Shown: positions 1 through 64,000, counted from the stretch's first letter. The stretch: DNA of 64,000 nucleotides from an uncultured bacterium (GCA_963722385.1 CAVRKK010000002.1:352001-416000); one strand, 5' to 3'. A program made the numbers and translations. The notes: generated by a model from the sequence alone, not told the origin.

Positions 1-925
1 TGGACCCGTAGGTACCGTAGCAGGCGCAACTATAGGAAGCATGGTGGGCGGTGTGACCGGCGACGTTGCTGCTCTCTTTACTGCTGCTGGTGCAGGAGCA
101 AGCTTGTACCTCCTTTATGCAACCTTAAAGCCAACCGAGCAAGACTATGAAAAATTAAACGAGCTTCTTTTTAAAGCGGGCTATGTGCCTGAATATATTC
201 AAAAAGACCCGGGACTTTGGAATAAGGCGGTGGAGAAAATGAAAAGCTTGTTTTCATCTGAGGTCACTAATATGGTCAGGAATGCAGAAAAAGTAAAAGA
301 GGGCGTTGATCAAAAAATAGCTTGGGCCAATAAAGCACAAGAAGAGCTTTATGCGCAGCTTGGCCTTGAACCCAATGCGCGAGCCGCCGCGGTTGAAGCT
401 GGCTTTAAGCAAAAAGAAGAAGCGCTCAAAGGTCGGCTTTTCTTAAATCGGTGGCTTACCAAAAAGAACTTAACGCGAGACTATCGCCGTATGCTTAAAT
501 GCCATATCGAAGCACGCCGCGCCCAAATAGAATACAACAGTGTTCTTGTTGACATAGCTACTAAAATTATGGCTGATGTAGCACGGGAAAATACCGGCAT
601 CCTCGATGGCATCTGGAATTTAATTTGGGGTGCTAAAGAGGGAACACAAGAGAAACCAACCGCTGACAAATTGATCCAAACGGCGCGCGACACTATCGAT
701 GTATATCGCCGCCAAGTGGCCGATCTTATAGCTCTTGAAGCAATGATTGAAAAGGAGGCGGAGGACATTGGCAAAGCTGATCCTTTTGGTAAAGGAAACA
801 CGTTAATTGACGCATTTAGAGATCAGTTTAATAGTAGGGTCAGCAACTTAGAAATATCATACGTCGATAACGTTAATCTTCTGCTTGAGTCTCAAGGTAA
901 GAAAACGCTCAGCCTCCCTACCTAA
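1..925 (+). CDS. 3' part of a large secreted helical protein with glycine-zipper segment; paralog of 14742..18803, start lies upstream of the window
   Basis: nt 1-414 identical to 17882-18295, remainder highly similar; frame open from window start; the ATG at 41 is internal. Confidence 0.85.
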   Translation, partial: GPVGTVAGATIGSMVGGVTGDVAALFTAAGAGASLYLLYATLKPTEQDYEKLNELLFKAGYVPEYIQKDPGLWNKAVEKMKSLFSSEVTNMVRNAEKVKEGVDQKIAWANKAQEELYAQLGLEPNARAAAVEAGFKQKEEALKGRLFLNRWLTKKNLTRDYRRMLKCHIEARRAQIEYNSVLVDIATKIMADVARENTGILDGIWNLIWGAKEGTQEKPTADKLIQTARDTIDVYRRQVADLIALEAMIEKEAEDIGKADPFGKGNTLIDAFRDQFNSRVSNLEISYVDNVNLLLESQGKKTLSLPT

Positions 926-942
926 AAATTTGACTCTTAGAG

Positions 943-969
943 GGGAGGTGCGATTATAACGCATCTCCC
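943..969. terminator. Hairpin between convergent genes (likely bidirectional terminator)
   Basis: GGGAGGTGCG-attataa-CGCATCTCCC. Confidence 0.6.
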
Positions 970-1002
970 GGTAAGTTTTTGCTGAATTTAGAATTTAGCT
1001 TC

Positions 1003-4000
1003 CTAAAGCTCTGCTGGAACTGGTGCTGTCGCATAATTCACCGAGCCACCCGTGCGATGACGGTTAACAAAATATTTATAGGCAAAATAACCAGCGATAC
1101 CAGCTACAACTAACCCAGTAAGACCAGCAACCCCACCTACAATAGGTCCTGCGATTATAGCGATATTGGTCGAACCGCCATCACCTGAATTTTCTTGGCC
1201 CGCATTACTCAACCCAAAGACTTGGGCAATTGATACGTCATCAGAGTAAAAATTAGCAGTAGCAACAAGCGAGCTTCCATCTTCGGCGAGTTGCGGTGAA
1301 AAGACTATTGATACGCAATCCATGGAATCGCCTGGCAGAACATATGATGTACTGTTATGTATTATGCCGTTTGTTGTTTGCAAAAGAGCAATGGTACTCG
1401 AGCCACTGTTAGCGGTGGCAAACTGCGAAGCATCGGGCGAAAGAGCAATTGAACCAGGTTGGGCATTGCCTTGCGGTAGCTGGCGAGACTGGCCGTCGGA
1501 CAGCGAATTTCCTTGAACAAGGAAAAGAGAAATATCATCTGACCCACTGTTTGCGGCAACAACCACCGTGTTGCCATTGCTGTCCAAGAAAGAAATAACA
1601 GAAGCGGGGACGGAAGACCCGGTTGGTAGTGGCTTTGAACCGCTGTAATCTAACAGCCCATTTACAAGCTTAAAAAGCGAGATATCGTGCGACTTCGCAT
1701 TGGCAGTAACAAGGAAGTTGCTATCGGGTGTAAAGGTCAAAGCTACCGGTTGCGTAGAATTTATCAAAGAGTAAGAGAGGGGATTCTGCGGTGTTCCTGC
1801 AACTACTTTAAAGATTGTTACATCACTCGAGTTGCTGTTGGCGGTTGCAAGATAGGCATCATTTGGCGAAAAAGCAATTGCAACGGGAACGGTAGAGCCA
1901 GCGGGTAGTGTATACGAGCTAGCGTCAGCAAGCTTTCCAGCTACCATGTTAAAAAGAGTCACATCGCTCGAGTTACTATTAGCCGTTGCTAAGTAGCTGC
2001 TATTTGATGAGAAAGTTATCCCCTTAGGGTTTAACGAGCCGCCAGGGAGCGGATACGAAATACCCGGCAAGAGAGTGGTTGATTGAGCAGTTGCATTTAT
2101 TGCAAATAACGTCACATCATGTGAGTTATAGTTTGCTGTTGCTAAATATTGACCCTTGTTTGAAAATACAAGTGCATTAGGGCCTTGAGACTCTGGTGGT
2201 AAAGAAATAGAAGTTAACGGACTTTGAAAGCTACCGCACGTAAAAATTGTTATCACATAGGGGTTGTAGTTAGCCGTGGCAAGATACGAACCGTCTGATG
2301 AAAAGGCTAAGGATTTAGGGGTACTATAACCACCGGGTAAAGCATAAGAAGCGCTTTCTGACAATATTCCTGCTGCTCCCACGCTAAATATTGTTATATT
2401 GTTTGAGCTATTAGCAGTAACGAGATATAAACCATTTGGCGAAAATGCAATTGAGGTAGGCGCAAAAGAACCATTCGGTAAGGTATAAGATGTTTGTCCT
2501 GACAATATTCCTGCTGAGCCTACTTGAAACATTGTTACATCATGTGAGTTGTCATTAGCAGTAGCAAGATATAAACCATTTGGCGAAAATGCTATTGATT
2601 CAGGTTGAGCTGAGCCACTCGGTAAGGCATACGTGGTTCCTCCTGATAACCCCCCATTTGTCCCAACCTCAAAAATTGTTACGCTACTTGAGAGATAATT
2701 AGCAGTAGCGAGATAGGAACCATCGGGTGAATATGCAACTGAATAAGGGCCTGAATTGATTGTGGGCAAGGCATAAGAAATTGCCCCCGATAATGCCCCG
2801 TCTGGTCCAACCTGAAATATTGTTACATCATTTGAACCAAAGTTAGCACTGGCGAGATATAAACCATTCGGCGAAAATGCCACTGAGTATGGTTCAGAAG
2901 AACCTGAAGGCAGTGCATAAGAGATAGCATTACTCAGAGCACCCTCTGCCCCAACGGTAAATATTGTTACATCATTTGTGCTATGATTAGCAGTGGCAAG
3001 ATATGAACTGCTTGGAGAAAATGCTATTGAATAAGGATAACTATAAGCATTTGGCAAGCTATAAGATGTTCCTCCTGATACAACTCCATCCGTGTCTACC
3101 TGAAATATACTTACATTATCGGGAATACTATTAGCAGTAGCAAGATACAAACCGTTTGGTGAAAATGCGATTGAATAAGGATACGTAGGGCCGCTTGGTA
3201 ATGAATAAGAAGTTGCTCCAGATAATGTCCCTCCTATTCCCACTCGAAATACTACTACATCGTCGGCATCAGGGCTGGCAACAGCAAGATATAAGCCATT
3301 TGGTGAAAAGGCTATTGAATCACCATCATTGATGTATGGTAAGGAATAAGAGCTGCTCATTGATAAAGCTCCATTCGTACCTACTTGAAAAATGGTTACA
3401 TTTGAGGTATCAACAACGGCAAGATATGAGCTGTTTGGAGAAAAGGCCAATGAAGAAAGCCAACTGCCTGATAAAGCATACGAGGTTCCTCCTGATAATG
3501 CGCCTCCTGTTCCTACCTGAAAAATTGTTACATCATTTGAGTTATTACTCGTAGCAAAATATGAACCATTTGGAGAAAACACCAATGAAAGAATGCCAGA
3601 AGAACCACTTGGTAAAGCATAAGAAGCTCGGCCAGATAATGTTCCATCTATACCTACTTGAAAGATCGTTACAGCGCTCGAGTAATTATCAGCAGCAGCA
3701 AGATATAAACCGTTGGGAGAAAATGTAACTGAATAAATATAGCCAGAACCAGATGGCAAAGCATAAGAAGTTCCTCCCGATAATGTTCCTCCCATATCTA
3801 GTTGAAACACGGTTACATCATTTGAGGCATTAGCAGTAACAAGATGTAAACCATTAGGCGAAAATGCTATTGAAGAAGGCGATACAGAACCGAGCGGCAA
3901 AGAGTAGGAAACAGCATTTGATAACACTCCAGCATTTACCTGAAATAACGTAATATTGTTTGAAAAGGTATTAGCAGTGGCCAGGTAAGAGCCATTAGGC

Positions 4001-4278
4001 GAAAATGCTATCGATGCAGGGCTGCTGGCCCCAAATGGCAAGATATATGAAGTGCCATTTGACAAAGTGCCTCCTGCGCCTACAGCAAATACAGTTACGC
4101 CCCCGGTGGCAGTAACAACATAAGAACCATCAGGTGAAAACGCTATAGATTGAGGAGCTAGTCCCGCAGGGGAAGCATAGCTTGTTCCCGTTAGCCTGCA
4201 GATAGCCTGCATAGCAGGGCTAGAGAGGATAACAAAAGCTACCAGTAAAGCGGGGCACTTAAGGAAAAATTTAGGCAT
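1003..4278 (-). CDS. Membrane-anchored beta-propeller repeat protein (lactonase/YVTN-like, 21 blades), signal peptide, C-terminal TM
   Basis: ~49-aa repeats 'S(I/V)AFSPNGxYLATAN..SNDVTIF.VG..G.LS...SY.LP'; AGGAGA 7 nt before ATG at 4278 (preferred over 4350); C-terminal hydrophobic helix. Confidence 0.85.
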   Translation of the reverse strand: MPKFFLKCPALLVAFVILSSPAMQAICRLTGTSYASPAGLAPQSIAFSPDGSYVVTATGGVTVFAVGAGGTLSNGTSYILPFGASSPASIAFSPNGSYLATANTFSNNITLFQVNAGVLSNAVSYSLPLGSVSPSSIAFSPNGLHLVTANASNDVTVFQLDMGGTLSGGTSYALPSGSGYIYSVTFSPNGLYLAAADNYSSAVTIFQVGIDGTLSGRASYALPSGSSGILSLVFSPNGSYFATSNNSNDVTIFQVGTGGALSGGTSYALSGSWLSSLAFSPNSSYLAVVDTSNVTIFQVGTNGALSMSSSYSLPYINDGDSIAFSPNGLYLAVASPDADDVVVFRVGIGGTLSGATSYSLPSGPTYPYSIAFSPNGLYLATANSIPDNVSIFQVDTDGVVSGGTSYSLPNAYSYPYSIAFSPSSSYLATANHSTNDVTIFTVGAEGALSNAISYALPSGSSEPYSVAFSPNGLYLASANFGSNDVTIFQVGPDGALSGAISYALPTINSGPYSVAYSPDGSYLATANYLSSSVTIFEVGTNGGLSGGTTYALPSGSAQPESIAFSPNGLYLATANDNSHDVTMFQVGSAGILSGQTSYTLPNGSFAPTSIAFSPNGLYLVTANSSNNITIFSVGAAGILSESASYALPGGYSTPKSLAFSSDGSYLATANYNPYVITIFTCGSFQSPLTSISLPPESQGPNALVFSNKGQYLATANYNSHDVTLFAINATAQSTTLLPGISYPLPGGSLNPKGITFSSNSSYLATANSNSSDVTLFNMVAGKLADASSYTLPAGSTVPVAIAFSPNDAYLATANSNSSDVTIFKVVAGTPQNPLSYSLINSTQPVALTFTPDSNFLVTANAKSHDISLFKLVNGLLDYSGSKPLPTGSSVPASVISFLDSNGNTVVVAANSGSDDISLFLVQGNSLSDGQSRQLPQGNAQPGSIALSPDASQFATANSGSSTIALLQTTNGIIHNSTSYVLPGDSMDCVSIVFSPQLAEDGSSLVATANFYSDDVSIAQVFGLSNAGQENSGDGGSTNIAIIAGPIVGGVAGLTGLVVAGIAGYFAYKYFVNRHRTGGSVNYATAPVPAEL

Positions 4279-4522
4279 GTATTGATCTCCTGTTAGAGCT
4301 TGTCTGCAAATCGAAAGAAGAAAAAAGCTCATTTTTTCTTTCGAGAACATTATCGCTCATTTTTTTAATTTTTTATAGGGTACATTTGCTAAGTTGCATG
4401 AGGTACTGATGAGACTCAGAAGTGATTAAAAGCATATCACGAGCTATATAGTCATGCTAAATTGGTAGAGCGTCAAAGAAATGCAACATTAATGCTGTTA
4501 TTTTTGTATGGTGAAGGCACGC

Positions 4523-4552
4523 AGGGTCGGTCGGGATCAACCGACCGACCCT
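4523..4552 (-). terminator. Terminator-like hairpin after collagen-like gene
   Basis: Perfect 12-bp stem AGGGTCGGTCGG/CCGACCGACCCT. Confidence 0.6.
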
Positions 4553-4583
4553 ATCTTATGATCGCATTGAGTGCTTGATGGCC

Positions 4584-6800
<2,217 letters not shown>

Positions 6801-6997
6801 CTGCCTCTCCTTTTTTGTAAATTGTTTCTTGGCTTCATCAACGATTGAGCTTGCCTCAAAAATAGCTGATCGGGATCTCCTCTGTTTTTAAAAATTCTAC
6901 TTCATGCAGCAGAAGTATTTCAAATATCTCTTACGGTACTTTAATGCTTTGTTGCTATTTTCGCTCATATTACTTCCCGTATTTCTCATAACTAGGA

Positions 6998-7088
6998 GTC
7001 AACTGCCAAACGGCCTAAAAGTCGTGGCTTGCAGCTAAACACAGATGTTTGCTACGATAGGCTCATTGACTGATCCGGCCTTCGTAGC
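6998..7088 (-). mobile_element. IS200/IS605 (IS1341-like) right-end remnant / TnpB omega-RNA-like scaffold, no tnpA/tnpB
   Basis: Minus strand ...GTCAATGAGCCTATCGTAGC...TAGCTGCAAGCCACGACTTTTAGGCCGTTTGGCAGTTGAC resembles typical tnpB 3' ends with a subterminal hairpin and GTTGAC terminus. Confidence 0.65.
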
Positions 7089-7344
7089 CTTACTCAGTAA
7101 TACACCAGTATTCTCTTATATAAGCTTTAAATATAGACATGCTTATCTCTCCTTAGCGCCAGCCTGCAACTGGTGCTTCTTATCTGCTTAATGATCCCTA
7201 GATTATCAGCTTTATTTTTTTTGACTAGGAGCAGGTTGCTTCTTTAAACAAGCGAATGCTCAGCGTATTGATAGTGTTTAAGCCAAAAAAAGAGAATATG
7301 CACAATTACTTGTTTTTAAGATATAGTAAGCTTTAAAAAAAGAG

Positions 7345-7371
7345 CCCAGTAGAGCATTGAGCTCTACTGGG
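7345..7371 (-). terminator. Intrinsic terminator after orphan collagen C-terminal fragment
   Basis: CCCAGTAGAGC/GCTCTACTGGG stem followed by U-rich tract on minus strand. Confidence 0.7.
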
Positions 7372-7385
7372 GTTAAAATAATGAA

Positions 7386-7619
7386 TTAACCTATTCTTAT
7401 GATTGAGACAGTAGCTATAGGCGCATCTGCTGAAGTGCTATCTACATTTGGTATTTCACACAAAGATATACCTGTTGTTGAGAAGCAGCCCCATTGGAAG
7501 GTAAGGTCTGTTCCTCCTGTGTAATTGAGAATAAAGGTGTTTGATATCTCGGCTCCTCCTATATTTGACTCTGCTGAAGGAATATTTATGGATATCTGGC
7601 TTCCCGAATAGGTAGTACT
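7386..7619 (-). pseudogene. Start-less C-terminal domain of a second collagen-like paralog
   Basis: My translation ...GSQISINIP...EISNTFILNYTGGTDLTFQWGC...PIATVSIIRIG* aligns with GSYVGIP...[10 protein letters not shown]...ELFFEFAC...[12 protein letters not shown] of 4584..6800. Confidence 0.75.
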
Positions 7620-7865
7620 CCTTTGCTCTCTCTTTTCGATGGAACTATATTACTAATAGTGATTTTGATAAAATGATAGATGTCCGGTTCGAGTTCTCAG
7701 AAGTTGTGCACACCATCAAGAATCGAGAATCGTTGCTGATGAAAATAATTTGCTTAATCAATAAATATCGGGTAATATTCAATAAATTAAAGCGAGATAG
7801 GCAAGAAGTAAGGACTCGGTAGTAATGAGGGGTGTACGCAACCTTTTATTACGAGGACTGGCTTT

Positions 7866-10800
7866 ATGTTTATTAAGGCTTTCATACGGCATGCTCTTGT
7901 CTCTATTTTTTCTCTATTAGCAATAATATTTTGTCGAGCAAGCACGGAGCCCCGGGAGGGCTACCACGTAATTATTACGCGTGACGAACCGGCATCCCGC
8001 CACATACCTAAGCTGCGCGGCCAAGAGAGCCCAGAAAAAGCAACACACTGCAAGATCATGAAGAATGGTGAGCAGATTGCGCAGGCTGATGTTGTACATG
8101 AGGTGCGCGGTAAGTTCAAACAAACGGAAATGGCGAAGCCTTTTTCGCTCATAGACGCTCGTAATTTGCAGATACGCTTTCAGGAAGGTGATAACTGTTT
8201 TCATTTGTCGGTGGATCTCAAAGGCGATATCGCGATTCACCAACTTGAGATGGCTGATTCATTTTCGCTTGAGGTATCTGGCAGTAGCAGCATTACCAAC
8301 CAGACGCCGATTTCGCTTAAGAAAGACTTAGCGATTACTATGCCTCGAGGTGTTTTTTGGAGCGGCAGTAAGGCCCACTGGCATGTTGGCGGCCAAGCTG
8401 ACCTATCGTTTGAAGAGGGAGCGGTGGCGATTTGGGGAAGCTTTGATTCAACGGGTGATCTACGTATCAAAGCAAACCGCTATACACAGCCCTATGGCAA
8501 AGCGCAAAGAACTGAGGGTAACCGATACCGTGCTACCAATAGTAACGGATATCCCTGGACATGTGTTGAGTATGATATGGTATCGCCAAAACGCTCATTG
8601 GTGAGGTCGCAGGGGAATATCTCCCTTACTGCCAATCATGTTGGTATTTACGGCGGTATTCTGCATGCAAAAGAAAATATTATTGCTGATATTGACCAAA
8701 AGTTTGAGCTTCTAACGCAGTGTAATGATCATAAGCGTTGTGAGACCTATAAAGAAGATACTGGCTGGATCTTCAAAAACATGGTTACCCGAGCAGTGGC
8801 TGATTACTTTGAAAGCTGCGACGATGTAGCAATCCTGCAAGCGGGCAAAGATTTCAAGCTCATGCTTCAGGGCCAGCCGGTGAAGATACATGATATCAAG
8901 CACTATCCGGCATTTGAAAGCACAGGCCAGATTGTTATTGGGCAAGAGGCTCATGTCTCATCATCAAACAAGCAAGGGGTTATGCATAATCATAAGTCCG
9001 ACGTAGATGATCTGAGATCTTATGGCCCAATTTCTCTCTCATTTGCTCAGTTTATCGATCCCACCACTACCATTCTCTGTAATGACCCGCGCTTTATCTT
9101 TACCCATCCTTCACAAAAAGAGAGCACAGAAGAATGGCAGCCTGGCAATGAGCTTGCATTTTTTCATGGCACAACTTTGAACAAACCAGCTATGCTTCTC
9201 TCTTTTAGTTCTCAGGTAGAGATACTCTCTCGGCTTTTATTTGAGCTCGGCCTTCCCGCACTTGGGGGCGAAGGTGACTTTGCTACCCAACTCCGGGAGC
9301 TCCAACGTGCTGGCTATCTCGTAGCCCTTGTCAATGGTAGGAAAATAGGAAACATGAAGAAAAGGGAGCCGCTACCACGGGGACACAATAAACCGCGAAA
9401 GTCGTTGAAAGATCAGCCGCAAGAAACCAAGGTCGAATTGGCTGAGGAAGAAAAGCAAGAGCTCGCCAGACTTCTCAAGCGCTACAGCCATAAAATTAAT
9501 GGTTATCCTTCATGGCTCAAAAGCAAAATGACGGACGTACAAGAAGGCCAAAATCTTGGAATACTCACGCAAGAGCTTATACATGAGTTGCCATTTTCAT
9601 TTATCTATTACCAGGTTCAAAAATTCGATGGTGTTGATTGTTTAGTCCCTGTCCTTCATGTGTGTGCAGCAGACCGTGATGCCAATAAGCGTATGGGCTC
9701 TTTTCTTGCTCATGATGTTACTATTGATAAGATGCATCGAGTCGTCAACAAGGGCATGATTCGTGCCATTAATCGTGTAAAGATACAAGCAGATACGATT
9801 ATTAACAAAGCCAATAAGGTAAAAAAATACTCCGTGCGCACGCCGTTAGAAGGCGGTGATATTATTGGCTTTGATATCGAGCTTGAAGTTCCCCAAGATG
9901 CCGTTGGTAAAGCGGGTATTAAGAACATTGGTGGCTCTATTGTGGGCAAGCAGAAAGTATCGCTCTATGCCAAGCAGGGAGACATCACCAACACGGTTCT
10001 TTTGGGAAGCCATACCGTAACGTGGGACCCTGGCTTTTTTGGCAGGCTCTTTGGCCATCAAAGCTCTTCGGAAATAGTAGATTTTTATCCAGGAAACATT
10101 ACTTCTGAGGGCAATATTGAGCTTATAAGCGAGACGGGCAAGCTGTTTAATGAGGGATCGAAAATTATTGGCGCTCAGAATGTCCAGTTGAAAGCATACG
10201 GTGATGCCGTCTTTAAAACACTTACCAACAAGCATACATCATATAGCGGTACATCGCTGCAGGGCTTTTCGGTTAAGCAAGTGGTCAAAGAGGCGATGAC
10301 TATGGAGCGCTCAGAGATAGGTGCTGGAAAGAATCTTACGGTAGAGTCTACCAATGGTTCAATCAAAAGCTATGGTGCTTCTTTTACTGCCATCCGTGAT
10401 GCCTTGTTTAAGGCAAAAAAGAGTAATGATCTTGCCGTAGTGACCACAACGCTTAAAGGCGAGCAGAAGCAGCTGGGGCTTAATTTGTTTGGGCTCTATG
10501 CTACCAGCAAAAAGCATCTGAAGGACCATATAGTCAAAACAGAGATTAATGTTGGTGGCAAGGTAACCTTTGAGTCGGGCGAGGACAATGTGCTTGAGGC
10601 AGTGGTTGTGTATGCAGGTCAATCTATTCACTTAATCGCCAAGCGCAATAATATTATCAAAGGCGCCAAAGAGCGCTCATCATCAATGACTGATAGCTGG
10701 TCATTCGGTGTGACCTTTTTTGGCTCAGATGCTCTCGGTTTGCTTGCCGACGAAGAATATCGCAGAGCTTTGTGGGCGCTCAATGATGAGGACCCACTGC

Positions 10801-13181
10801 TTGCCTCTATTCACCGACTTGCCAGTTCGGCAAGCACTGCTGACACCCTTGCAAGCACAACGATGATGGGTATTGAGGCTTTGCGCTTGTTTAATCAGTA
10901 CAAGCAGAAAGAAGGAAGCACCGGCAAGTTCTTGGCCGTGCGGTTGGGTATTGCCGATGCACAAGGCTCCTTCGCGCCTGATTTATATTTCAATATTGCA
11001 CATGATACCATACGCCGCGAGCAAACCATTACGGTGCCGAGCCATATTTCTGGTCAAGAAGTCCATATCGAGAGTGGCGATGATGTTCAGCTTGACGGAA
11101 CAACCCTAGAAGCCGAGAAAGCAACCATTAAGGGACAGAACTTCCAAGCAACTGCAGCACAACATACGGTCACCGTTAATCAACAATCACAAAGTGTTGG
11201 TGTAACGCTTAGTGGTACCGTTGACGCATCAAAGCAGACAAGCACTTCATATACGGTGACGCATGATAATGCGCAGATAAACGCCGATACCATCGTCATT
11301 GATGTCAAGAATGCAGAGCTCAAAGGAGCCCGGGTACAGGGCATCTCTACAACCATTAATGTTGAGCATAACCTGATGGTGGAATCAGTTGAGGATACGC
11401 ACTATAGCTTTTCGAGCGGTGCTAGTGCCTATGTTGGTTCAGCGGCTGGTGGCGCATATTATGCTCAAAAAGAGACCTATGAACATAAAGTTAGCCAAGC
11501 TTCAGGTATTGAGGGCACCGAGCATCTTGAGGTGCACGTCGGCGATACGATAGATCTCACGGGCGCTTATATAAGCAGTGACTCAACCAACGCCACCGTC
11601 AAAGCTCGCCACCTCGCTTCTGAAGATATTCATGAAGGCAAAGAAACGCGCGGCTTTAGTGTTGGTGGTAGCTTTATACCTAATGGTGATGACCTTGGTC
11701 TCTATGGCATGATCGATGGGCGCTATACTTCTAAGTCGAAAGACGGTATTACACGGGCAACCATTTCCGAAAACATAGACCTTGATATTTTGGGTGCCGC
11801 GATTGCCGAGTTAAATCGCAATATGCGCATGATGCAAGAGACATATGTTGAAGATGAAACAGTTATGCGCTTGGTGATACCAATCATCAACCCGTCAAAG
11901 TTTGCCCAGAAGATGCAGCGCATTAAAGAGTTATTTGCTGAAGACGGCAATAACCTCGACGCCATCAATCAAACAATGAAAGAGGCTGCAGCGGAACAAC
12001 GAGAAGAGATTAAGCAGCAAGCGCGGGATGCTGAGGAGAAGCTTCTTAACGAGTTCCTTGAGCAGAAAAAGAAGCAGGGAGAGCCGTTTACGTCACATGA
12101 AGCAGAGTTCGCCGAAAACATGGCATCAGGGCAGCCTGCAGAAAAAAGTGAAGATCTCAAGGACGTGCTCAGGGAAAATTTTGATCAAAAATATCCTGGT
12201 ACCGAGGGATACGCTGCACAACGTGAGGATGAGGACCTCGAAGAGATTAATCTCGATGACCAAGCAGGTGAGCGAACTTGGGAACAGCCGGTTGAATCAG
12301 CCGCATCAGAAGAAACAGCAGATTTCGTAGAACTAAACGACTTGTATGACATCTATGAGTTCAACAGGCAAGACGGTGATACTACCATAACAACAGATGT
12401 TGCTCAAGATTCACCGGGAATGGACGATCAGGAATCATCGGATGCTTCAGACGTTGCTGAACAAATTTACCAAGAGCTTGAAGATATTTGCGAATCGCAG
12501 GCGAACCAAGAAATGCTCTATGATGAGTCACCCTCATTCGTTCGACCATTCTTATCGACCATGCTCGACTTCGTACCGATTGTAGGCAACGTTAAATCTG
12601 CCGCTGAGCTTGGCCTTGGCCGGGATTATATAGGAGGACAAGATATTGGCTATGGCGAACGCGCCTTGCGCACCGCTGCTGTTATATTTCCCTATGTAAA
12701 ACACTTAAAATTTGTTAGAACAGTACTGTGGCCCGTCAAATTCTTGGCAAACAAGACAGGCAAGAAACTAAAAAATCTGAAAGATAAGGCGGCTTCTGCC
12801 ATCCTAAGGCCATTGGCAATAAATGCTGCTCGCCTGGGTTTTATCGAGCTTGGTGGAGAAGCTGGCCATATCGCAACAAAAGAAGCCGCCGAAAAAATTG
12901 CTGCTGCATTTAAAGGAGCAACTCTAAAAGGAGCTCAAGGAAAAGGATGGAAGGTCAAGATTCCAAACGGGAAAAAGGAATTTACTGTTAGAATTATGGA
13001 AGCCGGCTCTGGTGGGAGAATGGAACCTTATTTTAGGATTGGCATCAGTGGCGAATCAGCTTTAACTTCAGCCGGACAGCTTATGGCAGATCCTAAATTA
13101 ACTCACTTCGATTTGACAAGTAATTATCTTATCCAAATTCAAGAAATGATTTCACAATACAAGATAAGGTATAAAAAATGA
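7866..13181 (+). CDS. Polymorphic toxin: signal peptide, haemagglutinin (FHA-2-like) repeats, acidic linker, PT-TG-like pre-toxin domain, C-terminal putative nuclease
   Basis: CdiA-like motif YYQVQKFDGVDCLVPVLHV; FHA-like repeats (GKLFNEGSKI, SEIGAGKNLTVES); LDFVPIVGNVKSAAELGLGRDYIGG is PT-TG-like; basic ~110-aa tip. Confidence 0.8.
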   Translation: MFIKAFIRHALVSIFSLLAIIFCRASTEPREGYHVIITRDEPASRHIPKLRGQESPEKATHCKIMKNGEQIAQADVVHEVRGKFKQTEMAKPFSLIDARNLQIRFQEGDNCFHLSVDLKGDIAIHQLEMADSFSLEVSGSSSITNQTPISLKKDLAITMPRGVFWSGSKAHWHVGGQADLSFEEGAVAIWGSFDSTGDLRIKANRYTQPYGKAQRTEGNRYRATNSNGYPWTCVEYDMVSPKRSLVRSQGNISLTANHVGIYGGILHAKENIIADIDQKFELLTQCNDHKRCETYKEDTGWIFKNMVTRAVADYFESCDDVAILQAGKDFKLMLQGQPVKIHDIKHYPAFESTGQIVIGQEAHVSSSNKQGVMHNHKSDVDDLRSYGPISLSFAQFIDPTTTILCNDPRFIFTHPSQKESTEEWQPGNELAFFHGTTLNKPAMLLSFSSQVEILSRLLFELGLPALGGEGDFATQLRELQRAGYLVALVNGRKIGNMKKREPLPRGHNKPRKSLKDQPQETKVELAEEEKQELARLLKRYSHKINGYPSWLKSKMTDVQEGQNLGILTQELIHELPFSFIYYQVQKFDGVDCLVPVLHVCAADRDANKRMGSFLAHDVTIDKMHRVVNKGMIRAINRVKIQADTIINKANKVKKYSVRTPLEGGDIIGFDIELEVPQDAVGKAGIKNIGGSIVGKQKVSLYAKQGDITNTVLLGSHTVTWDPGFFGRLFGHQSSSEIVDFYPGNITSEGNIELISETGKLFNEGSKIIGAQNVQLKAYGDAVFKTLTNKHTSYSGTSLQGFSVKQVVKEAMTMERSEIGAGKNLTVESTNGSIKSYGASFTAIRDALFKAKKSNDLAVVTTTLKGEQKQLGLNLFGLYATSKKHLKDHIVKTEINVGGKVTFESGEDNVLEAVVVYAGQSIHLIAKRNNIIKGAKERSSSMTDSWSFGVTFFGSDALGLLADEEYRRALWALNDEDPLLASIHRLASSASTADTLASTTMMGIEALRLFNQYKQKEGSTGKFLAVRLGIADAQGSFAPDLYFNIAHDTIRREQTITVPSHISGQEVHIESGDDVQLDGTTLEAEKATIKGQNFQATAAQHTVTVNQQSQSVGVTLSGTVDASKQTSTSYTVTHDNAQINADTIVIDVKNAELKGARVQGISTTINVEHNLMVESVEDTHYSFSSGASAYVGSAAGGAYYAQKETYEHKVSQASGIEGTEHLEVHVGDTIDLTGAYISSDSTNATVKARHLASEDIHEGKETRGFSVGGSFIPNGDDLGLYGMIDGRYTSKSKDGITRATISENIDLDILGAAIAELNRNMRMMQETYVEDETVMRLVIPIINPSKFAQKMQRIKELFAEDGNNLDAINQTMKEAAAEQREEIKQQARDAEEKLLNEFLEQKKKQGEPFTSHEAEFAENMASGQPAEKSEDLKDVLRENFDQKYPGTEGYAAQREDEDLEEINLDDQAGERTWEQPVESAASEETADFVELNDLYDIYEFNRQDGDTTITTDVAQDSPGMDDQESSDASDVAEQIYQELEDICESQANQEMLYDESPSFVRPFLSTMLDFVPIVGNVKSAAELGLGRDYIGGQDIGYGERALRTAAVIFPYVKHLKFVRTVLWPVKFLANKTGKKLKNLKDKAASAILRPLAINAARLGFIELGGEAGHIATKEAAEKIAAAFKGATLKGAQGKGWKVKIPNGKKEFTVRIMEAGSGGRMEPYFRIGISGESALTSAGQLMADPKLTHFDLTSNYLIQIQEMISQYKIRYKK

Positions 13182-13639
13182 ACAATTTAAATCTAACTAA
13201 TGAACTAAATAAACTTTGGGAAGGCAGAATTCTAAATCTTGAGTTTGATATCCTTCACCATAAAATTAAGTTCAAAATAAAAGTATATAGACCAGGAACA
13301 AGGGATGAACAATTTGATATCTATAACGTTGTTTTTTCTGGGGTTTCATCTTTTTACTTTTTGCAAAATACAGATGAAGATAGATTTAGGACATATGATC
13401 CAGATCCGGGAGATACAACGGAACTGACCACCATAGGTTACTATAAAGATGGTATTGGAAAAATTAAAATCGTGACTCGTGAGGGAGATGAAGATGCTGG
13501 ATGGGCAAGCCAGTGGTACTCATCGGCAAATTTTGCCCTAGAGCTCGATCCATCAGCATTATTTATCGAAGCCAGAAGTATAACCATAAATGATAAAACC
13601 TATGAGGTAGGCTATCCCCTAGATGAAGGAGGTTTGTAA
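13178..13639 (+). CDS. Putative cognate immunity protein (resembles Bacillus YxiG-like proteins, from recall)
   Basis: ATGA overlap with toxin stop; small, acidic, AT-rich. Confidence 0.72.
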   Translation: MNNLNLTNELNKLWEGRILNLEFDILHHKIKFKIKVYRPGTRDEQFDIYNVVFSGVSSFYFLQNTDEDRFRTYDPDPGDTTELTTIGYYKDGIGKIKIVTREGDEDAGWASQWYSSANFALELDPSALFIEARSITINDKTYEVGYPLDEGGL

Positions 13640-13816
13640 CGTCCAATAAAACGAGCTTCTGACTATTACATGCTTCATTTTGTTGGTATCTGACAAAAAA
13701 TCTGTTATTATCAGAAATAATATCGCTAGATTATTTAAAAAATTGCCAAATGCTAATAAACATGCTAGTTTGATGGATATATTTATCTTTTATTATATAA
13801 AACTGAAAGGACTTTT

Positions 13817-14617
13817 ATGGACATGAGAAGTCTTAGAATCACAGGCCTGTCTCTCGTACTCGCTCTTGGTAGCTGGCAAGCAACCGCGATGGAAGCTCCT
13901 GGTCACGAATCGAGCAGCGATGAGGAAACAAGCGCAAAAGAATACTCCCCCGAGGAAGCGGAACAGGGCAGAAAGCTTATCCAAGCGATTCATTTTGAAG
14001 AGACGGATCTTATTTATGCCTTAATTGGCGCAACGCCAGCTATCATTAACTACCAAGACCCAGAAACGGGCAATACACCACTTTTAGAAGCAATGGAAGT
14101 CTCTAGCCGTCCAATAATTAAGCTTCTCATTCAAAAAGGTGCTGATCCTTCGATAAAAAACGCTCAAGGCTTTCCGCCAGTTTTCATTGTTCTTAAGAAG
14201 TGGAGTGAACGTGAAGAGCTTTTAAGGGTACTGATTTCTTATAATATACAAGCTTGTGACGCACGTGGTCCTAATGGCCAAACAGCATTGCAATACGCTG
14301 TTGAACATAATTTACCCGAAACAGATGTCCTCTTGCGTTTATGGGCTGATATTAATGCGCAAGATGACAGAGGATGGACGGCTTTGCACTATGCTGTGGC
14401 ACAAGGCAAGAGCATAGCCGTAAAATATTTGATTGAACAAGGTGCCAACCCTAATATCCGGAGCTTTGATGGCGACGGAAATCGTACAGCTGATATGGTT
14501 ATTAATCCTGATACAGCAGGGAGAAGAGGTCCTATTATGGCGAGGGCCATCTTGGCAGCCCAACAAAGCTATGGAAAAGGATGGTTTAGCAGTATTAGAA
14601 GCCTCGTTGGTTTGTAA
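13817..14617 (+). CDS. Ankyrin-repeat protein with signal peptide
   Basis: GNTPLLEA, GQTALQYA, GWTALHYA ankyrin motifs. Confidence 0.88.
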   Translation: MDMRSLRITGLSLVLALGSWQATAMEAPGHESSSDEETSAKEYSPEEAEQGRKLIQAIHFEETDLIYALIGATPAIINYQDPETGNTPLLEAMEVSSRPIIKLLIQKGADPSIKNAQGFPPVFIVLKKWSEREELLRVLISYNIQACDARGPNGQTALQYAVEHNLPETDVLLRLWADINAQDDRGWTALHYAVAQGKSIAVKYLIEQGANPNIRSFDGDGNRTADMVINPDTAGRRGPIMARAILAAQQSYGKGWFSSIRSLVGL

Positions 14618-14643
14618 TTTACTTCAGGTCTTAGTTAATCTTT

Positions 14644-14670
14644 AAGCCAGCACCTTGTGCTGGCTTTTTT
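14644..14670 (+). terminator. Intrinsic terminator
   Basis: AAGCCAGCAC/GTGCTGGCTT stem plus T tract. Confidence 0.8.
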
Positions 14671-14741
14671 ATTTATATTGCAATTCATGATACATATTAA
14701 TTATAATTATTTTAAATAGCAAATTAAATCAGGAGTAAGTA

Positions 14742-17700
14742 ATGAAGCAGCTAAACGTAATTTGCGTTTCAGCTTTCTTATGTTGCAGTTTCCTTGTTCC
14801 TCTAGCATATGCCCAAGAAGGTGAAATTCCAGAAGAGCTATCGGCTAGGAAGGCTCACTTAGAAAAGGAACAAGGACAACTTGAGCAAGAATTACTTTTA
14901 GCTCAACGAGAAAACAACCCAGAAGAAATTTCAGCTATTACAAGCCAGCAAAATCAGGTTGCTCAACAGCTTAAAGAAGTAGCTCAAGAGGAATTACAAG
15001 CAGTTCCTGTTATCTCCCCACCAATACCATCTGACCAAGTGCCAATTGTAGTCACGAAAGCGAAAACTATTACTGAACAAAATGTTCTTCAGGCATCTGA
15101 TATAACAAGCTGGCAAAAAGCTTGGGAAGCATTTGCTGAACAACCTGGCAAGCTTTGGGGCAAAGGTGGCGCTTTGTTCACAGCGGTTCCTGCTGAAGAG
15201 AGAGCTCAAAATATGATTAAAATTATAGAGAAATTGCCTGAAAGCTTTAGCGCTAATCAAACTATTGATGCTCTTTCTTTTATAGCTCAGCAAGCCTTGG
15301 ACATGAAAAATAAGAATTATTTTACGCCTGGCGAGGCTGACCATGATTATGGCCAAATAATGAGAGCTTTATCTAATCAGCTAGGCCAAGTTATCGAAGA
15401 CAGCCAGTTTAAAAATCATGACCCTGAGCAAGTGAATAAATTGCTTATAACGATTCTCAAAAAAATTAAGGTAGCTCCTCAATTTAAAAATTCAATAGAA
15501 GTTATGATTGCTCGTAAAATAATTGATTACTTAGAGACTGCTGGATTTAAACAAGGGACCTCAAATGTTTTACAAAGTTTTACCGACATAGTAAATGATT
15601 ACTTGGAAATCTTGAATGGTGTTGCTTTATCCGAAATTCATAATCACGCGATTCAGAATGCTTTGGTGGAAATCATTGAAAAGAGAACAGAGCCTCTTGC
15701 TGACCTATCTTTTGAGCAGGGACTAAAGATTCTTTTTGAGATGGCCGAAGATAAAGATGCCAAAGCATTATCCAAAAAGATGCCACAGCTTTCCCATATA
15801 TTTGTTATTACTGCGAATCGACTTTTATCGAACGAATTAAGCAATCATAGTTTAACACGCGATATTTCACCGCTTACGCAACCTGGCCAAACAGAAGAGC
15901 AGAAAGAAGCATTATACCTGAATGCTTATGTTAAAGAAGTGGACTTGCTCAATAAATATTTAATTTTTACCAAGAAGAATGGCGCCAGCAAAACAGACCC
16001 AGAATTTCAAGCAGCGGCACGAAGGCTTTCTCGCGTTAACGATTTTATGAATGAACAAAAGGATTTGCCAGAAACACAAGCCAATAAGCAACTTTTTAAC
16101 AAGCTCAATAAGGCTATTTTTAAGGTGCTCGACACGCTGGTCGATGAAGGCGGCATCATGGGTGTTCTCGAGCATGATACAGAATTTGAGTCAAAAGAAG
16201 AGGAACAAAGCAAGCTTTTCAATCGGCTGTCTGCGCTTCCTGAAGATATGCTCGCTGGGATGAATCAAGAAGCTACCAGCGTACTTGAACAAATGAGCAA
16301 AACTACTGACCCAAAAAAGCTCAAAGAGCTTTATGATAACTTAGAAGCTATCTATGTGAATCTCACCGAGCCACTAATCGAAGAGAAGGGTAAAAGCTAT
16401 GGCTTAAAAGATTTGCTTACTGAATCGGCTGATCTTGCAAACTTAAGTAAGCTTACCGAACAAATCGAAAAAGCCCTTGGGCCTCGAAAAGAAGTACTCC
16501 AAAAGAATGTTAAGCGCCTCGTAACGATAAGAGACCGCTTTAATGAAATATTGCCAGAGCTTAAAGAATCTTCTCTTGCAAATATCACCGCCCATGGCAA
16601 AGAACTTGGTCAGCAAAAACAGGATCTTGAGAAAATAACAGAATATGCAGTACCCGAAGGGATGGTGCCAGAGTTTCAACGTACCTATGGGCAGGTAGAG
16701 GCATGGACGGACATCATCGACGCAGCTGAAGCATATAAAGCGTTAACTAGTGCGCCTGCTCAATTAACCGAGCAAGAAAAAGCAACTATTGGCCAAGTGT
16801 ATGTAACCGTAACCAAAGCTTTTGCTGGCATTCCTGTTTCTCTCGATTATGATCAAGAAAAAATATTTACCGATCGTCTTGAGGCTATGAAGAAGCAACA
16901 AGAAGCATTGGATAAGCTTACGAGTCTCGTGCGTGAGCCAAAAGCAACGATTGATGGCAAAGAGTACGATTTGCTGCAGGTTGCGGGCTTTATTAAAAAG
17001 CTTGCTTATCGTTTTGAGAAACTTTCGTCACAGCAGCTTGATGATTTAGAAAAAAGTGGCTTTTTGATTCATGACGTACGAGAGGGTCAAACATATTATA
17101 GGCCAAGTGATCGTGGCCTTTATTTAGTCAGCATTGCTGATACGCTTAATGACGTTGAACGCCGCGCAAAGCAGCTTGATGAATATCAAAAGCAGCATGC
17201 TTCTGGTATAGAGCCAAGCCTTCAGAGACTCAGCCCTACGGGGCGACCTATCGAAATTGCAGAGGCTTATAGACTGCAGTTGCTTATTCTTGATGATCAG
17301 GTTGATGTTCTTCAGTATCTCTATCGTAGAAACATTCTCGAGAACAAGGTTGAAGAAGCAGTTTCTGGTGTTGTTAATACTACTGCTATCAATAACCCGC
17401 CGCCACTGGCCAAAATTGATAAAACAGAATTGCTCAATGATATAAGTGATTTGCTCTCCGTAGCACGTGCCGAGTTAAGAAAGGAATCAGTCAATCCCTA
17501 TTTTGAGTCACTTGTTGAAAGTGAAGCTTATATTGAGTCGTTACCTCAAAAAGAGCAGGCGGAAGCACGCAAGGCAGCTGGCTTAACAACCTGGATTATG
17601 CGCATTATTGGCCTCTCTGATCCTGAGGCAGTTTTTACCGCTGATGAGGCAACTATTACTGAAGAGGTCAAAGATATCTATACCAAGTTGAAAAGTGTTG

Positions 17701-18803
17701 TTAATGCCAGCTTAGCCGATCTTGCTGCTCGCTGGAAGCAAGCGGTGATTGCAGGCAAAGAGACAGCCAGTAAAGTAGCATGGTACAGCGCAATCCCCGC
17801 CGCTGTTGTTGCTTTCTTTGCCACTAAAATAACGGTACAGGCGGGAGCGCCGATAATTGGCGGAACTATAGGCAGCGCCATTGGACCCGTAGGTACCGTA
17901 GCAGGCGCAACTATAGGAAGCATGGTGGGCGGTGTGACCGGCGACGTTGCTGCTCTCTTTACTGCTGCTGGTGCAGGAGCAAGCTTGTACCTCCTTTATG
18001 CAACCTTAAAGCCAACCGAGCAAGACTATGAAAAATTAAACGAGCTTCTTTTTAAAGCGGGCTATGTGCCTGAATATATTCAAAAAGACCCGGGACTTTG
18101 GAATAAGGCGGTGGAGAAAATGAAAAGCTTGTTTTCATCTGAGGTCACTAATATGGTCAGGAATGCAGAAAAAGTAAAAGAGGGCGTTGATCAAAAAATA
18201 GCTTGGGCCAATAAAGCACAAGAAGAGCTTTATGCGCAGCTTGGCCTTGAACCCAATGCGCGAGCCGCCGCGGTTGAAGCTGGCTTTAAGCAAAAGGATG
18301 AAGCGCTCAAAGGTCGGCTTTTCTTAAATCGCTGGCTTACCAAAAAGGACTTAACGCGAGACTACCGTCGTATGCTTAAGTGCCATATCGAAGCACGCCG
18401 TGCCCAAATAGAATATAACAGCGTTCTTGTCGACATAGCTACCAAAATTATGGCTGATGTAGCACGAGAAAATACCGGCATCCTTGACAATATCTGGAAT
18501 TTCATCTGGGGTGCTAAAGAGGGGACAGAAAAACCAACCGCGGACAAGCTGATCCAAATGGCGAGCGACACCATCGATGTGTACCGCCGCCAAGTGGCCG
18601 ATCTTATAGCTCTTGAAGCAATGATTGAAAAGGAGGCGGGGGACATTGGCAAAGCTGATCCTTTTGGCAAAGGAAACACGTTAATTGACGCCTTTAGAGA
18701 TCAATTTAATAGCAGGGTTAGCAACTTAGAAACCTCATATGTCGACAATGTTAATCTTCTGCTTGAGTCTCAAGGTAAAAAAACGCTCAGCCTGCCTACC
18801 TAA
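14742..18803 (+). CDS. Large secreted coiled-coil/helical protein with glycine-zipper hydrophobic segment
   Basis: AGGAG RBS, signal peptide ending AYA, E/K/Q-rich helices, GGTIGSAIGPVGTVAGATIG segment. Confidence 0.85.
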   Translation: MKQLNVICVSAFLCCSFLVPLAYAQEGEIPEELSARKAHLEKEQGQLEQELLLAQRENNPEEISAITSQQNQVAQQLKEVAQEELQAVPVISPPIPSDQVPIVVTKAKTITEQNVLQASDITSWQKAWEAFAEQPGKLWGKGGALFTAVPAEERAQNMIKIIEKLPESFSANQTIDALSFIAQQALDMKNKNYFTPGEADHDYGQIMRALSNQLGQVIEDSQFKNHDPEQVNKLLITILKKIKVAPQFKNSIEVMIARKIIDYLETAGFKQGTSNVLQSFTDIVNDYLEILNGVALSEIHNHAIQNALVEIIEKRTEPLADLSFEQGLKILFEMAEDKDAKALSKKMPQLSHIFVITANRLLSNELSNHSLTRDISPLTQPGQTEEQKEALYLNAYVKEVDLLNKYLIFTKKNGASKTDPEFQAAARRLSRVNDFMNEQKDLPETQANKQLFNKLNKAIFKVLDTLVDEGGIMGVLEHDTEFESKEEEQSKLFNRLSALPEDMLAGMNQEATSVLEQMSKTTDPKKLKELYDNLEAIYVNLTEPLIEEKGKSYGLKDLLTESADLANLSKLTEQIEKALGPRKEVLQKNVKRLVTIRDRFNEILPELKESSLANITAHGKELGQQKQDLEKITEYAVPEGMVPEFQRTYGQVEAWTDIIDAAEAYKALTSAPAQLTEQEKATIGQVYVTVTKAFAGIPVSLDYDQEKIFTDRLEAMKKQQEALDKLTSLVREPKATIDGKEYDLLQVAGFIKKLAYRFEKLSSQQLDDLEKSGFLIHDVREGQTYYRPSDRGLYLVSIADTLNDVERRAKQLDEYQKQHASGIEPSLQRLSPTGRPIEIAEAYRLQLLILDDQVDVLQYLYRRNILENKVEEAVSGVVNTTAINNPPPLAKIDKTELLNDISDLLSVARAELRKESVNPYFESLVESEAYIESLPQKEQAEARKAAGLTTWIMRIIGLSDPEAVFTADEATITEEVKDIYTKLKSVVNASLADLAARWKQAVIAGKETASKVAWYSAIPAAVVAFFATKITVQAGAPIIGGTIGSAIGPVGTVAGATIGSMVGGVTGDVAALFTAAGAGASLYLLYATLKPTEQDYEKLNELLFKAGYVPEYIQKDPGLWNKAVEKMKSLFSSEVTNMVRNAEKVKEGVDQKIAWANKAQEELYAQLGLEPNARAAAVEAGFKQKDEALKGRLFLNRWLTKKDLTRDYRRMLKCHIEARRAQIEYNSVLVDIATKIMADVARENTGILDNIWNFIWGAKEGTEKPTADKLIQMASDTIDVYRRQVADLIALEAMIEKEAGDIGKADPFGKGNTLIDAFRDQFNSRVSNLETSYVDNVNLLLESQGKKTLSLPT

Positions 18804-18858
18804 AAAAATGTTTAAGAAAGGCTTTCTTTAGAGAATACTATTTTTTTAACTCTTAAAG

Positions 18859-18885
18859 GGGAGATGCGCTCATAACGCACCTCCC
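18859..18885. terminator. Hairpin homologous to 943..969
   Basis: GGGAGATGCG-ctcataa-CGCACCTCCC. Confidence 0.55.
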
Positions 18886-18918
18886 GGTAAGTTTTTACTG
18901 AATTTAGAATTTAGCTTC

Positions 18919-18982
18919 CTAGAGCTCTGCTGGAACTGGTGCTGTCGAATAATCCACCGAGCCACCCGTGCGATGACGGTTA
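18919..18982 (-). pseudogene. 64-nt remnant of the 3' end of a beta-propeller gene (copy of 1003..1066)
   Basis: Near-identical to 1003-1066 including stop codon. Confidence 0.8.
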
Positions 18983-19213
18983 TCAAGGGCCGGTAGGTCA
19001 TCGTTGACCTGCCGATCCCTATGCACTAGGTATGAAGCTGCTCGAATCCGACGTAGTCTTTTCTAACTTCCTGAACACCTTAGCAGCACATAGAATGTGC
19101 CCTTCCAGGGAAGCGCCCACGCAAAGGTTGTAAATATTTATCTTTTTTTGCTACAATATAATTACGATTAATATTATATTAACTAAAAGAAAATTAAGTA
19201 TCAAGGAGGTACT

Positions 19214-19744
19214 ATGAAAAGAGAAAACAACGCTACCTATGCTGGCAAAAGCACATCAATCCTCTTCATTTCTTTAGCCTGCCTCAGTATCATAGGATCA
19301 TTGGCCAAGGGACGTTGTCCTTTAAAAGAATATTTTATTGATACCTTTAAAGAGAATAACATTAATAATGTAGGCAGAATTAATGTAGATCTACTAGTAA
19401 AGCTAGGTTGCGCTATATGCGGTAGAGATAAGGATGAGAATACTCTTCTTCATACTGCTGCTGTACTCGTAGAAAAACCAGCTGTTTCTAAGTTAATAAA
19501 GTTACATTGCGACGTTAACGCTCAAAATGATGTAGGAATGACTCCTTTGCATTTTGCTTTTATGCGCAAATACACAACAAAAGACAGACAATTAGCAAGC
19601 AAAGCTTCAGAAATAATCGATTTATTAGTTGGAGCAGGCGCTAACTTGAATCTGAAAAATAAGCTGGAACTGACTCCTCAAGAATTTGGCGAATTTACGA
19701 GTACCATGATGCCTGAATTCAACGAAAAAGAACTCTTTACCTAA
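19214..19744 (+). CDS. Small ankyrin-repeat protein with N-terminal hydrophobic segment
   Basis: ENTLLHTAA, GMTPLHFA motifs; AAGGAGG RBS. Confidence 0.85.
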   Translation: MKRENNATYAGKSTSILFISLACLSIIGSLAKGRCPLKEYFIDTFKENNINNVGRINVDLLVKLGCAICGRDKDENTLLHTAAVLVEKPAVSKLIKLHCDVNAQNDVGMTPLHFAFMRKYTTKDRQLASKASEIIDLLVGAGANLNLKNKLELTPQEFGEFTSTMMPEFNEKELFT

Positions 19745-19771
19745 ACATCCCCTTAACGCGTAAACTTTTAG

Positions 19772-19803
19772 GCAATGAGAGCCAGAGTTCTGGCTTTCAT
19801 TGC
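19772..19803. terminator. Hairpin between convergent genes
   Basis: GCAATGAGAGCCAGA/TCTGGCTTTCATTGC. Confidence 0.6.
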
Positions 19804-19882
19804 TTCCAACGTATCAAAAGAAAAATTAAACTAAGCAGAACACTATTAGGAAAATTAATATAGGTTCAAAAAAAGTCAGCCT

Positions 19883-21334
19883 TTAGACAAATGCTTGACC
19901 GCACGTATCATCCGAGCACCATATTAGATCGTTATCGTTCGTTAACCGCATCAGTATAAAATCAGTATCCGCTAAACGCTTGGCATAACCGCCGATAATA
20001 ATTTTGCCATCGCTTTGTAAAGCAATATCAGTGGGCACCGTTGAAAAATGACCCTCTTTGTTGAGCAGCATAACACCAGGAATCGCGCCATGGGGATTAA
20101 AAGAAGAATCGAGTTCACCTGTTGCTGTATAGCGAGCAATCACGCTTATTATGTCTTGACCCAAAAACACCATGGCCGCAGCAAGGATCTTTTCATCAGG
20201 CTGTACAACGATAGCTTCTACTTGAGCAGGCCCTTCAGGAAGTGCCGTTACGACCATGCCCGGATTTTTGCCGAGAGCATTGAATGACCTATCGCGCGTG
20301 CCATTGCCCAAATAGCGAGCAATAACAAGGGCTGGCTTGCCATTCTCAATCGTAGAACCTGCCACCATAATATTCTCACCTTGGAGCGCAAGGGAGCGTG
20401 CGCTATCGTGACTACTCGCAAACGAATCGATTAAAATTCCTGGTTGTGGACCTAATGGGTGAAAGCTGCTGTCTAATTGGCCATCAGGAAGATAGCGAGC
20501 AATAAAGAATTTTTGTGGCTCAGTAAAGGTCCCCGCGACAAGCAATTTACCATCGGCTTGTACAACAAGGCCACTCATGCGATAAACGGCTATGATTTTT
20601 GGCGTTGCCCACGCTAATAAGCGATTACGAGTAGGACTGAGATTTTTTGGCATTTGATCGCTGCTTGGTAGCGTAAAGCGATAAATCAAAGTCCCCTGCT
20701 TTGCAAATGACGCATCAAGAGATCCGTCGCTATTGTAGCATACCAATGCTAAATTGCCATCGCTCATGCCAGCAACATAGGTCTTATTATTTTTGACGGC
20801 AACCTTATAGGCTACCTCGTCATGACTGCCTAAAGGCGTAAGAACTATACCATTCTTATTAAACGAAGGGTCGAGCGTACCTTGAGGGGTAAGACGCAAT
20901 GCAAAAAAATGCGTTGTTGCATTTATATGAGCAGCACCCACACCAATAATTTTTTCTTGATCATCCATCGCAATGCCAAAGCCTTCGGCGCCATCAACAC
21001 CTGCTGTTGCTAAAAACAGCCCCGGCACCCGACCATGAGCATTAAAAGTTGTATCGAGAACACCATTTGGTTCATAACAAGCAATGCTCAACGCAGCAAC
21101 TGATTGCTCATGAGTAGTTCCTAAAACACATATCCTATTTGCTTGGTTAATACTGAGCGAGTGGGCAGTATTTTCAAAGCTATTAAAATTTGAAGTGACA
21201 ATACCTTGATTGCCAAATGTTATATCAAGTTCACCATCATCAGCATTTGCGCGAATTAAGTTATCAAATAAGCAGCCAAGCATTACAAAAGATACATACG
21301 ATATTTTTAGGCGATAGCCGAGCTTAATATTCAT
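19883..21334 (-). CDS. Delta-60 repeat (DUF5122-like) beta-propeller secreted protein
   Basis: Repeats ARYLPDGQLDSSF and VQxDGKIxxAG; signal peptide followed by DGELD. Confidence 0.85.
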   Translation of the reverse strand: MNIKLGYRLKISYVSFVMLGCLFDNLIRANADDGELDITFGNQGIVTSNFNSFENTAHSLSINQANRICVLGTTHEQSVAALSIACYEPNGVLDTTFNAHGRVPGLFLATAGVDGAEGFGIAMDDQEKIIGVGAAHINATTHFFALRLTPQGTLDPSFNKNGIVLTPLGSHDEVAYKVAVKNNKTYVAGMSDGNLALVCYNSDGSLDASFAKQGTLIYRFTLPSSDQMPKNLSPTRNRLLAWATPKIIAVYRMSGLVVQADGKLLVAGTFTEPQKFFIARYLPDGQLDSSFHPLGPQPGILIDSFASSHDSARSLALQGENIMVAGSTIENGKPALVIARYLGNGTRDRSFNALGKNPGMVVTALPEGPAQVEAIVVQPDEKILAAAMVFLGQDIISVIARYTATGELDSSFNPHGAIPGVMLLNKEGHFSTVPTDIALQSDGKIIIGGYAKRLADTDFILMRLTNDNDLIWCSDDTCGQAFV

Positions 21335-21409
21335 TACTACCCTCGAAGCGTAGACAGTCCTTTACCTAGAGGATACCAAGATTTGGCAATGATACCAAGC
21401 ACAAGAAAA

Positions 21410-21443
21410 AACTGAATAACGCCAACACTGACGTTATTCAGTT
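21410..21443 (-). terminator. Intrinsic terminator
   Basis: AACTGAATAACG/CGTTATTCAGTT stem with T tract on minus strand. Confidence 0.6.
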
Positions 21444-21464
21444 CATTATAGATCAAAAAGCTTT

Positions 21465-21689
21465 CTAATCTTCTTCTTCCTCTTCTTCACAATAGCAGTG
21501 CTCATCTTCTTCTTCGCCTTCTTCCTGTTCTTCTTCTTCCTCTTCATTTTCTTCTTCATCTTCTTCGAGCAGCTCTAAAAGATAAAAGCGCAACTCATCA
21601 AGGCTTTCTTCAATATTACGTAGCGAGCTTACTGCTTGATAAAGCAGTTTAAGACCTTCATGGTCATGCTTGTGGTGATGATGGCACAT
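21465..21689 (-). CDS. Small protein (74 aa): Cys/His-rich N-terminus, helix, Glu-rich tail
   Basis: AAGGAG before ATG at 21689; MCHHHHKHDHE...EEEEEED. Confidence 0.65.
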   Translation of the reverse strand: MCHHHHKHDHEGLKLLYQAVSSLRNIEESLDELRFYLLELLEEDEEENEEEEEEQEEGEEEDEHCYCEEEEEED

Positions 21690-22148
21690 GGTCGTCTCCT
21701 TTTTATAAATACTATTATAAATCTGACTGTAATAAAGATAGCAATACTTTAATTCAAAATGCAATAATTATGAAAATTATGTAAATATGCACGATGGCAA
21801 GGCGATTTTCGCTATACTGCAATATTGCTTATGCGATAAACCCACGAGATTAAAAAATTGCTGCCCGCTTTTTTCTTCAAAGCATTGTGATTGAGCTCGT
21901 TTTTAGCAATGTTTAATCAACATTAATAATGCAAGAAAAAAAATATTTTTTTCACGACTATGTTCAAACGTTATTTAAATACTTGAACAAAACCAAAGAA
22001 TGTCTATACTAAAAATATAATTATTAGAAGATGTAATAAAAAAAACAATTTATTGGACTGTTATTTATTTTCTAGAAAGGTATCAAGCAAACAATTCATT
22101 ATCTATTTAAATTTCTATTTAATATACATAGCCAACAAGTGAGAATTT

Positions 22149-22868
22149 ATGAATATTCTTAAAAAATCAATCGCTGTATTCTTCGCTGCTGTATGCGTAA
22201 CCAATCTTTCTGCTAAAAATAAAAATTTTGATGCAGAGAACAAAATAAGTGAGCTTGCTGAATCATCCATCGTCAAAATGCCACGCAAGACACATACACG
22301 GCGCGTTTTGCATGAAATAAGCAGAACACAAAGGAAAACACGGAAAGCAATGAAGCGTTATTTGTCTGCTGCTTCTGGTTACGGCATTAACCATGCGAGA
22401 ACCAAGCGTGCTCAGCATGCTGTTGATGAGACAGCCACTGATTACTGCGAATTGCTTCGTGACATCAGTGAGCGTGTTGAAGAAGGCTCAATGTCATTGC
22501 CATCATTCAAAAGCATTCATGGCATCGAGCTCGTCGCCTTAAAAGGCATGGCACCAAGTAAGCTATGGCCTACGTTAGGTGGTGCCGGACTCGGTTTCCT
22601 TGGGGGCGCAGGACTTGGCGCGGCTTTCAAATATTTCTTCGTGCCAACACTGGTTCCCTTTAATATAACGGCTTTACCTGTCTATGCTACTTATGCACTT
22701 ACCGCAGGCGTTGCTGGTGCTGTTTTGGGTGGTATTTGCGGTCTTGTCGGCGCTTGCATTGGTCGAGCATCAGTTGATGAAGAATCACTTGAACAAGCAG
22801 AAGAATATCTTGAAGCAGTCACCGAAAAAATCACGGCTGCTGAAAATGCTATTACAGCATATCTCTAA
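22149..22868 (+). CDS. Secreted/membrane protein with glycine-zipper helices
   Basis: Signal peptide; GGAGLGFLGGAGLGAA and GVAGAVLGGICGLVG segments. Confidence 0.8.
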   Translation: MNILKKSIAVFFAAVCVTNLSAKNKNFDAENKISELAESSIVKMPRKTHTRRVLHEISRTQRKTRKAMKRYLSAASGYGINHARTKRAQHAVDETATDYCELLRDISERVEEGSMSLPSFKSIHGIELVALKGMAPSKLWPTLGGAGLGFLGGAGLGAAFKYFFVPTLVPFNITALPVYATYALTAGVAGAVLGGICGLVGACIGRASVDEESLEQAEEYLEAVTEKITAAENAITAYL

Positions 22869-22876
22869 ATCTAATT

Positions 22877-22901
22877 GCTGGAAGGGCTCTGCCCTTCCAG
22901 C
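22877..22901. terminator. Hairpin between convergent genes
   Basis: GCTGGAAGGGC/GCCCTTCCAGC. Confidence 0.65.
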
Positions 22902-22942
22902 CCCTTTGCTAAGATCTCTTCTTGAAATTATACAAGAAATTT

Positions 22943-25900
22943 TTATAACTCTTGCCCTACCGCTATCGTTTCCATTTCCGGCGAGTAATTAACACTGCCT
23001 ATACCATGATGGCGAGCGAAATATTTCCAGGCAAAATAAGCGGCTATGCCAATTACCACAGCACCAGTCAGAGCACCAACGCCAGCGATAATAGGCCCTA
23101 CAATGATACCAATGTTTGTAGAGCTACCACTGCCATCACCCGAATATCCTCCTGTGCTACTTGCTCCAAAAATTTGGGAAATTGATACATCGTCAGAATA
23201 AAAGTTAGCAGTAGCAAGGAGAGAATTACCTGTATCAGATAAAATAGGAGAAAAAGCTATTGATACACAGTATGTTGAATTTCCTGGCAATATATGTGTT
23301 GTTCGATTGCCTAAAATGGCGTCTTTTGAAAACTCAATAAGAGCAACGGTATCAGAACCGCTATTGCTTGCAGCAAGGAAAGAACCATCGGCTGACAGGC
23401 CTATAGATCCTGGCTGGGCATTGCCTTGGGCAATTTGGCGTGATTGCCCTTCTGATAAAGCGCCATTTATAATCGCAAAAAGAGTAATATCATCAGAACC
23501 ACTGTTTGCAGCAACAACAACGGTGTTTCCATTATTATCTACGAAAGAAACAACTGAACTAGGAACTGATGATCCTTTTGGTATTGGCTTCGACATACTA
23601 TTGCTCAGTACACCATTTGTTAATTCAAAAAGTGTTATATCATATGATTTGGCATTGGCCGTAACGAGGTAGCTATTGTCTGGCGTGAAGGTTAACGCTA
23701 CGGGCTGAGTCGAGTTAGCTTGGTAAGCGGTATGAAAGAGGGTTATTGAGAGCCCCTGCTATAAAGTTAAAAAGAGTAACATCATTTGAGCCGCTGTTAG
23801 CTGTCGCAAGGTAGCTATCATCTGAAGAAAAGGCAACGGCATGAGGGTTTATAGAGCTACTTGGTAAAGGATAAGAGGTCGCTCCTTGTAGTTGGCCTAT
23901 TGATACTTTAAAAAGAGTAACATCACTTGAGTTGCTGTTTGCCGTTGCAAGATAAGTACTGTTTGATGAAAATGTAATTCCTACAGGACCAAGTGAACCT
24001 ACTGGCAGCGGATAGGACACACCAGGAAATAAAGGTGCTGTAAAATTGCCTGTGTTTACTTGAAAAAGCGTTGCGTCATTTGAGTTATAGTTTGCTGTTG
24101 CTAAGTACTGTTCATTGTCCGAAAATGCTATTGCTGCTGGATTTTGGGATTCTGGAGGTAATGGTACAGATACGAGTGAAGTTGAAAAGGTGCCACAATT
24201 AAATATCGTTACTATATACGGATTATTATTGTTGGCAGTAGCAAGATATAAGCTGTTTGGCGAAAATGCTACCGAAGCAGGACAACTATAGCCGCCAGGA
24301 AAGCATAGGAAGCTGGTCTTGTTAGAACACCTCCTGCCGCTACATTAAAAAGTGTTACTGAGAAGAGTTTTCATTAGCAATGGCAAGATGTAACCCGTCA
24401 GGTGAAAAGGCTACCGATTGAGGGTTGCTAAAACCGCTTGGTAACGCATATGACACTGCTCCCGACAACACTCCTCCTACTCCAATCTGGAATATTGTTA
24501 CATCATTTGAGAATATATTAGCGATAGCAAGATATAACCATCAGGCGAAAAGGCTACTGAGTATGGAGAACTAGAGCCGCTGGTAATGCATATGATATTG
24601 CTCCCGATAATACGCCCCCTGCTCCCAACCTGGAATAGTGTTACATCATTTGAGCCGTTATTAGCGGTGGCAAGATAGGACCCATCTGGTGAGAATGCTA
24701 CTGAGATAGCGATCGTCTGAACTGGAAGGCAATGCATAAGTTACAGCTCCCGATAATATTCCTCCTGCATCCTACTTGAAACATTGTTACGTCATTTGTG
24801 CCTGGGGTGGCAATAGCAAGATATAAACCATTGGGAGAAAATGCTACTGAAGCATGGGCTCGAACTAGAGCCGCTCGGTAATGACATATGAGATTGCTTG
24901 CGATAATACTCCTCCTGATCCTACTTGAAATATTGTTACGTCGTTCGAGAATATAATTAGCAGTAGCAAGATACGATCCATTAGGTGAAAATGCTACTGA
25001 GAAAGGATGTGTAGAACCGAGGGTAATGCATACGAAGTCCATTCCTGATGATACTCCTCCAGCTCCTACCGTGAAATATAGTTATATCATTTGAATAGAA
25101 ATTAGCAGTAGCAAGATATGAGCCATTAGGTGAAAATGCTATTGATCGAGGATCGATAGGACCGTTCGGTAATGCATATGAAGTTGCTCCTGATAATGCT
25201 CCTCCTACACCTACCTGAAATACCGTTACATCATTTGAACCATTAGCGGTAGCAAGATAAGCCCCATCAGGTGAAAAAGCTACTGAATTAAGGGTATAAG
25301 AACCGCTTGGTAATGCATAAGAAGTTCCCTCTGATAGCACACCTCCGGCTCCTACTTGAAATACCGTTACATCATTCGACAAATTAGCGGTAGCAAGATA
25401 AGCCCCATCAGGTGAAAAAGCTACTGAATTAAGGGTATAAGAATCGCTTGGTAATGCGTATGATGTTCCCCCTGATAGCGCTCCTTCCGCTCCTACTTGA
25501 AATATCGTTACATTATCTGAACCATAATTAGCAGTAGCAAGATAGGATCCATCAGGTGAAAATGCTACTGATTGAGGGTAGAAAGAAACACTTGGTAATG
25601 CATAAGAAGTTCCCTCTGATAGCACACCTCCTACACCTACCTGAAACAATGTTACATCACTAGAGTTATAATTACCTGTAGCAAGATATGATCCATTAGG
25701 TGAAAACGCTATTGAAGTAGGATTAATAGAGCCGCTCGGCATGACATATGAGATTGCTTGCGATAATACTCCTCCTGATCCAATTTGAAATATTGTTACG
25801 TCGTTCGAGTTACAATTAGCAGTAGCAAGATACGATCCATTAGGTGAAAACGCTACTGAGAAAGGATTGATAGAACCGCTTGGTAATGCATACGAAACCG

Positions 25901-26276
25901 CTCCCGATAATACTCCTCCTGATCCAATCTGAAATATAGTTATATCATTTGAATAGAAATTAGCAGTAGCAAGATATGAGCCATTAGGTGAAAACGCTAC
26001 TGACTCAGGACCACTAGAACCAAGGGGTAACGTATATGAATTTTGGCTACTTAGCACACCTCCACTTCCTATCGTAAAGAATGTTATACTAGCTGAGCCA
26101 CTGTTAGCTGTTGCTATGTAAGATCCATCAGGGGAAAATGCTACTGAAATTGGATTTAATTGAGCAAGTGAAGCATAACTTGTGCCTGTAAGCCTGCAGA
26201 GAGCAGATACCTTAGCAGCGACTAAAAAGAAAACCGCTAACAAAAAAAAGAGGTATTTATTGTAATACAGAGCCAT
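22943..26276 (-). pseudogene. Frameshifted beta-propeller paralog of 1003..4278 (pseudogene or uncorrected sequence errors)
   Basis: Five ORF pieces are collinear with the intact paralog (LCRLTGTSYAS ... GSVNY...EL); indels at about 23715 and 24290-25080. Confidence 0.75.
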
Positions 26277-26498
26277 CTCATTTCTCCCTTTGAATTTTTA
26301 AACGATTCTATTTTACAAAGGATTTTAGTCAAAGTCAATTTGAGCAAATAAGCTTTTTCCCCAATTAGATGATTGTCAAAAATCCATCGCCTTCAGGCCG
26401 AAAGTGATGATACGACAATACCGAATAGGACCTTATACAAAAAACTTGGTACAGAATAGCTCAGCAATAATTCACAATGCACTTACCAAGAATTTGCG

Positions 26499-26528
26499 TT
26501 GACAAAAATGACGGCCCGGCCGTAAGCT
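26499..26528 (+). promoter_or_regulatory. Putative sigma70 promoter for zwf-gnd
   Basis: TTGACA-18 nt-TAAGCT about 40 nt before start. Confidence 0.4.
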
Positions 26529-26567
26529 ATCTTTATTTACAATTACTTTTATCAACATAGGCATATC

Positions 26568-27947
26568 GTGAATACACCACAGTGGACATTGTTGCTTTTT
26601 GGCATGACGGGCGACCTGAGTAGGCACAAAATCATTCCAGCCTTGTATGGGCTTATTCGAAAAAATGCTCCTATTGGGCTTATTATCGGCACGGGCCGCG
26701 AGGAGGTTTCGGTTGCCGAGATACTGGAGCCCGCGCGCGCGTTTATCGATAATTTTGATGAAAATACTTGGCGACAATTTGTTGAGCTTATACGATATCA
26801 GCCCTTAAGCGCGGACAAGAGTGCTGACTATGATGCCCTTGCAAAGCTTTGTAACGATGAGCAACAAAAGCGAGGCTTAACCAATAGCCCTCGCTTGGTC
26901 TACTTAGCAGTACCGGCTGACTTTTTTTGTACTATTACCGAAAATCTTGTAAAGGCCAACGTAATACTTCCTCACCATCCTGAGCACCGCATCGCGTATG
27001 AAAAGCCTTTTGGCTGGAGCTTGGCATCTGCTATGAGCATTAACCAATGCGTTAAAAAATTTCTTGCCGAAACGCAGGTTTTTCGCATAGATCATTATTT
27101 AGCTAAAGACTTTGTCAGCAATCTCTTGCTCACCCGCTACTCAAATACACTCTTTAAAGCTGTCTGGAATAATACCTATCTTGAGGCGGTCAAGATATTC
27201 TTTGACGAAACAGGCGGCGTTGAAGGCCGGGGTGGCTTTTATGACCATTATGGTGCTCTCCGTGACGTTATGCAAAATCATGTCTTACAAATTTTAGCCA
27301 TGGTAACGATGGACAGCCCGACATCACTTGATAGCGAAGCAATTCGTGACAAAAAAGCTGAAATTCTCCATGCGGTACGCATCGTTAACGGCGTGCTTGG
27401 CCAATATGAAGGCTATCTGGATGAGCCTGGTGTCAAACCAGCATCACAAACCGAAACGTATGCGGCACTTAAGCTCTTTATCGATCACCCACGATGGTAT
27501 GGTGTACCATTTTACCTTGAGACCGGAAAAAAAATGGCACGTAAAACAACAGAAGTCCAGCTTATTCTAAAGCCTGTTGATCATTGTCCGTGGAGTGACG
27601 ATGGCATATGTACCGCTAACATGCTCACCATACGCATTAATCCCCAGGAAGGGATTTCATTGCAGGTTAATACAAAAAAGCCAGGGTCAACACACCACAC
27701 AACAACGGTCAATCTTAATTTTACGTATGCAGCAACCTTTGGTCCGATAAGCTCACAAGCATATGAAGTAATACTCCAAGAAATAATCACGGGGCAGCAA
27801 TACTCAGCGGTACGCTTTGACGAAATCGAGTATCAATGGGACATTATTGAAAAAGCATATGCTCTCAACCTCCCTGTCTGCACCTATCCTGTAGGTTCTC
27901 TTGGCCCACAACAGGGCCAGGCGCTTATGAACGAAAGGAGCGCATAA
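26568..27947 (+). CDS. zwf: Glucose-6-phosphate dehydrogenase
   Basis: GMTGDLS, EKPFG, RIDHYLAK, DVMQNH motifs. Confidence 0.95.
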   Translation: MNTPQWTLLLFGMTGDLSRHKIIPALYGLIRKNAPIGLIIGTGREEVSVAEILEPARAFIDNFDENTWRQFVELIRYQPLSADKSADYDALAKLCNDEQQKRGLTNSPRLVYLAVPADFFCTITENLVKANVILPHHPEHRIAYEKPFGWSLASAMSINQCVKKFLAETQVFRIDHYLAKDFVSNLLLTRYSNTLFKAVWNNTYLEAVKIFFDETGGVEGRGGFYDHYGALRDVMQNHVLQILAMVTMDSPTSLDSEAIRDKKAEILHAVRIVNGVLGQYEGYLDEPGVKPASQTETYAALKLFIDHPRWYGVPFYLETGKKMARKTTEVQLILKPVDHCPWSDDGICTANMLTIRINPQEGISLQVNTKKPGSTHHTTTVNLNFTYAATFGPISSQAYEVILQEIITGQQYSAVRFDEIEYQWDIIEKAYALNLPVCTYPVGSLGPQQGQALMNERSA

Positions 27948-28915
27948 TGGTCGGCTTGATCGGTTTAGGTCGCATGGGTCAATCTATAGCGGCGCGCCTT
28001 CTTTACGGAGGTTTTGACGTCATTGGTTACGATAAGTATCCCCCACAAGAACTCGATACCAACATACCGGGCGAATCTCGCAGCAAGCAGGCCCATTTTA
28101 TTCAAGCTACGAGCATCGAAGAGCTTGCCCATAAGGCCACGCTCATATGGCTTATGGTACCTGCAGGCAAGCCAGTCGACGATGTCATTCAAGAAATACA
28201 TCCGCATATCGTGCAGAAAGATAAAGAGCAGCGAGCGGTAATTGTTGACGGCGGGAACAGCTTTTTTAAGGATTCGCTTCGCCGCTTTGCATTTTTAAAG
28301 CAACAGGGCATTGAATTTGTTGATTGCGGCACATCGGGCGGTCTTCATGGACGCATGCATGGGTTTTGCCTCATGGTTGGGGGCACCCACGAAAGCTACC
28401 TCAAGTGCGAGCCGGTGCTGCGCGCTCTTGCAGCCAAGAATGGGCATGCGCATGTTGGGCCCGCAGGAGCTGGCCATTACGTGAAGATGGTACATAATGG
28501 CATTGAATATGCCTTACTCCAGGCCTACGCGGAAGGCTTTCAGATTTTGAAAGAAGGACATTACAAAAATCTCGATTTAGCAAATATAGCCGATCTGTGG
28601 AATCATGGGAGTATTATCAGGTCATGGATATTAACATTGACAGAAGAAATCTTTCAGCAGAATCAGGAACTTGAACATGTTGTTGGCACCATTCAGGAAA
28701 GCGGAACCGGCTTATGGACCGTCGAGGAGGCCAAAGAGCAGGCAATTCCCGTTCCGGTTATTGAACAAGCGCTGCACATTAGAGCCGAATCACGAAGAAC
28801 GGGCGGCACGTATGCAACCAAATTAGTATCGCTGTTACGCCAAGCGTTTGGTGGTCACGCGGTAACTTTTGTTTCAGACAAGATGCAAGCCACGAGGAAA
28901 CCAGATAACGAGTAG
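27947..28915 (+). CDS. gnd: 6-phosphogluconate dehydrogenase (short GntZ/YqeC type)
   Basis: IGLGRMG, DGGNS, GHYVKMVHNGIEY, FGGH. Confidence 0.93.
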   Translation: MVGLIGLGRMGQSIAARLLYGGFDVIGYDKYPPQELDTNIPGESRSKQAHFIQATSIEELAHKATLIWLMVPAGKPVDDVIQEIHPHIVQKDKEQRAVIVDGGNSFFKDSLRRFAFLKQQGIEFVDCGTSGGLHGRMHGFCLMVGGTHESYLKCEPVLRALAAKNGHAHVGPAGAGHYVKMVHNGIEYALLQAYAEGFQILKEGHYKNLDLANIADLWNHGSIIRSWILTLTEEIFQQNQELEHVVGTIQESGTGLWTVEEAKEQAIPVPVIEQALHIRAESRRTGGTYATKLVSLLRQAFGGHAVTFVSDKMQATRKPDNE

Positions 28916-28919
28916 CATT

Positions 28920-30062
28920 ATGCTGAACTTGAAAAAAACGGTACTTTTGCTCTGCTGGGCAAGCGCCTGGTTTGGGCTTAGTGAGTATGCCCAAGGAGTT
29001 CATGACAAAAAAAAGCTTACCTTGCTCATCTATATGGCAGATGATGAGCAAGCACATCCCTACATCGGATTTAGCTGGCGCCAACTTGAGCTTGAGGGAG
29101 CGCCCAAGCGCATGAACGTGTTGGTCTTTGCCGTCAGGCAAAAGGAAAATAAGTACGTTGCCTCGCCATACATACTGCAAGGGCATCAGCTCATTGAGGA
29201 CCAAAAGCGCGCAGCAACCGCGCTAACCGAAAAAGACATGCTCGCTCACGCGTTAGCATGGGCAAGAACATTCAGCGCTGAGCGATATGGCCTCATACTG
29301 TGGAGCCATTACTCGTCTCCTAGCTCGCAAGATAGTACGGCGGGTATACGACTCGGGCCACAGCGCTTTCTTGCAAGTAAAACCCTCGCCGAAGCCTTGA
29401 CCCTTCGCTCCCTTGATTTCATTGGACTTGATGCATGTTCAACGGCAACCGTTGAGCTTGCTTGTACGCTCAAGCCTTATACACGCTACCTCATCGCTGG
29501 TGGTCCCGGCCAACGGGAAGCCCATTGGCCTTATCACTGGCTGCTTAAGGTCTTTAAGGCGGGTGCAAAAGAAGTGCGCCCATGGGCGCGTTCGCTCGTA
29601 AAAGCATATTCTGCTTATTATAGCCCATTACTTGACGAGTACAGTCTAGCGCTTTTTGATATGGAGCTGCTTGAGCTATTACTTGAGAACATTAACCATA
29701 TCGGCTCCAACCTGTACGAGCTTTTAACAAGCACCTCGCGCAATAAAGCGCGACAAGCACTTGTGAAATCGATCAAAAGCGTATCTTGGAAAGGAAGTGC
29801 TTATGGTGACCTCGTAAATTGGTATAGGCAACTGCTTGCCAGTAATCTGGCGGGTACGTCGTTGCAGTCGCGAATTGCCCAGGGACTTGAGTTAGCCAAG
29901 CAGTTCATACTTGAATCAGCGCGACCTCCAGGGCTTTTTAAGCAAGGACTCGGTATATTTTTTGGCCAAGCACGTAATTACCAGGAATCATGTTCGCAGA
30001 GCGATAAGCGTTGGGAAAACTTTTTAAAGGCGTTAGATTATGATGAAAATTATCGACATTAG
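28920..30062 (+). CDS. Clostripain-like (C11) cysteine peptidase, secreted
   Basis: LLIYMADD, YGLILWSH, GLDAC motifs; signal peptide from ATG 28920. Confidence 0.7.
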   Translation: MLNLKKTVLLLCWASAWFGLSEYAQGVHDKKKLTLLIYMADDEQAHPYIGFSWRQLELEGAPKRMNVLVFAVRQKENKYVASPYILQGHQLIEDQKRAATALTEKDMLAHALAWARTFSAERYGLILWSHYSSPSSQDSTAGIRLGPQRFLASKTLAEALTLRSLDFIGLDACSTATVELACTLKPYTRYLIAGGPGQREAHWPYHWLLKVFKAGAKEVRPWARSLVKAYSAYYSPLLDEYSLALFDMELLELLLENINHIGSNLYELLTSTSRNKARQALVKSIKSVSWKGSAYGDLVNWYRQLLASNLAGTSLQSRIAQGLELAKQFILESARPPGLFKQGLGIFFGQARNYQESCSQSDKRWENFLKALDYDENYRH

Positions 30063-30663
30063 TTGGCCGCTTATAAGCGGCATAACAACGTACAAAAATA
30101 AAGAGGACTTTGTTGCTTATCCTTTAAAAGAATGGCAAAAGGACGGCTTTAGGGAGTCGCGACTTGTATGCGGCGCTCATGTCGGCACCCACATTGATGC
30201 TCCTTCCCATTTTATTCAGGATGGCGTATCTATTGATAGCATTAGTCTGAACCAATTATGTGGCCCTTGCATTGTTCTTGATATGACGCAGGTCAAAGAC
30301 GCCATTACAGCGCAGGATCTTGAGAAGCATGAACTCAAGGCCCCGCGCGTGCTCTTTAAGACACGCAATAGCAAACTGGCACCCATAGACCCGTTTGATC
30401 CGGACTTTATTTATCTTGATGCGTCAGGCGCTGCCTATTTGCAAGCAAAGAAGATCGTGGCGGTGGGTATCGATTATTTGGGGATCGAGCGCCAACAGCA
30501 AGATCATCCTACGCATCGTTCACTTTTTAACGCAGGAATCGTCATTATTGAGGGACTTCGTTTGACTGATGTGGAACCGGGATTGTATACGCTTATCTGT
30601 TTACCCTTGGCGTTAGTTGGCGTTGAAGCAGCGCCCGCTCGCGCCGTGTTATTACCGGCGTAA
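30043..30663 (+). CDS. Cyclase family / kynurenine formamidase-like metallohydrolase
   Basis: HVGTHIDAPSHF, VGIDYL, IIEGL, AAPARA. Confidence 0.88.
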   Translation: MKIIDISWPLISGITTYKNKEDFVAYPLKEWQKDGFRESRLVCGAHVGTHIDAPSHFIQDGVSIDSISLNQLCGPCIVLDMTQVKDAITAQDLEKHELKAPRVLFKTRNSKLAPIDPFDPDFIYLDASGAAYLQAKKIVAVGIDYLGIERQQQDHPTHRSLFNAGIVIIEGLRLTDVEPGLYTLICLPLALVGVEAAPARAVLLPA

Positions 30664-31693
30664 TTTCGAGAGGAAGCAGAGGGTTTGTGCTCACGGCCGC
30701 CAAAAATGGGTGCATGAATTTTGTGGTGCGAGGCAGGAAGCCGCGGCTTTCGATGCACATCTCAATTGGCCCGGCAAGCTTAAATGAGCGATCAGATGGC
30801 AAAATTATAAGCATATGTCCTTGCTTTCGAGCCCATTCTTGGAGGTTACTGATAGCGACACTGACAGCCGGGGAAGCCCTGTAGAGAGTAGGCATGATAA
30901 TAGTGCAGGAGTGGGACGTTGCTAAGAGCTGGCGAGCTAGGTCGTATGAGCTCGCTGTTGGTTTGAGCAGAATCAATAGATCGAGAGCAGTCGAGCCAAG
31001 CTGCTGCCTAAGCGCTGCAAAAAAGCGATTGCCGAGCTTTTTGACCCCCGATCGGCCATTCACCCCTTGGTCTATGCCGACGATTTTGTTATTAAACCTC
31101 ACCAAGATGAGCGGAATATTTTTTTGTGGCTTGGCCTGCGCGTAAGCGGGTGTACACCAGAGACGGACAAAGAAGCACGAAACTGCTATGAAAAGGAGAA
31201 TATACGCACACCGCACCGGCATAGGTACCGCCGTTTTGTAATGGAAAAACATACAGATTGCAATACCCAGGATGCTTAATATACAATAAGAGGGCTGCGC
31301 GACCTCGAACATAAAACATGGACTCACGTACGAGGTTGTGAAACACCAGAAATTGACGACCTGTTCTATCAACCATGCGAGCGGGCCAAGAGGGAGATGA
31401 AAAAGTTGAGCAATAACCATGCATGATGCAAGGAAAAGAAATATGAGCAAGAAAGGAGCAAAAATAATATTGCCAAAGATACCAAGGAGCGGCAAAGGCA
31501 TGCCCCAAGCCAACATGAGAGGCAATGAGCACGCCATTAAAGCACAATGGATATGGGCAGTACGCCAAAACCCATGCAAAAAACGTGAAAAAATTGAGCG
31601 ACGAGCAGCTGCTTCCATAAAAATCAGCCTCGATACATATTCCGTTTCCGTGTGATAGGGTACGTGTTTTATAAAATTAAGGCAATTTTTCAT
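30593..31693 (-). CDS. ComEC/Rec2-like membrane protein (C-terminal half with degenerate MBL-like domain); start uncertain
   Basis: LPLMLAWGMPLPLLGIFGNIIFAPF resembles ComEC membrane segment; multiple TM helices. Confidence 0.55.
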   Translation of the reverse strand: MKNCLNFIKHVPYHTETEYVSRLIFMEAAARRSIFSRFLHGFWRTAHIHCALMACSLPLMLAWGMPLPLLGIFGNIIFAPFLLIFLFLASCMVIAQLFHLPLGPLAWLIEQVVNFWCFTTSYVSPCFMFEVAQPSYCILSILGIAICMFFHYKTAVPMPVRCAYILLFIAVSCFFVRLWCTPAYAQAKPQKNIPLILVRFNNKIVGIDQGVNGRSGVKKLGNRFFAALRQQLGSTALDLLILLKPTASSYDLARQLLATSHSCTIIMPTLYRASPAVSVAISNLQEWARKQGHMLIILPSDRSFKLAGPIEMCIESRGFLPRTTKFMHPFLAAVSTNPLLPLEITPVITRRERALLQRQLTPRVNR

Positions 31694-31781
31694 CTTGAAT
31701 TTTTAAAAACTGTTGAGTTTTGGTAATTTTTTATAATATATTAAATATATAATGATATTTTGACACAAAAAAGGAGGACCT

Positions 31782-32093
31782 ATGAAAAAGAGTATAATTT
31801 TATTAGTGAGCATCTTCTTGGGCTTCACAGGCCATTGCTTGGCCAATGGCAACGTACCGGGAGCACCTAAGGCAACCAACCATGAGCTCGCTAAAGTTAT
31901 GCCGCCAGCACCTGCACCCCTTACTCCGGCGCCTGTCAAAAATGCTGAAATCAGTGAGGAATCATTGACCAAGGCGCTTGAAGAGGCACTTGAAGAACCA
32001 GATGTCACCGTTGAAGAGATTGATGTTATTGATGATATGGATGCCGATGATGACGAAGACGGCGACGATGATGATGATGAGGACTTTGATTAA
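31782..32093 (+). CDS. Small secreted protein with Pro/Ala linker and Asp-rich tail
   Basis: AGGAGG RBS, signal peptide. Confidence 0.8.
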   Translation: MKKSIILLVSIFLGFTGHCLANGNVPGAPKATNHELAKVMPPAPAPLTPAPVKNAEISEESLTKALEEALEEPDVTVEEIDVIDDMDADDDEDGDDDDDEDFD

Positions 32094-32119
32094 AAAGCAT
32101 ATAGTTCTCAAATTTTGGT

Positions 32120-32148
32120 AAATAGGGCGCTTTGTGGGCGCCCTATTT
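32120..32148. terminator. Intrinsic terminator; insertion target of group IIC intron fragment
   Basis: AAATAGGGCGC/GCGCCCTATTT. Confidence 0.8.
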
Positions 32149-32154
32149 CTATAT

Positions 32155-32324
32155 GTGTGCTGGGCCTTAGCGCGCAAGAGAGTCCACCGCGAGGCGGGAA
32201 TCTGAAGGAAGCGTAAGACAAATTTTGAACCTGAAGAACAGAAGCTCGATATAAGGCCGGAGCAGTAGGGCAATCTGGCCATAGACACAAATGCCAATGC
32301 TGCATGGATACTTGCCAAATCTGG
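32155..32324 (+). mobile_element. Group IIC intron 5' fragment (part of domain I), ORF-less and internally deleted
   Basis: Starts GTGTGC; contains TTAGC..CGCAAG..GTCC..GGAATCTGAAGGAAGCG..CAAA..CTGAAGAACA..ATATAAGGC..TGCCAAA, matching class C intron domain I as I recall it; lies 6 nt after a terminator stem. Confidence 0.8.
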
Positions 32325-32334
32325 AAAGCGCCCC

Positions 32335-33621
32335 CTACTCGATTCTCCCCGTTATTGTACGGTATTTGTTAAAGAGTGACTTTGAAGTGATCATAAGGTA
32401 GTCATCGGTAACAACATTTTCGTTGCCTAAAAGAACGTGCCGGGGCTTTATGAGATTGAAATATTTTTTTCGCAGATGATCTTTCGTGTAGGCGTTGGCC
32501 CAGGTTCGCGCTTGTTGCGCTTTTTTAAGATATACATCGTAATTATCATATACGTCGCGCAACGCCTTGCTTGCTTCTTCGACTGAGCAATCAAAACCGT
32601 GGCCCCGTTTATTGCCAAATATGTCGTAGGGAAGGTTAACTATAAAGGGGGAAGAAACTGGCCGCGTAAAGTCTGTTTGGCAGATTGTTTTATGTGCCGT
32701 ATTATCCGACAAAATAACCGGAATCCCTGCCGCCAAAGCTTCCCGTGGGGGTATTGAAAACCCTTCACCCTGGCTTAACGTGACGTAACAATCAATCGAG
32801 TCCATCAGCGTATAATAGTCTGCTGATGAAAGAATATTAAAGGTTATCTGAATATTGGTCGCGTTTAATTTTTGTATGGTATCGAGTATTGCTTGCGCTA
32901 CTCTTTTATCTGAGAATCTTGCGTTAATGCGCAGTTTAACGTCAGGGGAGTTGCCAAAGGCATGATAAAAAGCCTCAATGAGCTTTATATGATTTTTTCT
33001 GACGTCGATTGCACACGTATTACCAAATACAAAGGGGTAATGTGGCTCTGCCCTTGGCTCCCTATTTAAAAAATTTTCTAGGTAAAGCCCAAGAGGAATC
33101 ACAAAAATTGGTATCGTTACCCCTGCTGCTTTATAAGGCTCAAGCATCCATATATCAGGTACAACAACGGCATCAAAGTATTTATTAAGAATAGCAGGAA
33201 GCCTGTCAGGTACAACAGGTGATTCCATCATGGATGAAGCAATTTTGATCAGGCTCGATGAGGGTACTTTTTTATGCACATTGCGGCGCGGATTAACCAA
33301 TATATCGGTGAAGAAAGATACCGTGCCTGGCCTTATGTCTTGATTGAGAGCTACTTTTGCTACAGCTTCGGGAACATCAAAAAAAGATGACCTGATCGTC
33401 GTTTCATCAGGCGCAATCCAATTAATACGCAGATCGTCTTTAAGGCAATCGATAAGCCAAATAGGTTGCCTACCAAGGCCATCATATGACATCAAAAAGC
33501 CAATTAGCGTCAAGTCATACGGCGATTTTGATCCCGCTAAATCTTTCCGATAAGAAAAAAAGAGAAGAGCTCCGAGGGCTGTGCAGCAGGCTATAATAAG
33601 TAACAAACGGATAAGGCGCAT
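32335..33621 (-). CDS. Glycosyltransferase, GT4-like, N-terminal membrane anchor
   Basis: RKNH and SQGEGFSIPPREALAAGIPVI motifs. Confidence 0.88.
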   Translation of the reverse strand: MRLIRLLLIIACCTALGALLFFSYRKDLAGSKSPYDLTLIGFLMSYDGLGRQPIWLIDCLKDDLRINWIAPDETTIRSSFFDVPEAVAKVALNQDIRPGTVSFFTDILVNPRRNVHKKVPSSSLIKIASSMMESPVVPDRLPAILNKYFDAVVVPDIWMLEPYKAAGVTIPIFVIPLGLYLENFLNREPRAEPHYPFVFGNTCAIDVRKNHIKLIEAFYHAFGNSPDVKLRINARFSDKRVAQAILDTIQKLNATNIQITFNILSSADYYTLMDSIDCYVTLSQGEGFSIPPREALAAGIPVILSDNTAHKTICQTDFTRPVSSPFIVNLPYDIFGNKRGHGFDCSVEEASKALRDVYDNYDVYLKKAQQARTWANAYTKDHLRKKYFNLIKPRHVLLGNENVVTDDYLMITSKSLFNKYRTITGRIE

Positions 33622-33820
33622 GGGTTCCCTTTTTATAAACCGGCATGCTATAATACTCAGCTTCTGAAAAGCTTATGCTGATTACTAATCTTATACCAAG
33701 TCTCTTGATCAAAACGCAATCAAATGCTCGCCCATTTTTCGCCATGGGGCCAATTTGACTTATTTTTTTAAAAGATACTATAATATCCAATATAACCAGT
33801 TTTCAATTATAATGGACACC

Positions 33821-34035
33821 ATGGTAGCCGTATTATTTCTCGCAACTCCTCATGAAATAGCAAATCACCTTGCGCATAAGGCACGGGCCAAGCGGCTTTC
33901 ATTAAATTTAAGCCAGAAGGCTTTAGCGAAGGCAAAAATCCCACGCTTTCTCATCTTCTCCAGCTAGCTGAAATTGGTGGAATCAAAAAGCAAAAAGCCA
34001 TAGACACCATTGATGAAGTTAAAAATGCAATCTCG
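33821..34035 (+). pseudogene. Collapsed hipB-like/hipA-like operon remnant
   Basis: XRE-HTH start (ARAKRLSLNLSQKALA) joined out of frame at about 33928 to EGKNPTLSHLLQLAEIGGIKKQKAIDTIDEVKNAIS (HipA-like C-terminus). Confidence 0.6.
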
Positions 34036-34089
34036 CTTATAAAGATAAATTATTATGTTGGTATCAAAGAAAGCAGAGTTAGCGCTCAT
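33964..34089 (-). pseudogene. Truncated PIN/VapC toxin (only N-terminal ~17 aa homologous)
   Basis: MSANSAFFDTNIIIYLY overlapping the antitoxin stop. Confidence 0.65.
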
Positions 34090-34285
34090 TCGCCTCATCT
34101 CGATTGAATTTAATTTTTTTAGTATCAACTCTCAGAGCGTTAAATTCAACTTTTGATTTTTTAGCCTTCTCTGATTTTCCAACCACTATAATTACCTGAA
34201 CATGGTGGGTCATTGATTTAAGATATTGTTGGGGAATTTTTATGATACCTTTCTCGGTAGCTGCTTCAAATGCTATTATTTCCAT
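34079..34285 (-). CDS. Putative antitoxin of the PIN-type TA pair
   Basis: 68 aa ending KFNRDEANER, overlaps PIN start; AAGGAG RBS. Confidence 0.65.
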   Translation of the reverse strand: MEIIAFEAATEKGIIKIPQQYLKSMTHHVQVIIVVGKSEKAKKSKVEFNALRVDTKKIKFNRDEANER

Positions 34286-34376
34286 AGAGCTCCTTTGTTA
34301 GTTGCCTCTGTTATCAGCTTATTTCATGAGTCATTTATTCTCAACAAAGAAACATAAAGCAGCCCAGAAATTTTCA

Positions 34377-34856
34377 CTATCCAATTTTAAGCAGCTCAAC
34401 ATCAAAGATAAGTGTTGCATTAGGAGGTATGAGCGCTCCAGCGCCTCGAGCGCCATATCCTAACTGAGCAGGAATAATGAGTCGGCGCTTTTCGCCGGGT
34501 TTCATCAACATTACCCCCTCATCCCAACCTCTAATTACCTGCCCCATGCCGATTATGAAAGAAAAGAGCTGCCCTCTATCAACGCTACTATCGAATTTTA
34601 TGCCAGGTTGCCCGTTATCGCTCAACCAACCAGTATAATGCACGGTGACGAGCTGCCCTTTTTGAGGCGTAGCGCCCGCACCATCGCGGATAATTTCATA
34701 CTCTAAGCCCGAATCTGTTTTCCCACAAATCACTGTCGTACCCTTTGTAGCCATTGGTTTGTTATCTTTTCTGCTGCTTGTTGAATTGCACCCCGTTAAT
34801 ATCATAAGTGACGCTGTCGTTAACAATAAGCCAACTTTCAAAAAAGCTGCCTTCAT
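34377..34856 (-). CDS. FKBP-type peptidyl-prolyl isomerase lipoprotein (Mip-like catalytic domain)
   Basis: VHYTGWL, FDSS, VIRGWDEG, IPPNATLIFDVEL; lipobox LTGC. Confidence 0.93.
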   Translation of the reverse strand: MKAAFLKVGLLLTTASLMILTGCNSTSSRKDNKPMATKGTTVICGKTDSGLEYEIIRDGAGATPQKGQLVTVHYTGWLSDNGQPGIKFDSSVDRGQLFSFIIGMGQVIRGWDEGVMLMKPGEKRRLIIPAQLGYGARGAGALIPPNATLIFDVELLKIG

Positions 34857-34928
34857 AGGCGTTCCTCCCTGCGCAGTATTGTGCCTATGTAGAATAAAAG
34901 AAATTTTACATCACGTCCAGAGCACTTT

Positions 34929-35308
34929 TTACGTTAGTGATTTGAGAGATTCTCTTGCTTGTCCTAAACCTAAGCTTGATCCTAAAGGACTAAGCAGACT
35001 TTTATAAATCGACGGATATGCTGATATTATATCTAATTTAGTTTTACCATGAGATGGCGACAACTGCCCATTTGTACGTATTAAAGTGATAAGATTTACA
35101 AGGTCTCCCGCCACATAACCAAGAGCAAAGGCTGATCTGGCAGCTTCGGGCTGCTGATCAAAATTACGTATAAATGTGCTTTGTTCCATATCCTTGAGCA
35201 TATTTTCAAAAGCACGTTCTTCGATGGATGATTCAAGAGATACTGGTGCTTGTGCAGCGATTTTAGTTATCATTACCATAGCCATACATAAAAAAATCTA
35301 TATATCAT
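34929..35308 (-). CDS. Hypothetical secreted protein; likely true start at 35308 separated by a T7 frameshift
   Basis: GAGAGG RBS + ATG at 35308; one extra T restores MIYRFFLCMAMVMITKIAAQ. Confidence 0.45.
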
Positions 35309-35645
35309 AATGCCTCTCTTTTTTTAATTACTATTGCGATTATTAGCATACCGGATATTTACTAAAAAAATCAACGATATTATAACTTTCCAGCGAACAC
35401 CTACGCGCTACAGCCCCATCAAGTGGCTCCGCTTATCAATATATTCTATCTCGACTATATTTTGTCTATGTAGAGGCGATCTTTGTTCGTCCCCTTGAGC
35501 AGCAGGCGATGAACCAAGACCTTATCTTGGATGAGGATGGCGTATCTGAGAGCTTTCAGGTTGAGGCGGCTTAACCAGCCCTATTGGCCAAAGCTCTGAA
35601 TTAACTCTTGCCATCCGTATAAATTTTTACCTTATTAGTATCATA

Positions 35646-35700
35646 AGCTATGAAGTAAACACTGAAATAGGTTGACTTCATAGCTCTTCAGTGTTAATTT
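35646..35700 (+). promoter_or_regulatory. Inverted-repeat operator overlapping putative promoter
   Basis: AGCTATGAAGTAAAC/GTTGACTTCATAGCT (14/15) covering TTGACT -35; TAATTT 17 nt later. Confidence 0.5.
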
Positions 35701-35748
35701 CATAGTGTCTATTCCTCGAAAAGCAAGCATTATTAGGTTCAAAGCTCT

Positions 35749-37107
35749 ATGATGATAGAAGAAATACTGAGAAATAATGAAGGAAAAACGTTAGAATTTA
35801 AACAAAATCTTCAATCACTAAAAGGTATTGTAAAAACCGTTGTGGCTTTTGCAAACACAGCTGGAGGCATGATTGTTATAGGGGTTGAAGACAAAACCAA
35901 GAAACTTATTGGTGTTACCAATCCGCTTCTTGAAGAAGAGAAACTAGCTAACACCATCAGCGCCTCGGTATGCCCATTGTTAGTTCCTGATATAGGTATT
36001 CATACCTATCGTAATAAAGAACTTATTGTTATTAACGTTCCTCATTCTGCAGGGCCTTATTATATAAAATCTGAGGGGCCTGAAAAGGGCGTTTACATTA
36101 GGTTTGGCTCAACAAATAGGATTGTTGACGATGAAATGCTGCAAATGTTACGAAATTTTGCGAAAAATAGGTACTTTGATGAAACGCCTTATATAGAAGG
36201 AGAAGTATCCGACCTTGATTGGGACGCTATTAATGATTCTTTTCATCAAGTACATAAAAAAGTTACGATGCCAATTGCTGAAAGTTTAGGCTTAGTGGTA
36301 AAAAATGGCAGTACAGAACTACCTAGCTATGGAGGTATACTTTTATTTGGTAAAGATCGGCTCACATTATTCCCAGAAGCAATAATCCGTTGCGCTCGCT
36401 TTTTAGGAAATACAAGAGTTCAATTCTTAGACGCCGCCGACTTTAAGAATTATTTAGCCAGTGCTATGGAAGATTCTATAAAATTTATCCAAAGAAATAC
36501 TCACTTAAGGTTTAAAATAAAAACGCTAAAGCGAGAAGATATTCCACAATACCCCCTTGTTGCTCTGCGCGAGTCGGTTTTGAACGCTATCGTACATTCG
36601 GATTATGCAGCGAAGGGCATCTATATATCAATTGCTATTTTTGATGACCGCATTGAGATAACCAACCCTGGAGCCCTTCCCTTAGGGCTTACCTTAGAAA
36701 AAGCTCTCGCTGGCTCATCGCGTATTCGTAATCGTGTTATTGCGAAAGTTTTTCATCACCTTAAATTAATTGAGCAATGGGGTACTGGCCTGCAAAAAAT
36801 AATAGAAGCTTGCCGTCAATATGGCCTTAAAGAACCGCTATTTGAAGAAATGGGAAATCAATTTAGAGTAACTTTATACGCAACGAAGAGACCCGTGATT
36901 GCCCTTTCTGATTGGCAAAAAGCAATAATTGCTTATCTCAAGAAAAAAGAAAAAATTAGTACCCAAGAAGCAGCAATATTCTGGAAGGTAACAACTCGTA
37001 CTGCTCGATTACGGCTTATAGAACTGATTCAATTAGGTATTGTTATAAAAAGAGGAACTTCCGAGAAAGATCCCAGAAGCACTTATACACTATCATCAGA
37101 TAGTTGA
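35749..37107 (+). CDS. AlbA_2 (Schlafen-like) + HATPase_c_4 + HTH protein
   Basis: EGKTLEFK, AFANTAGG..IGVED, RESVLNAIVHSDY, IEITNPG, EQWGTG. Confidence 0.88.
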   Translation: MMIEEILRNNEGKTLEFKQNLQSLKGIVKTVVAFANTAGGMIVIGVEDKTKKLIGVTNPLLEEEKLANTISASVCPLLVPDIGIHTYRNKELIVINVPHSAGPYYIKSEGPEKGVYIRFGSTNRIVDDEMLQMLRNFAKNRYFDETPYIEGEVSDLDWDAINDSFHQVHKKVTMPIAESLGLVVKNGSTELPSYGGILLFGKDRLTLFPEAIIRCARFLGNTRVQFLDAADFKNYLASAMEDSIKFIQRNTHLRFKIKTLKREDIPQYPLVALRESVLNAIVHSDYAAKGIYISIAIFDDRIEITNPGALPLGLTLEKALAGSSRIRNRVIAKVFHHLKLIEQWGTGLQKIIEACRQYGLKEPLFEEMGNQFRVTLYATKRPVIALSDWQKAIIAYLKKKEKISTQEAAIFWKVTTRTARLRLIELIQLGIVIKRGTSEKDPRSTYTLSSDS

Positions 37108-37165
37108 TATGGCTTCAAAACGATAGATTTAGCTGTTCTCGCAGTTTTAAAGTCTGCAGCTCGGC

Positions 37166-37199
37166 GCAGGTGGGCCGGGATAAATCCCGGCCCACCTGC
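37166..37199. terminator. Bidirectional terminator
   Basis: 16-bp perfect stem GCAGGTGGGCCGGGAT/ATCCCGGCCCACCTGC. Confidence 0.8.
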
Positions 37200-37205
37200 T
37201 TATTT

Positions 37206-37613
37206 TTATAATTCAGGGAAAAAGAACTTTAGTTCTTTTTTTGCTGTCTCAGGCGCATCCGAGCCATGCACCGCATTGCTGCCAATATTTGTGCCAAACA
37301 TTCTCCGGATGGTACCCGGAGCTGCTTTCAATGGATCAGTAGCACCCATAAGGTCGCGCCATTCGCGAATCGCGTTATCCTTTTCCAAAGCCATTACGAT
37401 GATGGGGCCTGAGATCGTATAGGCAACAAGCTCGCCAAAGAAAGGCTTGCCATGATGAACATTATAGAACTCTTCGGCCTTCTCGGCACTGAGGCGCGTT
37501 TTGTACATGCGTACGATTTTGAAGCCATTAAGCTCAATGAGCGCAATAATATCCCCAGACCTGAGTGAGGCAATAGCATCGGGCTTAATAAAAGCACACG
37601 TTAATTCTAGCAT
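37206..37613 (-). CDS. ndk: Nucleoside-diphosphate kinase
   Basis: IKPDA, GTIR, NAVHGSD; AAGGAG before ATG 37613. Confidence 0.96.
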   Translation of the reverse strand: MLELTCAFIKPDAIASLRSGDIIALIELNGFKIVRMYKTRLSAEKAEEFYNVHHGKPFFGELVAYTISGPIIVMALEKDNAIREWRDLMGATDPLKAAPGTIRRMFGTNIGSNAVHGSDAPETAKKELKFFFPEL

Positions 37614-37623
37614 GAATCGCTCC

Positions 37624-39426
37624 TTATTCTGGCTTTTGTTCTTGCTGACGTGCAGCGTGCTTTTCGAGCTCAATCTGCAACTGAGACTTCGGCTTGCTGG
37701 TAGGAGCAACGCTTTCTTCTTTACGCGGTTGCCGCTCACGAACCTCCTTGTGGGAAATGCGTGCTTCTCGCCTGCTTTCTTCGGATCCTTCAGGACGCAG
37801 ACTTAGACCAACTTTATGCTCCTCTTGATTGACCTTTGCCACTCTAAAGGTCGCCTGCTGACCAACCTTAAGCAGCTCGTCAACTTTAGCTGAACGTTCA
37901 CCAGGTATCTCAGAAATGTGAATAAAGCCCTCTATACCCGTTGGCAGTCTCACAAAAGCGCCAGAATCAGTAATACGCGTAACTTCACCCTCGACAGATG
38001 AACCGACCGGGTACTTCTGCTCTATTTGCTCCCAAGGATTGCCGCTCAAGTGCTTAATGCTCAGCGAGATCTTTTTCTTGGCCTTATTGATATCAGTGAT
38101 AATAACATCTACGTCTTGACCCTTGGTGTAAAGATCTGCCGGGTTTTTAATGTGCTCCGTCCAGGAAATATCAGAAATATGCACTAACCCATCAACACCA
38201 GGAATAATCTGTACAAACAGACCAAAGTCGGTAATATTGGTGATCTTGCCCGTCAGTTTTTGGCCAACTGCAAATTGCTCGGTAATGGTATCCCAAGGAT
38301 TCTTTTCAAGCTGCTTGATGCTTAAGGACATACGCCGGTTATCTTTATCCAAAGAGACAACCACCGCTTCAATTTCTTGACCAACCTTGAAATGCTTGTG
38401 AAGATCGGCGATTCGATCACTCCACGAAATCTCAGAAATATGGACAAGCCCTTCAACACCCTTGGCAACCTCAACAAACAGCCCGTAATCGGTAATGCTT
38501 GAAATAGTACCCTTGATCTTCGAGCCAACAGAAACTGATGCACTCACTGTCTCCCAAGGATTAGCTTCAAGCTGCTTGAGGCCAAGCGAAATCTTTTCAT
38601 TAACTTTATCAAACGACAAGACCTTAACCGTAACCGTATCCCCTATGCGCAAAAGCTCACTTGGATGGGAAATGCGGCCCCAGGTCATATCGGTAATATG
38701 AAGCAGCCCGTCAACACCGCCAATATCGATAAAGGCACCGTAATTGGTGATATTTTTGACCATGCCCTGAATAACTTGGCCAACTTCAAGCGACTCAAGT
38801 ATCTTTTTGCGAACTTCAGAGCGCTGCTCATTTAAGTATTTGCGGCGCGAGATAATAACGTTGCCTCGCCGAGGATTAACTTTAAGAATGTAGGCCATAA
38901 TGGTTTGACCAATATAATGATCAAAATCATTGACCCGCTGAATATCAACTTGTGACCCTGGTAAAAAGGCAGGGACACCAATATCCACGCTCAAGCCGCC
39001 CTTGACCTTGTGAAGAACAACGCCCTCAACAGGCTTGTTTTCGTTATAGAGCTTCATGAGCGCTTCCCAAGCCCTCAGCGCTTTAGCTTTTTGATAAGAA
39101 ATCAATATATTGCCATCGGCACCTTCAAACTCGTCCAGCATTACATCAATATGCGCTGTTGGAGAAAGCCTTTTGAGCTCATGCTCGCTAAATTCATGAA
39201 GAGGAATAAGGCCTTCGGACTTGAAATTGATATCTATCAAGACGCCATCAGAGCTTATAGATAGCACGGTACCCGTGATAATACTGCCTTTCTTGTAGGG
39301 ACTAAACGTTCCATCGTACAGCTGAGCAAGCGCTTGTTCTTCTTCCTTGCTCATCCGATAGTCTTCTTCATCCCAGATGTGCTCAACTTTAGCAAAAAGC
39401 TGAGGTTTAAGTAGTTCTTTTGCCAT
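37624..39426 (-). CDS. rpsA: 30S ribosomal protein S1
   Basis: Six S1 domains (VKGGL, NITNYGAFID, DGLLHITDMTW). Confidence 0.97.
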   Translation of the reverse strand: MAKELLKPQLFAKVEHIWDEEDYRMSKEEEQALAQLYDGTFSPYKKGSIITGTVLSISSDGVLIDINFKSEGLIPLHEFSEHELKRLSPTAHIDVMLDEFEGADGNILISYQKAKALRAWEALMKLYNENKPVEGVVLHKVKGGLSVDIGVPAFLPGSQVDIQRVNDFDHYIGQTIMAYILKVNPRRGNVIISRRKYLNEQRSEVRKKILESLEVGQVIQGMVKNITNYGAFIDIGGVDGLLHITDMTWGRISHPSELLRIGDTVTVKVLSFDKVNEKISLGLKQLEANPWETVSASVSVGSKIKGTISSITDYGLFVEVAKGVEGLVHISEISWSDRIADLHKHFKVGQEIEAVVVSLDKDNRRMSLSIKQLEKNPWDTITEQFAVGQKLTGKITNITDFGLFVQIIPGVDGLVHISDISWTEHIKNPADLYTKGQDVDVIITDINKAKKKISLSIKHLSGNPWEQIEQKYPVGSSVEGEVTRITDSGAFVRLPTGIEGFIHISEIPGERSAKVDELLKVGQQATFRVAKVNQEEHKVGLSLRPEGSEESRREARISHKEVRERQPRKEESVAPTSKPKSQLQIELEKHAARQQEQKPE

Positions 39427-39590
39427 TTATTACTCCTATACTAATACTTAAAAGAGCGCTGTGGCTTTATCAATCGCTCTCTTATTCAATCTTTCTTATA
39501 ATAACATACATCCAGATCTTTGCCAAATGGGGCTAGACGTTGGCACGCAATTCTGCTAATAATTACAGTAATAGTCTGTATGAGAAAATT

Positions 39591-40766
39591 ATGATGTTAA
39601 AGCATTATTTTGCGTATATCACCCTACTTTACCTTATGCCTGGCTGGGCTTCAGGAGAAGCACGGCCTACGCTCACGGTATTTGTGCATGGCACCGTCGG
39701 CTGGTATCTTGCCGCCCTCAGTCCATCGTGGTTCTCACATGGCAACATTCAAGATGACATGTACTATTACCATGCAGCGCGGGAAGTCCGTAAAGATACG
39801 CACCTTTTTGAGCATCATCTTATGCTTGATGAGGGCTTCGTCGAAATTCCAGAAACTCTTATTGACGCCGCGCGCGAGGGAACGTTAACGCGTGAACAAG
39901 AGCGCCGTGGCAGCTATTTTATTATCTCAGCATATGATGCCATCGCAGAAAAAGTCGGCCTCAAGAACCCTGGTGACCGCTATGCTCTTTTTGGCTGGTC
40001 AGGACTTAACGCCCAAAGCGAGCGGCAGCAAGCAGGGCATCAGCTTTACGACAGCTTGTGCAGCTGGCGCGATGATTATAAGCGACAATATAACGTGACG
40101 CCACATATTAATATCATTGCCTATAGCCATGGGGGTGGAGTTGCCCTCTTTTTGGCGCATGCTGAGAAAAAACATCGTAAAGGCTTGCACATTAACTTAT
40201 TGGCACTCTTTGGCACGCCGCTCCAAGTTGAAACCCAACACTTTCTCATCGATGATATGTTCAAGTCTATTATTTTACTGAGATCAACCGGCGATTCTAT
40301 TCAGACCTTGGACAGCTTTTCTACGGTTATTGGTGAAAGCTTTTCACGTATGCGTTACCTGATCAATCTTGGGTTGCTCAAAACACGTAAGCCCTTACTC
40401 TACCGAGCTGATATTGAGCTTGATATTAATAATAATGGCGACATTATAGACCATTTTAATCTCTTTACCATGGATCATTCACCGCTTCATGCCCAAATCG
40501 ATCCGTTGCCATTGGTTGTTCTCGCGCCCGCAATTATACAAGGGCTCTTGGAACATCAGGTATACAGTGCGGTAAGAGCACGCATTGTATGCGCTGATAA
40601 CTTGGTGCACATCCGCCTGAAGAGCGGCCATGCCTATGATGCACTACCTATCTATGAATCGGACAATCTCCATGAAACCATAAAGCATCATCGGCGCCTC
40701 GTGCACCATTATTGGTGGCCAATCAAAAAGCAAAAGCAGGGATTCTGGAAAGAAATTTCTGCTTAA
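39591..40766 (+). CDS. Secreted alpha/beta-hydrolase-fold protein
   Basis: VFVHGT, FGWSG, AYSHGG nucleophile elbow. Confidence 0.75.
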   Translation: MMLKHYFAYITLLYLMPGWASGEARPTLTVFVHGTVGWYLAALSPSWFSHGNIQDDMYYYHAAREVRKDTHLFEHHLMLDEGFVEIPETLIDAAREGTLTREQERRGSYFIISAYDAIAEKVGLKNPGDRYALFGWSGLNAQSERQQAGHQLYDSLCSWRDDYKRQYNVTPHINIIAYSHGGGVALFLAHAEKKHRKGLHINLLALFGTPLQVETQHFLIDDMFKSIILLRSTGDSIQTLDSFSTVIGESFSRMRYLINLGLLKTRKPLLYRADIELDINNNGDIIDHFNLFTMDHSPLHAQIDPLPLVVLAPAIIQGLLEHQVYSAVRARIVCADNLVHIRLKSGHAYDALPIYESDNLHETIKHHRRLVHHYWWPIKKQKQGFWKEISA

Positions 40767-41551
40767 TGCTCCTTTTTCTTATCAAGATTTTTGAAAACAA
40801 GCATCTGGATAGTCGTATGGATACCCTTTTCCTTGAGAAGCGTCACCATGATATCAAGCGCATCTGAATACGAGCCAAGCTTATCAACGAGACCCAGCTG
40901 ATAAGCTCGCCGACCAGAAAATATTCTTCCCTCTGCCCACTCTTCAGGTGAAAGGTCTTTAAGCGCCGGACGTCGATCAGTTACAATTTTTATGAACTCA
41001 TCGCCCATTTCCCCAATGCGCTCATGATCGGCTTCAAAGCTTACCGTTTGATTAGCCAGCATATGTCTACGCTTATTGTTTGCAAAAGTAGAAACAATTA
41101 TATACTCGGTAGCAGCTCTGGAATCCTCAAGCTTGGTGGTAATATTCGTCTTTTTTGGTACGTCCATTACCGTGCCCACGCTCCCAACATTCGTGAGGGG
41201 CGTTGCTACTAACGCGTCGGTTGCGCATGCTGCCTTATAGGCAGTGGATGCACATGTATCTTGGGCGAAAGCCACTATGGGCTTTTTCTCCTTCACTGCT
41301 TGAATCTCAAAAAATAACCTTTGGCCTGCAGTGATACGCCCACCAGGTGAGTCAATAAGCAATAAAATGCCCTTAACATCTTGATCATCGCGCAACTTGT
41401 TGAGCTTCGTTAAAAAGGGGCTGATCTTGCCTATATCACCCTTAAGCGTCAATACGCCAACGACAACTGGCTTGTCATTCGCGCAGGAGCCTAACGCCAT
41501 CAACATCGTGCTCGCTAACAAAACAAGAGGTCGTACAAACACGTAAGCCAT
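40763..41551 (-). CDS. sppA: S49 (SppA-like) peptidase with Ser nucleophile motif; possible lipoprotein
   Basis: IDSPGG, CASTAY, VGSVG, GLVDKLG. Confidence 0.82.
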   Translation of the reverse strand: MAYVFVRPLVLLASTMLMALGSCANDKPVVVGVLTLKGDIGKISPFLTKLNKLRDDQDVKGILLLIDSPGGRITAGQRLFFEIQAVKEKKPIVAFAQDTCASTAYKAACATDALVATPLTNVGSVGTVMDVPKKTNITTKLEDSRAATEYIIVSTFANNKRRHMLANQTVSFEADHERIGEMGDEFIKIVTDRRPALKDLSPEEWAEGRIFSGRRAYQLGLVDKLGSYSDALDIMVTLLKEKGIHTTIQMLVFKNLDKKKEH

Positions 41552-41553
41552 AC

Positions 41554-42486
41554 TTAACTCTTGGCTTCGCTATTTTGCTGCTCGTCTTTACGCACCTCGA
41601 AGAAAATCACCTTCCCATACACACGGTTATTGCGCTCTTTCAGAACATCCCTCATAGTTTTGACAACGGTCGAAAGCGACCCAACTTCGTCAACAAGCCC
41701 GATTTCTGGTTGTACTGCGCGCCTCCCACTAAATTCTTTCCCATCGGCCCAGCTGTCTCGTTCAGCTAAACTTATGTTACGGTTTTCTGCTATATCTTCA
41801 CAAAATTGGTCATAATAGTCTTGAATCAATTGGTCAAAATACGCTTTGTGATCGTCGCTCAGCTCGCTATGTGGGTTGCCCGCTGTTTTATACTTGCCCT
41901 TGGCAATCAGCGTATATTCCACATTGGCTTCCATCTCGCTATTATCCAAGCGAACATTTTGATAGCGCTGGAGAGTAACACTAAATCCGATTCCACCTAT
42001 CGTTGAAACGGGGCTCGCAATAATTGCTTCTGCGCCCAATGCAACATAATAGCAATTCAACTCACATGTTTCTTCGATAAAACCGATAACTGGCTTCACC
42101 TCGTTTACTCTTTTGACCTCGCTAAAAAGAGAATAGCTTTCTCCAAGCGACAGATCATTATTATTATTTAAGCGAATGATAACACCTTGTATTTCATCTG
42201 CTTGAGCAAGCTCCCGGAGCTGCATCAAAAGAGGCCAGGTATCTTCTGCATGAGTGATATCAAGAACAGCAATAGTAAGAGACAGCTCTTGCTTCTTTTC
42301 TTCTTCAGCTTCAGCTTTTGCCGTGGGAACATTTTCGGGTCTAGCTTTAGCGTGCTTTTTGACCGGCTTCTTGTGCTTTTGCCCGGCATGATGACATACG
42401 TTTTTTTTGCACTTAGGCTTGGGCGTTAGCGAGCCCGCAAAACCGAGGCAAAAAAGAAGTGCCGTGAGCTTTAATACTGAATTCAT
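41554..42486 (-). CDS. S49 (SppA-like) paralog lacking the Ser motif but keeping KGKYK
   Basis: KPVIGF, CELNCYY, IGGIG, KGKYK, GLVDEVG. Confidence 0.8.
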   Translation of the reverse strand: MNSVLKLTALLFCLGFAGSLTPKPKCKKNVCHHAGQKHKKPVKKHAKARPENVPTAKAEAEEEKKQELSLTIAVLDITHAEDTWPLLMQLRELAQADEIQGVIIRLNNNNDLSLGESYSLFSEVKRVNEVKPVIGFIEETCELNCYYVALGAEAIIASPVSTIGGIGFSVTLQRYQNVRLDNSEMEANVEYTLIAKGKYKTAGNPHSELSDDHKAYFDQLIQDYYDQFCEDIAENRNISLAERDSWADGKEFSGRRAVQPEIGLVDEVGSLSTVVKTMRDVLKERNNRVYGKVIFFEVRKDEQQNSEAKS

Positions 42487-42509
42487 ACGATCCTTACAAA
42501 GTTATAATT

Positions 42510-43121
42510 TTAAAGAGAGCTCAAAAAGCTTACGGCTATTTGACTCCACGACTCAAGATTATCATATTGTTCGACGCATTCTTGCAACGAAACAAGTCTG
42601 CCATTTTTAAATTCGGATTTAACGCTAATCATGGGGCTATCGCCGCGAAACAACATGACCAAGCCCATGTGGACGCGGCCAACATCGGTGGCATCGTCGT
42701 TAAGTATGCCGATAAATTCCGTTGAAAAAGTTCCCGCATAGCTCACTTCTTCATTGAACTCTCGCATTGCCCAGCCCACAATGTCTTGCTGCTTCATGTC
42801 CTCATGGCGCAAATGGCCGCCAATACCGAGGCTTAACTTACTACGAAGCCGTTGCTCGCTCGCCTGAGCTTGCCGCTCCATAAGAAAATAACGGCCCTGG
42901 TGGGCAAAAATAATATAGGGAATTACTTGCTTGTAGGCATAGTCCGTCTCCATCAACGAGCGGGGAAGGAAAGTATGGTAAGCCTTGATGCGCTCAAGAT
43001 ACTTTTCCAACTCAGCACCTTGTATGCCCTGCCAGTCTTCCTCAACAAAAAAATCTGCTCTCTTGACGACCATGATATTTTCTTCAGGCCCCTGATAGGC
43101 TTTGTTATTGGCTACACTCAT
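42510..43121 (-). CDS. NUDIX-family phosphoesterase
   Basis: KQVIPY, LGIGGH, REFNEEV, VGRVHMG. Confidence 0.82.
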   Translation of the reverse strand: MSVANNKAYQGPEENIMVVKRADFFVEEDWQGIQGAELEKYLERIKAYHTFLPRSLMETDYAYKQVIPYIIFAHQGRYFLMERQAQASEQRLRSKLSLGIGGHLRHEDMKQQDIVGWAMREFNEEVSYAGTFSTEFIGILNDDATDVGRVHMGLVMLFRGDSPMISVKSEFKNGRLVSLQECVEQYDNLESWSQIAVSFLSSL

Positions 43122-43238
43122 TCGCAGTTATCCTTTGTCAGAGAAGGCAAAATCAATATTTTTATAATACCATACTTATCAAATCAGTGCTAACTGCTTT
43201 TCAAAATGCCCAGCGGTTTGTTTCAAGTTAACCGTCCC

Positions 43239-44363
43239 TTAAGAAATAAAGCTTTCAATATGCGCTACAATTTCAGCAGGCAAGCCGCTAGCTCGTCTTG
43301 TACCCGTTTGTATAGGTCGCTGGCCTATAGGACTTACCACCTGTCTTTGATGTATCAGATAAAATCGATTCTCAGCGTACTCAGAGATAAGCTCGAGTAC
43401 TTCAGTGAGCCTCGGTAGCATATGAGGGTCACACTCAGGATTATTAATGATAGCGTCAACTCGATCACCAACCGGTTCCCAACCGATGCCTAGATCGTAG
43501 AGTTGCGCAAATTCAAGCAATAGCTTAACAGCTTCAACGCGTCCTTGGACAGCAGACCATGTAAGTGCCTTTCTGATGGCATTTATAAGCGCTTCTTCGG
43601 TAATTGTTTTTAGCACTAGCCGATGAGCTAAAGCATCAAGAACAACTCGGACAGTTTCAACATGCCCCGGCAGGGAACTACGCGTCAAAGCCTCAGCAAG
43701 TATATCATTGGTAATCTCGTCAGACCAACTTGAGGCAAGGATTAAATCAATAACACGCTTGCGTCCGTGGGCCGCGGCTAAGAAAAATATTCTTTTCATA
43801 ACAACTTGTCGCTGTAGATGTTGATAAGGAAAATGTTCGGGATTATTTATGATGTCTTGAGTCCAGCCAAAGGCATAGTCTTCTCCGAGCATGAGCTCAC
43901 GGCCTACTAGGTCAAGGTGCGATTCTAAGATATGAACCCCCCGCGCAGGATGGTGACCATGCTCAAAAAGCCAATCACTAAGTCGGCGAGCATCTGCCAT
44001 TATGGCACCTTCGTAAAGACAGTTCTGCTGCATCGTTTCCAAAAAGTTGAAAATCCCGGTGCTCATTCTTTTCTTGACAAGAAGCTTTCTAATTTCATCT
44101 CTTACTTCTTTCAGAAATTCTACCGAGCTTATGTGGTTAATATCGAATCCATTGAGCAGAAGCTCTTTGAGCTCATGCTCGCTATTATTAACCATGGCCT
44201 GAGCTATTCTTTGAGCTAAAGTAGGCGGCTGCTGCCTAAAAGGATTAAGCCAATTTAAAAAGTCTTTACTTCCCGTCGGTTTTTCCATGCTTTGCGTAGA
44301 GCAGCAAAGACCAAAACATAAGAAAACAAGTGTACTTTTTAGCAAAGAACCAAAATTTATCAT
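43239..44363 (-). CDS. Signal-peptide protein with degenerate ankyrin repeats and C-terminal F-box-like motif
   Basis: AAAHGR, GHVETVRVVL, SAVQGRVEAVKLLLE; terminal LPAEIVAHIESFIS. Confidence 0.75.
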   Translation of the reverse strand: MINFGSLLKSTLVFLCFGLCCSTQSMEKPTGSKDFLNWLNPFRQQPPTLAQRIAQAMVNNSEHELKELLLNGFDINHISSVEFLKEVRDEIRKLLVKKRMSTGIFNFLETMQQNCLYEGAIMADARRLSDWLFEHGHHPARGVHILESHLDLVGRELMLGEDYAFGWTQDIINNPEHFPYQHLQRQVVMKRIFFLAAAHGRKRVIDLILASSWSDEITNDILAEALTRSSLPGHVETVRVVLDALAHRLVLKTITEEALINAIRKALTWSAVQGRVEAVKLLLEFAQLYDLGIGWEPVGDRVDAIINNPECDPHMLPRLTEVLELISEYAENRFYLIHQRQVVSPIGQRPIQTGTRRASGLPAEIVAHIESFIS

Positions 44364-44615
44364 GAGGCAGCCCTTTAAATAGAGGACAATGTTTTTAAAA
44401 CTAAAATATAGCTTAACACAAATAGAAAAAAGTAAAAGCGTTAATCTTCTGGTAGCGCCTCTAGGAGCGAGTTAACCCAACACGCGTTTAATGGAGCGCT
44501 ACGCGTGCGCCCTTGTGCATCTGTTGTTTTTTTTGATCATATCGCTATACTATATAATGTCATGTTTTTTACTAATTGGCCATAAGCCGACGCATTTCTC
44601 CCCGGAGGAGTTTTT

Positions 44616-44750
44616 ATGAACCGACATAATTCCGTGCATTCTTTTGTTTCACCTCTGTCTTATCCGTCTTTCTCTTCTTTTATCTGCACGCATATTATGT
44701 CTATTATTGTGCTCTGTTCAGCAATGGTTCTATCATATCTAGCCCTGTAA
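44616..44750 (+). CDS. Small ORF (44 aa) upstream of brnQ; leader peptide or small membrane protein
   Basis: GGAGGAG RBS; MNRHNSVHSFVSPLSYPSFSSFICTHIMSIIVLCSAMVLSYLAL. Confidence 0.5.
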   Translation: MNRHNSVHSFVSPLSYPSFSSFICTHIMSIIVLCSAMVLSYLAL

Positions 44751-44815
44751 TGGGTTTTTGATTGTCCTTTTTTTTGTTACCTACCTAATTTTAATATTAT
44801 CTTGATAGGAATTAT

Positions 44816-45973
44816 ATGAATTTACCATGGGCACGAATAGTGCAAATAAGCCTGGTTATATTTGCGATGTTGTTTGGCGCGGGCAACCTTATGCTGCCCC
44901 TTAAAGTTGGTTTGCTCGCGGGCTCGCAAAGCGTCTGGGGTATTCTTGGCTTTCTCGTTACCGGCGTTCTTTTGCCGCTGCTTGGCCTTTTGGCGATCAT
45001 CGCTTTTGATGGCGATTACAATGCATTCTTTGGCAGGGTGGGCAAAATTCCTGGCGCGCTAATCACCTTCTTTTGCATTTTGGCGCTGGGGCCCCTTATC
45101 GTAATGCCCCGTATTGTAACACTTTCATATGAGATGTTGCAGCCCTTTTTGCCAACAATGCACGTTGGGGTGTTTGCCCTTATTTTTTTGGGGTACGTTT
45201 TCTCGGTAACCTATAAGCCCGGCAGATTGCTCCATTTGATCGGAACTTTCTTAAGCCCTCTTAAAGTACTCAGTATTTGCACCATTGTTATCGCGGGACT
45301 TTTTTCCGGATTGCCGGCTGCGCCCATAGCAATCCCGATCGCAGAGCTTTTTTCAACCGGCATCAAATATGGCTTTGGCACACTGGACCTGTTAGGCACC
45401 ATATTTTTTGGGTCCATCGTGGTAAAAATGCTTAAATCAGATGCTGCAAGCAATTTTAGTATGCGAGGGCGCATACGCGTTGCCGCTTTCGCAGGGATAG
45501 CAGCCGCACTTCTTTTGGGGCTTGTCTATATCGGTATGAATTTCCTCGGCGTTTTCCATGGCCAGGGACTCGAGCATTTAAACGAAGGACAGCTTTTTAG
45601 CGTCATATCTTTTAGGATACTGGGTACCTATGGTGCCGCCCTCATCGGCTTTACCGTCTTTTTGGCCTGCTTTACGACGACCGTGGCGCTTACCGCTGTC
45701 GTTGCCGATTATGTCGCTGTCACCTTACTAAAAAATAAAGTAAATTATGTTGCGGTGCTTGCCGGCGTACTCGGCGTGTGCCTTATACCAGCCTCCTTAG
45801 GCCTTTCAGCTATCATGAAGTGTTCAATGCCACTCATTATAGCCATGTATCCCGTGCTTATTGTTATTGCCCTGTGCAACGCGCTTTACAAGCTCTGCGG
45901 GTTTACTATGATTAAATTACCGGTATTACTTATGTTTATTTTCGTCATCGTAAAGTTCTTGATAGGAAGCTGA
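44816..45973 (+). CDS. brnQ: Branched-chain amino acid transport system II carrier
   Basis: FAMLFGAGNL, GFLVTGV, GPLIVMPR, LACFTT. Confidence 0.9.
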   Translation: MNLPWARIVQISLVIFAMLFGAGNLMLPLKVGLLAGSQSVWGILGFLVTGVLLPLLGLLAIIAFDGDYNAFFGRVGKIPGALITFFCILALGPLIVMPRIVTLSYEMLQPFLPTMHVGVFALIFLGYVFSVTYKPGRLLHLIGTFLSPLKVLSICTIVIAGLFSGLPAAPIAIPIAELFSTGIKYGFGTLDLLGTIFFGSIVVKMLKSDAASNFSMRGRIRVAAFAGIAAALLLGLVYIGMNFLGVFHGQGLEHLNEGQLFSVISFRILGTYGAALIGFTVFLACFTTTVALTAVVADYVAVTLLKNKVNYVAVLAGVLGVCLIPASLGLSAIMKCSMPLIIAMYPVLIVIALCNALYKLCGFTMIKLPVLLMFIFVIVKFLIGS

Positions 45974-45978
45974 TTCTG

Positions 45979-48441
45979 ATGAATTACAACGCGCGTGAAA
46001 TCGAAAAAAAATGGCAAGATATCTGGGAGTCTCGGCATATTGGCTATGCCCAGCCTGCCGGCCATGGCAAGAAATATTACTGCCTTGATATGTTTCCCTA
46101 CCCATCAGGTGCTGGTCTGCATGTCGGTCATTGGCGCGGTTACGTACTTTCCGACGTTTATGAGCGCGTGAAATGGTTACAAGGGTATAACGTGCTCCAT
46201 CCCATGGGGTGGGATGCCTTTGGCCTGCCTGCCGAAAATGATGCGATAAAGCGTGGCATCCAGCCAGCTATAAGCACAGCCGCCAATATAGCGACGTTTA
46301 AAAGGCAGCTTAAAGATACGGGGGCTCTCTACGATTGGTCAAAAGAGATTAACACCACAGATCCAGCATATTATAAATGGACGCAGTGGATTTTCTTGAA
46401 GATGTATGAGGCGGGCCTTGCTTATCAGACTGACATGCCCATAAATTGGTGCCCCTCGTGCTTGACCGGCCTTGCCAATGAAGAGGTCGTTGGTGGCGGG
46501 TGCGAGCGGTGTGGCACCGCCGTTGAGCAAAAAAAGATTAAGCAATGGGTGCTCAAAATTACCGCCTATGCTGAAAAATTACTGCAGGGGCTCGACAAGC
46601 TTAACTGGCCAGAAAAAGTAAAAACCATGCAGCGCAATTGGATCGGGCGCAGCGAAGGGCTCATTTTTTCAGCACCCGTTAAAGGGCTTGATCTGGTAAT
46701 CGAGACATTCTCCGCACATTTTGAAACTTTTGCAGCTGACACCTTCGTGGTCATCGCGCCTGATCACCCCTTATTGCCGCAGCTTATTGCTGGGGTACCT
46801 GAGCGAGAAAAAATCCAAGCATTGTGTGACGCACTCATTGCACAGCGTGCAGCAGGGTTGCATGCTGAAGATCATGAGCCAGAGGGTATTTTTACGGGTC
46901 GTTATATTATTGACCCGGTCGGCAATGGAGAGCTGCCTATCTGGGTTGCAAGCTTTGTGTTAGCGCAGTATGGGACGGGCATCGTCAAGTGCTCAGCTCA
47001 CGATGAGCGTGATTTTGCCTTTGCCAAGAAATATAATATTCCTCTTAAGGCAGTACTTTTCCCTCCCGATAACCCAGCGCTGAGCGAACGAATCGCGCGC
47101 TTTGAAACCTGTTATACGGACATGGTCAACGGAATTTTGCATGAGCCGGCCGCTTTTGCTGGCAAGCGAAGCGGTGATGTCCGCAGCGCTATCATACGCT
47201 ATTGCGTAGAGCGGGGCTACGCGCGTCCACATGTGAGTTATAAATTACGTGACTGGGTCTTTTCTCGCCAACGCTACTGGGGCGAGCCCATCCCGATTAT
47301 TCACTGCCAACGATGCGGCATCGTGCCAGTCCCCGAAAAAGATCTGCCCGTTACCTTGCCCGAGGTCGAACGATATCAACCAACAGGTACTGGTGAGTCA
47401 CCGCTCGCAGCGATTGCTGCATGGGTCAATGTCCCCTGCCCGCACTGTGGTGGCCCTGCACGGCGCGAAACCAATACTATGCCCCAGTGGGCTGGCTCGT
47501 CGTGGTACTTTTTACGCTACCCCGATGCTCATTGCGCCGATAAGCCGTTCACGCAAGAAAACATGGAGTATTGGCTCCCCGTCGACTTATACGTCGGTGG
47601 CATCGAGCATGCAATTTTGCATTTGTTGTATGCACGCTTTTACGTAAAAGTGCTCAACGACCTTGGCTATTTACCATTTGATGAACCTTTTGAGCAACTC
47701 TTTAATCAAGGCATGATTACGAAGTACTCAGAAAAGACGGGCCTGGTTGAAAAAATGTCTAAGTCCAAAGGAAATGTCGTTAATCCTGATGAGATGGTTC
47801 ACGAATATGGTTCTGACGCGCTTCGCTTATATATCTTATTTATGGGGCCGCCAGAGCTTGATGCGGAATGGCAAGATGCAGGTATTGAGGGATGCAAGCG
47901 ATTCTTGAATCGCTTTTGGACCTATATGACAAACCCGGATATGATTTTGCCGCGTGGCACGCCTGAAGAGCGCTCAACGACGCAGCATGTGCATCGCTTG
48001 TTAAAGGATGTGCAAGAGCGCTTGGAGCTCTTTAAGCCTAATACCGTAGTTTCGGCATTTATGGAATGGCTTAACGCCGCCATGGTAAAGCATATGCGCT
48101 TAAGCCGCGAGTCAGCTGAAAAAGTGCTGCTCACACTATCCGTCGCCGCACCCCATATAGCAAGTGAGCTTTTGCTCACTTTATTGGACAAAGAGGTCTG
48201 GAACTGTTCATGGCCAACGTATAATCCCGCGCTTGCTGCCCCGGAAGAGGTAACAATCGCCATACAAGTTAATGGTAGGCTACGCGGTACGCTCACGGTT
48301 CCTGTCGTTGCTGAAGAGCGGGAAATTGAAGAGCGGGCTCGAACGCTGGTCCAGAATTGGCTGCACGCCAAAACGGTTGTACGTGTCATCTACGTACCGC
48401 ATAAGATGGTGAACTTTGTCGTCGCTGAGCAAGGCACATAG
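45979..48441 (+). CDS. leuS: Leucine--tRNA ligase
   Basis: MFPYPSG.LHVGH, RQRYWGEPIP, KMSKS. Confidence 0.97.
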   Translation: MNYNAREIEKKWQDIWESRHIGYAQPAGHGKKYYCLDMFPYPSGAGLHVGHWRGYVLSDVYERVKWLQGYNVLHPMGWDAFGLPAENDAIKRGIQPAISTAANIATFKRQLKDTGALYDWSKEINTTDPAYYKWTQWIFLKMYEAGLAYQTDMPINWCPSCLTGLANEEVVGGGCERCGTAVEQKKIKQWVLKITAYAEKLLQGLDKLNWPEKVKTMQRNWIGRSEGLIFSAPVKGLDLVIETFSAHFETFAADTFVVIAPDHPLLPQLIAGVPEREKIQALCDALIAQRAAGLHAEDHEPEGIFTGRYIIDPVGNGELPIWVASFVLAQYGTGIVKCSAHDERDFAFAKKYNIPLKAVLFPPDNPALSERIARFETCYTDMVNGILHEPAAFAGKRSGDVRSAIIRYCVERGYARPHVSYKLRDWVFSRQRYWGEPIPIIHCQRCGIVPVPEKDLPVTLPEVERYQPTGTGESPLAAIAAWVNVPCPHCGGPARRETNTMPQWAGSSWYFLRYPDAHCADKPFTQENMEYWLPVDLYVGGIEHAILHLLYARFYVKVLNDLGYLPFDEPFEQLFNQGMITKYSEKTGLVEKMSKSKGNVVNPDEMVHEYGSDALRLYILFMGPPELDAEWQDAGIEGCKRFLNRFWTYMTNPDMILPRGTPEERSTTQHVHRLLKDVQERLELFKPNTVVSAFMEWLNAAMVKHMRLSRESAEKVLLTLSVAAPHIASELLLTLLDKEVWNCSWPTYNPALAAPEEVTIAIQVNGRLRGTLTVPVVAEEREIEERARTLVQNWLHAKTVVRVIYVPHKMVNFVVAEQGT

Positions 48442-48465
48442 AACGAATCAAACCATATAAAAGAC

Positions 48466-49047
48466 ATGAAAAAACAAATCGATACTGCAAACAAAGTGCG
48501 CTGCTTCGGTGAGGAGATTAGCAAAGAGCTTGCTGACTATCATGACAATGAGTGGGGAGTTCCTGTTCATGATGACCGACGTCTATTTGAAATGCTCATA
48601 CTTGAAGGAGCTCAAGCGGGACTTAATTGGGAAACAATTCTTAAAAGGCGCAAAGCTTATAATAGGGCGTTTCACCAATTTGATCCAGCAAAAGTTGCCT
48701 CGATGAGCGATGATGAACTGAGCGTCCTTCTTCATAATCCTGAGATTATTCGCAATAAGCTAAAAATATATAGCGTGCGGAATAATGCTCGCGTTTTTTT
48801 GCAAATCCAGAGCGAATTTGGTTCTTTTGATCGGTATCTTTGGCATTTTGTTGGCAATAAGCCTGTTATACATCGTAGGCAATCGCTTTCAGAAATTCCT
48901 GCTTTTAGTATCGAAAGTACTGCTTTATCGAAAAATTTAAAAAAATGTGAGATGATATTCGTTGGTCCTACCATAATATATGCTTATATGCAGGCGGTAG
49001 GTCTGGTTAATGATCATATAGTCTCATGTTGGCGCTACGCCGGCTAA
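48466..49047 (+). CDS. tag: DNA-3-methyladenine glycosylase I
   Basis: YHDNEWG, LEGAQAGLNW, FVGPTI, NDH..C. Confidence 0.95.
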   Translation: MKKQIDTANKVRCFGEEISKELADYHDNEWGVPVHDDRRLFEMLILEGAQAGLNWETILKRRKAYNRAFHQFDPAKVASMSDDELSVLLHNPEIIRNKLKIYSVRNNARVFLQIQSEFGSFDRYLWHFVGNKPVIHRRQSLSEIPAFSIESTALSKNLKKCEMIFVGPTIIYAYMQAVGLVNDHIVSCWRYAG

Positions 49048-49118
49048 TTAATCGAAACCGTTTAAGCATAAACAAGCCGCAACGTAAGAAAAACTCTCCG
49101 TATGAGCAGCATACCTAG

Positions 49119-49688
49119 CTAAATATTCTTCAAGTATCCGCGAACATAATCGGCCGTACGAGGCAGTGATTGGCTTTTAAGAATGCCTAAATATTCTTCA
49201 GGGCTTTTGGTCGGATTTTTCAAGCTAAGTTTTGTCTCCCTCATTGTTGCAATCACGGTAGCGCGATCTAAATCAAGTAAACTTATAAGAAAGTCATCTG
49301 GATGACTGGCCTTGATATTATATTGATTTGGAGCTTTAGCAGGAAAATCACGCAAATTAAAGGTGATAATAAGCTGTGCTTTTGTATAAATAGCAGCTGC
49401 TAAAACATGTCGATCATGAGGATCTGGTAGCGTTAGTTCTTTAATTAATTTCTCATACCCTTCCACCATGCAATCTCTAATGTGCCTATTCATTTTTTCT
49501 TTTGTCCTGCAAAGCCCCTCTTCTGTTAGATCAGGACGGTTTTTTAAAAGGTTGTAGATCCATTCCCTATGTATTTCATCGGTCCATTTGGCTTGGTAAA
49601 GGTCCCTTACAGCAAGGCGCATCAACAAATCTCTTAATGGCGCAGGATAGAGAACACAAGAATCATAAATAACGATAGGCCGCTTCAC
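49119..49688 (-). CDS. PIN-domain protein (toxin candidate)
   Basis: YDSCVLYP, DPHDRHVLAAA, TFNLRDFP. Confidence 0.85.
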   Translation of the reverse strand: MKRPIVIYDSCVLYPAPLRDLLMRLAVRDLYQAKWTDEIHREWIYNLLKNRPDLTEEGLCRTKEKMNRHIRDCMVEGYEKLIKELTLPDPHDRHVLAAAIYTKAQLIITFNLRDFPAKAPNQYNIKASHPDDFLISLLDLDRATVIATMRETKLSLKNPTKSPEEYLGILKSQSLPRTADYVRGYLKNI

Positions 49689-49696
49689 GATGATTA

Positions 49697-50155
49697 CTAG
49701 TACCCCATATCCAATGTCTGAGCTTCCGCAGCTAATTCATCAAGTACCTTGCGACGAGCTTCGTCGATTTTTGCTTTGTAATTAAGAATATCTTGGCGTA
49801 AAACCTTTCTGCGAGTTCCAACTTTATGGAAAGGAATCTTTTTTTCCTCTAAGAGCCGAATAAGGTAGGGACGTGAAACGTTTAATAAATCTGCTGCCTG
49901 CTGTGTTGTTAATTCAGGTCGTACAGAAGTTACATTAACAGCGTTTCCCTCTCCCATCTCTACTAAAATTTCGAGAAACAGCTTAAACGCCGATGAGGGC
50001 ACCTTAACCATGTTATCGCATTGATCGCCATCTGTGAACTTAATCTCGATCGATTTAGAGCTTTTAACGAACACATTCAATAAGATGCGGCTAGATTGCT
50101 GCGCTAATGCAGCTTCTTTATTGCTAGGCACAATAGGGAACTTTGGATAAGACAT
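49697..50155 (-). CDS. Excisionase-family (HTH_17) DNA-binding protein, partner of PIN gene
   Basis: ELTTQQAADLLNVSRPYL..LLE..IPF.KVG. Confidence 0.88.
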   Translation of the reverse strand: MSYPKFPIVPSNKEAALAQQSSRILLNVFVKSSKSIEIKFTDGDQCDNMVKVPSSAFKLFLEILVEMGEGNAVNVTSVRPELTTQQAADLLNVSRPYLIRLLEEKKIPFHKVGTRRKVLRQDILNYKAKIDEARRKVLDELAAEAQTLDMGY

Positions 50156-50261
50156 ATTGCCTCCTGGCTATTCCTTAAACATCAACTTAATGATAGCAAC
50201 TATTCGAAAAAAACGCAATATTCGCAATGAACATTTCTTATAACTAAAGGCTAGAACATCC

Positions 50262-51608
50262 TCATAGCAGATCTCCATCGCCTACTGCCCCAAAACAAAT
50301 GTGTTGGTTATACCCTATATAACGAGCTAAGCCAAATACAGAGCCGGGCGAAGAAGATACACCACCTGCGATCACAATTTTTCCATCTTTTTGAAGAGCA
50401 ATTCCTCTCGCATAACTACTAACTTGACCAAATTTCGTTATAACCGTACCAGGCCTGGGTGAATTTATGCTATCAGGGTTAAAAGACGTGTCCAAAGTAC
50501 CATTATTATAATAGCGTGCCAACGCGAAGTTGAATTGATTTGTTGAAAATCCAGCAGAACCAGAAACAACAAACTTTTGATCTGCTTGGAGAGCTAGCGC
50601 CGCTGCAATGGCACCATATTTGCCAAAACTAGTGATCACAACACCTTTTGAGCCGAATGTTTTATCATAACTGCCATCCTCATTAAAACGAGCAAGAGCA
50701 AATACCGGATCAAGCCTTAATAAATTTGTTGTACCGCATATAACAATTTTATTATCCTTTTGAATAACAAGAGCACTCACCAAATCACCATTCCCTCCAA
50801 AATTACCAATCACCACCCCAGATAAACCAAAAGAAGAATCTAACTGTCCTGTCTTAGTATAACGCACAAGAATAAAGTTTACCCCGTACTGACCAGCTAT
50901 AACAATCTTACCATCTTCCTGTATAGCCACCCCATAAGGAATGCTTTCCAGCTTTGTTACAACCAAACCAGAATTATTAAATGACGTATCGAGAGTACCA
51001 TCCCCATTGTAACGTACAAGAGCAATCATGCTGAATCCAAAAGCATTAGTTGCACCCGCTGCTACGATCTTGCCATCACTTTGCAGTGTAAGAGCATTCG
51101 CAAACTCATAACTCCCACCAAAATCTGTTATCTGCGTGCCTGGAGGTGTCTCTCCATTCGGATTAAAGGACGTATCTGGAGTACCATCTTTGTTAAAACG
51201 TGCAATTGCAAAACTACGCTTCTGATCTACATTCGTTGCAGACCCGACGCTCACAATTTTTTGATCGTTTTGAATTACACCTGACGTACATTCTGAGAAA
51301 AGGTACCTCCCAAAATCAGGAGAAACCCACCACTGATTATTTTGTGCGCCAAAAGTATCGTCAACAGTCCCATTATTTTGGTACCGAGCAATAGCACATT
51401 TATGTGCAGCAAGCAGCCCAATAGATCCTATTGCTATAATTTTTCCATCTTCTTGAATTGCTACGCTTTGCGCTTCATCTCCCAAAGAATCTAAATTAGA
51501 AACCACCGTTCCATTATACGCAAAAGTTTTGTCGAGCTCACCATCATAACTTCCTATTACGTTTGTAATAAGAAACGGGAACAACACGAGTACTATATGC
51601 TTCTTCAT
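50262..51608 (-). CDS. Delta-60 repeat secreted protein
   Basis: YDGELD start, repeats QxDGKI and ARYxxxGTLDTSF; start at MKKH (51608). Confidence 0.87.
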   Translation of the reverse strand: MKKHIVLVLFPFLITNVIGSYDGELDKTFAYNGTVVSNLDSLGDEAQSVAIQEDGKIIAIGSIGLLAAHKCAIARYQNNGTVDDTFGAQNNQWWVSPDFGRYLFSECTSGVIQNDQKIVSVGSATNVDQKRSFAIARFNKDGTPDTSFNPNGETPPGTQITDFGGSYEFANALTLQSDGKIVAAGATNAFGFSMIALVRYNGDGTLDTSFNNSGLVVTKLESIPYGVAIQEDGKIVIAGQYGVNFILVRYTKTGQLDSSFGLSGVVIGNFGGNGDLVSALVIQKDNKIVICGTTNLLRLDPVFALARFNEDGSYDKTFGSKGVVITSFGKYGAIAAALALQADQKFVVSGSAGFSTNQFNFALARYYNNGTLDTSFNPDSINSPRPGTVITKFGQVSSYARGIALQKDGKIVIAGGVSSSPGSVFGLARYIGYNQHICFGAVGDGDLL

Positions 51609-51636
51609 CCAATGTCCTTCCAAGAAATATGCTGGA

Positions 51637-52992
51637 TTAATTGTTGCGCGAAGTTGTTTTTCTTGTAGTACTACCAAGGTAGCGCGCTAATGCAAAGGAG
51701 CCGCGCCCATAAACGGCCTGATTGCTTCCGCCTGCTACGATTTTGCCATCATTTTCGATAGCAATGCTATAAGCGGTGCTTAATTCTTGGTTTTCCCCGG
51801 CAAACTCTGTGGTGACCGTGCCAGGTTTGCCGAGATTTCTACCCTGCGGATTAAAAGTAGTATCGAGGCTACCATTATTGAAGTAACGTGCCAAAGCAAA
51901 TGCCATTATCCCGTAAGTCACATGGGCTTCTCCAGCAGCAATAATCTTGCCATCTTTTTGTACAGCAACGGCATTTGCCGAACTGCCATCCCAGCCAGTA
52001 AAGTCTGTTAACGTAATACCTTGCGTGCCAAACGAGGTATCCAGTGTTCCATTGCTCACGTAACGAGCGAGCGCGAAAACAGTCTTATTTAAAATGGTAT
52101 GACCTGCGACCACAAAACTACCATCGTGCTGCAGCACGATTTTGCTGGCATAAGAACCGGTGCCTCCAAAATTGGATCGCACCTGCCCCTGTACGCCAAA
52201 AGATTGATCGAGTGTTCCATCTTTATTGTAACGTGCAATAAAAAACTCTTCGGTCGTGCTTGTAAGTAAGACAATTTTGCTATCTTGTTGCACGACTACA
52301 TCAACAGGGTTAAACCCGATAAGATCGGTAATAAGAGTACCAGGTTGTTGACCGTTAGCATTAAATGAAGCATCGGGGCTACCATCCATATGGTAACGTG
52401 CAAGGCTAGCACTATCATCCGACGACCCGGCAACAATGATTTTGCCATCGGCTGAGAGAGCTACCGCTGTCGCTTGGCTTGCCGGAGAACCCGCGAATTT
52501 GGTTACTACCGTACCCGGCTTTGATTGTATACCTTGAGGATTAAAAGATATATCAAGGGTACCATCCTGATTATAACGAGCCAGAGCAAAAAGGTTCGGA
52601 AATTCATTACTGCCTAAGTAACCCACCACAACAATTTTGCCTTTTGTATCAAGAACAGCTGCATTGGCTACCGAAAAAGTACCTTCTATACCAAAGTCGG
52701 TTCGAGCAAGTCCTGCTGGCTTATCTTGCTGGCTAAATGACGTATCAAGCGTACCATTATTAAGATACCGCGCAACCCCAAATGTCGAAGGTCCTCCCAC
52801 ATAACCTGCAGCAACAACCTTACCGTCCCCTTGAATAAGAACTGCATTAGCCTGATTATTATCCTCGTAGTCGTCAAAATTAGCCATAATGGTACCATTA
52901 TGAGCTGGCCCAAAACTTGGATCTAGTTCACCATCATAAGCTTTACTTAATATGCTCAGCGTAAATAAAAGCAATAAGTACTTCCTCATCAT
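51637..52992 (-). CDS. Delta-60 repeat secreted protein (tandem paralog)
   Basis: Same repeats; GGAG before ATG 52992. Confidence 0.87.
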   Translation of the reverse strand: MMRKYLLLLFTLSILSKAYDGELDPSFGPAHNGTIMANFDDYEDNNQANAVLIQGDGKVVAAGYVGGPSTFGVARYLNNGTLDTSFSQQDKPAGLARTDFGIEGTFSVANAAVLDTKGKIVVVGYLGSNEFPNLFALARYNQDGTLDISFNPQGIQSKPGTVVTKFAGSPASQATAVALSADGKIIVAGSSDDSASLARYHMDGSPDASFNANGQQPGTLITDLIGFNPVDVVVQQDSKIVLLTSTTEEFFIARYNKDGTLDQSFGVQGQVRSNFGGTGSYASKIVLQHDGSFVVAGHTILNKTVFALARYVSNGTLDTSFGTQGITLTDFTGWDGSSANAVAVQKDGKIIAAGEAHVTYGIMAFALARYFNNGSLDTTFNPQGRNLGKPGTVTTEFAGENQELSTAYSIAIENDGKIVAGGSNQAVYGRGSFALARYLGSTTRKTTSRNN

Positions 52993-53212
52993 TAGGCTCC
53001 CTTTTTTCTTTGAATTTTGCAAAAGATTACCATATTGCGATTTGCTACGCAAGCAGTTGCCACGTTATCGATTCAGTTCTGGCTTAACTTTTATATTCTT
53101 TATGAAATTCTCGCTTTAGAGAGCGAATAGTTTAGAGCTGTATCTTGTAGAGCATGGGTTTATGGGGTATACTTTCAAAAGTTATCGAGATATATAAGCA
53201 ACAAAGGTAAAC

Positions 53213-55513
53213 ATGATAAGCCGCAAAAACACCTTATTTTTTCTTTCAGTGCTGATTAATTTGACAAACATATATGCGGGATTTCTCCAAAATGGCACGA
53301 ACTACCCTTTGCCAGCCGGTTCTAGCTATCCTAATGCGGTAGCATTTTCCCCTGATGGTTCCTATCTTGCTACCGCTAATGATTATTCATCAAATGTTAC
53401 CATGTTTCAAGTAGGAACTATGGGAGCGTTGTCTGGCGCAACTTCTTATGCCTGTGGTGGATCAGGTCTTTCGGCACAGTTTTCTCCTAATGGCTCCTAT
53501 CTTGCGATTGCTGCTTATGCTGGCACTTCGGAAGTCGTAATGTTCCAAGTAGGAACGGGAGGAGCTCTCTCTCAAGCAAGTTCTTATGCTTTGCCCACCG
53601 GTTATTCTGAGCCGTGGTCGATCGCTTATTCGCCCAATGGCTTATATGTTGCTATTGTTAACTATAATTCATACATGGGCTCTGGTGATGTTACCGTATT
53701 TCAAGTAGGATCGGGAGGCTCACTTACGGCTGTTGGTTACTATAGCCCACCGAGTGGCGTCGAGCCTTATGCAATAGCATTTTCTCCTGATAGTTCATTG
53801 TTAGTTGTAGCTAACAGTGGTTCTAATAATGTAACAGTATTTCAAGTAGGTGGAGGGGGAGCACTTAATGGAGGAACCACCTATGCATTGTCAGGCAGTA
53901 CGCAGGCTCTCTCAACAGCTTTTTCCCCCAATGGCTCATATCTTGCTGTTGGTGGTGCCGCCACAAATAATATAACTATCTTTCAGGTAGGTGCAGGCGG
54001 TGCACTATCAGGAGCAACTTCATATGCTTTACCGGGTTCCTCAGTTGAGCCGGTATCGGTAGCATTTTCTCCAAATGGAGCATATCTTGCCACCGCTAAT
54101 TTTTACTCGAATGATGTAACGGTATTTCAAGTAGGTATCGGCGGGGTATTGTCAGGCGCAACATCTTTTCCTTTGCCGAGCGGCTCTAGCGAGCCCACAT
54201 CGATATCATTTTCACCCAATGATTTATACCTGGCTGTTGCCAATGGTAATTCAAATAACATAACGTTATTCCAAATAGAACAACCTGTTGCCCCGGGATC
54301 TACCTCGTACCATTTACCACCTGGCTCTGCCGAACCCGATTCCGTGGACATTGCTTCAAACAATATCCACTTTGCCACCGCAAATTACCAATCAAGCGAT
54401 GTAACACTTTTTACCACAAACGGTACCTCAGTAACTGGAACATCTTATAAGCTTCCTACAGGGTCTCTGAATCCTTCTTCGATTAGCTTTTCATCAAATA
54501 CCTTGTATGTCGCTACTGCCAATAGTAATTCGAATGATGTAACGCTTTTTGCCTTAACTGGAGGCCAATTGGGAGCAGGCACTTCATATCCGCTTCCTGC
54601 GGGATCCACCACGCCCGCTTCAATCGAGTTCTCGCCTAACGATGTTTATCTTGCGGTAGCCAATAGCGGTTCACATGACGTAACCATATTTGACGTTATG
54701 GGAGGAGCTTTACAAAATGCTCTCTCGTACCCATTGCCCACCGGTTCTTTATTTCCTATCGGGATTGCTTTTGCTCCAAATGGTACTTACCTTGCTACCG
54801 CAAATGCCCAATCAAACGACATAACGCTTTTTAAAGCAAATGCAGGTATTTTAAGCGGAGCGCTCTCCCAGGCGCTTCCTGCAGGGTCAGCACAACCGAA
54901 CTCAGTTCTTTTTTTTACTGATAATAATAACGTATTTCTTGCAACGAGCAATGGCGGTTCCGATGATGTAACGATCTTCGATGTACAGAATGCTACCTTG
55001 GCCAACGGCCGCTCTTACCCATTGCCGCACAACAGTACCTTCAATAACCCCCGGTCCATCGCTTCGTCACTCAATGGCAACTATCTCGCTATCGCCAATA
55101 GCAACACGAGCAGCGTTACGTTCTTTAATGCCACAGGAGGCTCTTTACGCCAAGCAGCAACTTACTCTCTCCCTGGCAATTCGAGCTATTGTGTAAGTGT
55201 GTCTTTTTCGCCCAAAAGTACCTACGTTCTGACAGCTAATTTTTATTCGAATGACGTATCCCTTGTTCCTGTTCTCTTGGGCGCGTCAGATGGCGATGGC
55301 GATGGTGACGGTGGCGGAAGCGCGAGCGACACCACAAGCAACAATCTGCCTCTAGGTTTAATTATCGGTACTACGGTAGGGGTTCCTGCAGGAGTTGCTC
55401 TGTTAACATCAATCGGCATAATTGGGGCATTCCTGCTCTACAAATATCATCAGCGAGGACGTCCCGGAACGGTCAATTATACCAATGAACCAACAGCCGC
55501 AGATGCCCTTTAA
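53213..55513 (+). CDS. Membrane-anchored beta-propeller protein (14 blades)
   Basis: Same repeat family as 1003..4278; TM followed by GTVNY tail. Confidence 0.87.
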   Translation: MISRKNTLFFLSVLINLTNIYAGFLQNGTNYPLPAGSSYPNAVAFSPDGSYLATANDYSSNVTMFQVGTMGALSGATSYACGGSGLSAQFSPNGSYLAIAAYAGTSEVVMFQVGTGGALSQASSYALPTGYSEPWSIAYSPNGLYVAIVNYNSYMGSGDVTVFQVGSGGSLTAVGYYSPPSGVEPYAIAFSPDSSLLVVANSGSNNVTVFQVGGGGALNGGTTYALSGSTQALSTAFSPNGSYLAVGGAATNNITIFQVGAGGALSGATSYALPGSSVEPVSVAFSPNGAYLATANFYSNDVTVFQVGIGGVLSGATSFPLPSGSSEPTSISFSPNDLYLAVANGNSNNITLFQIEQPVAPGSTSYHLPPGSAEPDSVDIASNNIHFATANYQSSDVTLFTTNGTSVTGTSYKLPTGSLNPSSISFSSNTLYVATANSNSNDVTLFALTGGQLGAGTSYPLPAGSTTPASIEFSPNDVYLAVANSGSHDVTIFDVMGGALQNALSYPLPTGSLFPIGIAFAPNGTYLATANAQSNDITLFKANAGILSGALSQALPAGSAQPNSVLFFTDNNNVFLATSNGGSDDVTIFDVQNATLANGRSYPLPHNSTFNNPRSIASSLNGNYLAIANSNTSSVTFFNATGGSLRQAATYSLPGNSSYCVSVSFSPKSTYVLTANFYSNDVSLVPVLLGASDGDGDGDGGGSASDTTSNNLPLGLIIGTTVGVPAGVALLTSIGIIGAFLLYKYHQRGRPGTVNYTNEPTAADAL

Positions 55514-55587
55514 AACAATCAAATACCATGTGGCTTGTATTTGAACTCCACCGCAATTCAAGTTCACTGGTGCATGAGGAGAACGTA

Positions 55588-58500
55588 ATGATCTTTACGA
55601 GAAAAGCTCGAAGAACAATTCTGGTCAGCTTAAAGCTTCTTTTTACCATAGCTCCTGTTCAAGCTGTCGAAAAAATGAGTTATCCTCTTCCAGGATCTCT
55701 TAAATGGCCTCATCAGGGGGTGTTTTCACCGAATGGTCAATATTTTGCTACTGCTAATTCAAATGACATATCGCTCTTTAGCGTCGAAGCGGAAGGAACG
55801 TTAGTCGGCAGTTCTTCCTTTTCACTTCCTGCGCAACCCGCACCTCCTAATGCAGCAGTATCTAATGCAGCAGTATTTTCACCAAACGGTTTATATCTTG
55901 CTACCGCTAATCCTAGATCAAATGGTGTTACCATATTTACCGTAGGAACAGGAGGCGTTCTCAGCAGCTCTTCGTACGCACTACCTTCTGGATCTGCTGG
56001 CCCCCAAGCATTAGCATTTTCACCCGATGGCCAATATCTTGTTACTACTAATATCACATCAAATGATATAACTGTATTTACGATAACAGGAGGAGTTTTA
56101 AGTGGTGCTACTTCTTATGCATTACCAAGTGGTTCTATCTATCCTTATTCAATAGCGTTTTCACCTAATGGAAACTATGTGGCAACTGCTAATTATGGCT
56201 CTAATGCCGTTACCATATTTGCCGTAGGAACGGGAGGTACCTTAAGCAGCGGTACTTCTTTTGTACTTCCTTCAGGTTCTTCATTGCCTGAATCAGTATC
56301 ATTTTCTCCAAATGGTTCCTATCTTGCTACTGCCAATTATGAATCAAATGATGTCACGATATTTCAAGTGGGAGCAGGAGGAATTCTGAACAACGCTACT
56401 TCATACGCCTTACCGGCCGGTTCTACCTTTCCCGCATCATTGGCTTTTTCACCCAGCAGCCAATATCTTGTTACTGCTAATCAAAGTTCAAGTAATGTAA
56501 CCATATTTACTGTAGGAGCGGAAGGAATTTTAAATGAAGGCACATCATATGCCTTACCCGCTGGCTCTACAAGCCCATTTTCAATAGCATTTTCTCCGAA
56601 TGGAATATATCTTGCTACCGCTAACTTTTCTTCAAATAGTATAACCATATTTACCGTAGAAGCAGGAGGCGTCCTGAGTGGCAGTTCTTCGTATACATTA
56701 CCTGCTAGCTCTACAGCTCCCTTTTCAGTAGCATTTTCACCTGATGGTTCATATCTTGCTACCGCTAATACCGGATCAAGTGACATCACCGTATTTACCG
56801 TAGATATGGGAGAAGTTCTTAGTGCTGGTACTTCATATCCGGTATTATCATCTAATGCAATATTACCTAGCACATTAGCTTTCTCACCTGATAGCTCATA
56901 TCTTGTTAGTGCTGAGCACAATATGAATGATCTCTCCAGTTCTGTAACTGTATTTGGCATACGTACAGGAGGAATATTAAGTAAACTCACATCATACTCT
57001 TTACCTACTGGTTCACAAGAACCTGTTGCAATAGCATTTTCCCCCAATGGAAACTTTCTTGCTACAGCTAACTATTCAGGTAACATGACGGTATTTAGCG
57101 TAGAAACAGGAGGAGTCCTCAATAATGCTGTTTCATATTCTTTACCGGTTGGTAGTATCCCTACATCTTTGGCATTTTCACCTGATGGCTTATATCTTGC
57201 TGTTGCTACAATTGCTGTTTCTTCTTCCGTGGTAATATTCAGCGTAAGCTCAGGAGGAGCCTTAAGTGGCGGTACTGCATATTCATTACCTTCTTATGGC
57301 TTAGCACTTGAGCCTTACTCAGTGACGTTTTCACCAAATGGCTCCTACCTTGCTTGTGTTGGACCGAACAGCAATGGTGTAGCTCTCTTTACCGTAACCG
57401 AAGGAACCCTGAGTGGAGGTACCTTATATTCCTTACCCTCTAGTGCTCTAGAACCTTTTTCAGTAGCATTTTCACCAGATAACTCATACCTGGCTATTGG
57501 TGCGGCATCAAGTTATGTAGTCATGTTTACCGTGGGATCAGGGGGAGCCTTAAGTGGAGGCACATCATATGCTTTACCTTCGGGCTGTACCTATCCTATT
57601 TCAGTAGCGTTCTCACCCAATGGTTCCTATCTTGCTACCGCTAATTATGGCACTTCTAATGTAGCTCTGTTTACTATAACAAATGGAGTACTCAATACAG
57701 GAACACTCTATCCTTTACCACCTGTTCTTGCAGGATCTACTCATCCAATCGCCATAGCCTTTTCTCCAGATTATTCTTATCTTGCTACTGCTAATTATGG
57801 TTCTACTGATATTAGTATTTTCCAAGTTAATTCAGGAAGTACTTTAGGGACAAAGATATCATATCCATTGCCTCATAACCGTCACCACCTCTTCCTTCCA
57901 TCATTGCCCATTTCTTTAGCTTTTTCCCCAGATGGTACCTCGCTTGCAACCACTAATCAACAAACCAATGATGTAACAATGTTTGGATTTGCCTCAGGAC
58001 AGTTAACAAATCCTATCTCATATCCATTACCAAGTAACGCAGTCCAACCAAGCTATGTACAATTCTCACCTGATAATAATTATATAATAGTAGCAAATAG
58101 CAATACGAATAATATAGCAGTATTCAATGTAACGGGAAATGGGGTGCTGCAAAGCCTAGCAACATATCCGTTACCAACTGGTTCTTCTAATCCGCAAGCA
58201 CTAGCATTTACGCCTGATGGGGCGTACTTTGCAACAGCAAATGCGGGCTCAAATGATATAACACTATTTAGAATAACAGAAGGAACTTTAAGTAATGCTA
58301 TGACTGGTGCTTTACCGCTCGGATCAAAGGCGCCTCAGTCACTCGTATTTTTACCTCAAGCTGGTACTAACAGTCTCCTTCTTGCAACTGCTAATAGTGG
58401 CTCGAACGATGTAACAATGTATCACTTTCAAGCGGGTGTACTAAGCAATGCGGAATCGTATCCATTACCTTCAGGATCGGTAAATCCCCAATTTATTGCT

Positions 58501-58959
58501 GCTTCGCCAGATGGGACGCACCTTGCTATAGCAAATACTGATTCAAGCACTATTGTAGTCTTTACTGTTACTGATGGGATGCTGGATCAAGGAACGGTCT
58601 ATACCTTGCCGACCAACTCAGCTGCTTGTGTAGCGGTAGCATTCTTCCCAACAAACATAAAAAGGGCTTTATCAACTACTAACAACGCAGTGGTAACAGC
58701 TAATAGCGCCTCGAATGACGTCTCCGTTTTACCTTTGCTTGATATTACAGGAGAAAGTAGTGGTCAAAGCCTACTTGGAGCAATTATAGGAGTGACAGTA
58801 GGTGTTCCTGTGACTCTTTGTTGTATGAGCGCAATAAGTGGAATTGGTGTTTGGTTATTTTATAAGTATCGCTACAGGTACCGACCTGTAGGTAGTGTTT
58901 ATTTTAATGGAGACGAAGTATTAGAAGATCCCATGATTACATTATCGCGGGCAACTTAA
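55588..58959 (+). CDS. Membrane-anchored beta-propeller protein (21 blades)
   Basis: GAGGAG before ATG 55588; repeats; TM followed by GSVYF tail. Confidence 0.87.
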   Translation: MIFTRKARRTILVSLKLLFTIAPVQAVEKMSYPLPGSLKWPHQGVFSPNGQYFATANSNDISLFSVEAEGTLVGSSSFSLPAQPAPPNAAVSNAAVFSPNGLYLATANPRSNGVTIFTVGTGGVLSSSSYALPSGSAGPQALAFSPDGQYLVTTNITSNDITVFTITGGVLSGATSYALPSGSIYPYSIAFSPNGNYVATANYGSNAVTIFAVGTGGTLSSGTSFVLPSGSSLPESVSFSPNGSYLATANYESNDVTIFQVGAGGILNNATSYALPAGSTFPASLAFSPSSQYLVTANQSSSNVTIFTVGAEGILNEGTSYALPAGSTSPFSIAFSPNGIYLATANFSSNSITIFTVEAGGVLSGSSSYTLPASSTAPFSVAFSPDGSYLATANTGSSDITVFTVDMGEVLSAGTSYPVLSSNAILPSTLAFSPDSSYLVSAEHNMNDLSSSVTVFGIRTGGILSKLTSYSLPTGSQEPVAIAFSPNGNFLATANYSGNMTVFSVETGGVLNNAVSYSLPVGSIPTSLAFSPDGLYLAVATIAVSSSVVIFSVSSGGALSGGTAYSLPSYGLALEPYSVTFSPNGSYLACVGPNSNGVALFTVTEGTLSGGTLYSLPSSALEPFSVAFSPDNSYLAIGAASSYVVMFTVGSGGALSGGTSYALPSGCTYPISVAFSPNGSYLATANYGTSNVALFTITNGVLNTGTLYPLPPVLAGSTHPIAIAFSPDYSYLATANYGSTDISIFQVNSGSTLGTKISYPLPHNRHHLFLPSLPISLAFSPDGTSLATTNQQTNDVTMFGFASGQLTNPISYPLPSNAVQPSYVQFSPDNNYIIVANSNTNNIAVFNVTGNGVLQSLATYPLPTGSSNPQALAFTPDGAYFATANAGSNDITLFRITEGTLSNAMTGALPLGSKAPQSLVFLPQAGTNSLLLATANSGSNDVTMYHFQAGVLSNAESYPLPSGSVNPQFIAASPDGTHLAIANTDSSTIVVFTVTDGMLDQGTVYTLPTNSAACVAVAFFPTNIKRALSTTNNAVVTANSASNDVSVLPLLDITGESSGQSLLGAIIGVTVGVPVTLCCMSAISGIGVWLFYKYRYRYRPVGSVYFNGDEVLEDPMITLSRAT

Positions 58960-60530
58960 AGCCCAAGAGGGAAACCACCCAAGGCAATCAACCAATCGAT
59001 AAGTTCCTTTTTGCCATAATGCGCTTCCTCAGCGTATTGTAAGACATTCTTGCCATTTTCATCGCAAACTGTAATGTCTTCGCCACAGGCTACTAAATTT
59101 TCAAGGACTTTTCTACACCCACTTTGTGCGGCTGCATATATTAAGCGTTGGGCCCCTCCCTTTAAACAAATTCTGGAAGCTAGACAGCATATCGCCGGAT
59201 CATAACTATACGCGTAATGCATCGGGGTGCTATTGAAACTATCCAGAGTCAAAATTCTCCAGTAGTAATGATAGCTACTCTTTACTTTTTCAAGCATCTC
59301 AACACGTCCAGCAGCTAGAGCATAAAATAGAGGCGCCCTCAAATTATGATCATCGGGAAGCAAGTCGATATCCTTTGCAATAAGATACATAACAAGGTCT
59401 GCTTGTCCCGAAGCCATAGCATAATGAATCGGCCGAGCACCATACGCATCTTTCTCTTCAACACTAACACCCTGCTCTACAAGAGATCGAACTCTCTCTA
59501 AGTCACCTTGTAAAGCTGCATAATGTATAGATGAAGAATCCAAAGATGGTTGAGAGCCTAACAACCACAAAGCACTTCGCTTACATTTTGTAGCAACTCG
59601 AGCCCCACGCGCAAGCAAAAATCTAATCATCTCTCTATTGCCCTGCCTTGCCGCATGGTGTGACGGCTGATCACCGTCGCCATCCCAAGCATTAATATCA
59701 GCTCCTTGGTCAAGCAACCAGCTCACCATCTCAAGTTGATTTTCCCTTGCTGCTATATGTATCGGTTGCCAACCAATACGCCTTACTTGAGCACCAACAC
59801 GCGCTCCTTTATCAACTAGTACTTTTACAATATTTAATTGTCCATACTCCACTGCTCTATGAATAGCCTGAAAACCTCGTTGGTCAATTACATCAAGAGG
59901 CATACCATTATCAATCAGTAAACGTATTAGTGCCTCATCGCCTGATAGTGCTGCTCTATGCAACGGTAATTCATCTCCATAGTTAGAATGGGCAGGATCA
60001 TTATCTAGGGCATTTAGCGGGACATCAGTTTTGGCAAGCTTTGAGGGCGTAAGCAAATATCTCAGACTATATCTCAGCCTACTTGCCAACGGTATGGCCC
60101 CTTTCGATAAGGTTTCATACAAAGCCTCGGAGAAACAAACTATTTTTCTAGCTTCAAGTATCCTTCCAGCTTGCACAACAATGCTGAGCAATTCCTTATC
60201 CTTTAATAGGAATATTAAATGTATCGGTTTTCTACCATAATAACCAGAAATAGAAACGTCAAGATGATTCTTTCTTAACAACTCTTCAATATCGTCCAAA
60301 CAGCTATCATACACATGTACCAGAGAGCCACTGTTTTCAGCTGATGAAGATTGTGGTAACGTGCTATTAATAGCAGTAGCACCATTGCGGAGCTCAATAG
60401 ATGCTATCTCTAAGATGCTCGCCATAGCACCAGTAATACCATGGTCTTCCGGATGTTCCATAGTCCAAGAAGTAAAGCATACCATTATAGTAATAATAAA
60501 GCTCAGTATTTTTAAACCTAGGCTAAACAT
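58956..60530 (-). CDS. Ankyrin-repeat protein with signal peptide
   Basis: PLHRAA, QAIHRAV, QPIHIAA, RPIHYA repeats. Confidence 0.88.
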   Translation of the reverse strand: MFSLGLKILSFIITIMVCFTSWTMEHPEDHGITGAMASILEIASIELRNGATAINSTLPQSSSAENSGSLVHVYDSCLDDIEELLRKNHLDVSISGYYGRKPIHLIFLLKDKELLSIVVQAGRILEARKIVCFSEALYETLSKGAIPLASRLRYSLRYLLTPSKLAKTDVPLNALDNDPAHSNYGDELPLHRAALSGDEALIRLLIDNGMPLDVIDQRGFQAIHRAVEYGQLNIVKVLVDKGARVGAQVRRIGWQPIHIAARENQLEMVSWLLDQGADINAWDGDGDQPSHHAARQGNREMIRFLLARGARVATKCKRSALWLLGSQPSLDSSSIHYAALQGDLERVRSLVEQGVSVEEKDAYGARPIHYAMASGQADLVMYLIAKDIDLLPDDHNLRAPLFYALAAGRVEMLEKVKSSYHYYWRILTLDSFNSTPMHYAYSYDPAICCLASRICLKGGAQRLIYAAAQSGCRKVLENLVACGEDITVCDENGKNVLQYAEEAHYGKKELIDWLIALGGFPLGL

Positions 60531-61378
60531 TAGCTTCTCCTTTTAATTATCACTCGCTCGACTACCCAAGCATGCCCCTGCTTTTGTGCATAATCAAGAG
60601 GCTTCTTGCCTCCGTTATCCTCTGCCTCAATATCGGCACCATGGGCTACCAGCCATTCTACCATCCAACTTAGTCCAAGTGCTGCAGCAAGATGTATTAG
60701 TTGAACACCGCGACTATCTGCAGATTTAATATTAATTCCCAAAGAACACTGCATAGTCTATACCTTTATTATTACTATCCATTTTAAAAAGGTCATTTCC
60801 CTGATCAATAAGCCACCTTACCATAGGCATATTGCGCTTAATTATCACACAAAAGTTTTAAAATGCGTTCGTAGTTATTAACTGCTTCAGCATTAAAAAA
60901 TACAAGATTAGATCTACCTTCTAAGCCTCTCTTCTGCCCATAGAACAAAAGCTAATAGCTGCCCATAGTCTTTAGTTTCAGCGATGCTGCTTGTGTTTTG
61001 CGGCTGAGTTCTCAGATCAGATAGTTTTTGTACAAGCCATCCCCTTGCAGGTAACGTATTAAGCGTATGGCTATCAAACCTTAAAACTTTAAAAATTATA
61101 TACACAATCAAGCTTTTTTCTCTTGCCTGCACCGCCTGTAACAAATCATCGCTTAAATCTAGCTGATCACTTCTATGCACGTTAATTGTTTGGCCTGGTA
61201 CCGTATTATTTACGGTTGTGCCTAAAGAGCTTCTCCTAAGCTGGCTGCTTACCACCTCCAATATTCCTGTTATATCGCTCGTAACACTATTTTCTTCGGG
61301 GTGCTCCATAGCTTTACTCGAAAAGCACACCGTCATAGCAACAATACAACTGACTAATTTCAACCACTTTTTAATCAT
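60530..61378 (-). pseudogene. Degraded ankyrin paralog: N-terminal piece 60914..61378 and C-terminal ankyrin piece 60530..60754
   Basis: N-terminus matches 58956..60530 (VCF...MEHPE); middle matches the LL.A....YII...L..D segment of the 61467 ORF; orphan ankyrin tail. Confidence 0.6.
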
Positions 61379-61466
61379 GAGCTCTTCCCTCCAACCATGT
61401 ACCTTTCTGCATAGCTTAAAACATAAACATATTATAGTAAGCAGCTACTATGGACAATCTTTACAA

Positions 61467-64000
61467 TTATTGACAGCAACAATGTGCATCTTTTTTTTCA
61501 AAGATACCTTTTCCATGAAACCAATCAACTAAGGCGCGGCCGTTTTGCGCCTTAGTTGCATAATCTACAGGTCGATTACCATACTTATCTTCCAAAGAAG
61601 CACGAGCTCCATGATCTATAAGCCATTGTACGACTTTAAGATGTCCCATACAAGCTGCATAATGTATTGATTGCCTACCCTCATCATCTTCACTTAGAAT
61701 ATCGGCTCCCCGCTCCACTAGCCATTGCACAAGTTCACAATTACCACTTTGAGCGGCATAATGTATTACTCGGCTTCCATGCTTATTAACCGCAAAGATA
61801 TCAGCACCATTTTCATAAATCCATCGCATTACACCAAAATTACCTACCAATGCCGCATAATGTGCTAAATGCATACCTTCATCATCAAGGGCTATTGCAT
61901 GATCATTCAGTTCTACTAAACGCCTTAGTATCTTTAAGCATTTCTCGGTCCTCTCGTACCAATACTTAAATATAAGGTGAACCAAATTTGAACTTTGCTT
62001 TGTAGAGCTTAGCAAATAATCAAAAGACTTTTTGTTAACTTCTAATGCTAATTCTATCGGCGTTACACCCTCATCATTTTTAGCACAAGGATCCGCGCCA
62101 TGCTGCACAAGATATTCTGCTATCTTTGCCCAATCACAGGCAGCATAATGGAGCGCTGTCCACTTCCCCTTCTTGCGACAATTAACGTCAACTCCTTGTC
62201 TAATCAACCATTCAACTAAATCCTGATGGCCATTTCCCGCGGCCACACGCAAAAGTTTACCTCCATGTTCCTTTACAAAAGACTTTTCGTCCTCTTTTAG
62301 CAAAAGTTGTACCAGTGCTAAATGCCCACGTGCTGCTGCAAGACGTACTAGCCTCTTTTTATCTTTAGGGGATAATGTAGCTTTTTGCCCAAGGAACCAT
62401 TGTACCACTTCTAAGTGTCCCCTTCTAACTGCTAAATACAAAGGATATTTTTCACCTTGAAGATATCTTTCAGCTTCAATAGAAGCACCACGATCAACAA
62501 GTAATATAATTATTTCCAACAATCCCTTATAAGCTGCTATATGTATTGGCTGATTTCGAGAAAACTCTTTTGCAGAAACATCTACACCCTGATCAAGAAG
62601 CCATCGCACTACTTCAATCGCTCCTCCCAAACAAGCATAATGAATCGGCTGACTATTTACGTGATCTGTTTCACAAATATTAGCACCGTTTTGCTGCATC
62701 ATTTTAAGAACTTCTAAGTCGCCATTGTGTGCAGCATAATGTATAGCTTTTATCTTAATTTCGTCCGCAGCTTTTAATATACTACATGCAATGCGCACTG
62801 AGGCCGCACTAGACACATCACTACCCGTTTCCGTTGATCCTTCTAAAGATAAAGCCTCTTTTGTTCTTCTTAATAGGTCTTCTAAGCAGCGAGGACCGGC
62901 AACATTACTCGCATAAAAATAATCCTTATCTTTATTGGCTATAAACCATTGCTCAACAGGCTCTAGATCAAGCGGAAAATCATAGCAAAGCGCCTGAAGA
63001 ATAATATATTCAGCTAAACCTGCATTTCTACGTTGAAATGCCTCTAGAAGCTCCTGACCCCAAACATCAGCAATAGCCCTTTCTCGAACAAGTAGTTGCA
63101 TTATTGTAATTTGATTATTCCACAAAGCTATATGTAGAGGACTCCAACCCATAGGCTCAATTTGGGCATTAACAGAAGCACCTTTTTTCAAAAGCAGTCG
63201 TACCATGTCTTCATTCCCCATCTCTACGGCTCTATGGATCACTTGGTAGCCATCATAATCTATCGCATCAATCGGCGCACCTTGAGTAATAAGCCACTCT
63301 ACAAGCTCCTGATCACCCAATGATACGGCAATATGCAATGGTCGTTTACCTCCATAACCTGGAGCAGAAATATGAGCACCACTTTCCACAAGTTCTGCTA
63401 TCATTCCAACATCACGATCTCGTGTTGCATAATGTATAGATTGATCAAAAGAATCAACTAAAGAGACAGTCTCACTATTGTCTTTATAGCACTCTAGAGC
63501 TTTAATTCTAAGGTCTAGACTATCATCATCCAGTTTTATAATTATTTCATCATTTACTATTTTGAATGGCTTTTCTAGCGATGAAAAACTAAATTTTCTT
63601 ACCCTTACTACCTTTTGTTTGTGCACTATAACCTTTAAAAGTTCGTTATCGCTCAACCATAATGCATAATGTATCGGTCGCCTGGTGTAGTAATTAGCGG
63701 GAACTCTTCTAGTATACTTCTCATCAGCAAAATCTAATAAATCCCCAAACTCCTCCAAATTAGTATATTCAGAAACAGTGTATGTTGGCTCATCAAAGAC
63801 CGGAGCACGACAGTCAGAAAACAAGCCACCTTCGACCTTATTCACATAATGAACTATACGTTCTACCAATTCATACGGCAAAGCTACAATATTACCAAAT
63901 GGAACTTCAAAAGGCGAGTTAAGAATCCTTTTAGCTCTTAATACTCTTCCTATCCGTACAACTAATTTCAACAGTGACTTATAGCTATCCTTTTTTTCTC
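61467..64000 (-). CDS. Large ankyrin-repeat protein with F-box-like motif and C-terminal CaaX (CCCQ); 5' end beyond window
   Basis: Many ankyrin repeats; frame stays open from 63971 to window end (EKKDSYKSL). Confidence 0.88.
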   Translation of the reverse strand, partial: EKKDSYKSLLKLVVRIGRVLRAKRILNSPFEVPFGNIVALPYELVERIVHYVNKVEGGLFSDCRAPVFDEPTYTVSEYTNLEEFGDLLDFADEKYTRRVPANYYTRRPIHYALWLSDNELLKVIVHKQKVVRVRKFSFSSLEKPFKIVNDEIIIKLDDDSLDLRIKALECYKDNSETVSLVDSFDQSIHYATRDRDVGMIAELVESGAHISAPGYGGKRPLHIAVSLGDQELVEWLITQGAPIDAIDYDGYQVIHRAVEMGNEDMVRLLLKKGASVNAQIEPMGWSPLHIALWNNQITIMQLLVRERAIADVWGQELLEAFQRRNAGLAEYIILQALCYDFPLDLEPVEQWFIANKDKDYFYASNVAGPRCLEDLLRRTKEALSLEGSTETGSDVSSAASVRIACSILKAADEIKIKAIHYAAHNGDLEVLKMMQQNGANICETDHVNSQPIHYACLGGAIEVVRWLLDQGVDVSAKEFSRNQPIHIAAYKGLLEIIILLVDRGASIEAERYLQGEKYPLYLAVRRGHLEVVQWFLGQKATLSPKDKKRLVRLAAARGHLALVQLLLKEDEKSFVKEHGGKLLRVAAGNGHQDLVEWLIRQGVDVNCRKKGKWTALHYAACDWAKIAEYLVQHGADPCAKNDEGVTPIELALEVNKKSFDYLLSSTKQSSNLVHLIFKYWYERTEKCLKILRRLVELNDHAIALDDEGMHLAHYAALVGNFGVMRWIYENGADIFAVNKHGSRVIHYAAQSGNCELVQWLVERGADILSEDDEGRQSIHYAACMGHLKVVQWLIDHGARASLEDKYGNRPVDYATKAQNGRALVDWFHGKGIFEKKDAHCCCQ

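Follow-up and report, generated by a model that had tools for sequence, protein, structure and literature searches.

A predicted CdiA-derived polymorphic toxin-immunity system, probably uncoupled from two-partner secretion, in a putative Babelota genome

The DNA analysed here (the window, 64,000 nucleotides; G000:C2:352001-416000) belongs to a source genome, G000, of 1.6 Mb in two contigs and 93% complete. On its plus strand, ORF calling and Pfam delimit a gene for a CdiA-derived toxin of 1771 aa without a TPS match (7866..13181) and, by Pfam and gene linkage, a YxiG-like gene (PF24711) for a putative immunity protein of 153 aa (13178..13639). The conserved body of the toxin, its variable tips, the adjacent immunity gene and the orphan modules found elsewhere are, as judged from sequence, those of a polymorphic toxin system. 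On balance this system is probably derived from CdiA and uncoupled from two-partner secretion. The source lineage appears to be Babelota (Dependentiae/TM6), considering the genome size, the ATP/ADP translocase homologs, the two secretins and the many signal-peptide ankyrin genes of G000; all TM6 genomes studied are reported to have two gspD copies (PMC4776705).

Results

Locus and architecture of the toxin

The two open reading frames occupy the coordinates originally predicted and are coupled as expected, sharing an ATGA overlap at 13178-13181. Pfam searches recognized in the toxin Fil_haemagg_2 (PF13332), in five stretches (E 3e-23), and PT-TG (PF14449) at aa 1562-1616 (E 1e-8, above cut-off), and in the downstream protein YxiG (PF24711, E 5e-38); the NCBIfam search made in following up the toxin gave no match.

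The toxin starts with a Sec-type signal peptide (aa 1-25; 7866..7940), in agreement with the original prediction: the single strongly hydrophobic 19-mer of the protein is N-terminal (KD 2.14), the Sec/SPI type and the cleavage site being assigned by eye. It is followed by a family-specific all-beta cap (aa ~26-130; 7941..8255), located at the TPS position of CdiA and defined by the family alignment, a model of pLDDT 92 and the lack of a TPS-core profile match, and by a short FHA-1-type beta-helix (aa ~131-340; 8256..8885), with Cys pairs near its end, recognized by the model, HHalign and ESM features. The latter lie near Fil_haemagg clusters at 0.90, the helix being under Pfam significance in the window protein. 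So, what had been predicted as an unknown N-terminal domain is a cap plus a short helix, and the long FHA-1 stalk said to be missing is short rather than absent, as this helix stands behind the cap; the stalks of relatives are longer by several hundred residues.

A poorly conserved segment comes next (8886..9182), where domain order alone would place the CdiA receptor-binding domain (PMC9086364). It precedes a homolog of the CdiA YP/FHA-2 junction with a family insertion of ~70 aa (aa 440-708; 9183..9989), an FHA-2 region matched by PF13332 with a family-specific helical insert near aa 950-1040 (aa ~620-1345; 9723..11900), an acidic linker with 27% D+E and a net charge of -40 (aa 1346-1560; 11901..12545), and the PT-TG pre-toxin domain (12549..12713). 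At a tip-switch point (aa ~1642; 12789..12790), paralogs and public-run contigs diverge into a tip of type B, while the window protein continues into a toxin tip of type A without Pfam family (12792..13181), whose net charge is +6, that of the downstream protein being -10. The invariant residues of tip A are three Arg, AGSG, Tyr and Thr-His, in the arrangement R-x-M-x-AGSG-x-R..Y-x-R and TH. The FHA-2-like repeats, the PT-TG-like domain, the acidic linker and the basic tip, all of them anticipated, were confirmed by the Pfam matches and the charge counts. The absence of a VENN motif was also borne out, as none of VENN, LENN and ELYN, the three cleavage motifs looked for, occurs in the toxin; CDI cleavage motifs other than VENN exist (PMC9086364).

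Retention of a conserved CdiA segment

The domain order of CdiA is given as SS-TPS-FHA-1-RBD-YP-FHA-2-PT-CT (PMC9086364, PMC7662968). When 13 family rows were compared by HHalign with 9 canonical CdiA rows, toxin aa 440-708 aligned with the conserved CdiA segment that runs from an LGDG-YEQRL-like motif through LVPQVY into FHA-2 (98.5%, E 3e-15), which upholds the CdiA-like 'YY..DG..LVP' region of the original prediction as truly homologous. We take this segment to be YP from its position and its motif. The family profile matched canonical CdiAs in a colinear manner over late FHA-1, the LVP-containing segment and FHA-2. The CdiA YP/FHA-2 junction is kept in the toxin, on the evidence of these alignments.

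The N-terminal cap compared with the TPS domain

No match to PF05860 (TPS) was found in the toxin, in the 15 stronger family matches scanned or in the 261 phylum genomes, whereas the positive controls, two plasmid CDI loci, gave 114-188 bits. The NPxG motif was absent from the first 450 aa of all 19 family rows and present in 10/10 canonical rows, with scattered NxNG in five of the 19. The N-terminal profile of the family scored 0.4-0.7% in HHalign versus the TPS core and 1-2% versus whole TPS, while from aa ~114 the family profile aligned to the end of TPS and the start of FHA-1 (88-91% when long-stalk-centred, 16% when window-centred). The proposal that the cap hairpin corresponds to the first TPS strand was rejected with a score of 0.4-0.8%.

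Concerning the fold, a first structure model (4 rows) was poor past aa ~285, with a mean pLDDT of 45. In a confident model built from a 17-row alignment (pLDDT 92, pTM 0.84), aa 26-260 form an all-beta cap that is continued by a beta-helix. The fold search with this model retrieved HxuA (Z 9.0, rmsd 3.3, 124 aligned) and FHA30 (Z 8.9, rmsd 2.4, 124 aligned); TPS domains came first, taking five of the top seven places, but tied with an acetyltransferase (8.8) and a bactofilin (8.2), and their alignments (Z 8-9) covered about 124 of 235 residues. The best Foldseek E value with the same model was 0.2. A poorer, 670-residue model placed six TPS domains on top (Z 12.0-13.5, next 11.1). This ranking would be the same for a TpsA-type helix with or without TPS, so it is compatible with both, and by fold the cap may hold a TPS remnant. 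The predicted absence of a TPS domain hence stands by sequence, whereas by fold TPS still ranks first, in a tie.

Search for a TpsB partner

In G000, PF03865 gave one 15-bit partial match, located on BamA, and two real CdiBs gave no tblastn match at E 1. At E 0.1, PF03865 gave partial matches in 167/261 phylum genomes (6 above cut-off). Among the matches listed, nearly all were in 800-1000-aa frames (44 others were outside that list), the best reached 25.5 bits over 69/311 positions, and none was a full-length TpsB in the 261 phylum genomes; positive controls gave 80, 256 and 348 bits at full length. The lack of TpsB, originally noted for the window, can thus be extended to the 93% complete G000 and, for full-length proteins among those matches, to the phylum. 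Omp85 genes number one or two in each of five toxin-bearing genomes, and a crude filter retained in G000 about twenty unassigned barrel-like ORFs. No transporter gene stands beside the toxin at any locus read.

Toxin tips and their immunity genes

Tip A gave no match in Pfam or PDB sequence searches, and a word-index search with the tip returned paralogs only; PDB sequence searches with the immunity protein, the family profile and the relative P0012 gave nothing useful. Five loci with tip A were found, four of them in Lysinibacillus, Exiguobacterium, Niallia and a Bacilli MAG, and the fifth in the genome G009. The tip occurs also on 4 metagenome contigs, and an Rhs protein encoded on a Bacillus cereus plasmid ends in it. 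In 6/6 outside loci whose downstream gene was scanned, a set that left out one contig ending at the tip and two near-duplicates, tip A was followed by a PF24711 gene. This linkage suggests that YxiG (PF24711) is the immunity protein for tip A. The ESM features of tip A lie near the Ntox30, Ntox47, Ntox17 and Ntox21 clusters at 0.88-0.91, which is a lead only, and a direct Ntox30 search with the tip was blank. From its motifs, with three invariant Arg and a His, and the ESM feature score of 0.91, we infer that tip A may be an RNase of the BECR-fold, Ntox30-like kind. A relationship of tip A with the tip of P0012 and P0015 was considered, and discarded as the alignment was colinear and not significant (E 0.075).

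Tip B is homologous to the solved CdiA toxin 5T86 (E 1.4e-16) and is followed by CdiI_ImmP (PF24172) genes. The CdiI_ImmP proteins of G000 and of another genome, G008, have 247-257 aa, with a C-terminal extension of ~120 aa past the 129-position Pfam model; the extended genes are at L006:3951-4694, L005:1472-3586, L004:9310-10083 and L016:5896-6663. As far as can be judged from gene order, the immunity gene changes with the tip: PF24711 with tip A, PF24172 with tip B, and a TPR-like gene with Ntox35.

Polymorphism within the source genome

The tblastn search of G000 located five long copies of the toxin, at C2 314192, 337429, 359866 (that of the window), 1248538 (minus) and 877441 (minus), together with orphan pre-toxin/tip pieces and extra immunity genes. 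Four of the long copies are intact; the one at 877441 is split near aa 1247 by a frameshift, either biological or due to assembly (G000:C2:873686-877441 and 871999-873720). Tip A followed by a YxiG-like gene is present in three of the five copies, and tip B followed by a CdiI_ImmP gene in the other two. Identity across the three tip-A copies is 89-98% over the first 1340 aa, 64-77% in the tips and 65-86% in the immunity proteins. GC3 is 0.44-0.46 in the toxin body, 0.29 in the tip and 0.27 in the immunity gene. The 724 bases at window 12978-13701 recur without change in an upstream orphan module, and an orphan YxiG copy (G000:C2:347316-347777) is identical to the gene of the window.

Contigs in three of four public runs track the window up to 12789-12790 and continue into the start of tip B, recognized by eye. 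As these three runs belong to one study, with the source sample possibly among them, they argue against an assembly artefact, yet they do not constitute independent biology. Misassembly as the source of tip variation was rejected, since divergence among the paralogs is 2-16%, the same proteins occur on other contigs, and contigs from short reads fork at this point too. The variable tips of the original prediction were found, both as tips A and B within G000 and across the relatives described below.

The orphan arrays of G000 (G000:C2:344315-344785) and G008 (L016:2829-3977) enclose transposase-like ORFs, whose family was assigned by eye. We presume them to be IS200-like and IS256-like.

Family members in other genomes

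The N-terminal 597 aa of the toxin matched 3/261 phylum genomes, and the family profile matched 5/261, all in one family, with one match partial at a contig end. In G009, tip A is again paired with YxiG. In G008, an Ntox35 tip goes with a TPR-like gene, and tip B plus CdiI_ImmP form part of an orphan array; in the region L016:4753-8105 of G008, Ntox35 tips are followed by TPR-like genes of 225-249 aa, candidates for Ntox35 immunity proteins. The homolog of genome G011 (1862 aa; L039:7238-12826) has cap, stalk and FHA-2 and ends as the acidic linker begins; neither a tip nor an immunity gene follows.

A profile search of 1.84 billion representatives yielded 59 matches, 21 of them at E 1e-10 or better. 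PF05860 was present in 9/11 weaker matches scanned versus 0/15 stronger ones, and most of the weaker matches cover the LVP segment alone. The cap-to-tip architecture, with signal peptides, stays open over 1700-2360 aa in 12 or more clusters whose identity is 19-33%. A barnase-like Ribonuclease (P0010), Ntox50 (P0021) and, by eye, tip B (P0009) are among the tips of these relatives, next to four or five unnamed ones. Ten or so family members are known as proteins alone. Scans of metagenome and viral contigs with the family alignment A6 found no relative.

Neighbouring genes

Behind the immunity gene lies a block composed of a secreted ankyrin gene and a 1353-aa gene (13817..18803, plus strand), which is duplicated behind several toxin/immunity copies in G000. 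Members of this block, composed of the ankyrin gene and a secreted helical protein of ~1350 aa, are also present at window 41-925 and at G000:C2 320057, 347955, 840657 and 864275-869262, the copies of the large helical protein being 82-89% identical. Near two toxin copies (G000:C2:322855-328734 and 1249201-1251155), a 1294-aa secreted protein follows one or two copies of a 275-aa gene; Pfam gave no match for the 275-aa gene or for a 341-aa fragment that was scanned. Divergent from the toxin gene there is a secreted collagen-like protein with long G-S-T repeats (window 4584-6800, minus strand), and a large family of beta-propeller repeat proteins, which have a signal peptide and a membrane segment at the C-terminus, is represented at window 1003-4350 and 22943-26276 (both minus), the latter copy being spread over several frames.

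Discussion

Export and mode of action

With neither the TPS export tag nor the TpsB channel found, the toxin would need another way out of the cell. The prediction that it keeps the delivery half of CdiA and uses a different export is supported by these negative results and by the YP/FHA-2 junction, the route itself being deduced from gene content. G000 has two secretins, two T2SSE-family ATPases, BamA, a TamA-like Omp85 and TamB, with no match to TolC in this 93% complete genome. As no transporter gene accompanies the toxin at any locus read, the proposed route rests on genome content and not on linkage. A purified CdiA fragment with RBD, FHA-2, PT and CT, devoid of TPS, FHA-1 and YP, is reported to assemble into BamA proteoliposomes and to cleave its toxin (PMC13625785). 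This indicates that the delivery half can work without CdiB in vitro, and favours a Sec, secretin-first route. Most likely, as far as the sequence allows one to judge, the protein is a Sec-exported, TpsB-independent antibacterial toxin that uses the general secretin route of the lineage. It would cross the inner membrane by Sec and leave by a general route, secretin first; it would then bind a receptor and insert its FHA-2 region into a neighbouring bacterium, where the RNase tip would be released, immunity being conferred by the overlapping gene. Tip exchange would proceed by recombination through conserved pre-toxin DNA. In a cultured relative, 44% of the proteins have signal peptides and outer-membrane vesicles appear to be shed (PMC6561590).

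A more specific proposal, which we advance tentatively and hold to be possible rather than probable, is an untethered form of CDI: the cap would replace TPS and route the CdiA delivery module to a type II-like secretin. The product would be a receptor-targeted antibacterial weapon, diffusible or carried by vesicles, which intracellular parasites of protists use on bacteria infecting the same host, and its new tip family would be neutralised by YxiG.

Alternative interpretations

The system could be two-partner CDI in disguise, the cap and the first helix turns being a diverged TPS, and an unrecognised TpsB-like barrel, or BamA/TamA, exporting and tethering the toxin. TPS domains top both fold searches (Z 12.0-13.5 in one, five of the top seven in the other), the YP-like segment is kept and about twenty unassigned barrel-like ORFs are present in G000. 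A point against the reading favoured above is that CdiA is described as folding during export through CdiB, with YP arresting that export (PMC13625785), so that a YP-like segment would be without an obvious job if CdiB is lacking. Against a disguised CDI, NPxG is missing from the 19 family N-termini and present in the ten canonical ones, HHalign with the TPS core gives the 0.4-0.7% mentioned above and aligns the family to the FHA-1 start that follows TPS, the pLDDT 92 model is at Z 8-9, tied with bactofilin and acetyltransferase (Foldseek E 0.2), and the five toxin-bearing genomes have only one or two Omp85 genes each. Altogether, we consider a disguised CDI unlikely. It is less probable still that the losses reflect decay, with TpsB and TPS gone, no export, and the loci persisting as toxin-antitoxin-like cassettes or immunity stores. 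The frameshifted paralog, the broken orphans, the nearby insertion sequences and the tipless homolog of G011 would suit such a relic, and Rickettsia modules are described in PMC11077975 as what remains of large toxins that have degraded; but the persistence of this architecture, signal peptides included, in open frames of 1700-2360 aa across 12 or more clusters as divergent as 19-33% identity, and the four intact copies in G000, make a relic highly improbable.

The target is another matter to be weighed. Following the original prediction, which contemplated bacteria or the host, the protein could be a host-directed effector, secreted as are the other signal-peptide effectors of the lineage, whose FHA-2 region would enter a host membrane (vacuole or mitochondrion) and whose RNase tip would hit the protist, the immunity gene guarding only the cytoplasm of the producer. 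This agrees with the intracellular lifestyle deduced from the ATP/ADP translocase homologs, with the position of the toxin gene among secreted ankyrin and propeller genes, and with a relative that replicates wrapped in the host mitochondrion (PMC6561590). However, nothing in this analysis points to a host target, and the orphan arrays, together with tips that also occur in CDI and Rhs systems, speak for bacteria rather than the host as the target; the diverging immunity paralogs and the sharing of tips with Bacillota also fit inter-bacterial conflict. In addition, the host-directed polymorphic toxins of endosymbionts are described in PMC3482391 without immunity genes, and presence is patchy (5/261 genomes). 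A host effector is therefore rather improbable, and an antibacterial toxin is the reading that we retain.

Relation to known systems

Compared with CDI (CdiB/CdiA/CdiI, type Vb), the system has in common the signal peptide, an FHA-1-type helix, the YP/FHA-2 junction, FHA-2, a pre-toxin domain, a variable tip, an overlapping immunity gene and orphan modules, and even tip B with its immunity family (5T86, PF24172). The window toxin differs in having no TPS sequence match, and no TpsB in its genome or phylum; in PT-TG taking the place of VENN; in its own cap, helical inserts and acidic linker; and in its size, 1771 aa with a very short stalk. At the delivery end it would work like CDI; as two features that define CDI, the TPS sequence and TpsB, gave no match, it is filed here as a polymorphic toxin system and not as CDI. 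PT-TG with FHA repeats is mentioned as CDI in PMC13483458.

The hemagglutinin-like toxins of Rickettsiales with CRCT/CRCA modules are similar in their swappable tips, antidotes, intracellular setting and genomes without CdiB, and differ in the T1SS/T4SS routes conserved in those genomes and in the studied REIS_1424 being devoid of a signal peptide (PMC11077975, PMC9111745). Likened here by description, they are a precedent for the idea. Polymorphic toxins with signal peptides ('T2SS'/MafB-type) have likewise a Sec signal, no dedicated transporter and the same tip pool, Ntox35 being listed with MafB-type export, but as described they are without the CdiA YP/FHA-2 delivery half present in the window toxin (PMC3482391). 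The tip A plus YxiG cassettes of Bacillota and Rhs proteins have the same tip (37-57% identity) and the same downstream Pfam family, while their carriers are different: some cassettes are on short proteins with a signal peptide, some on Rhs cores, and others are orphans close to a VgrG/DUF4280/PT-TG cluster. Concerning novelty, no description of the toxin family, or of YxiG as an immunity protein, was found in the literature consulted, where the supplements of PMC13483458 (Table S1) and 10.1101/2021.10.19.465003 may list the architecture or the tip. The claim of an undescribed system would hold for the toxin family, but not for CdiB-less hemagglutinin toxins as such, reported in Rickettsiales (PMC11077975, PMC9111745).

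As for its meaning, the finding gives a testable role, in immunity, to the Pfam family YxiG, and defines a toxin tip outside Pfam. The toxin would be a natural test of the CdiA delivery half without CdiB, an idea whose support so far is an in vitro fragment (PMC13625785), and it would serve as a defined substrate for finding how proteins cross the outer membrane in a lineage of parasites rich in signal peptides (PMC6561590).
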